NCBI GenBank assembly: GCA_964291235.2
Contig: OZ219816.1
Location: 1,760,001-1,824,000 of the forward strand
Reading direction: 5' to 3'
Source of the DNA: Vicinamibacteria bacterium
Lineage (GTDB): Bacteria; Acidobacteriota; Vicinamibacteria; Marinacidobacterales; Marinacidobacteraceae
Length of the DNA: 64,000 nucleotides
In this document: positions 1 to 64,000 of the stretch, one piece after another
Numbering within the stretch: the first letter of the stretch is position 1
Layout of the letters: each line of letters begins with the position of its first letter
The notes under the pieces: model-generated
Told to the model about the DNA's origin: nothing
Seen by the model: only the letters and a program-made list of their open reading frames with translations
Databases searched by the model: none
Made by a program: the position numbers and the translations under genes

Positions 1-1813
1 ACAAACGGCCGGCCAGCCGGCCGATCGCATCCGTCACCCGGCGCTGGGGCGACATCTGGCCGAGGCCGAGGGCCACCGTAGCCCCGAGCGAGACGAGGGC
101 AAAGACAGCCGCCAGGCCGCCCAGCACCGCGTCATAAACGACAATGAGGAGGAGCGCCGGGGCCAGGAACACCAGCGACAGGACAGCGCCCCCGACCACC
201 CCCTGGACGGCGTCGCGGAGAAGCTGGAACGTTGTCCCGCGCATCGCGAGATCCCCGGCCGAGTAGCGATGCAGGACGCTCGGGGGCAGGCGCAGCAACC
301 GGTCCCAGAAGGCGGCTTCGATCCGTGAGGCCGCGCGGCCCTCCAGACGCATCAAGGCCATTCCCCGAAGGACATAGAGGAGGGACCCGACCAGGCCGAC
401 TGCCGCGAGCGCCGCGGTGGCGAGATACAACAAGCCGACCTCGCCCGCCGGAATCACCGCATCCGCGATGAACCCGAGGACCACCGCCGGCAGCAGCATG
501 ACCAGCCCGCCGAGGAGCCCGGCGAACAGGAAGCGCAGGAAATCGGCCCTCAGCCCGCTCCGGGCGAGGCGGAACAGATCCTTGAGGCCCACGCTGTCCG
601 AAGTCAGGGGCTGATAGAAGAGCCAGGCCCGGTCGCGGAGCGATTGCGCGGTCTCCGCGGTGACCCGGATGGTGCGCCCGGAGACGGGGTCCACCTGGCG
701 ATACGGGCCGTAGACGCCCGGCAACAACACGACGGGCCTCCCGTCCTCCTTGCGAAAGGCCAGCAGCGCGCCGCTGTCACCGAACCACCATCGGTCTTCG
801 GAAGCGAGCCGTATACGCCGGCTGCGGACGCCCGATGCATCAAGGACCTGACCCAGGAGCGTGGCGGGGTCCCCTTCCTCCCGCTCCACGGGGAACCGGA
901 ACGGGATTCCCGTTTGCCGGCCGATGACCCGGAGCGCCTCGAAAAGTTCCGTCGCCTGGGCTTCCTGGCCCTTTTCGGATTCCGGGCGGTACAGATCGAA
1001 GAGTTCGCGCCGGGCGCGCTCCTCGTCGATGCGGCGGTTCGTTGCCCGCACGCGCTCCAGATTGGCCTGGTCCACAACCGCCAGGCTGCGGTTGAGCCGT
1101 TCCACCGCGAAGGCCACGGCCTGGAAGCGCGCCAGTGCGGGCCACAGCAGCCCCTCGCTGGCGAGCGCCCAGGAGGAGCGGCCGGTGACCTCCACCGCGT
1201 CCAGCAGCGTGAGCCAGCTGTCGGGCGTTAGTGGGATCGCGGTGGGTGTTTCTCCGGTTTCCCGACCCGCGGCGGGATCGACCAGGCTCAGGAAAAGCGT
1301 CGCGCCCGGCGGCGGCGCGGAGACCCACACGGGCCCCCGCCGGCTCGACAAGGTGCCGCTCTGCGCCGGCGCGGTCCGTCCGGGTTCGACGAGGACGTCC
1401 GGACGCGGCCGCCCGATGACGTCGCGGGACAGCATGGCCGAAATCTCCTGGAGCCAGGCGTCGGCCTGCTCCGCCAGTTCCGCGGGGCGGACGGACGACA
1501 GGCTGGCGACCGGAAGACGTCGCACCAGCGTTCCCTGCACGCCCTTCGCAACCAGCGCGAGGGTCGTTTCGCCGGCGTCGGACAAAACCCCGGGAAGCAA
1601 CCGGCCGGCGTCCGCCCGCAGCAGGTGCTGCGGCGCCGACTGCTCCTCGCCGTCCTTCCTTTCGACCAGGAACACGTCCACGGCGCCGCTCTCGATGAAC
1701 CAGGCGGATTCGGGATCGGCCATGTCGAGCGGCAGGTTGCCCGCAGAGGCGATCTCCACCCCGAACTCCCCCGCCACTTCGGCGAGCGGGCGTCGCTTCG
1801 GCTTCACGGTCAA
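1..1813 (-). CDS. NHLP/NHLM bacteriocin system ABC transporter, second (non-peptidase) permease/ATP-binding subunit, truncated at window edge
   Basis: Not in the ORF track because no stop falls inside the window. Manual translation from TTG 1813 gives ...GNLPLDMADPESAWFIESGAVDVFLV... and, in the same frame near 244, ...YSAGDLAMRG.... It lies directly downstream of the C39 transporter. The start is approximate and I did not check every codon. Confidence 0.8.
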   Translation of the reverse strand, partial: MTVKPKRRPLAEVAGEFGVEIASAGNLPLDMADPESAWFIESGAVDVFLVERKDGEEQSAPQHLLRADAGRLLPGVLSDAGETTLALVAKGVQGTLVRRLPVASLSSVRPAELAEQADAWLQEISAMLSRDVIGRPRPDVLVEPGRTAPAQSGTLSSRRGPVWVSAPPPGATLFLSLVDPAAGRETGETPTAIPLTPDSWLTLLDAVEVTGRSSWALASEGLLWPALARFQAVAFAVERLNRSLAVVDQANLERVRATNRRIDEERARRELFDLYRPESEKGQEAQATELFEALRVIGRQTGIPFRFPVEREEGDPATLLGQVLDASGVRSRRIRLASEDRWWFGDSGALLAFRKEDGRPVVLLPGVYGPYRQVDPVSGRTIRVTAETAQSLRDRAWLFYQPLTSDSVGLKDLFRLARSGLRADFLRFLFAGLLGGLVMLLPAVVLGFIADAVIPAGEVGLLYLATAALAAVGLVGSLLYVLRGMALMRLEGRAASRIEAAFWDRLLRLPPSVLHRYSAGDLAMRGTTFQLLRDAVQGVVGGAVLSLVFLAPALLLIVVYDAVLGGLAAVFALVSLGATVALGLGQMSPQRRVTDAIGRLAGRL

Positions 1814-1824
1814 AACCCCTGCCG

Positions 1825-4047
1825 CTACCCGGCGCGGACGAGCCTGGCGTAGGCCCCTTGCTCGTCCGCCATCAGATCGTCATGGGTGCCCCGCTGCAGT
1901 TCCACACCCTTCTCCAGCACGATGATCTCGTCGCAATCGCGCACCGTGCTCAGTCGGTGAGCCACGATCAGGCAACTGATTCCCCGGCGCCTCAGCGCGT
2001 CATCCACGTACTCCTCGGTGGCGGCGTCAAGAGCGCTCGTCGCTTCGTCCAGAATGAGGATCGTCGGGTTGCCGACCAACGCGCGGGCGATTTCCAGGCG
2101 CTGCCGCTGGCCACCACTGAAATTGCCGCCGTTTTCGTCAACGGCGGTCCCGTAGCCGAGCGGCCGGCTGAGGATCTCGTCGTGGATGAAAGCGTCCCGG
2201 GCCGCGGCCACCACGTCGTCATCAGGAACGGCGGCGCTCCAGAGCGTGAGGTTTTCGCGCACGGTCGCGGAGAAGAGCACGACTTCCTGGTCCACCATCG
2301 AAAGGGACCGGGACAGCACCCCTTCGGGAATCTCGTGGCGGGGACGGCCATCGAAGAGGATCTCGCCGGACCAGGGCTGGTAAATGCCCGCGACCAGGCG
2401 CGACACCGTGGACTTGCCGGACCCGCTGTGTCCAACCACGGCAACGCGCTGTCCCGGCTTGATGACCAGGTTGAGGTCCTTGATCAGCGGCGGCCGGCCC
2501 TGGGTGTAGCCGAACGTCACTCCGCGCAGTTCCACCTCGCCGGCCAGCCGGAGCCGCCCGTTGAGGGTGGCGATGCCCCCGGACTCCTCGCCCCGCCGGG
2601 TCAGGACCGGGTCTTCCGGGGCTTCGGCGATGTCGTCCAACCGGCGCATGTCCGTCTCCAGCGCCTGACGCTCGTGAGCGAGCTCGATGAAGCGCCCGAC
2701 CGGATCGAGGAAAAGAGCCGCGAGGAGATAGAACGCCACCAATGCTCCGAGCGTCATCTCGCCGGCCATGACCCGGGTGGCGCCCACGGTCAGTACCGCG
2801 GCGTTACTCAGGACCAGGAACAGGCCCGGAAGGGCGGCGCCGAGATGACTGATCTCGGCAAACCGCTGTCGGGCCACCAGTTCCCGGGCCTGATGACCGC
2901 TCCAGCGGGCGAACGCGCTGTCCTCCGCCGCGGTCATCCGCAGGGTGTCCATCTGATTCAGCATCAGCGTGCCGACCCCGAGCAACAGCCCCTGCTCCCG
3001 GCGCATCGAGTGACTCTCGTCGGTCCGCAGCCGGGTAATCAGATGCACGATCGCCCCGTTGAGCACCCCGAGGCCGAACACGATGAGCGCCAGCACGGGA
3101 TCGAAAACGAGCATCAGAACGAGCGCCGCCCCGCTCATCGCGATTTCGATCAGCACGCCGACCAGGTGGTCCGATACGCCTCGGGCGATCTTGTCGATGG
3201 AGAAAATGCGGGCCGTCAGATCGCCGACCAGGCGGTGAGCGAAGAACTGCACGGGCAGCCGCAGCAGCCGGGAGACCAGGCGATTGCCGGCGACGACGGA
3301 AACACGGACGGCGAGCCGCCGCAGCCAACGCTCCTTCAGCCAGGTCAGTCCGTAAACCAGGGCGGCAGCTCCCGCCAGCGCTCCGGCCAGAATGGCGCCC
3401 CACGGCTCCTGCTGTCCGAGCACCCGGTCCACGAAGACGCCCAGGGCGACCGGCGCCACGAGAGCCAGCACGGCCAGAATCAGCCCGCTGGCAACGGCAT
3501 AGCCCAGGCCGCTTCCCGCGCCGCGCAACCACGCCGGGAGGCGGTCGCGGAGACCGAGCCGGCCTCCCCCGGGCCGGAAATCGGGGCCGGGCTTGAACTG
3601 CAGGACGATCCCCGAAAATCCCTCCTTGAACTCTCGGATGGTCAGTTTCCGCCGGCCGGTGGCCGGGTCGTTGAGGAAAAAATGGCCGGAGTCAAACCCC
3701 TCGAGGATCAGGAAGTGATTGAACTCCCAAAAGAGGATCAGGGGCAGCCGCAGCTTCCTGAGTTGCGCCGTGCTGACCTGCAGACCGGTGCACTCGAGGC
3801 CATAGTGCCGGGCGGCCCGGGAGATGCCCCCGGCCGTTGAACCGTCCCGACTGACCCCGCATCGCTGCCGCAACTCGATGAAAGGCACCCAGCGCCCGAA
3901 ATGGCCGAGCACGCTGCCGAGGCAGGCGGCGCCACACTCCGTCGCGTGCATCTGCAGCAGCAGCGGCGTGGTGACCCGCTGCCGGTCGCGGGAACCGGAG
4001 TTCTCGCTGCCTCTCTTCGCTCGGGCGTTCGGCGGAGACGCGGACAT
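1825..4047 (-). CDS. NHLP family bacteriocin export ABC transporter, C39 peptidase/permease/ATPase
   Basis: TPLLLQMHATECGAACL (C39 Cys), FWEFNHF (His), TM region, Walker A GHSGSGKS, signature FSGGQRQR, Walker B ILILDEATS. Confidence 0.93.
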   Translation of the reverse strand: MSASPPNARAKRGSENSGSRDRQRVTTPLLLQMHATECGAACLGSVLGHFGRWVPFIELRQRCGVSRDGSTAGGISRAARHYGLECTGLQVSTAQLRKLRLPLILFWEFNHFLILEGFDSGHFFLNDPATGRRKLTIREFKEGFSGIVLQFKPGPDFRPGGGRLGLRDRLPAWLRGAGSGLGYAVASGLILAVLALVAPVALGVFVDRVLGQQEPWGAILAGALAGAAALVYGLTWLKERWLRRLAVRVSVVAGNRLVSRLLRLPVQFFAHRLVGDLTARIFSIDKIARGVSDHLVGVLIEIAMSGAALVLMLVFDPVLALIVFGLGVLNGAIVHLITRLRTDESHSMRREQGLLLGVGTLMLNQMDTLRMTAAEDSAFARWSGHQARELVARQRFAEISHLGAALPGLFLVLSNAAVLTVGATRVMAGEMTLGALVAFYLLAALFLDPVGRFIELAHERQALETDMRRLDDIAEAPEDPVLTRRGEESGGIATLNGRLRLAGEVELRGVTFGYTQGRPPLIKDLNLVIKPGQRVAVVGHSGSGKSTVSRLVAGIYQPWSGEILFDGRPRHEIPEGVLSRSLSMVDQEVVLFSATVRENLTLWSAAVPDDDVVAAARDAFIHDEILSRPLGYGTAVDENGGNFSGGQRQRLEIARALVGNPTILILDEATSALDAATEEYVDDALRRRGISCLIVAHRLSTVRDCDEIIVLEKGVELQRGTHDDLMADEQGAYARLVRAG

Positions 4048-4117
4048 CGGGGGTCGGTGGCGGACTTTGGACTACGCCAACTGGCGGCGCACCAAGTCTC
4101 CCGCTGGAGGGCCGCCG

Positions 4118-4202
4118 CCGTGGAGAAAGCGCCCCGCATTTGGAAACCCGTCGAGCGCGCTCGTTCGGGCGGCAAACAGAATGCGGGGCGCCTTCTCCAC
4201 GG
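4118..4202. repeat. Long intergenic inverted repeat (23-bp arms)
   Basis: ccgtggagaaagcgccccgcatt (4118-4140) pairs with aatgcggggcgccttctccacgg (4180-4202) with one mismatch. Confidence 0.8.
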
Positions 4203-4209
4203 GATGAGA

Positions 4210-5097
4210 TCAGTAGCGTCCGAGACCCAGGACCGCGACGGGAGGCTCGCGGCCCAGCAGGATACGGACGCGGCATGGCGTCCCGTCCGGGACGGAGAGA
4301 TCCGCAGCGTCCTCCAGGTCCACGTCCACCCGATACCGGGACTCGGAGACCGCGGGCGGGAACTCCGCCAGCCACTCCGGCAGCGGTCCGGGAGTCACCG
4401 AAGCCACCTCTCCATCCCACACCCGTGTCGTCCCGTCGGGCATTTCGATGTCAACCGAGGCGCGCATTCCGGACCGAATGCGTTCCGCGGTCTGCGAAGC
4501 GACGCGCAGGACCGCCCGCAGGGGTCCATCTTCCGCGGCGCGAAGCTGCGCAACGGCAACTCCCACCGGCAGGTAGTCGCCCGCCGCGGACCGGAGCGCC
4601 ATCACGTCGCCGCCCATTTGGGCGACGATGACCGCTCTCGCGGAACGCCGAGCCTCCATCTCGAGGAGCGCCGTGCTGGCCGTATCGAGGACGGAGCGGA
4701 CCCCGGCGCCGCCTCCCGCGCGTTGGATTTCGGTCTGGAGCAACTCGACCCGTTCACGCAGCGCCTCGGTTTCACGGTCCAGCTCCGGTGTCGTCTGGCG
4801 GGCAATGGGGTCTCCGGCCTCGACCCGGGCCCCCGGATCCACCAACACCTCCACCAAGTGGCCTGGTTCGGTCGCCATCACCTCGTGGCGATCTCCGGGC
4901 TCGATCAAAACCCCGTCCAGCGTCAGACCGAGGGTGATGTTCCCGAAGAACCCCCAGACCGCGAGCCCCACCAGGACCAGGCCGATTCCCGCAAGCAGCA
5001 GGCGCTCGTGCGGCGCCGTGACCCGAAGGAGGTGGTCGAGTTGCTGGCGCTGGTCTTTGCTGGCGAGGGCCTTCTCGATAAAACCTTTCCTGAACAC
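4210..5097 (-). CDS. NHLP bacteriocin system secretion protein (HlyD-like membrane fusion protein)
   Basis: N-terminus MFRK..ALA..QQLDHLLRVT followed by a TM helix, lipoyl-like halves and a coiled coil; upstream of the two transporters. Confidence 0.85.
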   Translation of the reverse strand: MFRKGFIEKALASKDQRQQLDHLLRVTAPHERLLLAGIGLVLVGLAVWGFFGNITLGLTLDGVLIEPGDRHEVMATEPGHLVEVLVDPGARVEAGDPIARQTTPELDRETEALRERVELLQTEIQRAGGGAGVRSVLDTASTALLEMEARRSARAVIVAQMGGDVMALRSAAGDYLPVGVAVAQLRAAEDGPLRAVLRVASQTAERIRSGMRASVDIEMPDGTTRVWDGEVASVTPGPLPEWLAEFPPAVSESRYRVDVDLEDAADLSVPDGTPCRVRILLGREPPVAVLGLGRY

Positions 5098-5159
5098 CGA
5101 CTGAGAGTTCCCGGCCTTGCCGAGAGCGGTCGGCAGAATACCAGAGCGAATTCAGTTCC

Positions 5160-6125
5160 TTACGCCCTGGCGCCAGCCGGAACGCGCCGCCCGGGGAACA
5201 TCAGCCAGGCGAAGAAGACAGCCGCGAGAGCTTCCGAACCCGTAGCCAGGCCCGCCAGTTTCGCCGCCACGAGCGCGGCGGTGAGCACCGCGGCGACCGC
5301 GCTCGCGGGAGCCCGAAGACGCTGGAGCGCGGAGACGAACTGCTGCGATTTCGGGCGCTCGGGATCGAGCCGCCGCGAGGCGATGAGGTAGTCGCGACCG
5401 AAGCCGATCAGGAAGGGGATTCCGAGGGCCGCCGTCGCGGGCGGCGCCCACTCGGGCTCGATGAAGGGCGCGAGACAGACCGCGACCAGGCCCATCTGGA
5501 AGCCGGCGAGGCGGCGCCGAAACGGGCTCGGGGGCAGCTTGCCCATCCGGCGGCCGAACCGTTCCTCCACAAACAAGGCGGCGCCGAACAGGTACCGCCC
5601 AAACCCGGCGAGGAGGTACCAGGCGGGCAATGTTCCGGTGGCGAACACCGCGATGCCACTCGCCGCCGCCAGGCCCAGGGCGTCGGCCTCAGCGTCGAGC
5701 CGGGCTCCGAACGCGCTTTCAGAACCGGTGCGGCGGGCGACGGCCCCATCGGCATAGTCGCAAAGAGCCGCCACGGCATAGAGGAGGCACGGGAGCCACC
5801 CGGCGAGCAACAGCCGGGCTTCGAGGGAGTTCGTCGCCGCAAATCCGGTCCCCGCGAGGACCGCCAGTACTGCGAGACGGAGGAGAGTCAGCCGGTTCGC
5901 CGGCCCCAGGGGACTTGGGGGGGATTCCCGGGCCGCGTAGCGCACCACGGCGAAAAAGGCAGCGAGCCCGACCAACCCTCCGGCGAGCGGGAGGCCGGTA
6001 AGCAGGACCGCAAGACCGAACACCGCTCCCCCGGCGAGGGCCGAGAACCGTCCCAGTTCGCGTCCGCTGGCGTTGGCGGAGGGAGACCTCGAGTCGTTCA
6101 GGTCAGGAACCGAAGGCGCAATCAA
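5160..6125 (-). CDS. CDP-alcohol phosphatidyltransferase family protein
   Basis: PANRLTLLR and DYADGAVARRTGSESAFGARLDAEAD match the DxxDGxxAR...GxxxDxxxD signature; start uncertain. Confidence 0.88.
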   Translation of the reverse strand: MIAPSVPDLNDSRSPSANASGRELGRFSALAGGAVFGLAVLLTGLPLAGGLVGLAAFFAVVRYAARESPPSPLGPANRLTLLRLAVLAVLAGTGFAATNSLEARLLLAGWLPCLLYAVAALCDYADGAVARRTGSESAFGARLDAEADALGLAAASGIAVFATGTLPAWYLLAGFGRYLFGAALFVEERFGRRMGKLPPSPFRRRLAGFQMGLVAVCLAPFIEPEWAPPATAALGIPFLIGFGRDYLIASRRLDPERPKSQQFVSALQRLRAPASAVAAVLTAALVAAKLAGLATGSEALAAVFFAWLMFPGRRVPAGARA

Positions 6126-6383
6126 CAGCCTGTGGAAGAAGTCACGCGTAGTCCAGCCCGGTGTTCACTACCGGCCGTAAGCCGTCACCCGCCGGCCACC
6201 GCTCGCGATTCGTCCGTCCCAAGCGCATTCGCATACCCCCAAGTAGCGCTGTCCAGACAACCGCTCCTACCTTACACCGCCCGCGAGGCGCCGTGCCGAA
6301 GCCGACACGGCCGGAAGCAGCGGAGCCCCGTTTCGGACATACTCTGGCGAGCTAGCGCTGTTGCAAGGGGAGGTGACCGCGTC

Positions 6384-9300
6384 ATGAAGTTGACTGTCTT
6401 GGCTCTGGGGTTCTCGTTGGCGTCCGGGGTCGCCGCCGCACAGGACGGCGGGATATTGGGCACGGTAACCGACTTCGGCGGCGGAGCGCTGCCCGGGGTC
6501 ACCGTCGAAGTTTCGGGCTCGGCGCTCGCCAGCCCGCAGGTGGCGGTGACCGACCGCCGCGGGGAGTTCGCGTTCGCCGAGCTGGCCCCCGGCGACTACG
6601 TCGTCACCTTCAGCCTGGCCGGATTCGAGCAACTCGAGCGAGAGGTGGAGCTGACCGCGGGCGACACGCTCACGGTGGACGCGGAACTCCAGTTGGGAGG
6701 ACTCTTCGAGGAAGTGACCGTGTCGGTCACGGGGACCGCCATCGAGGCGCCCGCGATCAACATGCCGCACGCGGTGACCGTGGTCAGCCGCGAGACGCTG
6801 GAGCAACAGGGCAGCACCCAGCTCGTTGATCTCTTCCGCAGCCTGACGGTCAGCCACGGCGTGGTCGGCGAACGGAACAGTTGGTACAACTCGAACCAGC
6901 CGGCGACCCTCACCGAGAATGTCGCCAACGTCAACTTGCGCGGGCTGGGCGCCTCGCGGACGCTCGTGCTCATCAACGGCCGGCGCCAGGTGCCGGTCCC
7001 GGCGCGCCTGATCGGCGGGCGCTTCGTGGATGTGAACACGATCCCCTCGATCGCCGTCGGCCGGCTGGAGGTGCTGAAAGAGGGCGCCTCGGCGACCTAT
7101 GGCTCGGACGCGGTCGGCGGCGTCGCCAACTTCGTCACCCGCAGCGACTTCCGGGGCTTCGAGATCAACGTTGGGCACGACTACTACGACGGCGGGGGCG
7201 ACACCTCCGTCGCCGGGATCTGGGGCCTCGACATCGGTTCCTCGAGCGCCGTCTTCTCCATGGAGCGCGTCGGCCGCCAGGAGCTGCAGATGTCGGAGCG
7301 GCCCTGGACGCTCGACCGCCTCAGCGAGTACCCCCCGGGGACCCGCGGGGGCTGGTCGAGCCTGGGCAACCCCGGGACCTTCGCGGTGGGCGCGCCGGCG
7401 CCGTGGACCGCCGATGTCTTCGATCCCCGCTGCACCGATTTCGGCGGTATCGACGAAGGCTGGACCTGCCGGTTCCGCTACGCCCCGTACGACAACCTGA
7501 TTGACGAGCAACAACAGACCCGCGCGTTCGCCGAGATCAACGGTCCCCTGGGCGAAGGGATCGAGTACCACATCGAGGGACTGTGGGCCGACGCCGTCAT
7601 CCCGAACTGGTACACGACTCCGTCGTATCCACCGTTCCCGCTAACCAGCACGACGGTCATGGAGGTCGGGGCCGACCATCCGGGCCGCCAGGCGTTTTGC
7701 GGCGTTTACGGCGGGGACCCGAAGGCCGACCCGAACGGCGCCTGCCTGGACGGCTCCCCCTGGTACCTCAACGGCCGCCCGTACGGGAACTCGGGGCCCG
7801 GGCGCCGGCTGCGCCGCGAGTCGCGCACCCAGCGCGTGGCGGGTTCGCTGCACGGCGAGTTCATGGCGGGCGAACGGGACCTCCACTGGGACGCCGGCGT
7901 CAGCTATTCGCGGGCGCAGGGCAACCTGAACCTGCCGGCGGTCTATACGGACCGGATGTTCCGCGCCTTCCGCGGCTTCGGCGGCCCCAACTGCGGGGTC
8001 GGGGTGCAGGCGGACCACACGTCACCGGCGGGCATGGTGCTCGGGCCGCTGAACGGCGCGGTGGCGGGTCAGGGTCCCTGCATGTACTACAACCCGTTCA
8101 GCAACGCCGTCCAGTTCTCCGACCAGCCGGGATCGGCGCTCCAGAACACCGCCAACCCGGACTACATCGCCGAACTGGCCAACTCCGAGGACCTGCGGAC
8201 GTGGCTCAACGAGGAAGTGGACCTGTTCAGCACCTCGGACATGTTCGTGGCCGATCTCACGTTCAGCGGCAATGTCGTCGAGGATGTGGCCGACTTCGCC
8301 ATCGGCTACCAGTACCGCCGCATGGAGGCCAATGGCAACCCGAATGACCCCGGGGATGTCACCGTCAACCCCTGTCAGGTGGCGGGCGACACGACCTGCG
8401 CGCCGGGGCGGCGGTTCGGCCCCTACCTGTTCACGAACGTCCACCGCCCCTACGACGCGAGCCAGCAGGTGCAGCGGCTGTTCGGTGAGCTGGCCCTCAA
8501 GATCGGGTCCCGTATCGACACTCAGATGGCCGCCAACTACGAGTTCTACAACGTTGCCGGCCGCCGGGTGGACAGCTTCGATCCGAAGTTCGGCTGGCGC
8601 CTGCAGGCGGCCGAGAACGAGGACTTTTCTCTCTCCTTCCGTGGCTCGGCGCAGACCACCTTCCGGACTCCCTCGCTGGACGACCTGAACACCAGTCCGC
8701 TGACGACCCTCGAGTGGATCTCGGAGACCGGCGCCTACCAGGCCGTGGACCGCTTCGGGCGCACCGACCTGCTCCCGGAGCGGGCGTTCACCTACAACGC
8801 CGGCGTCGTCCTGTTCCTCGCCGGGGGCGTGGAAGCAACGGTGGACTACTGGACCTATGACTTCGACAACGTGATCGGGTCCATGCCCTACGACTCGATC
8901 TCGAGCCTGTACGCCAACGGCGATGACGCGACCCGGAACGCGGTGGCGCCGTTCATCATCTGTCCCGGCGGCCGGGCCTCGGAACTGGCGATGGCGGACC
9001 GCTGCGACGCGCAGAACCTCCAGCGCATCCAGATCGACCTGGTGAACTGGCCGGGACTCACCACCTCGGGGATCGACACCCACCTGGCGGCTCGCACCGA
9101 CGCCGGGTCGGGGCAGCTCTCGCTTAGTTGGGATTCCACCTACACCCTCCGCTACGACACGAAGGAACTGCTGCTCGAGGGCACCGATCTGGTGCTCCGG
9201 GAGGAAGAGGAGGCCGCCGGTTTCCTGAACTTCGCGCACCCGATCGCGGTGCCGCTTCCCCGCTGGAAGAGCCGCTGGTCGGCGTCTTACGCCTGGGACG

Positions 9301-9569
9301 CATTCCGGGCGGCGAGCTACGTGAACTACATCTCTTCCTACGAGGATCAGGGGGACGATGAGATCGTGCCTCTGATCGAGCCGTTCCTCACCTGGGACCT
9401 GAGCCTCCTGTGGCGCGGTCCTGCCGGGGTAAACCTCACGGTCTACGGCATGAACCTGACCGGGCGGGTTCCCCCGTGGGTCAACATCGAACAGGCGTTC
9501 GACGGCTTCACCCACGACGCGAAGGGACGCCGGATCAAGGCGGCGCTGAGCTGGCGGTTCGGGAGCTGA
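6384..9569 (+). CDS. TonB-dependent receptor with N-terminal carboxypeptidase-regulatory-like domain
   Basis: Signal peptide after GGAGG RBS; plug motifs VNLRGLGASRTLVLINGRR and LEVLKEGASATYGSDAVGGVANF; C-terminal ...LSWRF. Confidence 0.93.
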   Translation: MKLTVLALGFSLASGVAAAQDGGILGTVTDFGGGALPGVTVEVSGSALASPQVAVTDRRGEFAFAELAPGDYVVTFSLAGFEQLEREVELTAGDTLTVDAELQLGGLFEEVTVSVTGTAIEAPAINMPHAVTVVSRETLEQQGSTQLVDLFRSLTVSHGVVGERNSWYNSNQPATLTENVANVNLRGLGASRTLVLINGRRQVPVPARLIGGRFVDVNTIPSIAVGRLEVLKEGASATYGSDAVGGVANFVTRSDFRGFEINVGHDYYDGGGDTSVAGIWGLDIGSSSAVFSMERVGRQELQMSERPWTLDRLSEYPPGTRGGWSSLGNPGTFAVGAPAPWTADVFDPRCTDFGGIDEGWTCRFRYAPYDNLIDEQQQTRAFAEINGPLGEGIEYHIEGLWADAVIPNWYTTPSYPPFPLTSTTVMEVGADHPGRQAFCGVYGGDPKADPNGACLDGSPWYLNGRPYGNSGPGRRLRRESRTQRVAGSLHGEFMAGERDLHWDAGVSYSRAQGNLNLPAVYTDRMFRAFRGFGGPNCGVGVQADHTSPAGMVLGPLNGAVAGQGPCMYYNPFSNAVQFSDQPGSALQNTANPDYIAELANSEDLRTWLNEEVDLFSTSDMFVADLTFSGNVVEDVADFAIGYQYRRMEANGNPNDPGDVTVNPCQVAGDTTCAPGRRFGPYLFTNVHRPYDASQQVQRLFGELALKIGSRIDTQMAANYEFYNVAGRRVDSFDPKFGWRLQAAENEDFSLSFRGSAQTTFRTPSLDDLNTSPLTTLEWISETGAYQAVDRFGRTDLLPERAFTYNAGVVLFLAGGVEATVDYWTYDFDNVIGSMPYDSISSLYANGDDATRNAVAPFIICPGGRASELAMADRCDAQNLQRIQIDLVNWPGLTTSGIDTHLAARTDAGSGQLSLSWDSTYTLRYDTKELLLEGTDLVLREEEEAAGFLNFAHPIAVPLPRWKSRWSASYAWDAFRAASYVNYISSYEDQGDDEIVPLIEPFLTWDLSLLWRGPAGVNLTVYGMNLTGRVPPWVNIEQAFDGFTHDAKGRRIKAALSWRFGS

Positions 9570-9591
9570 GCGGCGGCTGGCGGCCTGGCTG

Positions 9592-10611
9592 CTAACAGCC
9601 GGCGGCGGCGGAACCGGCCGCCGAACTCGTCAGCGCCGCCAGCGCGGCCGGGAGCCGAACGCCCGGGGTGCATTCGACGGCCTCGAGCGTCGGGCTGGCG
9701 GTGAGGGCGTCGTTCCCGACGGCGGCGGCCTGGAGTTTCAGGTGGGCGAACAGCGGCCGGGTGGGAACGAGGCGACCGCCCTGAAGGGCGGCGGGCATCA
9801 GCTTGAGGCCGACCGTGCCCCGCACGTTGCCGCCGATGGTCAGGATGCGTTCCCGCTCCGGCTCCAGCCGGACGACGATGTCGCAGTGCATGCGGGCGCC
9901 GACGCCGAGGTGCCGCCGCCGCTGGGCAATGGACGTGTAGGCGTTCCGCCGGCTGCTGCACAGCAGGTCGCCCGGCTCCACCGCGTTGTCCCCCACATCG
10001 TGGGCAATGAAGGCTGCCGGTGAGGAATCCGCGTCACGGGCGCGAATGGCCTGATCGACGTAGGAATGGTGCGCGATCGAGCGCTGAAACTGATCCGGGC
10101 TACCGAGGCCGCCCTCGCACATCACCCAGGAGATGAACGCGGCGGACCAGGGATCGCGCCAGCGGGAGGTCAGGCCGCCCGGCCCGTTCCACCTGCCGTT
10201 CTGGCGGTCGATCATCCACGACCCGCGCGGCGTCGCCGCCCAGTACCCGGCGATGGTCGGCGCGATGCGCGCGCCCTCCGCCGCATTGGCGGGCCGCCAC
10301 CACCAGCGCCGCGTTCCCGGAGTCCGGGGAGCGCGGGGGACCGTCTGGTCGACGACGTAGAACCCGAAAAAACCCCATTCCTGGACCGCGATGTCCACGA
10401 TGCGCCGCCGGGTTTCCCCGGTCGGCAGGTCGCGGCAGGCGCTGGACCCGACGCGCATGCGTCCCGGCGAACCCTCGACCAGCGCCGACGGCGGCGCGAC
10501 GTCGAACTGTTCCGCGGGGAGGCGGTCCAGCGGTGTTGTCTGGGCAACCCCGTCGGCGGTTGGCGCGAGCGTCGTCAGCGCGCCCAGCAGGGTGACGAAG
10601 ACCGACTTCAT
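9592..10611 (-). CDS. DUF2272 domain protein (CHAP/NlpC-like amidase fold), secreted
   Basis: PWSAAFISWVM, PGDLLC..R, HCDIVV and TIGGNV motifs; signal peptide. Confidence 0.8.
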   Translation of the reverse strand: MKSVFVTLLGALTTLAPTADGVAQTTPLDRLPAEQFDVAPPSALVEGSPGRMRVGSSACRDLPTGETRRRIVDIAVQEWGFFGFYVVDQTVPRAPRTPGTRRWWWRPANAAEGARIAPTIAGYWAATPRGSWMIDRQNGRWNGPGGLTSRWRDPWSAAFISWVMCEGGLGSPDQFQRSIAHHSYVDQAIRARDADSSPAAFIAHDVGDNAVEPGDLLCSSRRNAYTSIAQRRRHLGVGARMHCDIVVRLEPERERILTIGGNVRGTVGLKLMPAALQGGRLVPTRPLFAHLKLQAAAVGNDALTASPTLEAVECTPGVRLPAALAALTSSAAGSAAAGC

Positions 10612-10665
10612 CCAGGTTCCCTCCAATTCAGATCGCGCCACCCAGGGGCTTGGCGGCACAAATTA

Positions 10666-12258
10666 TCAGGGTGGCGCGTCCCAGGCAGTCCGGTCAGGGA
10701 AGAACTCCGCCAGATTGCGGGGGAAATCGCTCATGCGCCACGCGGTGCCCGCCTCCGGAATCAGGGTGCGGGTGAAGCCGAGGGTCTCGAAGGGCGCCAG
10801 GAGCGAGGGGTCCTGGGAGAAGAGGTGGATGGGGGTCGCCCAGGTGTCGCTGTCGTGGAGGGACAGTTTCGGCGGCTGGTGGTCCCCGATGACGGCCACC
10901 AGCGCTCGGCGCGGGGCGAACTCCCGGAGGAAGCCACCCAGGATCCGGAACTGGTACTCCAGGCTGGTCACGTACCGATCGGAAAGTTCCGCAAGGTCCC
11001 GGTAGTCGTCGTGGGCCACGGAGCGGAGGGGGCCCTCATACGCGGTCCCGGCATCGAATCGACTCCAGGGAGTGACGTAGGGGGGCACCGGCCAGTAGGG
11101 AATGTGGCTCATGATCAGCGAGACCTTCGCGAACAGCGGCCGGGTCGCGTTTGCGATCTCCCGCCCGTGGAGCGCGTAGAGGGTGAACTGGTCCGGCACT
11201 TCCCACCAGCCCATCGCCGGGCCGCGGTAGCCGATACCCTGGCGGTCGTAGATTCGGTCGAAGCCGTACCAGTCGCCCTCGGGCCACGCTCCCTGGATGC
11301 CCGGCTCGAACGCCACCGTCCGGTACCCCGCCTCGTTGAAGAGACGCACCAGGCTGATCCGCTCGGATGCGAGCAGCGCCCGGTAGCGCGCCTCACGCTC
11401 GATCCAAACCCCGGAGAGCAGCGACGCGTGGGCGCGCCAGGACCCACCCCCGAAGGTGGGGCTCTGGATCTCGGCCGAGCGGTAGTCGAACCCCCCGGCC
11501 TCGGCATCCCCGGCCCATTGCGCGGCGGCGGCCTCGAGACGCGGCCGCCGGTCGGAATCCTCGAAGGCCGCCACCCCGTAGGACTCCACGAAGATCACGT
11601 AGAGGTCCGCACCGCCGAGATCGGGAACGCCAGGAAGCGGCGGCGTCGTGAGCGCGGCGGGAGGGTCCGCGAGCGGCGCGACCGCGAGGTCCCAGGCGGA
11701 ACGGAAAGCGGACCCGCCCGGCGGGGATAGCGGCGGGAGCAGAAAGAGGACGGCCGCGGCGCCCGCGGTCGCGAGGCGGCCGCGTCTTCCCAGGCGGACG
11801 CCAGCGCCAGCCAGGACTCCGAGGGACCAGGCGAAAAAGGCGGCCATCCCGCCGAGCACCACTCCGCCGGCGGGAATGACAACGCCGAGGGTCAGAGCCG
11901 GATGCACCGTTCCGAGCATCTCGGTCACGTTCCCCAGATGCGGAAGGTCTCCCGCCGGGTCCAGTGGTCGGCCAAGGAGTTCGGTGGCGATGAGACCGGC
12001 GATCCGGGCGGACGCGGCGAGCAGCAGGCCCACCCCCAACACGGCTCGCAGCCACCGGGGCCAGTGCAGCAGGCGGTCCGGCAACAGGGAGGCGAACCCC
12101 ACGAGCAGGAGGAGGTCCGGAGCGATGGCGATTCCCGGGCGCAGCCACGGCGCCCCGGAGGTGACGGCAACCGTGAGCAGCAGGTTCAGGCCGACGAGCG
12201 CCAGCAGGACCCGCGGCCAGCCACCTTTGTTCGTTTCCGTAGCCGTGCGGTCGTTCAC
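10666..12258 (-). CDS. Membrane-anchored sulfatase/alkaline-phosphatase superfamily protein
   Basis: N-terminal TM helices; IFVESYG, SPTFGGGSWRAH, SHIPY and IGDHQP motifs. Confidence 0.8.
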   Translation of the reverse strand: MNDRTATETNKGGWPRVLLALVGLNLLLTVAVTSGAPWLRPGIAIAPDLLLLVGFASLLPDRLLHWPRWLRAVLGVGLLLAASARIAGLIATELLGRPLDPAGDLPHLGNVTEMLGTVHPALTLGVVIPAGGVVLGGMAAFFAWSLGVLAGAGVRLGRRGRLATAGAAAVLFLLPPLSPPGGSAFRSAWDLAVAPLADPPAALTTPPLPGVPDLGGADLYVIFVESYGVAAFEDSDRRPRLEAAAAQWAGDAEAGGFDYRSAEIQSPTFGGGSWRAHASLLSGVWIEREARYRALLASERISLVRLFNEAGYRTVAFEPGIQGAWPEGDWYGFDRIYDRQGIGYRGPAMGWWEVPDQFTLYALHGREIANATRPLFAKVSLIMSHIPYWPVPPYVTPWSRFDAGTAYEGPLRSVAHDDYRDLAELSDRYVTSLEYQFRILGGFLREFAPRRALVAVIGDHQPPKLSLHDSDTWATPIHLFSQDPSLLAPFETLGFTRTLIPEAGTAWRMSDFPRNLAEFFPDRTAWDAPP

Positions 12259-13400
12259 GAGAAATTCGGGAGGGGCCGCTCCAGGCCGAAATGCCCCATG
12301 CGGAAATGGCGGTCCAGTGCCTCGAGGCCGAGCAGGAGATGGGCGCCGACATACAAGAACGCGTCCCCCGGAATGCGGCCGGTGGCGGCGTTCGAAACCA
12401 GGAACGGCGAAAACGCGCGAAGCCCGGTGTCGTCCTGCCGCCGGACGCTCATCTCGGTCAGGGTCCCCCAGATTTCGATCCCGGGACGCTTCTGCCGCGC
12501 CGGCTCGCCCGTACGGCCGTAGTACGCGAGCCGGAGACCGGGCATCCGCTCCCGGCAGAAGCCGAGGATCCGGGCGGCAACCTCCGGTGCGCCCTCGAGC
12601 GCGGTGGACGCGATCGCCGCGGCGTTCGAGGTCTGGACGATGTCGTTCGGCGAATACAGAAGCGTTCGCCGATCGTCAAAGAGGGTGGCCATCTCCGGCT
12701 GGAACACGTCATAGACGAGTCCGGCCGGGCTGCGCGCCGCCCGGAGGACCTCGTAGCTCCGCGCCGCCAGGTCCGCCAGATCCTGCCGACCGGTATCCCG
12801 GGCCACCTCCGCCAGGTAGTCCGGGGCGTAGTCCACGAGGAAGGAGTTCGTCGCGAAGTCCCGGCTCCCGAAGTTGAAGTAATTCCGGATGAGCAAGAGG
12901 CCCGCGGCCTCGCTCGCGTGCCGCGCATAGCCATCCAGGATCGCGAGCGCCAACTCCCGGTCCCGGGGGTCCCCGAACACCCGCGCTCCCTCCCAGAGCC
13001 CCTGGGAGACCCGGAGCGCTTCGGTGGTCCCGGAAGCGTCGGGGGCGTCTTGATCGTCCACCGGCGCCGGCGTCCGGCGCCACAGCACGAAACCCCGGGT
13101 GTACGGATCGTCGGGATCGTCCACGATGAGGCGGCGGACCGCGAAGTCCCGCAGCGCCCGGTACATCTCCCGGTCTTCGAGCCGGGCGGCGACCCGCAGG
13201 AGTTCTCCAACATCCACGGCGTAGGCGAAGCCGTTCGCCCGCGCGAAGTCGCCCGCCAGCACCCTGCCCCGCACCTCGCCGTGGAGCGCGATCAGCGCTT
13301 CCCGCGTCGCCGCCGCACCCGGCCAGGGGGCGCTCCGACAGGAGCCGCCCACGAGGATCGCGACGAGTCCCACCATCACCGGGACCCGGTTCCGCCGCAT
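12255..13400 (-). CDS. Hypothetical lipoprotein, possibly an (alpha/alpha)6 glycosidase-like fold
   Basis: Lipobox-like GGSC; overlaps the next gene by 4 nt; the fold assignment is a weak guess. Confidence 0.55.
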   Translation of the reverse strand: MRRNRVPVMVGLVAILVGGSCRSAPWPGAAATREALIALHGEVRGRVLAGDFARANGFAYAVDVGELLRVAARLEDREMYRALRDFAVRRLIVDDPDDPYTRGFVLWRRTPAPVDDQDAPDASGTTEALRVSQGLWEGARVFGDPRDRELALAILDGYARHASEAAGLLLIRNYFNFGSRDFATNSFLVDYAPDYLAEVARDTGRQDLADLAARSYEVLRAARSPAGLVYDVFQPEMATLFDDRRTLLYSPNDIVQTSNAAAIASTALEGAPEVAARILGFCRERMPGLRLAYYGRTGEPARQKRPGIEIWGTLTEMSVRRQDDTGLRAFSPFLVSNAATGRIPGDAFLYVGAHLLLGLEALDRHFRMGHFGLERPLPNFS

Positions 13401-13733
13401 CCGTCCGAGGATAGCCGGAAGGCGGACCGGCAGTCCGACTCCCAATCCGAGGAGCGCTGGCCTCCGGCCGGCATCGTTCCCCGCAGGGGAGCGAAACTCC
13501 GGTCGTCAATCTTCCTCACGTTCCCGCCACCGATCACGTCGGCGAAGGCACACGGGCGCTGCGCCGCCCCCGTTTGGGTGGGTGCTGTGCGGCGGATGCA
13601 ATTCGTGCGTCTCGCGGCCTCCGGCCGCGATGCCGGTCTGGAGACCGGCGCTCCTGGCCTCGCTCCCCGGTCCGCGAGCCAGCCCCTACAATGGGCAATT
13701 CCCCGGTTCTCCGTTTGGGAAGGAGGCTGTGAA

Positions 13734-16700
13734 GTGCGTACTTCTGCCCTTGTTCTGAGTCTTGTCGTTCTTTTGGGAGCCGCCGGTCCGGCGGTGGCGC
13801 AGCCGGAATCGCTGGCCGCGCTCTACGAGTTGGGCGGGGCCGTCTCCGACCCGAACGGCGACGGCGTCGCCGACCGGCTGAACGCCCGGGTCGTGCTGTC
13901 TGGCTCGCCCTCGGCAGCGGAGGTCGCGATCGCCGCTGATCTGGCTGCCCGGCTCGGATTCGAAACCATGGCCCTCAACCTTCCGATGCCCACCGACGCG
14001 GAAATGGAGATCGCCGTGGGTGACGAAGCGCTGTCCCGACTCGGGATGAGCGGGATGGGTGACCTCGCCGCCGGGTGGGGGGCCGTGGAGCTGCACACCG
14101 CCGGAGACTCGGTGATCGTCGCGGTCCGCGGCGGTGACGATGCCGGCCTCGCGGCCGCGGCCGCATGGCTCGCTTCGCGGGCGCCCCACGTCTTCCGCAC
14201 TGACGGCGAATCCCTCTCGGATGTCGAAGCGGCCGTGTTGAGCGCTGCCGGAGACGCGGCCATGGACGCCCACACGATACGGGTCGAGGTGGAGGCCGGC
14301 GCCCACGCGCTCGCCGCCGCTGAAGTGCGGGTGGGCGCGGCCGACGGCGCCGCCGCCGGCGCCATCGCTTCCGCGGTGGAATCCGCCGGGGACGAGCTCC
14401 GCTTCGACAGTCTGGCGACCCTCCGGGTAGTGGCCGCCCATTCCGGCGGGGAATCGGCCGCTTCGGTCAGCCACGACCCGCCCGCCCCGGATGCGGGCCC
14501 CGTCCCCGGGCGGCCGGGGTCCGGCTCCAAGAACGATCTGGGACTCGCCGTGCTCTACGAGCCGAGCGGGCTGCTCGGCGATTCCAACGGGGACCGCATC
14601 CCGGATCGGCTCGATTCGCGGCTGGCGGTGACCGCCGAGGATCCCGGCGGGACCGTCGCGCTCGCGGCGCGCCTGGGACTCGAGTCCTCGGGAATGGACT
14701 TCCCGGTGGCGACCGCGGCCGGCGACGTGGACGAACCGGGTGGGCAGCCGACCCTGGTGGTCGTCGGCACCGCCGGTGAGAATCCGCTGCTCGCGGATCT
14801 CGCGGTTCCCGATCTGGGGGCCGGCGAGGGCTTCGTCGGCGTGGTTCCGGAGGCGTTCGGCAAGAAGCACGCGCTGGCAATCACCGGCGGCGACCAGGCG
14901 GGACTCTCGCGGGCGCTCTACCAGACCGCGGTGGGCCTGCCCCACCTCGACGCCGCGAATCGCCGGAAGGACCATCCGACGGTGGACGGGGTTGAGTTCG
15001 CGGCCTGGAAGTTTCTCTCCCAGCGAAGCCCCGGGGGCCAGGCGGCGGCCGCGCTTTACAAGCTGGAACGGATCGCCGCCGAGGTCTCCCACCTGGGCAT
15101 CGGAAGCTCGAAGATCCTGGTGTCGGTGAAGGACCCGGCCCCGGGGCTCGACGACTTCGTCGCCGCGGCGGCGGAGCGGCTCGGACTCGGCGAAGCGAGC
15201 GTCGAACTGGACGACCGGAACGTGGACAACGCGGCGGTCATCCACGAAGAGGAGTTCGCGGTGCCGTCCGAGGTCGAGGAGTTCCGGGGGCTCGTGCAGG
15301 AGCGGTTGCTGCCGGCGGTCGGCCGGGGTGACCGGGTCCGGGTCATGGTCCACCTGAGCGAACCCGCCGCCGTGCGCCACTCGCTCCGGGATGAATTGGT
15401 GACCGACCTCCGGGGCCGCGGCGCCACGGTGTCGGACGGCGACGTGGTGGTGCTGTCGGCCTACCGGCAGGGCTACAGCTGGATCGAGGAAGTGGTGCTG
15501 CCGCGGCTGCTGGCGCTCCGCGAAGGCGGGACGCCGACGGCGCGTGTCCGGCTGCTCTTCCGGGAGCACCGCCCACCGGAGGATTGGCCCCAGCAGGCCA
15601 TGCACACCCCGCTGCGCTGGCAACACGCCATGTTCCCCGCCGACGAAATCATGGCCGAGGCGCTGTTGCTCGACCTGGGCGACGTGGGATACGAGCTGCG
15701 CGCCGAGCAGGACGCGCCCGCCTACCAGGTGGTGGCGGAGGACGCGAACGGAGAAGTTCTCCTCAACGAGACGTTCGAGCCGCGGCTGGTCTCCCGGCCC
15801 TTCATGGACCGGTATCCGGATTACGAGTGGATCCAGGTGACCACCGGCGGCATCACCGCGCAGGTGGACGGCGCAACGGTGGTGGACGAGCGGATCCGGA
15901 TGGACGCCGAGGCGTTTTGGGACCACTACCAGTCGGACACCCTGGCGAGGGTTTACGACTACATCATGGAACTCCACGAGGGGAAGCCGCGGGGGCCGGC
16001 GGACGCGCCCTACTTCGGCCAGTTGAAGGTCGTGCTGTCGCTTTCGGAGCCGGAGCGTCGGCTCGGAGTCGAACAGGAGATCGAGTCCACCCACGACGCC
16101 CTCCACGAGGACATCTATTTCGTCACCCACAGCTTCCTGCGGCACATCGGGCGCAACTCGCTGGGGACCGAACTCACCTACGGCGGACGGGTCATCCCCG
16201 AGATGCGCGGGAAGACGGACGGGACGCCGGGGACCGCGCACATCCTCTTCACCGGGTTCAAGACGAGTCGTCCGGCGATCGTCGTGGACTACACGACGAC
16301 GGACGGGACGATGGGAACCGTGCGGCGGAACATCCCCAAGGTAGAGGTGGGCCGGCCGCGCGCGATGACGGCGCGGGTGAGCGCCGGGAATTCCGGGCTG
16401 GATGCTCTTCGGCTGCGCGTCAAGGTGGACACCGACGCGGATGAGCGCGACTACTACGTGGAGCGGCACGGCGAGGACGCCGCCGACGAACGGATCATGT
16501 CCGCCGCGCAGACGACCCGGGTGGTGGAACTGCTCGGCGAACTGCGGGCGGCCGGTCTCTATTCCGACGAACTCGCGTTCGCCGGTCTCGGGGAGCTGGA
16601 AGTCGCCGCGTCCTGGACGTGGGACTACGAGGCGGACACCGAGCGGACGGTCACGCTGGCGGCGAACGGCGCGCCACCCCCCTTCCCCGACATCATGACC

Positions 16701-17876
16701 TTCCGGGGCGAGACCGGCAGCGACGACCAGCTCGTCCAGTGGGACTCCCCGATCTCGCCGCCGGAGGCCTACGGGATGCTGGCGCGGATGTCCGAGTTCC
16801 CCGAAGCCACGGTTTACAAGATCGGCGAGAGCTACCTGGGCCAGTCCACCTGGGCGATGGATCTGATGCCGCCTATGGAGGCAACGCACTGGTCGCAGCG
16901 GAAGGCGAGCCTGCTGAAGCCGACGATCGTCTATAGCGCCCGGCAGCACGCGAACGAGGTTTCCTCCACGTCGCACGTGCTGCGGCTCGCCGAGATGATC
17001 CTGACCGACGAAGAGCACGGGAAGAAGCTGGACACGGTGAACGTGATCGTCCATCCGATCCAGAATCCGGACGGCGCCCAGCTCGCCTGGGACATGCACC
17101 AGTACAACCCCGAGCACATCCTCCATGCGGGATATTGGGGGTCGCTCGGCATCGACTCCACGACCGACAGCGACGAACCGATGCCGATCTATCCGGAGGC
17201 CGAGGTGCGCCCGCGGATCTGGCGGATGTGGCTACCCGACATCTTCCTGAACCCGCACGGCTACCCCGCGCACCAGCTCGTGCAGCTCTTCAGCGAGTTC
17301 AGCGGCCTCGTCCGGGCCGGGCGCCGCACCGAGCGCAACTGGGGCTTCAACAAGGGCTGGTTCATGCCCGGCTTCGACGTGGTGGACGACCCCGAGTTCC
17401 CGCGCCACAAGGCGGCGGCGCTCAAAATCCGCGGCTACATCACGAACGCGATCCAGGCGACCGGACCGGTGGCGGCGATGAACCAGCGCAACTACGACCG
17501 CTACCGCCGCTACGGGATGCAATTCGAACCCGAGGTCTTCCGGATGGACCTCCACAACGGAGTCAACATCGGGATGCCCATCAAGGGCCGCCTCGCGAGC
17601 GCCGCCGGACGTGGCGGCCGCGGCTACGACCCCAAGATCACCATCTGGGCGGCGGGCACCGAGGCCCCGGACGAGCCGGCCCGCGGCGACTGGATGAAGA
17701 TCGTGGCGTCAGCGGGACTCGCCTGGGACACCGCGGTCCTGCAGTACCTGCTGGACGGAGACCACAAGGTCAACCGGAACACCAGCGAGTTCTTCGGCGG
17801 CGTCTCGATCCGGCTGGATCGGCCGCGCCCGCCGGAGGACCCGGAGGAGGAAGAAGAAACCGAAGAAGGTCAGTAG
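13734..17876 (+). CDS. Large secreted M14 family zinc carboxypeptidase
   Basis: GTG after AGGAGG, signal peptide; C-terminal ARQHANE (HxxE), QNPDG and LNPHGY motifs. Confidence 0.85.
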   Translation: MRTSALVLSLVVLLGAAGPAVAQPESLAALYELGGAVSDPNGDGVADRLNARVVLSGSPSAAEVAIAADLAARLGFETMALNLPMPTDAEMEIAVGDEALSRLGMSGMGDLAAGWGAVELHTAGDSVIVAVRGGDDAGLAAAAAWLASRAPHVFRTDGESLSDVEAAVLSAAGDAAMDAHTIRVEVEAGAHALAAAEVRVGAADGAAAGAIASAVESAGDELRFDSLATLRVVAAHSGGESAASVSHDPPAPDAGPVPGRPGSGSKNDLGLAVLYEPSGLLGDSNGDRIPDRLDSRLAVTAEDPGGTVALAARLGLESSGMDFPVATAAGDVDEPGGQPTLVVVGTAGENPLLADLAVPDLGAGEGFVGVVPEAFGKKHALAITGGDQAGLSRALYQTAVGLPHLDAANRRKDHPTVDGVEFAAWKFLSQRSPGGQAAAALYKLERIAAEVSHLGIGSSKILVSVKDPAPGLDDFVAAAAERLGLGEASVELDDRNVDNAAVIHEEEFAVPSEVEEFRGLVQERLLPAVGRGDRVRVMVHLSEPAAVRHSLRDELVTDLRGRGATVSDGDVVVLSAYRQGYSWIEEVVLPRLLALREGGTPTARVRLLFREHRPPEDWPQQAMHTPLRWQHAMFPADEIMAEALLLDLGDVGYELRAEQDAPAYQVVAEDANGEVLLNETFEPRLVSRPFMDRYPDYEWIQVTTGGITAQVDGATVVDERIRMDAEAFWDHYQSDTLARVYDYIMELHEGKPRGPADAPYFGQLKVVLSLSEPERRLGVEQEIESTHDALHEDIYFVTHSFLRHIGRNSLGTELTYGGRVIPEMRGKTDGTPGTAHILFTGFKTSRPAIVVDYTTTDGTMGTVRRNIPKVEVGRPRAMTARVSAGNSGLDALRLRVKVDTDADERDYYVERHGEDAADERIMSAAQTTRVVELLGELRAAGLYSDELAFAGLGELEVAASWTWDYEADTERTVTLAANGAPPPFPDIMTFRGETGSDDQLVQWDSPISPPEAYGMLARMSEFPEATVYKIGESYLGQSTWAMDLMPPMEATHWSQRKASLLKPTIVYSARQHANEVSSTSHVLRLAEMILTDEEHGKKLDTVNVIVHPIQNPDGAQLAWDMHQYNPEHILHAGYWGSLGIDSTTDSDEPMPIYPEAEVRPRIWRMWLPDIFLNPHGYPAHQLVQLFSEFSGLVRAGRRTERNWGFNKGWFMPGFDVVDDPEFPRHKAAALKIRGYITNAIQATGPVAAMNQRNYDRYRRYGMQFEPEVFRMDLHNGVNIGMPIKGRLASAAGRGGRGYDPKITIWAAGTEAPDEPARGDWMKIVASAGLAWDTAVLQYLLDGDHKVNRNTSEFFGGVSIRLDRPRPPEDPEEEEETEEGQ

Positions 17877-18025
17877 CCTGACCCGGCTTCGCCCGCCCAC
17901 GCGGGCGAAGCCAAGAGCTGCTGCGGGACCGGCTGGCACAGCCCGCCGCAGCCGGGCGGCGGGACGTATCGCCGCTAGCGCGGAAGCGCGGGCGACCGCA
18001 AGGGAGCCCCCTATAGGATCGGCGA

Positions 18026-18217
18026 CGTCCTGCGGGAGCTGAGATTCAGCTGCCGTTGTATCAACTCAGGTTGGCCAATCCGCCGGGAGTACTAACTGAG
18101 CCCCGGTGCTGCGAGCACCTACGGTGGACACGTACCCCGACGGATGGCCGTGATGGACGACCAGTGGAGAGTCGGTTCCAATCGAGAACCAGTATAGGGG
18201 CTGGACAGCATCGCGGC
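18026..18217 (+). ncRNA. Predicted IS110 bridge RNA (5' stem-loops, target-binding loop, donor-binding loop)
   Basis: Target loop: GTAC-...GAGCCCC-[GGTGCT gcg AGCACC]-ta-CGGTGG-...-GTAC (18089-18135). Donor loop: CCAG-TGGAGAGTC-[GGTTC caatcga GAACC]-ag-TATAGG-gg-CTGG (18161-18204). The guides match the flanks and element ends. RNA ends are estimated. Confidence 0.82.
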
Positions 18218-18260
18218 GCGGCGGACCTCCGACGGAGCGCAAGCTCGAAGGAAGACAGCG

Positions 18261-19523
18261 ATGAAGCAGAAGCTGAGCTGGTTCGTGGGCATCGACTGGG
18301 GCGAGCAGAGCCACCAGGTGTGCCTGTGCGACAGGCGCGGGAAGGTGCGCGGGGAGCGCGCCTTCGCGCACAAGGGATCGGGGCTGGCGGCCCTGGTGAA
18401 GTGGCTTAGGAAGCAGACGGGTGTGCCGCCGGCGCGGGTGGCGGTCGCGATCGAGCGGCCGGATGGGGCGGTGGTGGCGACGCTGCTGGAGGCGGGGTTT
18501 GCGGTCTATGCGGTGAACCCGCGGCAGACGAGCCACCTGCGGAAGTTCATCTCCCACCCGGGGCACAAGAACGACCGGCGGGACGCCCGGATGTTGGCCA
18601 CCACGCTGCAGGCGAGCCTGGCGGGGTTCCGGCTGCTGGTGCCGCTACCGGGGTTGGTGCTGCGGCTGCGGGAGCGGACCCGGACGGCGGACCGTCTGCT
18701 CCAGGAGCAGGTCCGGCAGTGCCTGCGGATCCGGAGTGCGCTGGTGGACTACTTCCCGCAACTGCTGGAGGTAGCCGGCGAGGCGAAGAACCTGGGGACT
18801 CCGTTCTTCCGGGAGTTGTGGGCTCGGGCTTCTACGCCGGCGAAAGCGCGGAAGGTGTGGTTGTCCACGTTGGAGAAGCTGGTTCGGCGGTATGGAGTGA
18901 CCCGGATCAGCGCCGCGCGGATCCAGGCGTTGTTCCGGGAGCCGGCGTTGGTGATGGCGCCGGGGGCGACCGAGGCGTCGGTGGAGACGATCCGCACGGC
19001 GCTCGCGCAGTTGGAGGTCGTGCGAGCGGAACTCGTCCGGGCGGAGGGCCAGATGACCCAGCTGCTGGACGAGTTCTCGGAGACGGCGGAGGCCGGGGGT
19101 GGTTCGGATGCCACGGGCCTGGATCTGGTGAGCGCGTTGCGCTCACGCCCGGGCGCGGGGGACAAGGCGCTGGCCCGGTTGTTCGCCTGGGGCTTCGAAG
19201 CGCTCTCGGAGGGGAACTACCGCCGTCTGCGCGCCTACTGTGGAGTAGCCCCGATCGAGGACCAGTCCGGCAAGTCCGCACAGCTCCGGCAACGGCGCGC
19301 CGTTCCCAGTTCGCTGCAACACGCCACCTACATCCTGGCGCGGGGGGTCGTCCGCTGGGACGAGAAGGTGGCGGCCTACAACCGGAAGTTGAAGGCGGAA
19401 GGGAAGCACACGGCCCGGCGCCACCGGAGCATCGCGGATCAACAACTCCGGGTGCTGTGCGCGATGGCCCGGAACCGAACCCTCTTTGATCCCAACTTCT
19501 CCCAGAAGCGGAGGGCCGCCTAA
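18261..19523 (+). CDS. IS110 family DEDD recombinase/transposase
   Basis: FVGIDW (D), AIERP (E), KNDRRDA (D,D) RuvC-like domain; C-terminal YCGVAP..DQSGKS with the catalytic Ser. Confidence 0.95.
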   Translation: MKQKLSWFVGIDWGEQSHQVCLCDRRGKVRGERAFAHKGSGLAALVKWLRKQTGVPPARVAVAIERPDGAVVATLLEAGFAVYAVNPRQTSHLRKFISHPGHKNDRRDARMLATTLQASLAGFRLLVPLPGLVLRLRERTRTADRLLQEQVRQCLRIRSALVDYFPQLLEVAGEAKNLGTPFFRELWARASTPAKARKVWLSTLEKLVRRYGVTRISAARIQALFREPALVMAPGATEASVETIRTALAQLEVVRAELVRAEGQMTQLLDEFSETAEAGGGSDATGLDLVSALRSRPGAGDKALARLFAWGFEALSEGNYRRLRAYCGVAPIEDQSGKSAQLRQRRAVPSSLQHATYILARGVVRWDEKVAAYNRKLKAEGKHTARRHRSIADQQLRVLCAMARNRTLFDPNFSQKRRAA

Positions 19524-19528
19524 CGCTC

Positions 19529-19549
19529 TTGCGTTCTCGTGGAAAGTCC
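19529..19549 (+). promoter_or_regulatory. -35 half of the IS110 circle-junction promoter (the -10 TAGGAT is at 18014-18019)
   Basis: TTGCGT (19529-19534) + 15 nt of right end + TA (18012-18013) gives a 17-nt spacer to TAGGAT once the ends are joined. Confidence 0.7.
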
Positions 19550-19675
19550 ACCGGGAGAACTGGGCCGGACTCCAGGCCTGCACAGCCCCCGCCCGAGGCG
19601 TGCGACGGCGCTATTTCCTGGGCCCTGAGCAACGATGGATGCAACATCGCGATGGGGCCGGGGCCGACGTCCAGA

Positions 19676-20608
19676 CTATCCCCCGAGATACATGTTGTCG
19701 TTGTGCCAACGGAGGAAATCCTCCCCTGGTCGATACTTGGGATCGTCAGGAACTGCGATGCCTCGGCCGTGGTGCGGGTAGTAACTGCGACCGTTCTCGT
19801 AGTCGTCACGCAGTCGGTCACTTACCTCAAGTCTTAGCTCAGGCGTAACGGTCAGATACCCCTTGTCGAATAGGCGGTGGAGGTCCGCGCGCAACAGCAG
19901 TCCGTTCGAGATCTCGTGCGGGCCGGCATCAGCATACGGCCTGATGTGCGCCGCTTCGAGGGCAGGCAGGGAGTGCTCTTCGGTGACAGCACAGGCACCG
20001 CCGTACGCGTCCGCGACCGCGATACGGAAGGTCCCCTGACCCAGCCGCGGCGTCACAAGCTGCCCCTTGCCATAGCGCACGAGAGCCTCGCCGGAAGCTT
20101 CCGCCGGCCAATATCCCATGTCACCGAGTTCCGTGACATGTCCCATGCACGCCATCCAGATGCGCCGTCCCTCGTCCCGCGAAAGGTCGTACCGCTTGCT
20201 CGTCAGGTTGTTGGCAGACCAGTCCGCAGGCTGCGGGATCCAGAACTCGCGCGGAAAGAAGACTGCATTGCTCAGCACGATGCAGCCGATCCCGCCGGTG
20301 TCGCTGGAACTCCTTCGGGCTCGGATTTTCTGCAACCGGGCCTTCATGGCTCCGTAGGAAGGCGCTCCGTTCCCTTCCCCGAAGCACTCCCACGCCAGCC
20401 ACTCCGGAAGTGGCACGTATCGGTTGACTTGGCCGAAACCGCACACCGCGTTGTGCGGGTGCTTGAGCTTGAAGAAAAAGGGAGTGCCCGCTGCGCCCCG
20501 AAACCCGGCCCGCGCGGAAGGACGCCAGAAGTTGACCTCGCTCCAGAAGCCCCGCCGCGACAGATGCTCATACCAGCCGTCGTCGGTAACCGCGACATAT
20601 CCCTGCAT
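19676..20608 (-). CDS. HNH endonuclease, putative restriction endonuclease
   Basis: RLGQGTFR..V..AY...CAVT...LEAAHIRPY...NGLLLRADLHRLFDKGY; N-terminal AVTDDGWY..VNFWRP domain. Confidence 0.88.
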   Translation of the reverse strand: MQGYVAVTDDGWYEHLSRRGFWSEVNFWRPSARAGFRGAAGTPFFFKLKHPHNAVCGFGQVNRYVPLPEWLAWECFGEGNGAPSYGAMKARLQKIRARRSSSDTGGIGCIVLSNAVFFPREFWIPQPADWSANNLTSKRYDLSRDEGRRIWMACMGHVTELGDMGYWPAEASGEALVRYGKGQLVTPRLGQGTFRIAVADAYGGACAVTEEHSLPALEAAHIRPYADAGPHEISNGLLLRADLHRLFDKGYLTVTPELRLEVSDRLRDDYENGRSYYPHHGRGIAVPDDPKYRPGEDFLRWHNDNMYLGG

Positions 20609-21031
20609 GGTCAAGATTCGCTGTTCGGCACCTCGGAGGTGCGCAAATCAGCGTAACCAAGCGTACGTTACGCGGTTCCGATCGCTTGTTTTCGCGCTCT
20701 GGAGGTCCCTGGGTGGCTCCCGGCATCAGGACACGCCAAACAACCCGACCAACGCAAGCGGCTTGGAGCCCCCACTGGGAGAAACGCCCGAGTGCCCGTC
20801 TTCTGCACACCCCGCCGGGCGCGACGATCCGATATCGGACTCCGCGTCCCTCGAAAGAAACGGGCGCTATGCCGTTCGCGGCCTCTGGCCGCGGTGTCCA
20901 CCCGGAGGCAAGTTCTCCCGGTGGGGGCCAGCGTCCCAAGGCGTTTCGGCGTTCTCGCTCGGTCAGAGATGCACTACCTAGGCCTGACCGCATCTTCACG
21001 GCACTGGGCCGGCTTCCGGCCAGCCCGAATC

Positions 21032-21505
21032 TCAGCGGGAGAACAGGAGGGTGAACACCAAGCCCAGAACGGTCACCAGGGCACCGAGCGCACCCCACAT
21101 CAGCCGCATTTCCGTCTTCAGCCCGTCCATCCGGACGGCGAGGACATCGAGTTTCGCGCCGTGGTGGGTCAGTGTCTCGCCCTGCTCGGCAATCAGGTTC
21201 TTGAGTTCCCTCAGCTCGCCGCGAACCTGCGCTGCCAGTTGGTTGAAATCCGTCAACTGCCCCTCGATCCGAGCCGTCACATTCTCACCGGCCATCGATC
21301 GTGCCTCTTCCAATGCAGTATAGGCGACCTCCGCGTCACAGCCTGCCTTGAGCAACGCCCGGAACAAGGCCCCCTTCTTCGATAGCCCGACGGATTTGTC
21401 AGGAGGGTCTACGGGGTTCGGGTCAGCTGGTATGGCAAGCCTCTCCTGCTCGTCGTGCGCCTCGCGGGTTGCAGCCTTCGGCGTGTTCTCTGAGATCTCC
21501 GGCAT
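21032..21505 (-). CDS. Hypothetical coiled-coil protein with C-terminal membrane anchor (DUF1640/CCDC90-like)
   Basis: LFRALLKAG..AE.A, heptad region, then LKTEMRLMWGALGALVTVLGLVF. Confidence 0.6.
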   Translation of the reverse strand: MPEISENTPKAATREAHDEQERLAIPADPNPVDPPDKSVGLSKKGALFRALLKAGCDAEVAYTALEEARSMAGENVTARIEGQLTDFNQLAAQVRGELRELKNLIAEQGETLTHHGAKLDVLAVRMDGLKTEMRLMWGALGALVTVLGLVFTLLFSR

Positions 21506-21692
21506 CGTTCTTCCTCCGTGGACGACGGCATACGCGGAAGTGCGGTGCCACCTAGAAAACAAAGACGGGGTCCGGGAGCATTTCTTCCTGATTCCGCGGC
21601 CGTTGTGGAAAAGTCGGTGCGAAGTCTGCCCGCAAATCCGCGTGGGATCACGAGCCTAACCCACCGATCTATCGTGGCTTTATCATTCCGGT

Positions 21693-22079
21693 GTGAAGGA
21701 CTCGGCTCCATCGGCCGGGGTCGTGCTGCGGGTCTGGGTGAGCCCTCGCTCCTCTCCCGAACGGATCGGACGGCTGGCAGACGGGCGGGTTCGCGCCTAC
21801 GTGTCGCCGCCTCCGGAGCGGGGAAGGGCAAACGCCCGATTCATCGCGCTGCTTGCGAACGTTTTGCGGGTGCCGCGGGATTCCATCGAGATCTTGTCCG
21901 GAACCTCGCACCCCAAGAAGCTGATTCGGGTGGCGGGCTGTAGCGAGGCCGATGTCGCTGAGCGACTTCCGCAATTGCGGCCCGGGCACTACGCCCCTGG
22001 CGAGAGTGTGCGGAGGCGGATCCGGAGCCGGACGGCGAAGAAGCGAGCGCGGGGCGCGGGGACCGGCACGGGCACGTAA
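21693..22079 (+). CDS. DUF167 (YggU-like) protein
   Basis: LRVWVSPRS, PPERGRAN..I.LLA, IEILSGTSHPKK. Confidence 0.85.
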   Translation: MKDSAPSAGVVLRVWVSPRSSPERIGRLADGRVRAYVSPPPERGRANARFIALLANVLRVPRDSIEILSGTSHPKKLIRVAGCSEADVAERLPQLRPGHYAPGESVRRRIRSRTAKKRARGAGTGTGT

Positions 22080-22419
22080 CGAGGTTCGGCCGCGTGCGTA
22101 CGCGACCCGCGGGGGTGCCGGTGCATCCGATCACTGTTTGTTCGTATGTTCGTGAGGGCTGGAGGCAGAGAGCGGAACCATCGTGGCGCTGGGGGGTCCA
22201 TCCCGCCGCCCGCCTCCGGCGGGCTGTGCCGATCTGGAGATCGGCGTTCCCGTGCCTTTGCACCACGGGGGCTGGTGGGGTTCCCGCCGAGAGGGGCACC
22301 ATCCTGGGGTTGGGGGGTCCGTCCCGCCGCCCGCCTCCGGCGGGCTGTGCCGATCTGGAGTGGAGTTGCCCCGGGAAAACGGACCACTCATAGTGCCAGT
22401 GGCACAAAGGAGGTCTGAG

Positions 22420-22722
22420 ATGGGCAGTCCTGGCCGCCGATATACGGCGGAGTATCGAAAGCGGGTGGTTGCGCTGGTTCGCTCGGGACGTAGCGCCGAG
22501 GAAGTCGCGGAGGAGTATGAGGCGAGTCCGCGAGCGATCCGGCGTTGGGTGATGGACGCGGATGCGGCGGAGGGCCGCGGGGGCGACGGCTGGACGAAAG
22601 AGGAGCGGGAGGAGTTGAAGCGGCTGGAACGTGAGAACCGGCGGCTGCAGCGGGAGAACGCCTTCCTAAAAAAAGCGGCGGCCTGGTTCGCGCGGGAGAC
22701 ATCGTCGGGAGGTACCGACTGA
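22420..22722 (+). CDS. IS3 transposase OrfA (HTH + leucine zipper)
   Basis: AGGAGG RBS; RRYTAEYRKRVV..., ELKRLERENRRLQRENAFLKKAAAWFA; A7G slippery site at 22668-22675. Confidence 0.92.
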   Translation: MGSPGRRYTAEYRKRVVALVRSGRSAEEVAEEYEASPRAIRRWVMDADAAEGRGGDGWTKEEREELKRLERENRRLQRENAFLKKAAAWFARETSSGGTD

Positions 22723-23570
22723 TGGATGCGAGCCAGGCCGTGATGAGCGTGCGGGAGATGGGGCGCCTGCTGGGAGTGTCCCGCAGTGGGTACTACGCCT
22801 GGCGTGGCCGCGGGGCCAGTGCACGGGTTCAGGCGGACGAGCGCCTGAAGGTGGAGATCGCGGCGGCCCATGCGGCGAGTCGCGGCACCTACGGGGCGCC
22901 GCGGATCCGGGCGGAGTTGGCAGCGCGGGGGAACCAGACGAGCCGGAAGCGGGTTGCGCGGCTGATGCGGGCGTTGGGGATCTGTGGGGTAAGCCGCCGG
23001 CGCCGCGTCCGCACCACGATCCGGGACGGCGAGGCGCGGCCGGCGCCGGATCTGGTGGACCGGAACTTCGAGGCCACGGCTCTGGACCAGCTCTGGGTGG
23101 CCGACATCACCTACATCCCGACGCTGACGCGAATGTTGCACCTGGCGGTGGTTGTGGACGCCTGCAGCCGGCGGGTGGTGGGCTGGGCAATGGCGCTGCA
23201 TGCGCGGGCCACCCTGGTCCTGAAAGCCTTGGACATGGCGCTCGAGCAGCGGCGGCCCCAGGGAGTGATCCACCACTCGGACCAGGGGTGCCAATACACC
23301 TCGGTGGCGTTCGGGCGCCGCTGCCGGGCCACCGGGGTCCGGCCTTCCATGGGTTCGGTGGGGGACTGCTACGACAACGCGATGGCGGAGTCCTTCTTCG
23401 CCACCCTCGAGTGCGAGGTGCTCGACCGGACCCAGTTCCCCAACCCCAAAGCTGCCGGCGAAGCGGTCTTCGAGTTCATCGAGGCTTGGTACAACCCTTA
23501 CCGGCGGCACTCCGCCCTCGGCTACCTGTCGCCCGTAGACTTCGAACAACAACTCCGGGGGCCGCTATGA
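22722..23570 (+). CDS. IS3 transposase OrfB (DDE), fused to OrfA by -1 frameshift
   Basis: WVADITY, VVDACSR, HHSDQGCQYTS, CYDNAMAESFF; the -1 frame is open from the A7G site (KSGGLVRAGDIVGRYRLMD). Confidence 0.93.
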   Translation: MDASQAVMSVREMGRLLGVSRSGYYAWRGRGASARVQADERLKVEIAAAHAASRGTYGAPRIRAELAARGNQTSRKRVARLMRALGICGVSRRRRVRTTIRDGEARPAPDLVDRNFEATALDQLWVADITYIPTLTRMLHLAVVVDACSRRVVGWAMALHARATLVLKALDMALEQRRPQGVIHHSDQGCQYTSVAFGRRCRATGVRPSMGSVGDCYDNAMAESFFATLECEVLDRTQFPNPKAAGEAVFEFIEAWYNPYRRHSALGYLSPVDFEQQLRGPL

Positions 23571-23804
23571 ACCGGCGCTCCCACTGGTCCGAGAAACTGG
23601 GGCAAGCTCAGAGATCGGCGTTCCCGTGCCTTTGCACCGCGGGGGCTGGTGGGGTTCCCGCCGAGAGGGGCACCATCCTGGGGTTGGGGGGTCCGTCCCG
23701 CCGCCCGCCTGCGGCGGGCTGTGCCGGCCCCCACCCGGAGAACTGGCCTGGAGATCGGCGTTCCCGTGCCGGGGTGACGTGGGGGCTGGGGGGAGGCCGT
23801 CTCT

Positions 23805-25133
23805 TTAGGGGAGGTGTTCGCGGGTGAGGTTGCGGGGGCCGGAGTCGGTGACCACGACGTTGTCCTCGATGCGGACGCCGCCGTAGGGCGCGAGGATGTC
23901 CACCGCTTCCCAGTTGATGGCGCTCCGCCTCCGTTCACCGCCGTTCCGCCACCGGTCGAGCAGCATTTCGATGAAATAGACCCCGGGCTCCACCGTCAGG
24001 ACGTGGCCCGGTTCCAGAGTGCGGGTGCTGCGGAGCATGGGGTGCGCTTTCGGCGGCGGCGCCCGGCGGCCGTCCGGGTCGGCCAGATGGCCCCCCACGT
24101 CGTGCACCTGGATTCCCAGGAAGTGCCCGAGCCCATGGGGAAAGAAAACGCGGCTGAGGCCGCTAGCGACTGCGTCCTCGGGCGACAGATGGATGACGTT
24201 CTCGTCCTTCAGCACCCCCGACAGGGCGAGGTGCGCCTCGTGGTGCAGTTCCGACCACGGATGACCGGCCCGCACCTCTTCGCATAGCGCCTGCTGGGCG
24301 CCCTCCATCGCGGTGATCAGCGAGCGGAAGCGCCCGTCCGCCGCAGCGCCGGCATAGGTTCTCGTGATGTCCGAGGCGTACCCGCGAACCCGGGCGCCCG
24401 CGTCGATGAGCAGGCTCTTTCCGTTCCGGACATCGGGGCGCTTGCCCTCGTAGTGGAGAACGGCGCCCTTTTCGTTCAGGCCGACGATGGTGGGGTACGG
24501 AAGATCGGCCTCGAGACCGCCAACCGCGGCGAGGAAGGCCCGGTGGACCTCGACTTCGCTGCCCCCCGCCCGGAAGGCGGCTTCCGCCGCCAGATGGCCT
24601 TCGGCGCCCACCCGGTTTGCTTCCAGGATGCACTCCACCTCGTAGCCGGTCTTGATGGCCCGGCGCCAATCGAGCCGGGTGAGGAGCGCCGGCGGGTTGT
24701 GGGCCAACCCGAGCGTTTCCGGGACCCCGGCGCTCTCGGCGACCGCGGCCGCGCGCCCCTTCGGAAGCCGTTTGGCGATTTCGGCGATCTGGCGCTTGCG
24801 GCTCCCGCATTCGGCGATCTTGAAACCTCCCGCCCAGAAAGCGTCGCCGATCCGCTGGGGCTCGTACCAGAAGTCAGCGGGCGAATACGTGGCCAGAAAC
24901 GGCTTCTTCCCCGGGCGGAGCAGGAGCAGGTGGTCCGGTCCCTCCAGCGGGCAGAAGTGGAGAAAGTGAGCGTTCGCCCGGTAGGGGGCGGGCTGGTCGT
25001 CGCGGAAGTAGAAGTACTGCCCGCCGGAAACCAGGACCAGAGCCGAGTAGCCGGTCTTTTGGAGATCCTCGGCGATGCCCTCCAGCCGCTGTTCAAGATG
25101 GTCGCTAAAGGAACCAGCGAGCTCGTCAGTCAT
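23805..25133 (-). CDS. pepQ: Xaa-Pro dipeptidase (prolidase)
   Basis: M24 motifs LIDAGA..GYASDITRT, PHGLGHFLGIQVHDVG, TVEPGVYF, GGVRIEDN; N-terminus like E. coli PepQ. Confidence 0.9.
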   Translation of the reverse strand: MTDELAGSFSDHLEQRLEGIAEDLQKTGYSALVLVSGGQYFYFRDDQPAPYRANAHFLHFCPLEGPDHLLLLRPGKKPFLATYSPADFWYEPQRIGDAFWAGGFKIAECGSRKRQIAEIAKRLPKGRAAAVAESAGVPETLGLAHNPPALLTRLDWRRAIKTGYEVECILEANRVGAEGHLAAEAAFRAGGSEVEVHRAFLAAVGGLEADLPYPTIVGLNEKGAVLHYEGKRPDVRNGKSLLIDAGARVRGYASDITRTYAGAAADGRFRSLITAMEGAQQALCEEVRAGHPWSELHHEAHLALSGVLKDENVIHLSPEDAVASGLSRVFFPHGLGHFLGIQVHDVGGHLADPDGRRAPPPKAHPMLRSTRTLEPGHVLTVEPGVYFIEMLLDRWRNGGERRRSAINWEAVDILAPYGGVRIEDNVVVTDSGPRNLTREHLP

Positions 25134-25185
25134 GGTGCGCGGAGGATACGCGCCCGGGGGCCGCCAAATCATCAATGGTCATGCC

Positions 25186-26061
25186 ATGATTCGCCTCATG
25201 GCGCATCAAGGCCGCGCGGCCGGCCCGCTGCTTTGGCCTCTCCTCCTGTTGCTCGCCGCCTGCGGGGGATCCGGGGGGAGCCCGGCGTCAGCCGCCGAAC
25301 CGGTTCCGGCGCCCGAACCGGCGCCTCCACGCGAACCCCCTCCCCCGCCGGAACCCACTCCCCCCGAAGTGTTCGGGTACCGGGTGGTCGAGGAGTTCCC
25401 GCACGACCCGCGGGCGTTCACCCAGGGCCTTTTCTTCCACGACGGATTCCTCTACGAGAGCACGGGTCTCCGGGGCGAATCCACGCTCCGGCGCGTGGAT
25501 CTCGAATCCGGCGAGGTGCTGGAAGAGCGGGAACTGCTGCCCCAGTTCTTCGCCGAGGGGGCGGCGCTCGCGGGCGACTTCATCTTCCAACTGACGTGGG
25601 AGTCCGGCATCGGATTCGTGTACACGCGGGAGTTCCGCCTGGTTCGCGAGTTCCGCTACTCAGGGGAGGGTTGGGGACTCACCTTCGACGGCGAGCATCT
25701 GGTGATGAGCGACGGGAGCGACGAGCTGCGCTTTCTGGACCCGAGCACCCTGCGCCAGGTGCGGACCCTCAAGGTGACTGCCGAGGGCGAGCCACTCCCG
25801 CAACTGAACGAGCTTGAATGGATCGAGGGGGAGATCTGGGCCAACATCTGGACCGAGGACCGGATCGCCCGAATCCGTCCGGACACCGGCGAGGTGACCG
25901 CCTTCGTGGACCTGACGGACATCCTTCCGGCCTTCTGGCGGCTGCGATATCCGGAAATGGACGTGCTGAACGGCATCGCCTGGGACCCCGAGACCGACCG
26001 GATCTTCGTCACCGGCAAGAAGTGGCCGAAGCTCTTCGAGATCGAGCTGGTGGAGCGGTGA
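25186..26061 (+). CDS. Glutaminyl-peptide cyclotransferase (plant/bacterial type), lipoprotein
   Basis: PHDPRAFTQGL, FAEG, QLTW, EGWGL, LNELE, VLNGIAW, VTGKKWP; lipobox LAAC. Confidence 0.92.
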   Translation: MIRLMAHQGRAAGPLLWPLLLLLAACGGSGGSPASAAEPVPAPEPAPPREPPPPPEPTPPEVFGYRVVEEFPHDPRAFTQGLFFHDGFLYESTGLRGESTLRRVDLESGEVLEERELLPQFFAEGAALAGDFIFQLTWESGIGFVYTREFRLVREFRYSGEGWGLTFDGEHLVMSDGSDELRFLDPSTLRQVRTLKVTAEGEPLPQLNELEWIEGEIWANIWTEDRIARIRPDTGEVTAFVDLTDILPAFWRLRYPEMDVLNGIAWDPETDRIFVTGKKWPKLFEIELVER

Positions 26062-26069
26062 TCCCCCGA

Positions 26070-26303
26070 ATGGGTCTTCGAAAGCGGCACCGGATCGGCT
26101 TCTGGATCGGCTTCGCAGTCCTTTTGCTGAGCATCTGGCCGCTCTACCCCTGGATCGCGGGTATCCGGCCCCTCGTCTTCGGGATGCCGTTTTCCATGTT
26201 CTGGCTGGTGCTGATGATCGCGACGGTTTTCTTCACCTTCCTCGCGATCTTCACCAAGGACCGCGAGGACGACGAATCGCTGGACCGGGAGTACCAGGAA
26301 TAG
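26070..26303 (+). CDS. Small membrane protein (DUF3311-like) accompanying the symporter
   Basis: Two TM segments with P.VFGMPF.MFW; immediately upstream of the SSS gene. Confidence 0.75.
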   Translation: MGLRKRHRIGFWIGFAVLLLSIWPLYPWIAGIRPLVFGMPFSMFWLVLMIATVFFTFLAIFTKDREDDESLDREYQE

Positions 26304-26312
26304 GCCGCAACC

Positions 26313-27791
26313 ATGGACGCCTGGGTCATCGTCTTCCTGACGACCATCGCCTACCTGCTCATCACCCTGGCGATCGGCGTGTTCTCCGGCCGGAACATGT
26401 CCAACACCCCCGAGGGGTATGTGGCCGGCGACCGCAGCCTCGGGTTCCTCGTCCTCTACTTCATCATGGGGGCGTCCATCTACAGCGCCTTTGCGTTCCT
26501 GGGGGCGCCGGGCTGGGCCTACTCCCGCGGAGCGGCCGCGTTCTACATCGTTTCCTACGGGACGGTGGGGCTGCTGCCCTGGTACTTCCTCGGGCCGCGC
26601 ATCGCGATGCTCGGCCGCCGGTTCGGGTTCGTCACCCAGGCGGAGTTCTTCGCGCACCGGTTCGAGAGTCCCAAGGCGATCCCGGCCATCATGGCGATCA
26701 TGAGCGCCGCGGCGCTCATCCCCTATCTGGTCATCCAGATGAAGGGAGCGGGTTACGTCTTCTCGGTGGTCACCGAGGGACGGATGCCGGAGTGGGCGGG
26801 CGCCGCGCTCGCCTACGGGGTGGTGCTCATCTACGTGGCCCGGAGCGGGGTCATGGGGGTGGGCTGGACCAACACCTTCCAGGGAATCCTGATGCTCGGC
26901 CTGGCGTGGGGACTCGGCATCTACCTCCCGTGGAAGCTTCACGGCGGTATCGGACCCATGTTCGAGGAGTTGGCCGCCACCGCGCCCGAACTGCTGGTCG
27001 CACCGGGACTCGACGCGGCCGGCGAACCATGGAGTTTCGGGGCCTACTCGAGCGCCGTACTCATCTCGGTGCTCGGTTTTTCGGTGTGGCCGCACTACTT
27101 CATGAAGATCTACGCGGCCAAGAGCGTCCGCACCCTGAAGCGGATGGTGGTCTTCTACCCGACCTTCCAGATCTTCCTGATTCCGGTGCTCTTCATCGGC
27201 TTCGCCGGCGTGATGACCTATCCCGGCGTGGCGCCGGCCGACACCATCCTGCCCACGATCCTCATGGACCTGGATCTCTCCGCCCTTACGGTGGGCCTCT
27301 TCTGCGCCGGGGCGCTCGCGGCCTCCATGAGTTCGGGAGACGCGATCCTGCACGCCGGGGCTTCGGTGCTGGTCAAGGATCTGGAAATGCCGCTCCGCGG
27401 CGTCCGCCGGGCGCCCGCCGCCGAGACCCGGCTCATCCGCTGGACCGCCCTCGGTATGGGCTCGTTCGCCTACTACCTCGCGGTGGGATCGGAGGCGTCG
27501 CTCGTCAGCCTCCTCCTCATGTCCTACGGGGCGATCGCCCAGTTCTTCCCGCTGATGATCGCCGCCATGTTCTGGCGGCGGGCCAGCCGCGAGGGCGCCA
27601 TCTACGGCCTGCTCGCGGGATGTGCGGTGACCCTGGCGCTGAACGTGTGGCCCGAGTTCCAGTTCCTGGGGATCCACCCCGGGATCTACGGCGCGGTGGC
27701 GAACGTGGCGGTGATGGTCGTGGTTTCGCTCCGGACCGCGCCGCCGCCCGCGGAGCGCATCGAGCCGTACCTGATGCGAGCCGCGGACTGA
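26313..27791 (+). CDS. Sodium:solute symporter family protein
   Basis: YVAGDRSLG, SAFAFLG.PG.AY, GMGVGWTNTFQG, ALAASMSS; about 13 TM helices. Confidence 0.92.
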   Translation: MDAWVIVFLTTIAYLLITLAIGVFSGRNMSNTPEGYVAGDRSLGFLVLYFIMGASIYSAFAFLGAPGWAYSRGAAAFYIVSYGTVGLLPWYFLGPRIAMLGRRFGFVTQAEFFAHRFESPKAIPAIMAIMSAAALIPYLVIQMKGAGYVFSVVTEGRMPEWAGAALAYGVVLIYVARSGVMGVGWTNTFQGILMLGLAWGLGIYLPWKLHGGIGPMFEELAATAPELLVAPGLDAAGEPWSFGAYSSAVLISVLGFSVWPHYFMKIYAAKSVRTLKRMVVFYPTFQIFLIPVLFIGFAGVMTYPGVAPADTILPTILMDLDLSALTVGLFCAGALAASMSSGDAILHAGASVLVKDLEMPLRGVRRAPAAETRLIRWTALGMGSFAYYLAVGSEASLVSLLLMSYGAIAQFFPLMIAAMFWRRASREGAIYGLLAGCAVTLALNVWPEFQFLGIHPGIYGAVANVAVMVVVSLRTAPPPAERIEPYLMRAAD

Positions 27792-27824
27792 GCCGGCCGG
27801 CGGTCGGATAGCGGACGGCGCCGG

Positions 27825-28439
27825 GTGGTGAAACCCTGGCGCCGGGATCTCCGCCGCCTCCTCGCGATCTTCCACAGTCCGAAGCGGACCTTCGCCGAAA
27901 TCGGCGAAACACCGAGCGTCGCGGTGGCCGTCCTCCCGATGCTCCTCATCTTTTCGGTTGCTTCGGCCGCCGATGTCATCGCTACCGGGAGTTCGGACCC
28001 CGGGAGCGGGGAAACGTGGGCCCTCCTGCTGCTGCCGCTGGTGGCGGTCGGATGGCCGTTTGTGGCGTCCGCGCTCTATCTATTCGTGTTCGATCTCTTC
28101 GGCGCCGAAGTCCGATACCGGGTGATCCTCTCGGTGACCCTGCACGCGATGTGGGCGTTTCTGGCGCTCGGCACGCTCGTGGAACTGGCGGGCTGGCTCG
28201 TCGCGGGCGGGGCCTCGTTCGGAGTCAGGGAGTTTCTGATTTCCTCCGCCGGAGTGGAAGAGCGCCTCGCCCAGGATCTGGCCCGGGTGCTCAACCCGCT
28301 GGAGATCGGGAGGCTGGTGTTGACCGCGCTGGGCTTCGCCATCGCCCAGCGGATCGCGCGCTGGATGTCCTTCGCCGTCGTCTTCGCGGGTTGGTTGGGC
28401 TTCCACGCGCTGCCCCTGCTCCAATTCCTGCTCTTTTGA
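27825..28439 (+). CDS. Yip1-like membrane protein
   Basis: IFHSPKRTFAEI start, five hydrophobic segments, LNPLEI motif. Confidence 0.6.
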   Translation: MVKPWRRDLRRLLAIFHSPKRTFAEIGETPSVAVAVLPMLLIFSVASAADVIATGSSDPGSGETWALLLLPLVAVGWPFVASALYLFVFDLFGAEVRYRVILSVTLHAMWAFLALGTLVELAGWLVAGGASFGVREFLISSAGVEERLAQDLARVLNPLEIGRLVLTALGFAIAQRIARWMSFAVVFAGWLGFHALPLLQFLLF

Positions 28440-28498
28440 GCGCCCCGTGGGACCGCCGGCCCTTTCGGCATCCCCGTATTGAGACAATCGCCAGGCCA

Positions 28499-30649
28499 AT
28501 GCACTCGCCAGCTCGCGGCTTGCTCCGCAGGACACTCCTTCCCCTGTTGCTCGCGGCCTTCGTCTTCCGGGCGGAGACGGTGCCCGGCCAAGCCGTCACC
28601 ACCTCCGACCTCGAGACCGCCGCCGGGAACACCTCCGAGTGGCTCATGTACGGCCGCGATTACCACGCCCACCGCTACGTGGAGCTGGACCAGATCACGC
28701 CCGACAACGTGGACCGGCTCGATCCGGTTTGGGTCTTCGCCACCGGCGGCGCGAACCGGGGCCTCGAGGCCACCCCGCTGCTCCACGACGGGGTGATCTA
28801 CCTGTCGGCCGACGAATCCCGCGTTTTCGCGGTCGACGCGCGCACCGGGGGAAAGCTGTGGAGCTACGACCCGGAGATCGGGGTGGAGGTGGAGCGCGTC
28901 TTCTGCTGCGGTTCCATCAACCGCGGGGTGGCGCTCTTCGGCGACCTGGTTTATGTCGGCACCATGGACGCCCGCCTGGTGGCGCTCGACAAAAACACCG
29001 GCGAGGTGTCCTGGGAGGTCGAAGTCGCGGACTGGGAGCACGGCTACAGCATCACCGGCGCGCCGCTGGTCGTGAACGGACTGGTCCTCACCGGGATGGC
29101 CGGCGGGGAATACGGGGTCCGGGGCTTCGTGAAGGCCTACGACGCCGCGACCGGGGAACACCGCTGGACGACCTACACGATCCCCGGCCCCGGCGAGCCG
29201 GGGAACGAGACCTGGCCGGGGGACACCTGGAAGAACGGCGGCGGCCCCACCTGGACCACCGGAGTCTTCGACCCGGAACTGAACCTCGTTTACTGGAACA
29301 CCGGGAATGCCGCGCCCTGGAATTGCCACGTCCGGAAGGGCGACAACCAGTGGACCGCCGCCACCATCGCCATCGACCCGGGCGACGGCAGTATCCGCTG
29401 GGGCTTTCAGTACACGCCCTGGGACTGCTGGGACTACGACGCGGTCAGCACCCCCGTCCTCGCCGACGTGACGCTCCCCGGTCACGGCCCCGTGAAGGCG
29501 CTCTTCCACCACGACAAGAACGGCTTCTTCTACGCGCTCGACCGCACGGACGGCCGTTTCCTCTACGGCGAGGCCATCGTCCCGGGCATCAATTGGGCCT
29601 TCGGCCTCGACCCCGAAACAGGACGACCGGACGTCAACCCGGACATGGTGGCCGAGTCCGGCGGCCCCGAAGTGGGGCCCATCATCCCGAGCCTCGAGGG
29701 CGCCATCGACTGGCAGCCGCTGGCCTACAACCCCGAGCGCCAGGCGCTCTACTTCATGTCGAACCAGTGGGCGATGGGCTACCGGTTCTGGGCAGAGGAC
29801 GAATTCGAACCGCCGACCCTGGGTGAGTGGTACCTGGGGGCCGACTACCAGCAGTACCTGACGAGCGACAACCCCGGCAACTTCGTCGGTTTCGACGTGG
29901 TCAACGGGGAGGTGCTGTGGCGGGTGGTGAGTCCCGCGCCCTTCTGGGCGGGCGCGGTGGCGACCTCCAGCGGGCTCGTGTTCACCGGCGACATGCGCGG
30001 CTATTTCATGGCGATCGACGCGGACGACGGCGAGGTCCTCTGGCAGTTCCAGACCGGCTCCGGAATCATCGGGAGCCCCATCACCTACGAGCTTGACGGC
30101 GTCCAGTACGTCGCGGTCCCCTCCGGCGGGATCGGCGGCGACATGACCTTCTACTACACCGAGCCGAAGGCCGGGAACCTCTGGGTCTTCGCCCTCGACG
30201 GCGCCCGCCCGGTGCGCGAACAGGCGGGCACGAACCTCGTCACCCTGCCGGGCGGCCTGCCGCGGGTGGGCGAACCGGGAGCGACGCTCGGGGGCCGCGT
30301 GTTGCCGGGATATGGATTCCCGGCCACGGAAGGCGCACGGCCGCTACCGGCCGCAACTCCCACGGCTCCGGTGGAGGCGCCGTCCGGCGAGGCCGCCAAC
30401 CCCCTCCTGGGAGAGGAAGGGGCGATCGAGGCCGGCCTCGGCATCTACCGGTCCAGCTGCGTGGGATGCCACCTGGCCGGGGCGGGTGCGGGGGAGAACG
30501 TGTTCCGGAGCCGGCTGACCCACCGCCGGTTCTTCGAGGTCGTGGCGGAGGGCGTCGAGGAGAACAACATGCCCCCCTTCGGGGAATTGCTATCCGCGGA
30601 GGAGATCTGGCAGGTCCACGCCTACCTGATGTCGCGAGACCGGCCCTGA
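28499..30649 (+). CDS. PQQ-dependent alcohol dehydrogenase with C-terminal cytochrome c (quinohemoprotein), possibly lanthanide-dependent
   Basis: WLMYGRDY, EATPL, vicinal CC (28904-28909), GGEYGVRG, GNAAPW, DCWDYDAV; heme motif CVGCH and MPPF. Confidence 0.9.
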   Translation: MHSPARGLLRRTLLPLLLAAFVFRAETVPGQAVTTSDLETAAGNTSEWLMYGRDYHAHRYVELDQITPDNVDRLDPVWVFATGGANRGLEATPLLHDGVIYLSADESRVFAVDARTGGKLWSYDPEIGVEVERVFCCGSINRGVALFGDLVYVGTMDARLVALDKNTGEVSWEVEVADWEHGYSITGAPLVVNGLVLTGMAGGEYGVRGFVKAYDAATGEHRWTTYTIPGPGEPGNETWPGDTWKNGGGPTWTTGVFDPELNLVYWNTGNAAPWNCHVRKGDNQWTAATIAIDPGDGSIRWGFQYTPWDCWDYDAVSTPVLADVTLPGHGPVKALFHHDKNGFFYALDRTDGRFLYGEAIVPGINWAFGLDPETGRPDVNPDMVAESGGPEVGPIIPSLEGAIDWQPLAYNPERQALYFMSNQWAMGYRFWAEDEFEPPTLGEWYLGADYQQYLTSDNPGNFVGFDVVNGEVLWRVVSPAPFWAGAVATSSGLVFTGDMRGYFMAIDADDGEVLWQFQTGSGIIGSPITYELDGVQYVAVPSGGIGGDMTFYYTEPKAGNLWVFALDGARPVREQAGTNLVTLPGGLPRVGEPGATLGGRVLPGYGFPATEGARPLPAATPTAPVEAPSGEAANPLLGEEGAIEAGLGIYRSSCVGCHLAGAGAGENVFRSRLTHRRFFEVVAEGVEENNMPPFGELLSAEEIWQVHAYLMSRDRP

Positions 30650-30721
30650 GGCGGTTTTGTCCGCTTGCTCGGCAAGCTGGATACCCGGGACTCCGCCTGC
30701 CGTGCCGTGTATGGTCGGGGC

Positions 30722-30931
30722 ATGCCGCACACCACGGTGGAAATTGACGACGAGGCCTGCGCTACCGTCATGCGCCGCTATCGGCTGAGTTCGAAGCGGG
30801 AAGCGGTAAACCTGGCGCTGCGCCTGCTTGCCGCCGAACCTATGCGCCCCGACGAGCCCCGGCGTCTTCGCGGTGCGGACTGGGTCGGCGATCTGGACGA
30901 GATGCGCCGTCGTCGTGTGACGTGCTCCTGA
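30722..30931 (+). CDS. vapB: VapB-type antitoxin
   Basis: MPHTTVEIDDEAC..VMRRY.L.SKREAVNLALR...W.GDLDEMR. Confidence 0.82.
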   Translation: MPHTTVEIDDEACATVMRRYRLSSKREAVNLALRLLAAEPMRPDEPRRLRGADWVGDLDEMRRRRVTCS

Positions 30932-31062
30932 TCGACTCCTCCGCGTGGGTCGAGTGCCTGGGTGACACCGGATCGAGCGAGTGCGAGCATAGAAGTCGAG
31001 ACATTGGGGCGGCTCTTCCGGCGACACGCCCGCGGTCGCTCCTGCCGTCCAATTCCGGATGA
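30922..31062 (+). pseudogene. vapC: Truncated VapC (PIN) toxin, N-terminal fragment
   Basis: Overlaps vapB; VLLIDSSAWVECLGDTGS then degenerates to a stop after 46 codons. Confidence 0.7.
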
Positions 31063-31778
31063 CGGATTCCACCGGCTTCTCAACCTTCGCCGCGCCGCAT
31101 CTGGTGGCGTTGGCGCTGACAGTGGCCCTGCCCCTCGGACTCGCCGGGCTCGCCCGGCGGCTCGGCGGCGGAGCCCCGAACGTCATCGCCCGGCTCCTCG
31201 CCGGGATGCTGCTCGCGAACGAGTTCACCTACTGGGCGATCCGGATCAGCCAGATCGGCCTCGACGGCTGGATCCGGAATCACATGCCCCTGCACGTCTG
31301 CGGAGTGGCGGTGTTGCTGACCACCTGGACTCTGCTCTACCGCAGTGAGAAGACGTTCCAAATCGTCTATTTCTGGGGCCTTGCCGGCGCCGCGAATGCC
31401 GTACTCACGCCGGGTGGCCTCGCGGTGGACTTTCCTCAGTACCGCTTCTTCCAGTACTTCATCGCCCATTCGGGCATCGTGACGGGGGTGCTCTTCGCCA
31501 CCTGGGGACTCGGGATGCGGCCGACGCTGCGGGGGATGTTCCGCGCTTTCGCCTACCTGGCCGTCTTCGCGGGGTTGGTCGCCATCGTCAATCTGTTGCT
31601 GGGCTCGAACTTCATGTGGCTTTCCGGACCGCCTCCCGGCACCGTGTCTCCGTTCTTCGCAGCTCCCTGGCCCTGGTACCTCCCGATCCTGGCGGCGGTC
31701 GGCCTCGCGATGTTCTTCGTGGTGCTGTCGCCGTTCCTGGTGACGGAGTGGTGGGGGCGAAGAGCTGGTCGAACCTGA
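31059..31778 (+). CDS. TIGR02206/YwaF family integral membrane protein
   Basis: MPLHVC, YFWGLAGA..A.LTP, YFIAH, GSNFMWL..PP, PWPWY. Confidence 0.88.
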   Translation: MTDSTGFSTFAAPHLVALALTVALPLGLAGLARRLGGGAPNVIARLLAGMLLANEFTYWAIRISQIGLDGWIRNHMPLHVCGVAVLLTTWTLLYRSEKTFQIVYFWGLAGAANAVLTPGGLAVDFPQYRFFQYFIAHSGIVTGVLFATWGLGMRPTLRGMFRAFAYLAVFAGLVAIVNLLLGSNFMWLSGPPPGTVSPFFAAPWPWYLPILAAVGLAMFFVVLSPFLVTEWWGRRAGRT

Positions 31779-31792
31779 CCCGGCGCGCTTGA

Positions 31793-32006
31793 TCAGGCGG
31801 CGGCGATGCCGGTCCGGGAGGGATCTTCGCCCTGAGGAGGGGCTCCCGGAGGACATCGGCCAGCGCGTAGGCGAAGCAGTCTCCGAAGTTGAGGACGGCG
31901 TGTTTTCCCTTGCCGAAGCGTCGCCACGCCTCCCGCGCCACCTCCAGGTGCTCAACGGTCAACGGCTCCAACCGGATGCCCGTCTTCTCGGTGATGCGGC
32001 CGAATC
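31793..32006 (-). pseudogene. vapC: Frameshifted C-terminal fragment of a second VapC (PIN) toxin
   Basis: AREAWRRFGKGKHAVLNFGDCFAYALA...EPLL, then in a shifted frame GEDPSRTGIAAA*; no 5' half. Confidence 0.78.
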
Positions 32007-32018
32007 TGCCTGGCAGGG

Positions 32019-34520
32019 TCAGTCGGTCCGCAGGGCGTTCATCGGCGTGATGCGCATTGCGCGGCTGGAAGCGATCCAACTCGCCCCGGTCGCAGCGAGG
32101 GTCAGGAGGGCGGCGCCCAATACATAGACGACGGGATTGGCAGGGGTCACGCCGAAAAGGAAGCCTCGCAGTGCTGCCCCGGCGCCAAGACTCCCAATCA
32201 ATCCGACGGACAAACCGACAACGACGAGTTTGAGCGTTCCCCCAACCATCATCCTGCGCACCTTCGTTGGGGTCGCTCCGAGCGCCATCCGGACACCTAC
32301 TTCTTTGGTGCGCTTTGCGATCAGATACGAGACCACGCCATAGAGACCAACGAGAACGAGAACCAGCGCGGCACCGGCCGCAAGGGTCACCAGCACGAGA
32401 AGCAGACCGTTCCGGCCCATGGATCGGTCCAGCACGCTGCTCATGGTCTCGGCCTCCTCCAGGGCGATTCCGGTGTCCAGGTCGGCAAAGATGCGACGCA
32501 CCTCGGGAACCGCGGCGACCGGATCTGCCGACCGCATGCGCACCACAATATTCATGGCCGTGTCGAACCAGCCGCTTTCGCCGGGGATGTGCGCCAGGGG
32601 GTAGTAGACGTGAATGGCCGGTGTCTCGGTCACCGACGACCCGAAGACATCGCCGACGACTCCAACCACCGTGTACCAAGGCTCCCTCCGACCATGTGGC
32701 GCGAGGCGCTTCCCAAGGGGGTCTTCGCCCGGCCAGAACCGGTCAGCGAATCCCCGGCTCACCACAGCACTGCCACGGGAGGGATCGTCGAGATCCGTCG
32801 TCTCCAGCGTCCTCCCGCGGAGGAGGGGAATCCCCATCGCTCGGAAATACCCCGGTGTGACGATGTCCTGGGCCGCACACGACGTGAGTTCCGAAGAGCC
32901 AAGCCGTGCTGTCACGGCCCTGTCGGCGAAGGCCTGCACTACGCAGCCGCCGGTAGCAAAGGGCACGCTGGAAACGGCGCCGACGACAGCGACACCGGGT
33001 AGCGCTTCGATTCGCGATTCCGCCTCCCGTAGGAGTCGCCACCAACTGGAGTGGTCCTGAGAGCGGCCACTCGGATGGGCAGTGACCTTCACGACTCCAT
33101 CCGGATTAATTCCGGGGTCCGCGACGGCCAGATTGCGGAAGCTCGCCAGCAGGAAACCCGCGGCAACCAGCAAGATCAGGGCAAGCCCCACCTGGCCGGC
33201 TACCAACCCCGAACGCGTGCGCTGTCGCTGGAAGGAGGTCGTCGCACCCCGACCCGCGTCCGCCAGCGGGGCACGCAGATCGCGAGTAGACCAGACTGCC
33301 AATGCCGCGAGCGCGGCCGCGAGTACGAACGACACCGCCACGGCAAACGCGACCGCAGCGTAGTCGACCGCCACTTCATCAACGCGGGGCAGGAGCACCG
33401 GAGTTGCAGCGACCAGATACCTACACAGGGACCAGGCGACCGCGAGGCCGAGCAAGCCGCTGGCACCCGCAAGTAACGCGCTCTGCGCCGCAAAGTAACG
33501 GCCGGTCATGGCCTGATCCGCGCCGACGGCGACGCGGACGCCCAAATCGCTCCGCTGGGTTTCGACGCGAGCGAGCATCAAGCAGGCGATATCCGCCCAC
33601 GCGACCAGCAGGAGCAGCGCAGCCGCCCCCAGCAAGATGGGCAACAACACCGCGGTGTCTCCCACCAAGTGGGTCTTCAAGTCCCGCAGCCGGCTGCGAA
33701 AGCCAAACCGCTCCATGAAGTCACCCACGAACTGGGCACCGTACGCCTCGGGATAGGCATCGGGCAGGGTTGCCGTCAGGCTGTCCACCTCAGCTTGCGC
33801 AGGACCAAGCGTTGCACCTCGCGCGAGTCTGGCGATGACGACCGTAGTGTGATCGTTGTAGTGCGTCCCACCGGGGTCGAGAATGTTCGGAAGCCAAACA
33901 TCCGTGTCGTCCGCGAGTCTGTGCCCCATCGGATCAACAACCCCAATGATCGGCACGGCCACCTCTGTTCCGCCGACAACACCCGGTCCAATCCGTATTG
34001 CCTTACCAACCACATCCGGGTCGCCGCCGAAGTAGCGGCGCCAGAAGCCTCGCGACAAGACGGCGACCAGCGGCGCGCCGGGGTCGTCGTCGGCTTCCAG
34101 GAGACTTCGCCCGAGCGCAGCGCGCGCACCGAACATCCTGTGGATACCGGCGGTTGCGAACGCCACGCGCACTCGGGTGGCCGCTCGCGAGTTCCGGGGC
34201 CCGACGCTGGCAGCCTGGTGCCGAAGCGCCCCGATGTCGTCAAACGCTTCGGCGTGCTCGCGAAAATGGAGGTATTGAGCGTTTGATGCACCCCACTCCG
34301 CCTCTACCCCGGAACCCGGCACCTCGCTCCGAACAATGACCAGGCGACCGGCATCAGGGAAAGCCAAGGGATCGATGAGAACCCGCTTGACCGTGGCATA
34401 CAGGGCGACGGTGGCACCGATGCCGAGACCGAGCACGAGCACGGCGACAGCAGTGAAACCCGGACTGCGTGCGAGGCCGCGGGTAGCCTGACGACAGTCG
34501 ATCAACCAGCGGTGGAGCAT
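32019..34520 (-). CDS. ABC transporter permease, MacB/FtsX duplicated (ADOP-like)
   Basis: RSPGFTAVAVLVLGLGIGA, two MacB_PCD/FtsX modules, RTKEVGVRMALGA, P..ALRTD. Confidence 0.9.
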   Translation of the reverse strand: MLHRWLIDCRQATRGLARSPGFTAVAVLVLGLGIGATVALYATVKRVLIDPLAFPDAGRLVIVRSEVPGSGVEAEWGASNAQYLHFREHAEAFDDIGALRHQAASVGPRNSRAATRVRVAFATAGIHRMFGARAALGRSLLEADDDPGAPLVAVLSRGFWRRYFGGDPDVVGKAIRIGPGVVGGTEVAVPIIGVVDPMGHRLADDTDVWLPNILDPGGTHYNDHTTVVIARLARGATLGPAQAEVDSLTATLPDAYPEAYGAQFVGDFMERFGFRSRLRDLKTHLVGDTAVLLPILLGAAALLLLVAWADIACLMLARVETQRSDLGVRVAVGADQAMTGRYFAAQSALLAGASGLLGLAVAWSLCRYLVAATPVLLPRVDEVAVDYAAVAFAVAVSFVLAAALAALAVWSTRDLRAPLADAGRGATTSFQRQRTRSGLVAGQVGLALILLVAAGFLLASFRNLAVADPGINPDGVVKVTAHPSGRSQDHSSWWRLLREAESRIEALPGVAVVGAVSSVPFATGGCVVQAFADRAVTARLGSSELTSCAAQDIVTPGYFRAMGIPLLRGRTLETTDLDDPSRGSAVVSRGFADRFWPGEDPLGKRLAPHGRREPWYTVVGVVGDVFGSSVTETPAIHVYYPLAHIPGESGWFDTAMNIVVRMRSADPVAAVPEVRRIFADLDTGIALEEAETMSSVLDRSMGRNGLLLVLVTLAAGAALVLVLVGLYGVVSYLIAKRTKEVGVRMALGATPTKVRRMMVGGTLKLVVVGLSVGLIGSLGAGAALRGFLFGVTPANPVVYVLGAALLTLAATGASWIASSRAMRITPMNALRTD

Positions 34521-34606
34521 CGTCCTTTACCCGCGGCCGGCTCGGTATCCGCTGAGGTCCGTCATGAAACGAGACGCCACCGATGCGGCAGACGATTCAC
34601 GGCTCG

Positions 34607-36217
34607 CTAGCGTCGATCGGCCTCCCGGGCGGCGCGAAACTCGCTCGTTTCGCTCCACTCGGGCCATGCGTCCGAATCGGCGAGGCGGCGACCCATCCGG
34701 TAGAGGAACTCGAGGTCGTCCACCATCCCGGAGAGGTCGTACCAGTCCTCCACCTCGTCGCCCGGCTTGTGGTACGCCTCGGCCACGTAGGCGGCCCGGA
34801 CCTCCATGCCGTAGCCCGCGGGCTTGCCGATGAAGTCCACACCGCCGTCCGGGTAGAAAGCGGGGATGCCCACCTTGGCGAACTCGAAGTGGTCGGAGCG
34901 GTAGTAGTACCCCTTGTCCGGCTCGGGGTCGGGGGTCAGCTCCCGGCCGAGCTCCGCCGCCACCGCGGCGGCGACGTCATCGAGCTCGGACTGCCCGAGG
35001 CCGACGACCGTGATATCGGTGGTGCGACCCCAGACGTTCATCCCGTCCATATTGAGCGCCGCCACCGTGTCCGCCGCCGGATAGAGCGGGTTTTCGGCGT
35101 AGTGGCGGGAGCCGAGCAGCCCCTGCTCTTCGGCGGTGACCGCCAGGAACACGATGCTGCGACGCGGCGCCCCGTCGGCGGCGAAGGCCTCGGCCAGCGC
35201 CAGCAGGCCGGTCGTGCCGGTGGCGTTATCGAAGGCGCCGTTGAAGATGTTGTCGCCCTCCATTCCGAGCGCGGTGCCGAGGTGATCCCAGTGGGCGGTG
35301 TAGATGACGGTTTCACCGGGCGAGTCCGTACCCGGCAGGCGCGCTACGACGTTGTTGGAGTCAATCTCGCGGTGCGAGGTCTCGAGGGTGAAGCTCGCCG
35401 TGACGCCGAGCGGCATTGGACTGAAATCGGGAGAAACGGCCGTCTCTCTGGCCGCCTCGAAGTCCGTTCCCGCGGCCTCGAACAGGGAGATCGCCTGCTC
35501 CCGGGAGATCCAGCCCTCCACCTCGAGCCGATCCGTGTTGCCGCCGGGGGTGCGCAGGCCGAACTGTTCCCCGGTCCAGGAGCCGCTCACCACCTCCCAG
35601 GGATAGCCGGCAGGGCCTGTTTCGTGGACGATGAGCGCCCCGAGCGCCCCCATCGCGGCGGCCTTTTCGAACTTGTAGGTCCAGCGGCCGTAGTAGGTCA
35701 TCGCGTCGCCGCCGAAGTGGTGCTCTCCGGGCGGATCGTTCACGAGCACCACCAGGATCTTGCCCGCGAGGTCGGCGTCTCCGAAGTCATCCCAGCCATA
35801 TTCCGGCGCCTGGACGCCGTAGCCGACAAAGAGCAGTTCTCCGGAGGCGTTCACCTCCGGCACCACGCGATTCGTCCAGGCCACGAAGTCCACCGCCGGT
35901 TCCCAGTCGCCTCCCGGATCGGAGGAGGCCTGCATGGTGATGGCGGTGGAACCCATCAGCGGCACCGCCTGGACCCAGGTGCCGTCCGGGTTGCCGGGTT
36001 GGAGTCCCAGTTCCTCAAACGCCCCCGTGAGGTAGGCAACGGTCTTCTCCTCTCCGGGCGAGGCGGGCGCCCGGCCGCCGAACTCGTCGGACGCGAGGGT
36101 GGAGATGTGGGAGAGGAGGCGACCCTCATCGAAACGCGGGCCGGATTCGCCACAGCCGGCGAGCGGCAGGGCGGCAATGAGGACGGCGGACACCACCGGG
36201 AACAGGGCACGAAGCAT
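34607..36217 (-). CDS. M28 family peptidase with PA domain, lipoprotein
   Basis: LASDEFGGR, TAHWDHLG, NGAFDNATG, VTAEEQGLLGS, NMDG, RSDH, YHKPGD. Confidence 0.92.
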   Translation of the reverse strand: MLRALFPVVSAVLIAALPLAGCGESGPRFDEGRLLSHISTLASDEFGGRAPASPGEEKTVAYLTGAFEELGLQPGNPDGTWVQAVPLMGSTAITMQASSDPGGDWEPAVDFVAWTNRVVPEVNASGELLFVGYGVQAPEYGWDDFGDADLAGKILVVLVNDPPGEHHFGGDAMTYYGRWTYKFEKAAAMGALGALIVHETGPAGYPWEVVSGSWTGEQFGLRTPGGNTDRLEVEGWISREQAISLFEAAGTDFEAARETAVSPDFSPMPLGVTASFTLETSHREIDSNNVVARLPGTDSPGETVIYTAHWDHLGTALGMEGDNIFNGAFDNATGTTGLLALAEAFAADGAPRRSIVFLAVTAEEQGLLGSRHYAENPLYPAADTVAALNMDGMNVWGRTTDITVVGLGQSELDDVAAAVAAELGRELTPDPEPDKGYYYRSDHFEFAKVGIPAFYPDGGVDFIGKPAGYGMEVRAAYVAEAYHKPGDEVEDWYDLSGMVDDLEFLYRMGRRLADSDAWPEWSETSEFRAAREADRR

Positions 36218-36336
36218 GGAGCGGCTCTCCTTGGGAAGGGAACAAAGTCTGCCAGAATCCCGTCTTTGTACGAGATTCGCGCGGCTGCGCGGATCATCAA
36301 CGGTCCGGGGGTTCCTCCGGAAACAGGAGCCTCTCG

Positions 36337-36825
36337 ATGCCGACTTCCTATTCCTCCACCTGGGCGCTGGTTCGCACCCCGGTCCTGATCACGCTCGCGG
36401 TCACGGCGCTGCGCCTGCTGGGCGCCCTCGGCGGCCTGCCCGATTTCCTGGTGAACCGCGAGGCCGGCGGAATGGGCGCCATCATCGGGATCGTCTGGCT
36501 GTCCCCGATCTTCGCGTTCTGGTTCGGCCGCCAACACGCCCGTTCCGGAAACACCGGAATCGGAGCGGCGCTCAAGACGAACTTCGTCTATGGACTCGGG
36601 GCCCGGATCCCGGTCATCCTCATCATGCTCCTCGCCACCCTCGGCGACTGGGGCACCCACTACGACGCCTATCCGCCGGAGATGGAGGCGACGATGGGTC
36701 CGGTGGCCCAGTGGTTCTGGGGCGGCCTGCTCGCGCAGGTCGGCTTCTGGCTCGTCATCTGGACCACCATCCTCGGCGGCCTCATCACCTGGCTGACCGC
36801 GAAGTTCAGCGCCCGGAGCGCTTGA
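36337..36825 (+). CDS. Hypothetical membrane protein
   Basis: AGGAG RBS, four hydrophobic segments, precedes the DinB-family gene. Confidence 0.7.
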   Translation: MPTSYSSTWALVRTPVLITLAVTALRLLGALGGLPDFLVNREAGGMGAIIGIVWLSPIFAFWFGRQHARSGNTGIGAALKTNFVYGLGARIPVILIMLLATLGDWGTHYDAYPPEMEATMGPVAQWFWGGLLAQVGFWLVIWTTILGGLITWLTAKFSARSA

Positions 36826-36829
36826 GCCG

Positions 36830-37369
36830 ATGACCTCAACAGCCGCCGATCTCCGATTTCCGATCGGCAAGTTCGCCGACCCGGGCGCGATTACCGAGCA
36901 CCACGTCCGTGCCTGGGCTGGCGACGTCGCCGCGCTGCCAGGGGACCTGCGCCAGACGGTGACGCCGCTCAACGACGAGCAGCTGAACACGCCGTACCGC
37001 CCCGGCGGCTGGACCATCCGCCAGGTGGTCCATCACCTGCCCGACAGCCACCTGAATTGCTTGCTGCGCTTCCGTTGGGCCCTGACCGAGAATCGTCCGG
37101 TCATCAAGCCCTACGACGAAGCGGCCGTGGCGGCTCTACCGGACTACCGGTCGGCGCCGATCGGCCATTCGCTCGACCTGCTCGACAGCCTGCACGCACG
37201 GTGGGTAGACATCATTCGGAGCCTGAGCTGGGACCAGTTGCAACGGACGTTCGTGAACCCGGAGTCCGGCGAGGACACGCTGGCCCGGACCGTCGGGATC
37301 TACGCGTGGCACGGCCGGCACCATCTCGCCCACATCGAGAAACGGATCGAGCGTGAGAACTGGGCCTGA
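36830..37369 (+). CDS. YfiT/BstA-like DinB-superfamily thiol transferase
   Basis: LRFPIGKF, YRPGGWTIRQVVHHLPDSH, IKPYDE, YAWHGRHHLAHI. Confidence 0.9.
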   Translation: MTSTAADLRFPIGKFADPGAITEHHVRAWAGDVAALPGDLRQTVTPLNDEQLNTPYRPGGWTIRQVVHHLPDSHLNCLLRFRWALTENRPVIKPYDEAAVAALPDYRSAPIGHSLDLLDSLHARWVDIIRSLSWDQLQRTFVNPESGEDTLARTVGIYAWHGRHHLAHIEKRIERENWA

Positions 37370-37390
37370 CCCGCTGGCCCCGGCGGTCCT

Positions 37391-37795
37391 TCAGTAGGCC
37401 ACCGCCAGCCGGAAACGCGCGCCGGCGCGAACGGCGGCCGACAGGACGGTTTCCAGCTCGGTGAGTTCCGTGACCAGGGTGTCCTCCCCGGGAAAGCCCT
37501 CCGGGGCACCGGACACCGTGCCGAGGAGCGTCTGCACGAGCCGGAGCCCGACGCGGGAGTCAAACCACCCCGCCGGAGTAACCGCATCCACGTCCGTATC
37601 GAAATTGAGATCCGCGGCGAGGATCTCGGACTCCTCGGGGCTCATGCTGACGAACTCGTCGAGCGGCTGGAGTCCGGCCTCTTCGGCGACCTCCGACAGT
37701 TCCCAACGGGCCTGATTCAGTGCGTAGCCCTCGAAGTCCTCGGGGGTCACGCCCTCGACCTGGCGATCGAGGGCGACCGAAATGCCTACGCCCAA
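37391..37795 (-). CDS. Hypothetical protein
   Basis: Acidic ORF co-oriented with its neighbours, filling the gap. Confidence 0.6.
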   Translation of the reverse strand: MGVGISVALDRQVEGVTPEDFEGYALNQARWELSEVAEEAGLQPLDEFVSMSPEESEILAADLNFDTDVDAVTPAGWFDSRVGLRLVQTLLGTVSGAPEGFPGEDTLVTELTELETVLSAAVRAGARFRLAVAY

Positions 37796-37807
37796 GAGAT
37801 GGAATCG

Positions 37808-38728
37808 TCAGTCGGTGGGCGCGGAGCCGGGCAGGTAGCGCTGCTCTCCCGCTTCAATCCGAATGGAGAGGCGGTTTTGCGGCGGCGGGGTCGGACAGGT
37901 AGTGAACCTGTTGAAACCGCAGGGTGGGTTCTCGGCGCGGTTGAAGTCCAGGACCGCCCAGCCGTCCTGCGCCGGGGGCGTCTCCAGGAAGCGCGCCGAG
38001 GGATAGGTCTCGTTGCCGCTCGTGCCGTCGGAAATGATGAAGAACAGGTCGCCGTTCGACCGGTTGAACGCCTGCAGCCGGATCTCCTCACCGTCCAGCT
38101 CGAAGACCGCTTCGCCGTCGGATTCGTAGTTCTCGACATCCCCCCGAATGTTGATCGCCTCCACGTGACGGCGCTCGGGATAGCGCTCGAACGCGGCGGC
38201 CACCCGGAACTTCGGATCGAGTGGGAACCACCGGCGCCCGGTGAAGTTCACGCGCAGGGAGTTGTCCAGATCGCGCATCCGGAGCGCCCGGCGCTCCCCG
38301 CTCGAGTGCAGCCAGAAGCTCACGCGGTCGTCCAGGACGACCGCTCCCGCTTCTCCCCTTTCCAGCACGCCTTCGGTGAAGGGCTCGCCGGCGACCAGGG
38401 CGTTGACGCCGTCGGCGACCTTGGCCATGGCTTTGCCGTCCGCCGTCCAGGATACGGTGACCGCCGCCTCGGGAAACCGGTCGGGAAGGCGCAGGTCGGC
38501 GTCCTCGCCGCTCCCCACGAGATGGTCGCCGACGGTGAGGAAATGGAGTCCGGCGACGGTGAGCCAACTGCCGTCCGAAGTCAGCTCCTCCTCGACGGTC
38601 ACGCGGTGAGTTTCCTCACCCGTCCTCCAGGCCGATTCGTCGAACGGCGGAGACCCGCCGCCGCTACAGCCCATCCCGGCGAAGGCGAGAGCAGTAAGGA
38701 ACAGGCCGGGCCGGAGGTGAGTGCGCAT
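37808..38728 (-). CDS. DUF1684 domain protein
   Basis: SWLTVAGL, F...DGTSGNETYP.ARFL, LDFNRAENPPC.FN.FTTCP.PPPQN.L. Confidence 0.9.
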   Translation of the reverse strand: MRTHLRPGLFLTALAFAGMGCSGGGSPPFDESAWRTGEETHRVTVEEELTSDGSWLTVAGLHFLTVGDHLVGSGEDADLRLPDRFPEAAVTVSWTADGKAMAKVADGVNALVAGEPFTEGVLERGEAGAVVLDDRVSFWLHSSGERRALRMRDLDNSLRVNFTGRRWFPLDPKFRVAAAFERYPERRHVEAINIRGDVENYESDGEAVFELDGEEIRLQAFNRSNGDLFFIISDGTSGNETYPSARFLETPPAQDGWAVLDFNRAENPPCGFNRFTTCPTPPPQNRLSIRIEAGEQRYLPGSAPTD

Positions 38729-38777
38729 GGAGGGATTGTAAGTTCGAGCGCCCCGGCGCCGGCAAGGACGGAAGGCG

Positions 38778-39879
38778 CTAAGGGGCGGATCGGGCCGCGA
38801 GCGTCAGGCCGGCCTTGATGAACCCGTCGAGATCCCCGCTCATCACGCGCTCCACGTCCCCTACCTGGTGGTTCGTCCGATGGTCCTTCACCATCCGGTA
38901 CGGCTGGAACACGTAGGACCGGATCTGGTTCCCCCAGGTGTTGTCCCCCAGGCTTTCCTTCTGGGCTTCTTCCTGGGCCTTCCGCTCCCGCACCGCTCGG
39001 TCGTAAAGACGCGCGCGCAGCACCTTCATCGCGCTATCCCGGTTCCGGTGCTGGGAACGTTCGTTCTGGCAGGAAACGACGATCCCGGTGGGCAGGTGGG
39101 TGATGCGGACCGCCGAATCGGTGACGTTCACGTGCTGGCCACCCTTGCCGCTGGCCCGGAAGGTGTCGATCCGGAGATCGTTCTCGTCCACGTCGATCTC
39201 GATCTTGTCGTCGAGATCGGGGAAGGCGGCCACCGAGGCGAAGGACGTGTGGCGCCGGTGCTGCGTGTCGAACGGCGACATCCGCACCAATCGGTGGATT
39301 CCCGACTCCACCCGGAGCCGGCCGTAGGCGTGGTCGCCCCGGACCTCGAAGGTCGCTCCCTTGATACCGGCTTCCTCCCCCGGCTGCCGGTCGAGAAGTT
39401 GGATCTCGAATCCCCGGCCCCTGGCCCAGCGGATGTACATGCCGAGCAGCATTTCCGCCCAATCCTGGGCGTCGGTCCCCCCGGCCCCCGGGTTGATGGT
39501 CACGATGGCGTCCTCGGTGTCGTGTTCGCCCGCGAACAACCGCTGGAGTTCGAACTCGTTGAGCTGGCGTTCGAGACGGTCGAGGTGTTCCCGGAAATCG
39601 TCCGCGACGTCTTCGCCCTCGCGCACCCACTCGGCGAGCGTCTCGACTTCGTCCACGGCCCGAGCGAACGCGGCGCTCCGCTCCAACTCCGCGAGCACCC
39701 GCGCCCGGCGCCGCGAAAGCGCCTCGCCGTCGCCCGACGCCGACCAAACGGCAGGATCGCTCAGGCGACCGTCGAGATCCCCAAGCTCGTCCGTCAGAGC
39801 GTCCGGGTCAAAGAAACCCCCGGACCACCGCGGCGCGACTGCAAAGGGTCTCGTAGCGGTCGAGCAGTTCCTGACTCAT
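38778..39879 (-). CDS. prfB: Peptide chain release factor 2, with programmed +1 frameshift
   Basis: ATG 39879, 23 codons to CTT TGA C (39813-39807) preceded by the SD-like CGGGGG; SPF and GGQ motifs downstream. Confidence 0.95.
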
Positions 39880-39996
39880 GGGTGGTTCTCCGGGGGGCGC
39901 CGCTGAATTCTAGCGGGGGGACGCCGGCCGGACAGCGGTGAACCCCGGGTGGCCGAGCGCTACCGGCGCCGGTTCACCCGGGTTCTCCCCAGGTGT

Positions 39997-40746
39997 TCAG
40001 CGGCTCGTGACCAGCGTCGCGAACTGCTCGCTCTCCAGCCGGGCCGCAAGCGCCCGGGCCGCCTCGCGGCTCTCGAAGTGCCCGACCCGGACGCGGAAGA
40101 TCCCGGCCGGAGTGCCCTCGATGTACCCCTCGATCTCGCTAGCCGCAAGTGCCTGCAACATCCGCTCGGCGGAGGCCCGGTCGCGGAAGGCGGCGACCTG
40201 AATAGTGAACTTTCCACCGCTGGCCGGTGCCGGCCGGTCACCGGCTTCGGACGGAGCCGGGCGCGCGGCGCGACGCTCGCGGGCGTTCGCGAGGGTGCGG
40301 GACGCTAGCTGGTCGGGGCTGGTGGACGCCGCGCGAGACGCGGGCCGGGGAGCCGGGGCTGGCGAGACCGGAGCCGACGCGATTGGGGCCGACGCGATTG
40401 GGGCCCGGGTTGGAGGCGTCGCGGAAGCGTCCGGTCGAACCGGCGAACGCTCCGCGGTCCGGGCCGCGGGCGTCGGCTCGGACCGGATGGGCAAACGGAG
40501 CGCGTCTTCCGCCGGCGCCTCGGATGCGGCGGCGGAAGTTGCGGCCGCCGGGCGGGCCGGCGTCGGAACCGGGTTCACCTGGCGGGCCACCACCAGGTCT
40601 TGAGCGCCGGGCGCCATCCCGCGTCCGATGACAATCCCGCCGACGAAAACGCCCACCACGATCACGATGAGCAGGCCGAACATGAGCACGAGCTGGCGCG
40701 TGGTGAATTGAACGTCGTAGTGATCGCTGTCGTGGTGGCCGTGCAT
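39997..40746 (-). CDS. SPOR domain cell-division protein (FtsN/DedD-like)
   Basis: N-terminal TM, Pro/Ala linker, FTIQVAAF...FRVRVGHF.SREAA. Confidence 0.88.
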   Translation of the reverse strand: MHGHHDSDHYDVQFTTRQLVLMFGLLIVIVVGVFVGGIVIGRGMAPGAQDLVVARQVNPVPTPARPAAATSAAASEAPAEDALRLPIRSEPTPAARTAERSPVRPDASATPPTRAPIASAPIASAPVSPAPAPRPASRAASTSPDQLASRTLANARERRAARPAPSEAGDRPAPASGGKFTIQVAAFRDRASAERMLQALAASEIEGYIEGTPAGIFRVRVGHFESREAARALAARLESEQFATLVTSR

Positions 40747-40854
40747 GAAACCCTCCGGGGGAATGGGACGCCAGGGCGCTCCTGAAGCAGCGCCTCCCCA
40801 CACCCTTAGTGCTGACCCTAGCAGAAGTTACCCCGAATTTCTAAAGCGATGCTT

Positions 40855-41139
40855 TAGCAACCAGTGGCAAAACCCGCGTGGGGTTTCACCACAGGCTGTC
40901 AACAGCCTGTGGTGAAACGCACGTGAGCACCGAGACGAGTGAGGCCCAGTTCTCCCGGTGGGGCCAGTTCTCCCGGTGGGGGCCCGGCTGACAAGGCGCG
41001 TGAGGGAGGAATACCGAGCGTATTTCGACCGAAACGCAACGATGAGCGCCTCGCAGAGGCGCGGCCAGTTCTCCCGGTGGGGGCCAGCCGGGATGCATCG
41101 CTCGTCGTATGCCGCGTGGGTTTTGCCACAGGCTGTTGA
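40855..41139. repeat. MITE-like repeat: ends-only mini copy (40855-40901) plus full copy (40900-41139) with three 18-bp inserts
   Basis: Terminal IR cagcctgtgg...ccacaggctg; core gagggaggaataccg..tatttcgaccgaaacgcaacg shared with the copies at 47.6 and 59.6 kb; the 53.5 kb copy shares the ends. Confidence 0.85.
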
Positions 41140-41182
41140 GTCCGGGAGGGCAACCGGACGGAGCGGCCGCGGGCCGGAGGAG

Positions 41183-41965
41183 TCAGTCTTCCTTGACGTC
41201 CGTCCGCTTGCTCACCTCGAGGAAGGGTTTCACCAGGTCGAGCGGGAGCGGGAAGATGATCGTCGAGTTCTTCTCGGTAGCGATTTCGGTCAGGGTCTGG
41301 AGATATCGGAGCTGGGCTCCCAGCGGGTGTGTTCCGACCACTTCGGCTGCTCTGGCGAGCTGCGCGGAGGCCTGGAATTCGCCTTCCGCGTGGATGACCT
41401 TGGCGCGCTTTTCGCGTTCGGCCTCCGCCTGCCGCGCCAGCGCCCGGGTCATCTCGCTTGGGAGGTCCACGTGCTTGACCTCCACCGAGGCCACCTTGAT
41501 ACCCCAGGGATCGGTCTGCTGGTCGAGAATCCCCTGCAACGTGACGTTGAGCTGGTCGCGCTGGGAGAGCAGATCATCCAGTTCCACCTGGCCGAGAACG
41601 CTGCGGAGCGTGGTCTGGGCGAGCTGGGAGGTCGCGTAGAGGAAGTCCTCCACCTCGACGACCGCCTTGGTCGGGTTCACCACGCGGAAGAACACCACGG
41701 CATTCACCTTCACCGAAACGTTGTCGCGGGTGATGATGTCCTGCGGCGGAACGTCGAAGGCGACGAGCCGGAGGCTCATCCGCACCATCCGATCGATGGG
41801 TGAGAAGACGAGCACCAGGCCCGGCCCCCGGGGCGTGGGCAGCAGTTTGCCGAATCGGAAAATCACGCCGCGCTCGTACTCGTTCAGGACCTTGATCCAG
41901 TTGAGGACAAAGATCACCGCGAAGGCGATGGCAACGAGGGCTCCCAGGGGAAGTCCGAAGGTCAT
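41183..41965 (-). CDS. SPFH/stomatin-like (slipin) protein
   Basis: [55 protein letters not shown]. Confidence 0.95.
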
Positions 41966-43314
41966 GAATCAACTCCTTGTGTGGCAGACCCGGGCGCGTC
42001 TGCCGACGCTGGGCCGACGCGAAGGGTAAGCCCTTCCACCGCCAGCACCCGGACGCGCTCACCGGTATTCACCGGATCGCTGGCGACGGCGTCCCAGAAC
42101 TCGCCGTGAACGAACACCTTGCCTTCGCCGCCCGACGGGATGTCACTGCGGACGGTGGCCACCAGGCCGATCATCCCCTCCTGGCCGGTCACCGGGGGAC
42201 GGCGCTGGGCGCGCACCACCAGTTGGCCGAGGAAAAACACCAGGACCACGAATACCAGGACGGACGGAACAACGAGGCCCCAGGTCAACGTCAACGCCGG
42301 AGTGGGCAGGGATTGCTCCTCAAAGAAGAAAAGTAGTCCAATCACCAGCGCAACCGTTCCCGAGAGCCCCATTATGCCGAACGAGGGGGTGAGCGCCTCC
42401 GCAGTCAGCAGACCAATGCCGGCGAGCAGCAGCAGCACCCCCAGGAGGCTGACGGGGAGGAAGTTGAGGCCGAAAGCGGCCAACAGCAGCGCGATGCCTC
42501 CGAGAATGCCCGGAATGAGCAGCCCCGGATTCGAGAACTCCAGGTAGAGCCCGAGCAGCCCGATCATCCCGAGGAGCACCGCCAGGTTCGGATTGGCGAT
42601 CACTGAAAGAGCCCGGTCGCGGAAACTCATTTCGGTCTGGACGACGAGCGCGTCGGCGGTGTCGAGCGTCACCTCGGTTCCGTCGATCCGGGTCACCGTC
42701 CGGCCGTGAATCGCAGCCAGGAACTCGCCGGCATCGTCGGCCATGAGGTCGATCAGACCGGCCTCGAGCGCCTCCGTCGCGGTCCAGCTACGCGCTTCGG
42801 TCACCCCCTGTTCCGCGAGGGCGACGTCGCGCCCGCGGCGCTCGGCGATCGATCGGAGGTATGCCGCAGCATCGGACTCGACCTTCCGGCTCAGGGTCTC
42901 CGGCATCTCGCCGCCGGTGCCCGCGATCGGGGTGGCGGCGCCCATGTTGGTCCCGGGCGCCATACCCGAGATGTCGGCGGCCAGAGTGATCAGATATCCC
43001 GCGGAAGCGGCCCGGGAACCCGAGGGACCCACATAGACGGCCACCGGCACCGCGCTGTTCAGGATCCCCTCGATGATCTCCCGCATCGCGGTGTCGAGGC
43101 CGCCCGGGGTATCGAGCCGCAACAGGACGAGTCCGGCGCCAGCCTCTTCCGCCGCCGCAATGGTGGTGAGCACCCGCCGCGCCGAAACCGAGTGAATGAT
43201 GTCCACCACATCGACCTGATGGACCTCCGCAGCCGCCGCGGGAATCGACGGCGCGGCAGCGATTCCGAGGGCCAGCCCGACGATGGAAAGGGTGGGGATC
43301 CGCGCGTTCGACAC
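41962..43314 (-). CDS. nfeD: NfeD family membrane-bound serine protease
   Basis: [22 protein letters not shown]-terminal OB fold [10 protein letters not shown]; paired with the slipin gene. Confidence 0.92.
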
Positions 43315-43316
43315 TC

Positions 43317-43793
43317 TCAGGAGGGTTTCCGATCGTGAATTGTGCGGAGTTCGCGGATCTCGAACTCGCGCTCGCCAACGGGTGTGTGAACGCTCACTTC
43401 GTCTCCCACCCGGGCACCCATGAGCGCCCTGCCGATCGGGGAGCCGGTGGAAACCTTGCCCACCGTGGCGTCCGCTTCCTCGCTCACCACGAGTTCGTAG
43501 CGGGACTCCCCGTCGGTGTCCAGGTCCACCACCACCACTTCGCTGCCGAGCGAAACCCGGTCCGCCGGGATGTTGTCCATGCTCACCATGGACAGATCCG
43601 CAAGTCGCCCCTTGAGTTGTGCGAGGCGGACGGCCACGTAGGTCTGCCGGTCCTTCGCGGCTTCGTACTCCGCGTTCTCGGAAAGGTCGCCGTGCTCGCG
43701 AGCCTCCTTGATCTGTTTGGGAAGCCGCAGATGCAGTTCTTCCTCGAGTTCACGCACCTCGGCCTCAAGACGGGCGCGGAAGGAGAGAGTCAC
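43317..43793 (-). CDS. greA: Transcription elongation factor GreA
   Basis: AREHGDLSENAEYEAAK, SPIGRALMG. Confidence 0.93.
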   Translation of the reverse strand: MTLSFRARLEAEVRELEEELHLRLPKQIKEAREHGDLSENAEYEAAKDRQTYVAVRLAQLKGRLADLSMVSMDNIPADRVSLGSEVVVVDLDTDGESRYELVVSEEADATVGKVSTGSPIGRALMGARVGDEVSVHTPVGEREFEIRELRTIHDRKPS

Positions 43794-43977
43794 GGATTGC
43801 TGAAGCCTTTCTGGAATGAGAACCGAAGGAAATCAGAATAGCACCGCCGCAGCCCGGTTCGGGCGGCGCCCCTCCGGGAAGAGGCGGTAGCCGGGAGACC
43901 ACCGCCCTTGCAGCGCCGAGGACGAGCGGGCATGATCCGCACTCCGAATCCAATGGTGCAACCCCGGGAGGTTCTCC

Positions 43978-44631
43978 ATGAAACACATCACCAGCCGCCA
44001 ACGAACCGGGCGGCTGTCCACCAAACTGTCCGGCGCCGCGGCTCTCGGGCTCGCCGCCGCGCTGGCCAGCTTCGCCGGAACCCCTGACGCCATGGCGCAA
44101 GATGTCTCGCTCAGGGTCGGCGACAAGGCGCCCATGTTCCCGAATGCCCTGCCTTCGACCGCGGGCGAATCGGCGGGCGCGACAAAGCTCGACCTGCAAG
44201 CCGCGCTCGGCAAGAAGAACATCGTGCTCGCCTTCTACGTTGCCGACTGGACGGGTGGTTGAACGCTTCAGTTTTCGTCCTACAAGGACGACATCCAGAA
44301 GTTTCTGGATGCGGAAACCCAGGTCTTCGGGATCAGCGTCGATACCCCGTACTCGCAGTGGAATTGGCTCCAGAGCGTCGGCAAGGACTCCGGCATGATG
44401 GTGGAGGCGGCCACGCCGGGCGACCTGCCGGGTCTCGTTCTCCTCTCGGACCGCCAGTCGGAAGTGGTTGGCGCCTACGGCGTGAAGCCCCTCGAGATCA
44501 ACGGGGCGCGCTACGCATCGCGCGCGACCTTCGTCATTGATCGCGACGGGATCCTTCAGTACGTCAACTACGACTACCAGATCCGTGAGGACTACGAACC
44601 GTTGATGGAAGTTCTGGCCGGACTGGAATAG
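43978..44631 (+). CDS. Secreted peroxiredoxin (AhpC/TSA), predicted selenoprotein (UGA at 44260-44262)
   Basis: AFYVADWTGG-UGA-TLQFSSY...QVFGISVDTPYSQ...SRATFVIDRDG read in one frame; the UGA sits at the peroxidatic Cys position. Confidence 0.88.
44266..44301 (+). promoter_or_regulatory. Candidate bacterial SECIS hairpin
   Basis: TCGTCC-tacaa-GGACGA (44275-44291) starts 12 nt after the UGA; lower CTTC/GAAG pairing. Confidence 0.55.
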
Positions 44632-44663
44632 TCACTTCCTCGAAACCGTCCCGCCCGCCGTCC

Positions 44664-45413
44664 GTGTCGTCCGCATCGTCGGCCCTCGTGATCGCCATGC
44701 GGCACGGTCGGGCGAACGCCATCGATCCGGCGCTGGTCGCCGAGTTGGGGGCGGGCCTCGATGAAGCCGAGCGGAGCGGCCGGCCGCTGGTCCTTACCGG
44801 AACCGATCGTTTCTTCTCGGCGGGCCTCGATCTCCAGGGATTGCCGGAGGATCGGCAGGAGATGGGCGCCTTCGTGGACGCCTTCGACGCGTTCGTGCGG
44901 CGGCTCTTCTGGTTCCCCTTCCCCACCGTTGCGGCGGTAAACGGGCACGCGGTCGCGGGAGGCGCCATCCTGGCGGCTGCCTGCGATGTCCGGATCGGGG
45001 CCGTCGGCAACTACCGGATCGGGGTTTCGGAGGTGCAGCTTGGGGTCATCTTTCCGGCGGCCGCCTTCGAAGTGCTCTCGGCGGCCATACCACCGGCGCG
45101 GACGGCGGAAGTTCTCTTGCGGGGGCGCCTCACCGGCCCCGAGGACGCGGTCTCGAATGGCTTCCTCCATGAACTTGCGGCTCCGGAAAGGCTGACCGCA
45201 ACGGCCGTGGAGCGCGCCGAGGAAATCGGAGCCCTGCCCCGGGAGGCCTACGTCCACACCAAGCGGGCGCTGCGGGCCGAATTCGCAGAGCGGGCGAGGG
45301 ATCAGAGCGCCGCAAAGCGCGAGCGGTTCCTGGACACCTGGTTCTCCGAAGAATCGAAAGCCCGGCGCGCCGCCATCCTGCGGGGTACGAAAAAGAAGCG
45401 CGGAACCGGCTGA
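44664..45413 (+). CDS. Enoyl-CoA hydratase/isomerase family protein
   Basis: FFSAGLDL, AAVNGHAVAGGAILAAACD, GVSEVQLG. Confidence 0.9.
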   Translation: MSSASSALVIAMRHGRANAIDPALVAELGAGLDEAERSGRPLVLTGTDRFFSAGLDLQGLPEDRQEMGAFVDAFDAFVRRLFWFPFPTVAAVNGHAVAGGAILAAACDVRIGAVGNYRIGVSEVQLGVIFPAAAFEVLSAAIPPARTAEVLLRGRLTGPEDAVSNGFLHELAAPERLTATAVERAEEIGALPREAYVHTKRALRAEFAERARDQSAAKRERFLDTWFSEESKARRAAILRGTKKKRGTG

Positions 45414-45417
45414 CCAG

Positions 45418-45495
45418 GAGCGCCAGCCTCCAGGCTGGCATCGCCGAGTTTCGCCTCGCGGTACGCGGCGATGCCGGCCGGAGGCCGGCGTTCCC
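45418..45495. repeat. REP-like palindrome pair between convergent genes
   Basis: gccagcctccaggctggc ... gccggccggaggccggcgttccc; related to gccggtctggagaccggcgctcc (~13632) and gccgatctggagatcggcgttccc (22228). Confidence 0.7.
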
Positions 45496-46328
45496 TAGTT
45501 CGTGCTGTGCGCGTCGATCGCGGCGCGAATGGCCTTCACGGTGACCTCCGAGCGGTAGCGGAAGAGCTGGCGCCCCAACGACTTGGTTTGATCCAGAGGA
45601 TCCACGTCCACGCCGTTGATAGAGAAGAGACCGGCCTGACGACGCTCGGACGTGCGGATCGAATTCTGATCCACCGCCGCCATCATCGAGGTGATCGCGT
45701 AGTCGTCGTGAATTCCCTCGGGCGTCTGTTCCACGCCGCGCTCGGCGAGCCATGACTGGAGCGCCTGGTAGTCGTAGTACTCGGGGATGTAGTGGACGCC
45801 CGGGCTGCCCGTCCACTCGGCAGTGAGTTCTTCGGCAACCGCCTTCATGCCGGCCTGGTTGCCGCCACTGTCCCCAATGAAAATGACGTGTTGGAAGCCG
45901 CTGGCCTTGAGGCTGCGGGCAACGTCCCGGAGCACGGCCCGGAAGGTCTCCTGGCTGAGACCGACGGTTCCCGGATAGCGCATGTGACCGGTGGGGGGAT
46001 CGAAGTCGCCCTCCGGCACCAGTTTCAGAATCGGGGCCACGAGTGCGTTCCCAAGGTCCCTGGCGATCGCTTCCGTGACACCGCGCAGCAGCACGTTGTG
46101 CTTGCCGGTGACCAGATAGGGTCCGTTCTGCTCGACGCCACCGCTCGCGACGATGGCGGTGTGCTTGCCGTCCGCGATCAGATCGCGCACTTCCATCCAG
46201 GTGAGATCCTCGATGAAGACGCTGTCCCGGATCGGGATCGGACGCGGTTTGTCGGGCTCCGGACTCTGGGCGAATCCCAGAATCGGCATCGTCACGGAAA
46301 GGGCAATTACGGCGAGACCGGTGCGCAT
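45495..46328 (-). CDS. Creatininase family protein, paralog 1 (signal peptide)
   Basis: IEDLTWMEVRD, GGVEQNGP, YPGTVGLS.ETF, GDSGGN. Confidence 0.88.
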   Translation of the reverse strand: MRTGLAVIALSVTMPILGFAQSPEPDKPRPIPIRDSVFIEDLTWMEVRDLIADGKHTAIVASGGVEQNGPYLVTGKHNVLLRGVTEAIARDLGNALVAPILKLVPEGDFDPPTGHMRYPGTVGLSQETFRAVLRDVARSLKASGFQHVIFIGDSGGNQAGMKAVAEELTAEWTGSPGVHYIPEYYDYQALQSWLAERGVEQTPEGIHDDYAITSMMAAVDQNSIRTSERRQAGLFSINGVDVDPLDQTKSLGRQLFRYRSEVTVKAIRAAIDAHSTN

Positions 46329-46779
46329 GATCAGAAATCTCCTTCGAATGTTCCGAGGCCCGCGTTCCGGCGAGCCCGGACCGCTGACCATATCGCGGTC
46401 GCGTGACGGGGCTGTGCCGGCCACGAGGCCGGCCCCGTCCTCCGGGTGGGAGCTCCGGTGCCTGTGCGACGTGCGGCTGAGGAGTTGGCTGTCCCACCGG
46501 GCAAGAAAGAAATGGCAGCGAACTCGGTTCGCTGCCCACCTGACCAGGGGGAATGCGTGAAAGGGCCCCCCCCCTTTCACAAGAGGAAAACCACTCCGAC
46601 TCGGAACTCGCCGCCGGGCGCCAACCAGAGCCGCGGGCTGCGGAGATCTGTCCGGCGCCCCCACGCGCCCAAGGGAGTTTCGAGTCCGGCGCAAAACGCC
46701 GGGCGGTTTGGAAGGGGGCGCCCCTTGCAACGCATCAACGTTCGAAGGGTGCCGAGCCGCATGCCCCCTTCCGGACCGC

Positions 46780-47604
46780 CTAGTGCGAAGCGATCGCGGC
46801 GCGGATGGCCTTCACGGTCACTTCCGAGCGGTAGCGGAAGAGGCGCATTCCCCAGGCGCGGGTCTGGTCCAGCGGGTCGAGGTCCACGCCGTTGATCCGG
46901 AAGAGGCCGGCCTGCCGGCGCTCCGCGGTCCGGATGGAGTCCGGGTCCACGGCGGCCATCATCGCGGCCATCGCGAATTCGTCGTGCAGGCCCTCCGGCT
47001 CCTCCTTGATCCCGTTATCGGAGAGCCAGGTCCGCAGGCCCCTGACGTCGTAGAACTCGGGAATGAAGTGGACGCCGGGAGACCCGTTCCACTCGGCGTG
47101 CATTTCCTCCGCCACCGCCGTCATCCCGGCCTGGTTTCCACCGCTGTCGCCGAGGAAGATGATGTGCTGGAAGCCGCTCGCCCTGAGACTGCGGGCAACG
47201 TCCCGCAACACGGCTCGGAATGTCTCATCGCTGAGCCCGACGGTGCCGGGATAACGCATCATCCCGGTGGGAGGATCGAAGTCGCCTTCGGGCACCAGCT
47301 TGAGAATCGGGGCTACCAGCGCGTTCCCGAGATCCCTGGCGATTGCTTCGGTGGTGCCGCGCAGCAGCACGTTGTGCTTGCCGGTGACCAGATACGGGCC
47401 GTTCTGCTCGATGCCACCACTCGCGACAATGGCGGTGTCCTTGCCGTTCGCGATCAGGTCGCGCACCTCCATCCAGGTGAGATCCTCGATGAAGACACTG
47501 TCCCGGATCGGGATCGGACGCGGTTTGTCGGGCTCCGGACTCTGCGCGGCTCCCAGAACCGGCAGGGCCAGGGAAAGAACGATGGTAGTGAGAAGCGTGC
47601 GCAT
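46780..47604 (-). CDS. Creatininase family protein, paralog 2 (signal peptide)
   Basis: Mature region nearly identical to paralog 1 over long stretches. Confidence 0.88.
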   Translation of the reverse strand: MRTLLTTIVLSLALPVLGAAQSPEPDKPRPIPIRDSVFIEDLTWMEVRDLIANGKDTAIVASGGIEQNGPYLVTGKHNVLLRGTTEAIARDLGNALVAPILKLVPEGDFDPPTGMMRYPGTVGLSDETFRAVLRDVARSLRASGFQHIIFLGDSGGNQAGMTAVAEEMHAEWNGSPGVHFIPEFYDVRGLRTWLSDNGIKEEPEGLHDEFAMAAMMAAVDPDSIRTAERRQAGLFRINGVDLDPLDQTRAWGMRLFRYRSEVTVKAIRAAIASH

Positions 47605-47637
47605 GACGTGAAACTCCTTCGCGTATCGGAAAGGCTA

Positions 47638-47951
47638 CTAGCAGCCTGTGGGCAAAGTCACGCGGCATTCCCGAGCTACGAGGTCTGGAAGTCGGCTAGC
47701 GCCAACCCCCGTCCCTCGTGCTCAAGGGGTCTCCGCCGGGCTCTCGCCCGGCTCCGGAAACGAACGGCGATGCATCCCGGCTGAAACGGGCCGCTACGCG
47801 ACCCTCATCGTTGCGTTTCGGTCGAAATACACTCGGTATTCCTCCCTCACGCGCCGCCCCCACCGGGAGAACTGGGTCAGCCAGGCGCCTCCCCCCCACC
47901 GGGAGAACTGGCGTTCTCGGTGCTCACGTCACTTTGTCCACAGGCTACTAG
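47638..47951. repeat. MITE-like repeat copy with two 18-bp inserts
   Basis: ctagcagcctgtgg...ccacaggctactag; same core as the 40.9 and 59.6 kb copies. Confidence 0.82.
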
Positions 47952-48673
47952 ACGCGCAACCCTGGGGCGATTGCGTGGTGGCGATAGTCCTCGCCCGGCA
48001 TCTCGACAACGCGACAGGCTTCGTGCAGCAGGGAAACGCCGCGTACCGTGATCTGGTCCGCGAGGGTCGTCTGCTTGGCCGCCTGCAGGGGAAACGCCGT
48101 CGTGCAGACGAGGATGGCCTCACCCTGGATGCAGCGGTTCAGAATGTAGAGAAACCGCTCCTGCACCCGGGCGTCCCACCCGGTGTCGGCCCCCAACTGA
48201 TCGAGCACCACGATCTCGGCGCGGGCCAGCGCATCCAACCGGCGCTCGTCAACCAGGAGCTGGTCGTTCCACACCCGCTGCACCTCTCTCAGGAGCCGCG
48301 GGACGTACTCGAACCGCGCCCGCACCGCGATCTTCCGGTCATAGAGGATGTGGCGGAGAGCCGCGACCGCCAGGTGCGTCTTGCCGACCCCGGCCGGGCC
48401 GCTGATCAGGAGTCCCGCCTTGACCACGGGAAAGGCATCGGCCCATTTGAATACGATCTGTTTGACCCGCTTCGGCCCACCCTCGAGGTCGTCGAAGGCG
48501 TCGAAACGCATGCGTTCGGCGTGGTCCGGCGCCACCCCGATTTCCTGGAGACGGGCGGGGCCCGGAACCACGTCCCGGCACCGGCAGGCGACGACCGCCG
48601 CAGAACCGTCCGCACGGGGAGCGGCCTTCCACCCGGTATCGCCGCAATCGGGACAGGTCGGGGCCGCTTGCAA
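47948..48673 (-). CDS. DnaC/IstB-like AAA+ ATPase with N-terminal Zn ribbon
   Basis: CPDCGDTGW...ACRC, Walker A GPAGVGKTH, VVLDQLG, ILNR, GEDYR. Confidence 0.82.
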   Translation of the reverse strand: MQAAPTCPDCGDTGWKAAPRADGSAAVVACRCRDVVPGPARLQEIGVAPDHAERMRFDAFDDLEGGPKRVKQIVFKWADAFPVVKAGLLISGPAGVGKTHLAVAALRHILYDRKIAVRARFEYVPRLLREVQRVWNDQLLVDERRLDALARAEIVVLDQLGADTGWDARVQERFLYILNRCIQGEAILVCTTAFPLQAAKQTTLADQITVRGVSLLHEACRVVEMPGEDYRHHAIAPGLRV

Positions 48674-48747
48674 GAGGGTTCTTTCAGGGCGCGGAACGGC
48701 CGGCGGAATCGAACCTCACCGGCCGCATCATTGTTTCGGCCCGTATC

Positions 48748-49185
48748 CTACGAATTTCGGGAACCGGGCGGGGAAGCAGCGGTGGTGGTTCCGGCGTCCG
48801 AGTTGGTCGCGGCGGGAACGATGTCCCTTCGCGGCAACCGCACCAGGGCGTTCTTGGCGCGCTCGCTCAGTGCGTTTTCTTCCCGCGACAGCTCCCGATG
48901 GATGAACTCGGTGAACTGGGTGATCTCTTTCTGCATGCGCTGCATCTTGGCCCGCATGTTCAAGATGATGTCCACGCCGGCGAGATTCACTCCGAGTTCC
49001 CGAAGATTGAGGATGGTCTGGAGCTGTTCAAGATCCTCATCGGTGTAAACGCGCGTGTTTCCCTCGGTACGCGAAGGCGCCAGCAACCCCTCGCGCTCAT
49101 AGAGGCGCAGAGTCTGCGGATGAATCCCGAACAGCTCGGCCACCGCGCTGATCATGTAAACGCCCTTGCGACGCTCGGCGCTCAT
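48748..49185 (-). CDS. hspR: MerR-family heat-shock repressor HspR
   Basis: YMISAVAELFGIHPQTLRLYEREGLLAPSRTEGNTRVY, LGVNLAGV; follows dnaJ. Confidence 0.9.
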   Translation of the reverse strand: MSAERRKGVYMISAVAELFGIHPQTLRLYEREGLLAPSRTEGNTRVYTDEDLEQLQTILNLRELGVNLAGVDIILNMRAKMQRMQKEITQFTEFIHRELSREENALSERAKNALVRLPRRDIVPAATNSDAGTTTAASPPGSRNS

Positions 49186-49261
49186 GGGGACTCCTCGGTG
49201 TCTGTCCCGGTAGCTCGGTGAGAACGGCTCGGAAATGCCATGAGATTGCCGGGACAGACTG

Positions 49262-50383
49262 CTAGGAACGAAGCTTCTCACGGAGCGCCTCGCGAGGCGA
49301 CTCCGGGTAGCGCTGCTCCAGTTCCCTGACGAGATCCCGGGAACGATCATCCCGGATCTCGGGAATGTGGATGCGGACCTCGAGGAAGAGGTCTCCGCGG
49401 CCGTCACCGCGAGTCGAAGGAACACCGCGCCCGGCGAGGCGCAGTCGGGTTCCAGGCTGGACTCCGGGCGGTAGCCTCACCGCGACGTTGCCGGAAAGCG
49501 TGGGCACCTCGACGCGTCCGCCGAGCGAGGCCTCGGCAAGCGTCAGCGGTAGCGGGCAGACGAGGTTGTCGCCGCGGCGTTCAAGAACCGGATGGGGGGT
49601 CACCTCGACGTGCAACCGGAGATCTCCCGGTGCTTCGCCCGGCAGCCGCTCGTGTCCTTGCCCCGCCACGACGACGGTCGCTCCGTCCGCCACCCCGGCC
49701 GGCAGGCGCGCGACCACCCGAACCGAGCGGATCCGATGACCCTGTCCGGCGCAGGAGGAGCAGGCGGTGTGAAACAGCAGCCCTTGCCCACCGCAGCGGC
49801 GGCACGGACGGGCAAACACCATGTGCCCGTAGCGCCGGAGGCGCCGGCCGGCGCCGCTACAGGCGCTGCACTCGAGCCCCTGCGGGCTGGCTTCGCCAAC
49901 CGGCCGCTCGCCCCGGCCCCCGCATGGCCCACACGTCTCGCGCCGGTTGATGCGGTGCCGGATCTGCTTCCCCTCCAGCGATTCGACAAAGGAAATCCGC
50001 ACGCGGGCGTGAATATCGGGATCGTCCTCGGCGGGTTCGGACCCGGTTCCCTCGGAGGCGCCGAAAATCTCGTGGAGCGCCCACTCTTCCTTCGCCGGCT
50101 CCTCGCCGAAATCGAAACCGGCGAAACCATAGTGAACCCGCTGGACCCGGGCGGGCGTCGGCTCGGCGCCCCCTCGGCGGTCGTACTCCGCCCGGCGCTC
50201 GGGATCGCCGAGAACTTCGAACGCGCGCTGGATCGCCTGGAATCGCTCTTCGACAACGCGGTCGTTGGGATTCAGATCCGGATGCAGGCGCCGCGCAAGA
50301 CGCCGGTACGCCTGCCGGATGCGCAGGACATCCGCATCCCGCCCAACCCCCAGGACCGCGTAGTAGTCGGCAGGAGCGGGCAT
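49262..50383 (-). CDS. dnaJ: Chaperone DnaJ
   Basis: J domain with HPD, four CxxCxGxG repeats, C-terminal domain. Confidence 0.9.
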   Translation of the reverse strand: MPAPADYYAVLGVGRDADVLRIRQAYRRLARRLHPDLNPNDRVVEERFQAIQRAFEVLGDPERRAEYDRRGGAEPTPARVQRVHYGFAGFDFGEEPAKEEWALHEIFGASEGTGSEPAEDDPDIHARVRISFVESLEGKQIRHRINRRETCGPCGGRGERPVGEASPQGLECSACSGAGRRLRRYGHMVFARPCRRCGGQGLLFHTACSSCAGQGHRIRSVRVVARLPAGVADGATVVVAGQGHERLPGEAPGDLRLHVEVTPHPVLERRGDNLVCPLPLTLAEASLGGRVEVPTLSGNVAVRLPPGVQPGTRLRLAGRGVPSTRGDGRGDLFLEVRIHIPEIRDDRSRDLVRELEQRYPESPREALREKLRS

Positions 50384-50412
50384 GGGCGCCGGTTGGCTGG
50401 CGGCGTTGGCGA

Positions 50413-52344
<1,932 letters not shown>

Positions 52345-52410
52345 GGGCTTGCTGAAACTCCTGCTGATTGGAATCCGGAGCCGGGCAAATCCCGGCCTTA
52401 GTTAGGCCGA

Positions 52411-52440
52411 AGTATAAGATATGAGTGGAGTCTTGTCAAG
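52411..52440 (-). promoter_or_regulatory. sigma70 promoter of dnaK with overlapping HAIR-like HspR operator
   Basis: Minus strand TTGACA (52439-52434)-17 nt-TATACT (52416-52411); TATGAGT-N7-TGTCAAG (52420-52440) versus the HAIR consensus CTTGAGT-N7-ACTCAAG. Confidence 0.8.
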
Positions 52441-52585
52441 GCGTACGAAGTCCGCAGGCTCCGCCGGTGGCGGTCTCCGATGCTGCCGAACCGGGGCGAT
52501 CCGCGCGGCTCTCGGGTCCCGGTGACGGCCCACTCCGCCCCGGCGCCGTCAGGCGTTCGGGGGCGGGACCGGCGGCGGCGGCGCG

Positions 52586-53476
52586 CTACTGCAGCAGTGC
52601 CCGGATCGCCGGTTCGAGCGTCTCCCGCTCCTGGAAGTTCACGAAATGGCGCGTGATCGTTCCATCGCGTCCCGCGAGGAACAGCGTCGGGAAGATGTTC
52701 ACGTTGCCGAGTTCGGCGCGATCCTCTTCGGTCAGGTGAAGGTTCTCGAAGGTCACCCCTCCCTTCTCCTGATGAGCCTGGCGGTCGGCGTCGGTGTAAG
52801 GCAGCTTGAGCACCCGGTCGGCGTTGAGGCCGACGATGGTGAGTCCCTCGTCCGCGAGATCCTGGTGGAGCGCCTGCAGCACCGGGGCGATCTGAACGCA
52901 GGGAGGACAGTTGGTGAACCACACGTAAACGAGCGTCGCATCGTTCATGAGGCCGGCAACCGTGGACTCACCGCCACCAAAGCTCTCGCCGGCGACCTCC
53001 GGGAGCATCCGGCCTTCCCAGCCCGTGAGACTCCGGCTCACCGCCTCGGCGAAACGGTCGTCGGCGCGGATCATGGCCTCGTCGATGGACACCAGGTTTC
53101 CGTCCCCGTCGCGGACCAGGAACTTCGGGACCCGCGGGTCGGACTCCATGATCCGCAACACGATGTCGGCGGCCTCTTCGCCGTAGAGCGAGAACTGCCC
53201 CGAAATCTCGGAGAGGGTCGGCAACCGGTCTTCACGGCCTTCGAACTCGGCGATGAACAGCGGCATCCGGAAGAAGACGTCGTTGAGCCGTCCGAGAGCT
53301 TGCTGTTCGTCGGGGGCCTGGAAGCGCTCCACGAGCGCCGAGAGAAGCAGGCGTTCCCCCGGCTGCAGCGTATCTCGCACGTGCTCGAGGATCCGGCGCT
53401 CCGCGTCGGATCCCTGCGCCGCGGCAGTGGCCGGAACGGTCAGGAAAAAAGCGAGAACAAGGCCGAGATAACGCAT
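52586..53476 (-). CDS. Secreted TlpA/ResA-like thioredoxin-fold protein with N-terminal extension
   Basis: Signal peptide; VWFTNCPPC, FPTLFLAGRDG. Confidence 0.85.
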   Translation of the reverse strand: MRYLGLVLAFFLTVPATAAAQGSDAERRILEHVRDTLQPGERLLLSALVERFQAPDEQQALGRLNDVFFRMPLFIAEFEGREDRLPTLSEISGQFSLYGEEAADIVLRIMESDPRVPKFLVRDGDGNLVSIDEAMIRADDRFAEAVSRSLTGWEGRMLPEVAGESFGGGESTVAGLMNDATLVYVWFTNCPPCVQIAPVLQALHQDLADEGLTIVGLNADRVLKLPYTDADRQAHQEKGGVTFENLHLTEEDRAELGNVNIFPTLFLAGRDGTITRHFVNFQERETLEPAIRALLQ

Positions 53477-53531
53477 CGGCGGATTGTAGTTTTTTGCTCG
53501 ACAACCGGGTTCCGGATGCCCCGTTGGGGGC

Positions 53532-53657
53532 TAACCGCCGGTGGTGAAACCCCCGTGAGCGCCGAGAGGGGCGAGGCCCAGTTCTCCCGGTGGGGGGGCG
53601 GTTCAGGCGGGATGCATCGCCGCTCGAACGCCGCCGGGGTTTTGCCACAGGCGGTTA
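53532..53657. repeat. Internally deleted MITE-like repeat copy with the 18-bp motif at the deletion junction
   Basis: gtggtgaaacccccgtgagcgccgag...gaggc[ccagttctcccggtgggg]...ggggttttgccacagg. Confidence 0.78.
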
Positions 53658-53668
53658 AACTCGGAAGG

Positions 53669-55096
53669 GTGTTCGGAGCGTCGAGACCTTCCGCCGCGGA
53701 GCCGGCGCAGCGCGCCTCCCGATGGGTGGCCGGGTTGGCGGCCGGCGTGTCGCTTGCCGCCGGGTGCGCCTCCCGGCCCCCGCCGGAGATCCCGGTGGTT
53801 CCCCTGGACAGCTGGATGTACGTCGAGGACCAGGCGCCGGCTCCCGGGCCGGGCCTCTCCGAAGGTGCGGCCCTCGACCTCGGGCAGAGCTGGGAACGGA
53901 TCGTGGCCGGCCGGCTTGGAGAAGCGGACCTGCAACTCGCGCCGCTCCGCATCGCGGCGCCGGACGACCCGGGAGTCCTCTCGGCGGCCGGTTTTTTCGC
54001 TCTCCGCAGCGGGGATCTCACCGGGGCGGAGGAACTCTTCGATCGGGCCCTCGCGGCTGCGCCCAACGATGTCCTCGCTTCGCTTGGCGCCGTCCTCCTG
54101 GTTCTCGACAGCGAGGATCAGGAACTGCTCTTCACGAAACTGCGGCGGCTGTCGGAACTCGACCCGGGCGCTTTGGTGGTCTCCGAGCGGCTGCCCGGAT
54201 TGGCGCTCGAGGTAGCGGAGAACCGCCTCGCGCGCGCCCGGCAACTCGCGCGCTCCGAGGACGAGGGCTCGTCGGTCGCCGAGGCGTATCGCGCGGCGCT
54301 GGAAGCGATGCCGGACTCGGCAGACCTGTTCCTCGAGGCCGCTGAGGCGGCAGCGGCTGCCGGGGACCGCCAGAGCGCACGCGAGTGGTTCGAAGCCGTC
54401 GCCTCGAACCCGTCGGCGAGCCGGCGCCAGGCCCTGAACGCGGGGTTGGCCGCCGCCGAACTGCTCGCCGACGAGCGCCGTTTCGCCGACAGTCTCACCC
54501 TTCTCGACGGGATTCTCGCGGATCCGGCGGTGGGCGGTTTCAGCGATCTGCAAGGGCGCGCCGAAAGACTGGGGCGGCGCCTCGAGGTGGCGAGGCTTTC
54601 GGAGCTATACACAAGGATTCGGGAAGCGGAGCGCGTCACCCGTGAACAGCTCGCCGCGCTCCTGGCGGCCGAAATCGGAGAACCCGACGGCCAGGATTCC
54701 CTTTCCGCGGACCCGGTGATCGCCATCGATCTCGAACGGAGCTGGGCGGCCAGCCTGATCCAGACGGCCGTCGGCGCCGGTTACCTCCGCCTGTATCCCG
54801 ATCACACCTTCAAGCCACGCGGTCTCGTGACCCGCGCCGAACTCGCGGTGTCGTTGGCGGCGGTGTTCGGGAGGTTCGACCCCGACGCCCGGCGGAATGC
54901 CCTGGACGACTCTTCCGGGCTGGAGCTCAACGATGTGCCACCCGACCACCGCTACCGCGAGGCGGTCGCCATAGCGGTGGAACTCGGGCTGCTCGGGGTT
55001 TCGGACGAAGGCGCGTTCCGGCCGCTGGCCTTCGCGTCCGGCGCCCAAGCGGTGCGCGCCGTGCACACGCTTCGCGATTTCCTCGGCCGTTCCTGA
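53669..55096 (+). CDS. Lipoprotein with TPR-like repeats and C-terminal SLH domains
   Basis: Lipobox LAAGC; helical repeats; YPDHTFKP...VTRAELA and DVPPDHRY..AV; start uncertain. Confidence 0.75.
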   Translation: MFGASRPSAAEPAQRASRWVAGLAAGVSLAAGCASRPPPEIPVVPLDSWMYVEDQAPAPGPGLSEGAALDLGQSWERIVAGRLGEADLQLAPLRIAAPDDPGVLSAAGFFALRSGDLTGAEELFDRALAAAPNDVLASLGAVLLVLDSEDQELLFTKLRRLSELDPGALVVSERLPGLALEVAENRLARARQLARSEDEGSSVAEAYRAALEAMPDSADLFLEAAEAAAAAGDRQSAREWFEAVASNPSASRRQALNAGLAAAELLADERRFADSLTLLDGILADPAVGGFSDLQGRAERLGRRLEVARLSELYTRIREAERVTREQLAALLAAEIGEPDGQDSLSADPVIAIDLERSWAASLIQTAVGAGYLRLYPDHTFKPRGLVTRAELAVSLAAVFGRFDPDARRNALDDSSGLELNDVPPDHRYREAVAIAVELGLLGVSDEGAFRPLAFASGAQAVRAVHTLRDFLGRS

Positions 55097-55107
55097 ACCC
55101 GGCCGCG

Positions 55108-56196
55108 TCAGCCGCGGCCGGAGACGTAGTGCCGGCCCGCCTTCATGAGCCGAACGAAGGCATCCTCATCGTCGTCATGGATCACCGCGGCAAGACGCGA
55201 GACCGCGGCCGCGAGATTGTGGATCGCCCCCGGTCCGTGGGGATTGCACTGCTGAATCTCGTAGTAGAGATGGGGGTTCTCCCGGGCCACCGCCGCCGCC
55301 ACCTGTAGCTGGCGGTCGAACGTCACGCTCGACATGCGAGCGAGCCGGGGCGCCTGCTCGCCGCTTTCGGCGAGCGCGGTCAGGAAAGCCAGGTTCAGCG
55401 CGTGGGAGAGGCCGAGGACATAGGCGATCAACGGGTCGTGCTCGACCAGGGGCATCCGCAGGATCTCGGCCATGCTGCCACCGAAGACCCCGGCCGCTTC
55501 CTCCGCCGCCCCGGAATCACCCACATCCATGACCAGCACGTGGCAGCCGTGGAGGACGTACGTGTCGGGACCGAACATGGGATGCACGGAGGCAACCCGG
55601 CAGCCGCTCCGCGCGAGCGCCTGAAGACCGGGCACCACCGGCGCCTTGACGGACGCGATATCGAAGACAAGCCCCTGCCTCCCCTCCGAGGCGATGCCTT
55701 GCAGCATCTCGGCGCTGGCCTGCAGCGGCGCCGCCACCACCGTCAGGGCGAACTCGTCCGGTGTCTCCCGCCAGTCCGCGGCTACCGGAACCCCGCTCGG
55801 GCCGCCGGCGGGGTCGGCCACCTGGACCGCGTATCCCTGCGCCGTCAGGAACCGGCAGAACCACCGCCCCATACGCCCTCCGCCACCGATGACGAGCGCG
55901 GGCCGGCCCGCCCCCTGCCCCTCGGCCCGCAACCGGATGTCTTCCTGGCGGGCCAGCGCAGAGTGCATCAGGAGGCCCACCAGATCGGCGGCCAGGTCTT
56001 CCGGAATACCCCGCTCGGCCGCGTGAGCACGAGCCCGCCGCACCACCTGGGCTTCCTGTTCCGGATCGTGGATCGCCCGGCCAGCCGCCTGTTTCAGGCG
56101 TCCGATCGCTGACGTGATGGCGTCCCGGCGCGCCCAGGCGTCGAGAATCTCCCGATCTACGGCTTCGAGGGCGGCGCGCAGGGCGTCAATGTCCAT
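55108..56196 (-). CDS. tyrA: Bifunctional chorismate mutase/prephenate dehydrogenase
   Basis: DIDALR..L..VD.EIL (AroQ), IGGGGRMG, DIASVK, HPMFGP, HD....VLGLSH. Confidence 0.9.
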   Translation of the reverse strand: MDIDALRAALEAVDREILDAWARRDAITSAIGRLKQAAGRAIHDPEQEAQVVRRARAHAAERGIPEDLAADLVGLLMHSALARQEDIRLRAEGQGAGRPALVIGGGGRMGRWFCRFLTAQGYAVQVADPAGGPSGVPVAADWRETPDEFALTVVAAPLQASAEMLQGIASEGRQGLVFDIASVKAPVVPGLQALARSGCRVASVHPMFGPDTYVLHGCHVLVMDVGDSGAAEEAAGVFGGSMAEILRMPLVEHDPLIAYVLGLSHALNLAFLTALAESGEQAPRLARMSSVTFDRQLQVAAAVARENPHLYYEIQQCNPHGPGAIHNLAAAVSRLAAVIHDDDEDAFVRLMKAGRHYVSGRG

Positions 56197-56342
56197 GGCC
56201 CGAATGGTAGGCCCCGCCGGCCGGCCGGCCCGCCGCCAGGCCGGATGCCCGAGAGTCGCCACCGATACACTGCTTTCGGCAACCGGGGCGGCTTCGGATC
56301 CGCCGTCCGGCCGCCTTCCCCCCAGGGTGGATCAAGGAGGCA

Positions 56343-58112
56343 GTGAGCATGGATTCAGGGACGGCTGCTCCCGACCATCACATCCGCTACGAGCCGGACG
56401 ACCGGCCGCCGCTCCCGATCACCATGGGGCTCGGGCTGCAATACGCGATGATCTCGGTCGCGAGCGTGGTGCTGGCGCCGACCATCATGATCGGCATCGC
56501 CGGCGGCAGCGACGCCTACCTGTCGTGGGCGGTCTGCAGCGCCCTCCTGATCAGCGGAATCACCACGGCGATCCAGGCGCGGCGGGTCGGGCGCATCGGA
56601 GCGGGGTACATCCTGGTCATGGGCACCTCGACGGCTTTCCTGGCCATCTGCATTTCCGCGCTCGAGCGGGGCGGTCCCGGGCTGCTCGCGAGCCTGATCA
56701 TCGTCGCGGCGCTCTTCCAGTTCGCGGTAGCGGCCAAGATGTCGCTCCTGCGGCGCATCTTCACGCCCACCGTCGCCGGAACCGTGCTGATGCTCATCCC
56801 GGTGGACGTAGCGCCGGTGATCATCCGCAAGTTGACCGATGTGCCGGAAGGCACTTCGGCGGCAGCGGCTCCGATCATCGCCGCGGTAACCCTGCTGGTT
56901 ACCGTCGTCATTGCGCTCCGTGCCACCGGCAGTTTGCGGGTGTGGGCCCCGGCTCTCGGCATCGTCGGGGGATGTGTGGTGGCGGGTCTGGGGTTCGGCA
57001 TCTATGACACCTCGGCGATCGCGGCGGCTTCCTGGGTGGGGCTTCCCGCGTTCGGGTTTCCCGGGCTTGGTTTCAGCTTCGGGCCGGCCTTCTGGGCGCT
57101 GCTGCCGGCCTTTGTCCTGGTGACGCTCGTCGGAGCCATGGACACTCTCGGAGACGCGATCGCCATCCAGCGGGTGTCGTGGAGGAAGCCCCGCGCCATT
57201 GACTTCCGATCCATCCAGGGAGCGTTGAACGCCGACGGGGTCGGCAACCTGCTGGCCGGGATGGCCGGCACGGTGCCGAACACCACCTACGGCAACAGCA
57301 TCGCGGTCGCCGAACTGACGGGCATCGCCGCTCGCAGGGTGGGAATCTGGGTCGGCGTGGTCTTTGCGCTACTCGCCGTGCTGCCCAAGTTCGTGGCCGC
57401 GATTGTTGCGATCCCCGGGCCGACGGTCGGCGGGTACTACCTGGTGCTCGTCGCCCTGCTCTTCATCTTCGGCGTAAAGATCGTCATCCAGGACGGCCTC
57501 GACTACCGGCGGAGCATCATCGTCGGGCTGGCGTTCTGGATCGGAGTGGGCTTCAAGTTCGGCTGGATTTTCCCGGACTATTTCCAAGGATCCTGGAGTG
57601 ATCTCCTGGGGAACGGCATGACCGTGGGGGGTTTCATGGTCATCTTCCTGAACCTGGTCGCAGAGTTCGGGCGGAAGCGCCGCCTGCGGCTCAGCACCGC
57701 GCTCAACGAGGATGCCTTCGAGAAGGTGGACAGCCTGCTGGCGCGGCTGGCCGCCGACCGGGGCTGGAACGAAACGATGGTGCGGCAGGTACGGGCGGTG
57801 GGCGAGGAGACGCTCCATGTGCTGCTCCGGGACGCCGGGCGGGCCGACGGGGAGCGGCGCCTACTGCTCATCGCCGAAGGGGACGGAAGTCGTGCGGAAC
57901 TCGAGTTCATCGCGGCGATGGAGGAAGCGAATCTCGAGGACCGTATGGCAATGCTCACCGAAGGAGCGGCGGGCACCCCCAGCGAGGAGGAGTTGCCGCT
58001 GCGGCTCCTGCGGCATTACGCCTCGTCGGTCCGGCACCAGCAGTACCACGACACCGATGTGGTGGCCGTCCACGTAGACGCCTCGCCGGCCCGGCGGCCT
58101 GCTGCGGACTAA
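56343..58112 (+). CDS. NCS2 (xanthine/uracil) permease with C-terminal soluble extension
   Basis: GLGLQ, GALNADGVGNLLAG, PNTTYGNSI..AELTGIAAR signature. Confidence 0.85.
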   Translation: MSMDSGTAAPDHHIRYEPDDRPPLPITMGLGLQYAMISVASVVLAPTIMIGIAGGSDAYLSWAVCSALLISGITTAIQARRVGRIGAGYILVMGTSTAFLAICISALERGGPGLLASLIIVAALFQFAVAAKMSLLRRIFTPTVAGTVLMLIPVDVAPVIIRKLTDVPEGTSAAAAPIIAAVTLLVTVVIALRATGSLRVWAPALGIVGGCVVAGLGFGIYDTSAIAAASWVGLPAFGFPGLGFSFGPAFWALLPAFVLVTLVGAMDTLGDAIAIQRVSWRKPRAIDFRSIQGALNADGVGNLLAGMAGTVPNTTYGNSIAVAELTGIAARRVGIWVGVVFALLAVLPKFVAAIVAIPGPTVGGYYLVLVALLFIFGVKIVIQDGLDYRRSIIVGLAFWIGVGFKFGWIFPDYFQGSWSDLLGNGMTVGGFMVIFLNLVAEFGRKRRLRLSTALNEDAFEKVDSLLARLAADRGWNETMVRQVRAVGEETLHVLLRDAGRADGERRLLLIAEGDGSRAELEFIAAMEEANLEDRMAMLTEGAAGTPSEEELPLRLLRHYASSVRHQQYHDTDVVAVHVDASPARRPAAD

Positions 58113-58138
58113 GATTTCCCGCCTCCCGTGACGGTCCC

Positions 58139-59629
58139 TTGCTACTCCCTTCCCGCTCCGATTTCCGCGCGCTCTCGAAACGGGCGAACCTGATTCCCGT
58201 TCGGCGGGAGATCCTCGCCGACTGCGATACCCCGGTATCGACCTTTCTCCGGGTAGGGAATCGGGGGCCGGCATTCCTGATGGAGTCGATAGAGGGCGGC
58301 GAGAGCGTCGCCCGGTATTCCTTTCTGGGATCGAGGCCACGACTCATCGTCGAGAGTCGCGGGACCGAAGTCAGGCGCCGTGATCTGCGCGATGGCCGGA
58401 CCGAAACTCTCGACAGCAACGATCCCCTGTCGGCGCTGCGGGACATGCTCAAGGAAGTGAGCCCGGCCAACGTCGAGGGGCTTCCCCCGTTTCACGGCGG
58501 CTTCGTCGGCTATCTCGCCTACGACGCGGTACGGCGCTTCGAGAACCTCCCGGACACCGTCGAGGACTCGCTCCGCATTCCCGATGCGGCGTTTCTGTTG
58601 GCCGACAGCGTGCTGGTCTTCGACCGCGCCCGCAACGTCATCCAGGTGGTGGTGAACGCCAGCGTCCCCGATGAGAGCCTCGCCGACCAGGCCTACGACG
58701 CCGCCGCGGCCCAGATCGAAGCAACCGTCGGCGAAATCCGGGCGCCGCTTCCCTATCGACTGGGCCTCCCGGGGGGCGCCCCCGGGCCGGCGCCCGAACC
58801 GGTTTCCAACACCAGCCGCGAGCGGTATCTGGAAATGGTGCGACGGGCCAAGGACTACGTGGCCGCCGGCGACATCATCCAGGTCGTTCCCTCGCAGCGC
58901 TTCGAGACACCGCTCACGGTCCACCCCTTCGACTTTTACCGGGCGCTCCGGGTGGTGAACCCCTCGCCCTACATGTACTACCTGGACTTTGACGGGCTGG
59001 TGGTTGCGGGCGCCTCGCCGGAAATGATGACCCGCACCGAGGACGGCACGATCGAAACCCGGCCGATCGCCGGAACCCGCCCACGCGGGAGCACTCCCGA
59101 AGAAGACGCCGCTCTAGCCGACGAACTCCTCGCCGACGAAAAGGAACGCGCCGAACACCTGATGCTGGTGGACCTCGCTCGCAATGACATCGGCCGGGTG
59201 GCCGGGTACGGCCAGGTCGAGGTCGAGGACTTCATGAGCATCGAGCGCTACTCGCACGTGATGCACATCGTGTCCCGGGTGCGGGGGAAACTCGGCCCCG
59301 ACATGGACTCCTTCGACGCGCTCCGCGCCACCTTTCCGGCCGGAACGCTCTCCGGCGCCCCCAAGATCCGCGCCATGGAAATCATCGATGAACTCGAGAC
59401 CGAGCGGCGCGGGGTGTACGGCGGCGCGGTGGGCTACTTCTCCTACAGCGGCGCCTCCGACACCGCCATCGCCATCCGGACACTGGTAGCGCAGGGGGGG
59501 GTCGGCTACTTCCAGGCAGGGGGCGGCGTCGTCGCGGACTCCGACCCGGCCGCGGAGTACGACGAAAGCTGCCGAAAGGCGGATGCGGTGCTTGCCGCCC
59601 TCCGCATGGCCCAGGAGGGTCTGGACTAG
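58139..59629 (+). CDS. trpE: Anthranilate synthase component I
   Basis: LMES, GDIIQVVPSQR, NPSPYMY, PIAGTRPRG, KERAEHLMLVDLARND, PAGTLSGAPK. Confidence 0.93.
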   Translation: MLLPSRSDFRALSKRANLIPVRREILADCDTPVSTFLRVGNRGPAFLMESIEGGESVARYSFLGSRPRLIVESRGTEVRRRDLRDGRTETLDSNDPLSALRDMLKEVSPANVEGLPPFHGGFVGYLAYDAVRRFENLPDTVEDSLRIPDAAFLLADSVLVFDRARNVIQVVVNASVPDESLADQAYDAAAAQIEATVGEIRAPLPYRLGLPGGAPGPAPEPVSNTSRERYLEMVRRAKDYVAAGDIIQVVPSQRFETPLTVHPFDFYRALRVVNPSPYMYYLDFDGLVVAGASPEMMTRTEDGTIETRPIAGTRPRGSTPEEDAALADELLADEKERAEHLMLVDLARNDIGRVAGYGQVEVEDFMSIERYSHVMHIVSRVRGKLGPDMDSFDALRATFPAGTLSGAPKIRAMEIIDELETERRGVYGGAVGYFSYSGASDTAIAIRTLVAQGGVGYFQAGGGVVADSDPAAEYDESCRKADAVLAALRMAQEGLD

Positions 59630-59812
59630 CAGCCTATGGCAAAACCCCCGCGGCGTTCGACGGGCGATCCATCCCGGCTGAACCACTCCGCTTCGCTTCG
59701 TTCTGCGTTGCGTTTCGGTCGAAATACACCCGGTATTCCTCCCTCACGCGCCTTGTCAGCCGGGCGCCTCACCCGTCTCGGCGCTCACGGGGGTTTCACC
59801 ACAGGCTGCTAA
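59627..59812. repeat. MITE-like repeat copy without 18-bp inserts, between trpE and trpG
   Basis: tagcagcctatgg...ccacaggctgcta; its terminal TAG is the trpE stop codon. Confidence 0.85.
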
Positions 59813-59833
59813 CCACCCCTGGCACGATCCGTC

Positions 59834-60397
59834 ATGACCCTCGTCCTCGATAACTACGACTCGTTTACCTTCAATTTGGTGCAGCTGCTCGGGGAACTGG
59901 GTGCGCGGCCCCGGGTCGTTCGGAACGATGCGATGACTCCGGCCGAGATCCGGGATCTGCGACCGGAGCGGGTGGTCATCTCTCCCGGACCCTGTTCGCC
60001 GGAAAAGGCGGGCATTTCCGTGGATCTCGTCCGGGAACTCGCCGGGAAGACCCCCCTGCTCGGGGTGTGCCTCGGCCACCAGTCCGTGGTTCAGGCCCTC
60101 GGTGGCCGGATCCGGCGGGCGCACCGCCTCGTCCACGGCAAGACCTCGCCGGTGCGCCATAATGGCGAAGAACTGTTCGCCGGGCTGGAGAACCCCTTCG
60201 AGGCCACCCGCTATCACTCGCTGGTCGCCGATGAGCCGCTGCCGAGAGAGCTTGAAGTGACCGCCCGCTCCGACGATCAGGAAGTCATGGGACTTCGACA
60301 CCGGAGCGCACCGCTCTGGGGTGTCCAGTTCCACCCCGAATCCATCCTCACCCCCGCGGGAAGACCACTGCTCCAGAACTTCCTCGACCTGACATGA
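59834..60397 (+). CDS. trpG: Anthranilate/aminodeoxychorismate synthase glutamine amidotransferase
   Basis: DNYDSFT, ISPGP, GVCLGHQ, RYHSL, QFHPES. Confidence 0.93.
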
Positions 60398-61467
60398 CGA
60401 CGCGCCCGCCCGAATCCACCTGCATGGTGCTCATCCTGAACCAATGGGCGACCGAGCAAGACATCAACCACCTGACCCGCCTGGTCGAGGAGAAGGCCCT
60501 CGAGTGGGCGCTTCACCCTGCCGAAGTGCGGAACCAGATTCACGTTCTCGGCGATCTCTCCCGGGAGACGGAAGCCTTCTGGCGCACGCAACCCGGCGTC
60601 CAGCAGGTGTATGGCCTGGCCAAGCCCTACAAGCTGGCCAACAAGACCCACCACCAGTCCAACACCCAGATCCCGATCGGCACCCAGCAGCTCGGCAGCA
60701 AGGATCTGGTCATCTTCGGGGGGCCCTGCGCGCTCGAGAGCGAGGAACAGGGCATGACCTCCGCCTTGATGCTCCAGGATCTCGGGCTCGAAATCATGCG
60801 GGCCTCGGCCTTCAAGCCGCGCAGCTCGCCCTATTCCTTCCAGGGTCTCGGAGTGGAGGGGCTCCACATCCTCAAGCGCATCCGGGAACGCACCGGCATC
60901 CTGGTCGAGACCGAGGTGATGGACGTCCGCGATGTCGAGGTCGCGGCGGACCTCGTGGACGTGATCCGGATCGGCGCCCGCAACATGCAGAACTTCGACC
61001 TTCTCAAGGAGGCGGGCCGCGTCCAGACCCCGGTCATCCTCAAGCGGGGCATGGCCAACACGATCCGGGAGTTCCTGTTGGCTACCGAATACATCCTGCA
61101 GGGGAACCCGAACGTGATCCTGTGCGAACGGGGTATCCGGTCGTTCGAGACGGCGTACCGCAACACGCTGGACGTAGGAGCCATCGCGGTACTGAAGCAG
61201 GAAACGCACCTGCCGGTCATCGCGGACCCGAGCCACAGCGCCGGCAACAAGACGCTGGTACCGGCGCTCTCGCTGGCCGCGGTCGCGGCCGGGGCAGACG
61301 GACTCCTGGTCGAGGTGCATCCCAACCCCTCGGTGGCGCTCAGCGACGGGGATCAGTCGCTCTACCCCCATCAGTTCATGAACCTGATGACGGATCTGCG
61401 AAGGGTCGGAAAGGCCGTCGGGCGGCGGTTACTGGCGGAACGGGCGACAAGCGCAGCGTCCCGATGA
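60394..61467 (+). CDS. aroF: DAHP synthase, type I-beta with N-terminal regulatory domain
   Basis: [42 protein letters not shown]. Confidence 0.92.
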
Positions 61468-62576
61468 CCGAGCGGGTCCCGGTCGAAACGCCGGGACGGA
61501 GCGCTTCCTACGAGATCGTCATCGGAGGCGCGGCGCTCGACGAACTGGCGTCGTTCCTCGGCACCCGCTTCGCCAAGCGCCGCGTCGCCGTGATCGGCGA
61601 CGCCGAAGCGCTGCGATACCACGGCGACCGGCTACGCGCCGGACTTCCACAAGATACCCCGGTTCTCGAGGTACCCCCCGGCGAAGCGTCGAAATCGCGA
61701 GCCGAAAAAATGCGCCTCGAGGACGAACTCCTCTCCCGCCGCCTGGGCCGCGACACGGTAGTCGTCGGATTCGGCGGCGGCGTCGTGACCGATCTCGCGG
61801 GGTTCGTGGCCGCGACCTACCTTCGCGGAGTGCCCTTTGTGGCGGTGCCGACCACGCTGCTCGCGGCAGTGGACGCTTCCGTGGGGGGCAAGACAGGGGT
61901 CAACACTCCGCACGGAAAGAACCTGATCGGAGTGTTCAGCCAGCCTGCCGCCGTCTTCGCGGACACCCGGTGTCTCGCAACCCTCTCCGAACCGGACTTC
62001 CTGAGCGGGGTCGCCGAGGCCCTCAAGATGGCCACCACCAGCGACGCGGAACTGTTCGCCGAGTTGGAAGGGGACACCCGAACCCTGCGAGCCCGGGATT
62101 CCGGCGCGCTGATCCGGCTCATCGCCGCGGCGGTCCGGATCAAGACGGCCGTCGTCGCCGCCGACGAACGGGAGAGCGGGTTGCGCGAGGTGCTCAACTT
62201 CGGCCACACCATCGGACACGGCCTCGAGCACGCGACGGATTACCGGCTGGCGCACGGCGCCGCGACCGCCATCGGCATGATCGCGGAGAGCCGGATGGCG
62301 CGGCGGGCAGGTGTTCTGGAACCCGAGGCCGAAGACCGTCTTCACTCCCTGATCGACGCCATCGGCCTGCCGAAACGAACGTCCGGCAAGGTGGAGCGCG
62401 CCCGCGTCCTGGCGGCACTCGGGAGCGACAAGAAGGCGCGCGGCGGCGAAGCGCGTTTCGTCATGCTCGAAGCCATCGGCCGCGTCAGGAACCGGGATGG
62501 CCGGGGCCGGACGGCGTATTCCTTCCCCCTGCCCGCGGGAGTTGTGGATTCGGGGCTCTCGGCGATCGGGCTTTGA
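61464..62576 (+). CDS. aroB: 3-dehydroquinate synthase
   Basis: GEASKS, GGGVVTDLAGF, PTTLLAAVDASVGGKT, LNFGHTIGH. Confidence 0.94.
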   Translation: MTERVPVETPGRSASYEIVIGGAALDELASFLGTRFAKRRVAVIGDAEALRYHGDRLRAGLPQDTPVLEVPPGEASKSRAEKMRLEDELLSRRLGRDTVVVGFGGGVVTDLAGFVAATYLRGVPFVAVPTTLLAAVDASVGGKTGVNTPHGKNLIGVFSQPAAVFADTRCLATLSEPDFLSGVAEALKMATTSDAELFAELEGDTRTLRARDSGALIRLIAAAVRIKTAVVAADERESGLREVLNFGHTIGHGLEHATDYRLAHGAATAIGMIAESRMARRAGVLEPEAEDRLHSLIDAIGLPKRTSGKVERARVLAALGSDKKARGGEARFVMLEAIGRVRNRDGRGRTAYSFPLPAGVVDSGLSAIGL

Positions 62577-63907
62577 TCGAAATCGCCCCGGGGCCGGATG
62601 CTCCCTCCGCCTCGGTCCGGGTCCCCGGCAGCAAGTACGAGGCGAACCGGTTCCTGATCGCCGCCGCCCTCACCGACGGGACCACCCACCTCTCGGGCCT
62701 TCCGGAGGGGGAGGACATCCGGGCGGCCGTTTCGGCCGTAGGGGCGCTCGGCGCCCGCACCACGCGTCACGGGGCCGACCTCGAGGTGCGGGGTCCTCCG
62801 GATGCAAGTGGCGCGGCCGACACCGCTCCCGGCTCCGGGGACAGGACCGCGGTCTCGGTAGGCGAGTCAGGAACGCTGCTCCGCTTCCTGACGGCGGCGG
62901 CGGCCACCGTGCCGCAGACCGTCGCCATCGGCGGAACCGGAAGGATTCGAGAAAGGCCCATCGCGGACCTCGTGGCGGCGCTCGAGGCACTCGGCGCCGA
63001 CATCGGTACGACCCGGGGTTTCGCACCCCTCACGGTACGCTCCGGCCGGCTCAGCGGCGGGGAAGTACGGGTGGCCGCCACCCAAAGCAGCCAGTTCGCG
63101 AGCGCGCTGCTCCTTGCCGCCCCCCGCGCCGCCGGCGGGCTCTCCATCGTCTTGGAGAGCGATCCGGTGTCGGCTTCCTATCTCGACCTGACCGTCAGCG
63201 TGATGGCCCGCTGCGGGGTATCCGTCGAGCGGACCACGCCGCTCCGGTTCCGGGTGCGTCCGGGCGCCCGCTACCGACCCGGCGCACACCGGATTTCGGG
63301 GGACTGGACGACCGCGAGCTACTTCTTCGCCGCCGCCGCCATCGCGCCGGGGCGCGTCACGGTGGGCGGCCTCGATCCGGAATCTCCTCAGGGCGAACGA
63401 GGTTTCCCCGGGATCCTGAACCGGATGGGCTGCGGCGTGAAGGAGGAACGCTCGGAGGACGGCGTTCGGGTCACGGTCACCGGCGCCACGCGGCTCCGCG
63501 GGATCTCGGTTGATATGGGCTCGATGCCCGATGCCGCTCCCACGCTGGCGGCGATTGCGCCCTTCGCTGGGGAACCCACCCGTATTGGCGGGATCGGACA
63601 CCTGCGACACAAGGAGAGCGACCGGATCGCCGCCCTCGCCGACGGACTCCGCCGCCTCGGAGTCCGGGTATCTCCGGGGGAGGAGGGCCTTGCCATCGAG
63701 CCCCCGGGCGCGGATGACGCGTTTCGTCCGGGGCTCATAGACCCATACGGCGACCACCGGATCGCGATGGCGCTGGCGCTCACGGGGCTCCGGATTCCGG
63801 GAGTCCGGATCCGGACTCCGGACGTGGTCGGCAAGTCGTTCCCGGAGTTCTGGGACGCGTTGTCGGGACTCGGCGCGCGGGTGACCCGCCGGGAGGACGG
63901 GGCGTGA
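62573..63907 (+). CDS. aroA: 3-phosphoshikimate 1-carboxyvinyltransferase (EPSP synthase)
   Basis: PGSK, GESGTLLRFL, SSQFASALL, LRHKESDRI, DHRIAMA, KSFPEFW. Confidence 0.93.
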   Translation: MIEIAPGPDAPSASVRVPGSKYEANRFLIAAALTDGTTHLSGLPEGEDIRAAVSAVGALGARTTRHGADLEVRGPPDASGAADTAPGSGDRTAVSVGESGTLLRFLTAAAATVPQTVAIGGTGRIRERPIADLVAALEALGADIGTTRGFAPLTVRSGRLSGGEVRVAATQSSQFASALLLAAPRAAGGLSIVLESDPVSASYLDLTVSVMARCGVSVERTTPLRFRVRPGARYRPGAHRISGDWTTASYFFAAAAIAPGRVTVGGLDPESPQGERGFPGILNRMGCGVKEERSEDGVRVTVTGATRLRGISVDMGSMPDAAPTLAAIAPFAGEPTRIGGIGHLRHKESDRIAALADGLRRLGVRVSPGEEGLAIEPPGADDAFRPGLIDPYGDHRIAMALALTGLRIPGVRIRTPDVVGKSFPEFWDALSGLGARVTRREDGA

Positions 63908-64000
63908 CCGACGCCTTGCCCCCGGTAGGCCGGAGCGGCCGGAGTGCCGCCTTCCCCAATGTGGTGCTCATCGGCGCCCGGGCTTCGGGGAAGAGCCGGG
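63904..64000 (+). CDS. aroK: Probable shikimate kinase, N-terminus only
   Basis: GTGA overlap with aroA; NVVLIGARASGKS P-loop; truncated by the window. Confidence 0.7.
   Translation, partial: MTDALPPVGRSGRSAAFPNVVLIGARASGKSR

Follow-up and report, generated by a model that had tools for sequence, protein, structure and literature searches.

A CC-core IS110-group insertion sequence with a predicted IS621-like bridge RNA from a little-studied acidobacterial lineage

The window, a stretch of 64,000 nucleotides, carries an IS110-group insertion sequence lodged in a REP-like repeat (Table 1). Its recombinase gene is flanked by a left non-coding end of 249 nt (18012-18260), in which the bridge RNA is predicted, and by a right end of 26 nt; IS110-group elements, as opposed to those of the IS1111 group, have been described as having a left non-coding end that is longer than the right and carries the RNA. 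A GC-rich hairpin at 17885-17912 drew two sub-threshold Rfam matches to CRISPR-DR28; a CRISPR was rejected there in favor of a plain hairpin.

Table 1 Features of the insertion sequence, its predicted bridge RNA and its target site (coordinates within the window)
Feature	Position	Strand	Remarks
Left target half GAGCCC and left CC core copy (GAGCCCCC)	18004-18011	+	In REP-like repeat; common to 5/5 copies
IS110-group insertion sequence, 1538 bp	18012-19549	+	Counted with the right-hand CC core copy; equivalent to 18010-19547
-10-like hexamer TAGGAT	18014-18019	+	Circularisation alone would bring it 17 nt downstream of the -35-like hexamer of the right end
5' stem-loop of predicted bridge RNA	18034-18054	+	Minimum-free-energy fold
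Target-binding stem-loop	18078-18145	+	Outer stem 18078-18092/18132-18145; target guides in the internal loop; inner hairpin 18105-18119
Left target guide (LTG) GAGCCCC	18098-18104	+	Same sense as left target plus first core C; would pair with the bottom strand
Right target guide (RTG) CGGTGG	18122-18127	+	Reverse complement of CC+ACCG
Target-loop handshake guide AC	18128-18129	+	Complementary to GT, the final two left-donor bases
Donor-binding stem-loop	18147-18217	+	Outer stem 18147-18155 with 18209-18217; inner hairpin 18174-18190
Short stem in donor-binding stem-loop	18161-18164 with 18201-18204	+	
Left donor guide (LDG) GTGGAGAGTC	18164-18173	+	9/10 match to GTGGAAAGT plus first core C; mismatch would be rG:dT
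Right donor guide (RDG) TATAGG	18193-18198	+	Reverse complement of CC+TATA
Donor-loop handshake guide GG	18199-18200	+	Complementary to CC, the final two left-target bases
Recombinase gene, 420 aa	18261-19523	+	RuvC-like DEDD domain, long helical coiled coil, Tnp domain with S336-G337
Right end, 26 nt	19524-19549	+	TTGCGT 19529-19534, left donor GTGGAAAGT 19539-19547, core CC 19548-19549
Right target half ACCG... and remainder of REP-like repeat (ACCGGGAGAACTGGGCCGG.CTCCAGG..GCACAG)	19550-19596	+	In 5 copies and empty sites

Five copies of the element are present in the genome, with 98-100% nucleotide identity and identical junctions. The left end opens with TATAGG at 18012, and the right terminus reads GTGGAAAGT-CC at 19539-19549, followed by ACCG from 19550. 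The original prediction had placed the ends at these positions and had reconstructed the empty target as GAGCCC-CC-ACCG; both agree with the other copies and with 21 unoccupied exact sites in the same genome, where the left target half and its CC core run straight into ACCG, and every coordinate it gave was correct when the sequence was re-read. Occupied and empty sites differ solely by the element and one CC, with no long target duplication. As comparison of the junction pair with the empty site leaves two nucleotides that can be assigned to neither side, the core is exactly CC, which had also been predicted. The open frame of 420 aa is kept in all five copies (99-100% amino-acid identity), in line with the prediction of an intact recombinase gene, and the guides are intact in all of them; it is on these five open frames that we describe the element as intact.

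The protein is assigned to the IS110-family DEDD/Tnp recombinases on three grounds: its Pfam matches, the invariance of its catalytic residues and its fold. The N-terminal DEDD domain matched PF01548 over the full profile (E 4.6e-28) and the C-terminal Tnp domain matched PF02371 (E 1.4e-8), while D12, E65, D105, D108 and S336-G337 are invariant across 8 relatives with identities down to 30%. Sequence searches of the PDB returned ISCro4 and IS621, with ISCro4 (also named IS622; Citrobacter rodentium, PDB 9t56) as the best match (E 2.6e-7); in these alignments the DEDD residues fall in stretches aligned to ISCro4/IS621 and S336-G337 is aligned with the Ser-Gly of ISCro4. A predicted model of the recombinase (pLDDT 85.8) shares its fold with both proteins, as the ten best Foldseek matches were all IS621 and ISCro4 chains (E 2.4e-10 to 3.7e-9, target-normalised TM-scores 0.66-0.68), headed by IS621 8wt9/8wt6 (E 2.4e-10, 0.66-0.67). 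According to published descriptions of the bridge RNA and recombinase of IS621 from E. coli (Durrant et al. 2024, PMC11208160; Hiraizumi et al. 2024, PMC11208158), that enzyme likewise combines a DEDD RuvC-like domain, a coiled coil and a Tnp domain with a catalytic Ser-Gly. However, identity in the fold alignment is ~19-20%, and IS621 has 326 aa compared with 420 aa here, where the helical region separating RuvC from Tnp is longer by ~90 residues. ISCro4 is reported to be 88% identical to IS621 (10.1101/2025.05.14.653916) and, as its close relative, is as distant from the window element as IS621 itself.

The left end folds into a 5' stem-loop followed by two hairpins with internal loops; the two hairpins had been predicted. 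Covariation was assessed among related left ends, sampled as 23 groups from 80 related loci and the window; two of these (L091 and L120), whose rows were apparently misaligned, were omitted, leaving an alignment of 21 relatives. RNAalifold recovered compensatory changes in 16 of 25 pairs. A curated structure of 37 pairs was 83% paired, compared with 30-46% when the partners were slid, with both-side changes in 22 pairs, and none of 500 shuffles matched it in any of five measures. Helix 2, in the target-binding stem-loop, was 96% paired with changes on both sides in 5/9 pairs, and helix 4, in the donor-binding stem-loop, was 93% paired with such changes in 7/9. Guide-guide pairs that appear in minimum-free-energy folds (e.g., 18100-18102 with 18123-18125) lack conservation and were therefore excluded from the curated structure. 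Changes from C-G to U-G are frequent in the stems, which fits an RNA of the + strand. A search of Rfam with E values up to 1 gave no family for the left end.

Four guide segments lie in the internal loops around the inner hairpins, the left guide of each loop in the same sense as its DNA partner and the right guide as the reverse complement, around a 2-nt core, which is the strand rule published for IS621. GAGCCCC, CGGTGG and TATAGG were located exactly where the original prediction had put them, whereas the left donor guide, given as TGGAGAGTC at 18165-18173, is indeed present there but was drawn too short, as its match runs one base further 5' (9/10 over 18164-18173, with one rG:dT). Together with the two-loop fold, these guides bear out the predicted IS621-type architecture. 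LTG and LDG each reach the first core base alone. Two handshake guides of 2 nt, absent from the original prediction, were newly recognised just 3' of RTG and RDG, the position reported for IS621. RTG with its handshake guide is the reverse complement of GT-CC-ACCG, the right junction, and RDG with its handshake guide that of CC-CC-TATA, the left junction (8/8 in each case), which is what the handshake model calls for.

Could such matches be chance similarity in GC-rich, repeat-rich DNA? The genome has 68% G+C, C/G-rich motifs are frequent in it, and when the four segments were taken from the flanks and ends and sought in 20,000 mononucleotide shuffles of 18018-18260, single segments turned up 734, 214, 167 and 70 times (0.35-3.7%). 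However, at least two segments occurred together in 26 of the 20,000 shuffles and all four in none, and the loop-1 pattern with its spacing is found once in the window against 0.02 expected. The segments also stand where they should relative to two conserved hairpins, and junctions in relatives of different sequence can be predicted by the same rule. Within the reach of sequence analysis, a chance origin is refuted, and we regard it as scarcely conceivable.

The prediction of junctions in relatives used the alignment-defined guide columns alone, allowing at most one mismatch over 12-14 nt and excluding the RNA body from the searched flanks. Predicted junctions were present in the cognate flanks of 15/23 groups on the left and 18/23 on the right, and in 18/506 (left) and 27/506 (right) non-cognate pairs, almost all of the latter linking sister groups whose guides are identical; the counts overstate significance because related groups are not phylogenetically independent. 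Prediction failed for 8/23 left and 5/23 right junctions, and among the loci concerned two (L076 and L111) are cut by contig ends and two (L091 and L120) look misaligned. In 14 of 15 groups the first donor-loop handshake base complements the last base of the left target, with a possible G:T wobble to its own donor in 8/12; the first target-loop handshake base complements the last base of the left donor in 17 of 18 groups and its own left target in 0/12. LTG changes in step with the left flank, and one A/G position of LDG tracks the donor, with A facing A in G014 and G facing G in G004. The stems thus covary, and the guides change together with the flanks, when related left ends are folded and compared with their flanks as the original prediction had proposed.

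The same data bear on the idea that the element is a genuine IS110 insertion whose matches act as DNA, in the form of subterminal repeats or transposase-bound sites, with no guide RNA involved. Relatives of the IS1111 group have classically been described by subterminal inverted repeats, which lends this idea some footing. However, the segments of loop 1 correspond to host sequence beyond the element ends and vary along with it from relative to relative, the stems stay paired through G-U intermediates and double changes of the + strand only, and published experiments on IS621 (PMC11208160, PMC11208158) identify the RNA as the specificity determinant. We therefore consider recognition at the DNA level very unlikely and favor, with a probability of about 0.9, the reading of 18012-19549 as one of five genomic copies of an intact IS110-group insertion sequence with an IS621-like bridge-RNA mechanism.

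By homology with IS621, this mechanism would begin with excision of the element as a circle, with the right end joined to the left end across one CC. The joint would set the -35-like hexamer of the right end upstream of the -10-like hexamer of the left end; after the predicted end joining, TTGCGT (19529-19534) would lie 17 nt from TAGGAT, although it matches the -35 consensus at 3/6 positions. Bringing the two hexamers together is proposed to drive transcription of a bridge RNA of ~190 nt (roughly 18026-18217) and of the recombinase. A TTG... hexamer lies 15 nt ahead of the right-end terminus in 18/18 relatives in which the right junction was located, and a promoter split over the circle joint, here predicted, has been described for IS621. 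The first internal loop would then hold the REP-like target GAGCCC-CC-ACCG, LTG pairing with the bottom strand and RTG with the top strand, and the second would likewise hold the donor joint GTGGAAAGT-CC-TATA. A recombinase tetramer would cut beside CC through composite sites of DEDD and Ser336, the handshake guides AC and GG would capture the exchanged top strands, and resolution of the Holliday junction would yield a scarless insertion flanked by CC. From this analysis we infer that the window element may be both programmable and active.

The architecture could instead be genuine and the family by now inactive in this host, with the copies being recent relics that are no longer expressed. 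Consistent with this, the 21 exact target sites are unoccupied, a promoter scan of the integrated locus found no sigma-70-type site, and neither a circle junction nor a clean excision joint was seen in Logan contigs, which break at the element ends (18027 and 19539). In these contigs, depth over the element body exceeded that of the flanks in X1 and X2. A low-depth joint of 18038 to 19548 in X5 (depth 3; shorter side 28 letters) does not correspond to the product expected of excision and was left unused. Against inactivity stand the open 420-aa frames and intact guides of all five copies, as well as a compensatory change that keeps the 5' stem paired, as the pair 18040:18048 is U:A in the window and C:G in copies c4 and c5 and in contigs of public runs. 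Silence while integrated is, moreover, described as the expected state for IS110 elements. We accordingly regard a family of relics as very unlikely and retain the bridge-RNA mechanism outlined above.

Bridge RNAs have already been predicted in 85.7% of IS110 elements according to a published account. The mechanism dates in print from 2024, and the window element is a well-preserved further example that leaves it unchanged. As published, IS621 also encodes its bridge RNA in a long left end (here predicted), with two internal loops, and uses a REP-type natural target. The two differ in the core (CT in IS621, CC here) and in the target (ATCAGGC-CT-AC compared with GAGCCC-CC-ACCG), so the different natural specificity originally predicted holds relative to IS621. 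In the published descriptions, the LTG of IS621 covers both core bases compared with one here, its RTG has 4 nt compared with 6 nt, and its RDG pairs discontiguously, unlike the contiguous RDG of the window element. IS1111-group elements with seekRNA share the recombinase family and the use of one RNA to read target and donor, but are described as carrying that RNA in the right end, together with long subterminal inverted repeats, rather than in the left end as here. A search for a CC core in connection with IS110 and bridge RNA found no paper by that wording in the collection searched, and the supplementary tables of Durrant et al. may already list this orthologue or its core.

Sister elements occur in Vicinamibacteria and Ca. 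Marinacidobacterium MAGs, in G014 (82% amino-acid identity), in G004 (63-64%) and, as a more distant group with 42-43% identity, in G004, G008 and G013. All use the same RNA scaffold, and the G014 element and the closer G004 element share the repeat target, exactly or nearly so, and the CC core with the window element. This core is not peculiar to the window copy but common to nearly the whole sampled clade. The closer G004 element differs in its LTG, AGGCCCC, which accompanies the flank AGGCCCCC, and the 42-43% group has the target ACCGGAGG-TC-CGGCG with a TC core and an RTG of 7 nt. The right ends of the sister elements are also longer, at 207-711 nt compared with 26 nt here.

The exact 12-nt site GAGCCCCCACCG is present unoccupied 21 times in the genome, compared with 3.7 expected from base composition, and that so many perfect sites are empty suggests that activity may be low or that target choice has further requirements. 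All five insertions lie within one REP subfamily (GGGAGCCCCC|ACCGGGAGAACTGGGCCGG/A.CTCCAGG...), whereas a second subfamily (TCGAGCCCCC|ACCGGGAGAACTGGGCCGCGGGGGTTTTGCC..., TCGAGCCCCC...GGGGGTTTTGCC type), which by hand count provides ~11 of the 21 empty exact sites, is never occupied. If all sites are assumed to be equivalent, the chance that all five fall in the first subfamily, which holds 10 or 11 of the 26 sites, is ~0.004-0.007. It is conceivable, though on balance doubtful, that target choice in the CC-core clade needs more than the ~12-14 nt read by the bridge RNA; if it does, the second layer could lie in how the repeat DNA is structured locally or in the coiled-coil region, which is enlarged in the 420-aa recombinase.

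Overall, the element contributes a natural bridge-recombinase system with clear boundaries from a lineage that has been little studied, with its nearest relatives in the Vicinamibacteria (Acidobacteriota). Its CC core, 6-nt RTG, contiguous RDG, both handshake guides, candidate junction promoter and larger recombinase can all be read, and occupied and empty natural targets stand side by side in one genome, which suits it to studies of how flexible the core sequence is, how little pairing is needed at the core and what selects natural sites beyond base pairing.

Five copies of the element are present in the bacterium's own genome (two contigs, 3.45 Mb), all with open frames and 98-100% nucleotide identity, and all five share the left junction ...GGGAGCCCCC|TATAGG... 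and the right junction ...GTGGAAAGTCC|ACCGGGAGAACTGGGCC.... Their flanks resemble one another for some tens of bases because each copy inserted in the same REP-like repeat, a motif occurring about 130 times in this genome (136 matches at ≤3 mismatches, including the five occupied sites). Empty exact sites of the 12-mer GAGCCCCCACCG number 21, against 3.7 expected from composition. Comparison of occupied and empty sites left exactly two unassignable bases, CC, which gives an element of 1538 bp (18012-19549, including the right-hand core), a target of GAGCCC-CC-ACCG and a donor joint of GTGGAAAGT-CC-TATA. The same target and donor joint had been proposed in the original prediction and are borne out here, as neither the copies (5/5 with identical junctions) nor the empty sites indicate other element ends. 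The non-coding DNA amounts to 249 nt before the recombinase ORF and 26 nt after it. In public sequencing run X5, one contig of low depth (3) passes from 18038 directly to 19548, with 1509 nt skipped; this joint differs from the precise excision product and may be a deleted derivative, a repeat of another organism or an assembly artefact.

In the published account of IS621 (PMC11208160), the left target and donor guides (LTG, LDG) pair with the bottom strand and so have the sense of the top strand, the right guides (RTG, RDG) pair with the top strand and so are reverse complements, and the core forms part of the guide pairings. The four guide segments proposed originally are present in the window element and obey these strand rules, and all of the predicted coordinates proved right on re-reading the sequence. 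We additionally read the handshake guides, which the original prediction lacked. As described for IS621 (Hiraizumi et al., PMC11208158), these are the two bases directly 3' of RTG and of RDG, which after strand exchange pair with the last left-arm bases of the other partner and must not pair with their own. In the window element these bases are AC and GG, complementary to donor ...GT and target ...CC, so that RTG with its handshake guide (18122-18129) matches the right junction in reverse complement at 8/8 positions, as RDG with its handshake guide (18193-18200) does the left junction (8/8).

Recombinase gene and predicted bridge RNA segments of the window element
Feature	Position	Strand	Remark
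LTG GAGCCCC	18098-18104	+	same sense as left target
Inner hairpin, target loop	18105-18119	+	between paired guides; small
RTG CGGTGG	18122-18127	+	reverse complement
Target-loop handshake guide AC	18128-18129	+	directly after RTG; complementary to donor ...GT
LDG GTGGAGAGTC	18164-18173	+	9/10 match, one rG:dT
Inner hairpin, donor loop	18174-18190	+	between paired guides; small
RDG TATAGG	18193-18198	+	reverse complement
Donor-loop handshake guide GG	18199-18200	+	directly after RDG; complementary to target ...CC
Recombinase ORF, 420 aa	18261-19523	+	matches PF01548 and PF02371

Chance agreement was assessed with 20,000 shuffles of the left end (18018-18260), the four segments being defined from the flanks and element ends rather than from the RNA. 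Single segments occurred 734, 214, 167 and 70 times, at least two together in 26 shuffles and all four in none. The loop-1 pattern with its spacing occurs once in the window, with 0.02 expected.

Homologues were found in 10 of the 61 related genomes searched (the window's own counted), and a contig scan yielded 80 related loci, the nearest in records titled Vicinamibacteria and Ca. Marinacidobacterium MAGs and the more distant in Rhodothermales, Arenicellales and Alphaproteobacteria. Guides and insertion sites could be compared across these relatives. The 82% relative in genome G014 has the same target as the window element and carries A in its LDG where its donor has A; in the 63-64% relative in genome G004 the LTG is AGGCCCC and the flank AGGCCCCC, while LDG and donor both read ...GGAGAGT. 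A 42-43% group, whose LTG is ACCGGAGG and whose RTG reads as TC+CGGCG in reverse complement, is inserted in ACCGGAGG-TC-CGGCG and therefore has a TC core. In a 36% group, LTG ATGGAGCGC goes with the adjoining flank ATGGAGCGCC. Upstream sequences from the window and all 80 loci were then clustered into 23 groups, one representative of each was aligned, and guides were read by alignment column alone to predict junctions of 12-14 nt (≤1 mismatch). Predicted junctions were present in the cognate flanks of 15/23 groups on the left and 18/23 on the right, compared with 18/506 and 27/506 non-cognate pairs, nearly all of them sister groups sharing guides; among the misses are loci truncated at contig ends (L076, L111) and seemingly misaligned rows (L091, L120). 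Among groups with located junctions, the donor loop's first handshake base complements the final base of the left target in 14/15. The target loop's first handshake base complements the final base of the left donor in 17/18, and that of its own left target in 0/12. The core was CC at 13/15 located left junctions and 18/18 right junctions; the two TC left junctions belong to the 42-43% group, both of whose junctions fit TC after a one-base register shift. As the groups are interrelated, these guide, handshake and core counts are descriptive and not probabilities. Judged from these junctions, the CC core belongs to the clade as sampled and is not peculiar to the window copy.

Among these relatives, G008 copies of the 42% relative (L066-L071; also L025, L035, L042 and L049) are identical for >500 nt upstream of the expected left end, and this element appears either to lie within a larger repeat or to be lengthened by one. 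Right ends range from 14 to 843 nt (L051, L057, L058, L094, L130 and others), compared with 26 nt in the window copy, and some long ones contain internal repeats (seen in G004).

The left-end fold and its covariation across homologues, named originally as a check, also agreed with two guide loops. In an alignment of 21 left ends, from which the seemingly misaligned rows L091 and L120 were excluded, RNAalifold recovered both loops' outer and inner stems; 16/25 pairs showed compensatory changes. A curated 37-pair structure, projected from the fold of the window copy with guide-guide pairs removed, was 83% paired, compared with 30-46% when partners were slid by 1-3 columns; 22/37 pairs change on both sides, and none of five measures was reached in any of 500 shuffles. 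Frequent C-G, U-G, U-A series would fit an RNA made from the + strand. Even among the genome's own copies, pair 18040:18048 of the 5' stem-loop is U:A in three and C:G in two, and both changes also occur together in contigs of public runs.

A promoter scan of the integrated locus found no sigma-70-type promoter. A circle with one CC would place TTGCGT (19529-19534) 17 nt upstream of TAGGAT (18014-18019), and a TTG... hexamer (TTGACA in several) is found equally far from the right-end terminus in 18/18 relatives with a located right junction. Such a circle-joint promoter would predict a transcript start near 18026. Homology is the basis on which expression, circle formation, recombination and reprogrammability may be expected of the window element.

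The recombinase matches PF01548 (E 4.6e-28, full profile) and PF02371 (E 1.4e-8), the Pfam families that define IS110 transposases. Residues D12, E65, D105, D108 and S336-G337 are invariant in eight relatives (identity down to 30%) and lie inside stretches aligning to ISCro4 (9t56), a close relative of IS621, and to IS621 itself (8wt6). An AlphaFold2 model built from the 8-row alignment behind these invariant residues had a pLDDT of 85.8, with low confidence in the serine-bearing loop and the loop preceding the third and fourth acidic residues, and its ten best PDB matches were IS621 and ISCro4 chains (E 2.4e-10 to 3.7e-9). The protein is ~90 residues longer than that of IS621, and in the model extra helices (~167-225) sit between two long helices, 131-164 and 236-273.

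The window element thus carries all defining features of an IS110-group bridge-RNA element that are testable in sequence, and on these features it is one; bridge RNAs were earlier reported as predicted in 85.7% of IS110 elements. Unlike IS621, it has a CC core, its LTG pairs with one core base, LTG and LDG both end after the first core C, and its 6-nt RTG and contiguous RDG are longer or simpler. No paper using the wording 'CC core' together with IS110 and bridge RNA turned up in the literature searched; the supplementary tables of Durrant et al. may already include this orthologue or its core.

Around the insertion, a GC-rich perfect hairpin (17885-17912) lies just past the end of the upstream ORF (stop 17876) and looks like a terminator or REP-type hairpin rather than a CRISPR repeat; its two CRISPR-DR28 Rfam matches are sub-threshold (24.3 and 21.9 bits, gathering score 35). 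A neighboring gene on the - strand (19676-20614) points toward the insertion site; its 312-aa product has an HNH_2 endonuclease domain (PF13391, E 5.8e-13). The left flank (17950-18005) resembles, at 79-85%, the units of a tandem array at C2:1720150-1720750 of the own genome (L016-L020; period 138 nt, 4.2 copies), each bearing a near-target site ACGGAG[CT]CCCC|ACC[AG]GGA[AG]AACTG....

All five insertions lie in one repeat subfamily, GGGAGCCCCC...CTCCAGG. Of the 21 empty sites with an exact match, about 11, as classified by hand from the list, belong to another, TCGAGCCCCC...GGGGGTTTTGCC, which is never occupied. This bias may point to some condition in addition to a matching guide, and a 2026 preprint on ISPpu10 appears to describe a comparable second layer in another IS110 element. 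The 136 genome matches of the motif CCCCCACCGGGAGAACTGG (≤3 mismatches) are spread over several different repeat families, in some of which the motif and its reverse complement make up long palindromes; within the window it occurs at about 23733, 37350, 40959, 41078, 46447, 47862 and 53591. REP targets are described as typical of the IS110 family, and the CCCCCACCGGGAGAACTGG repeats form a REP-like system in which the element finds its landing sites.
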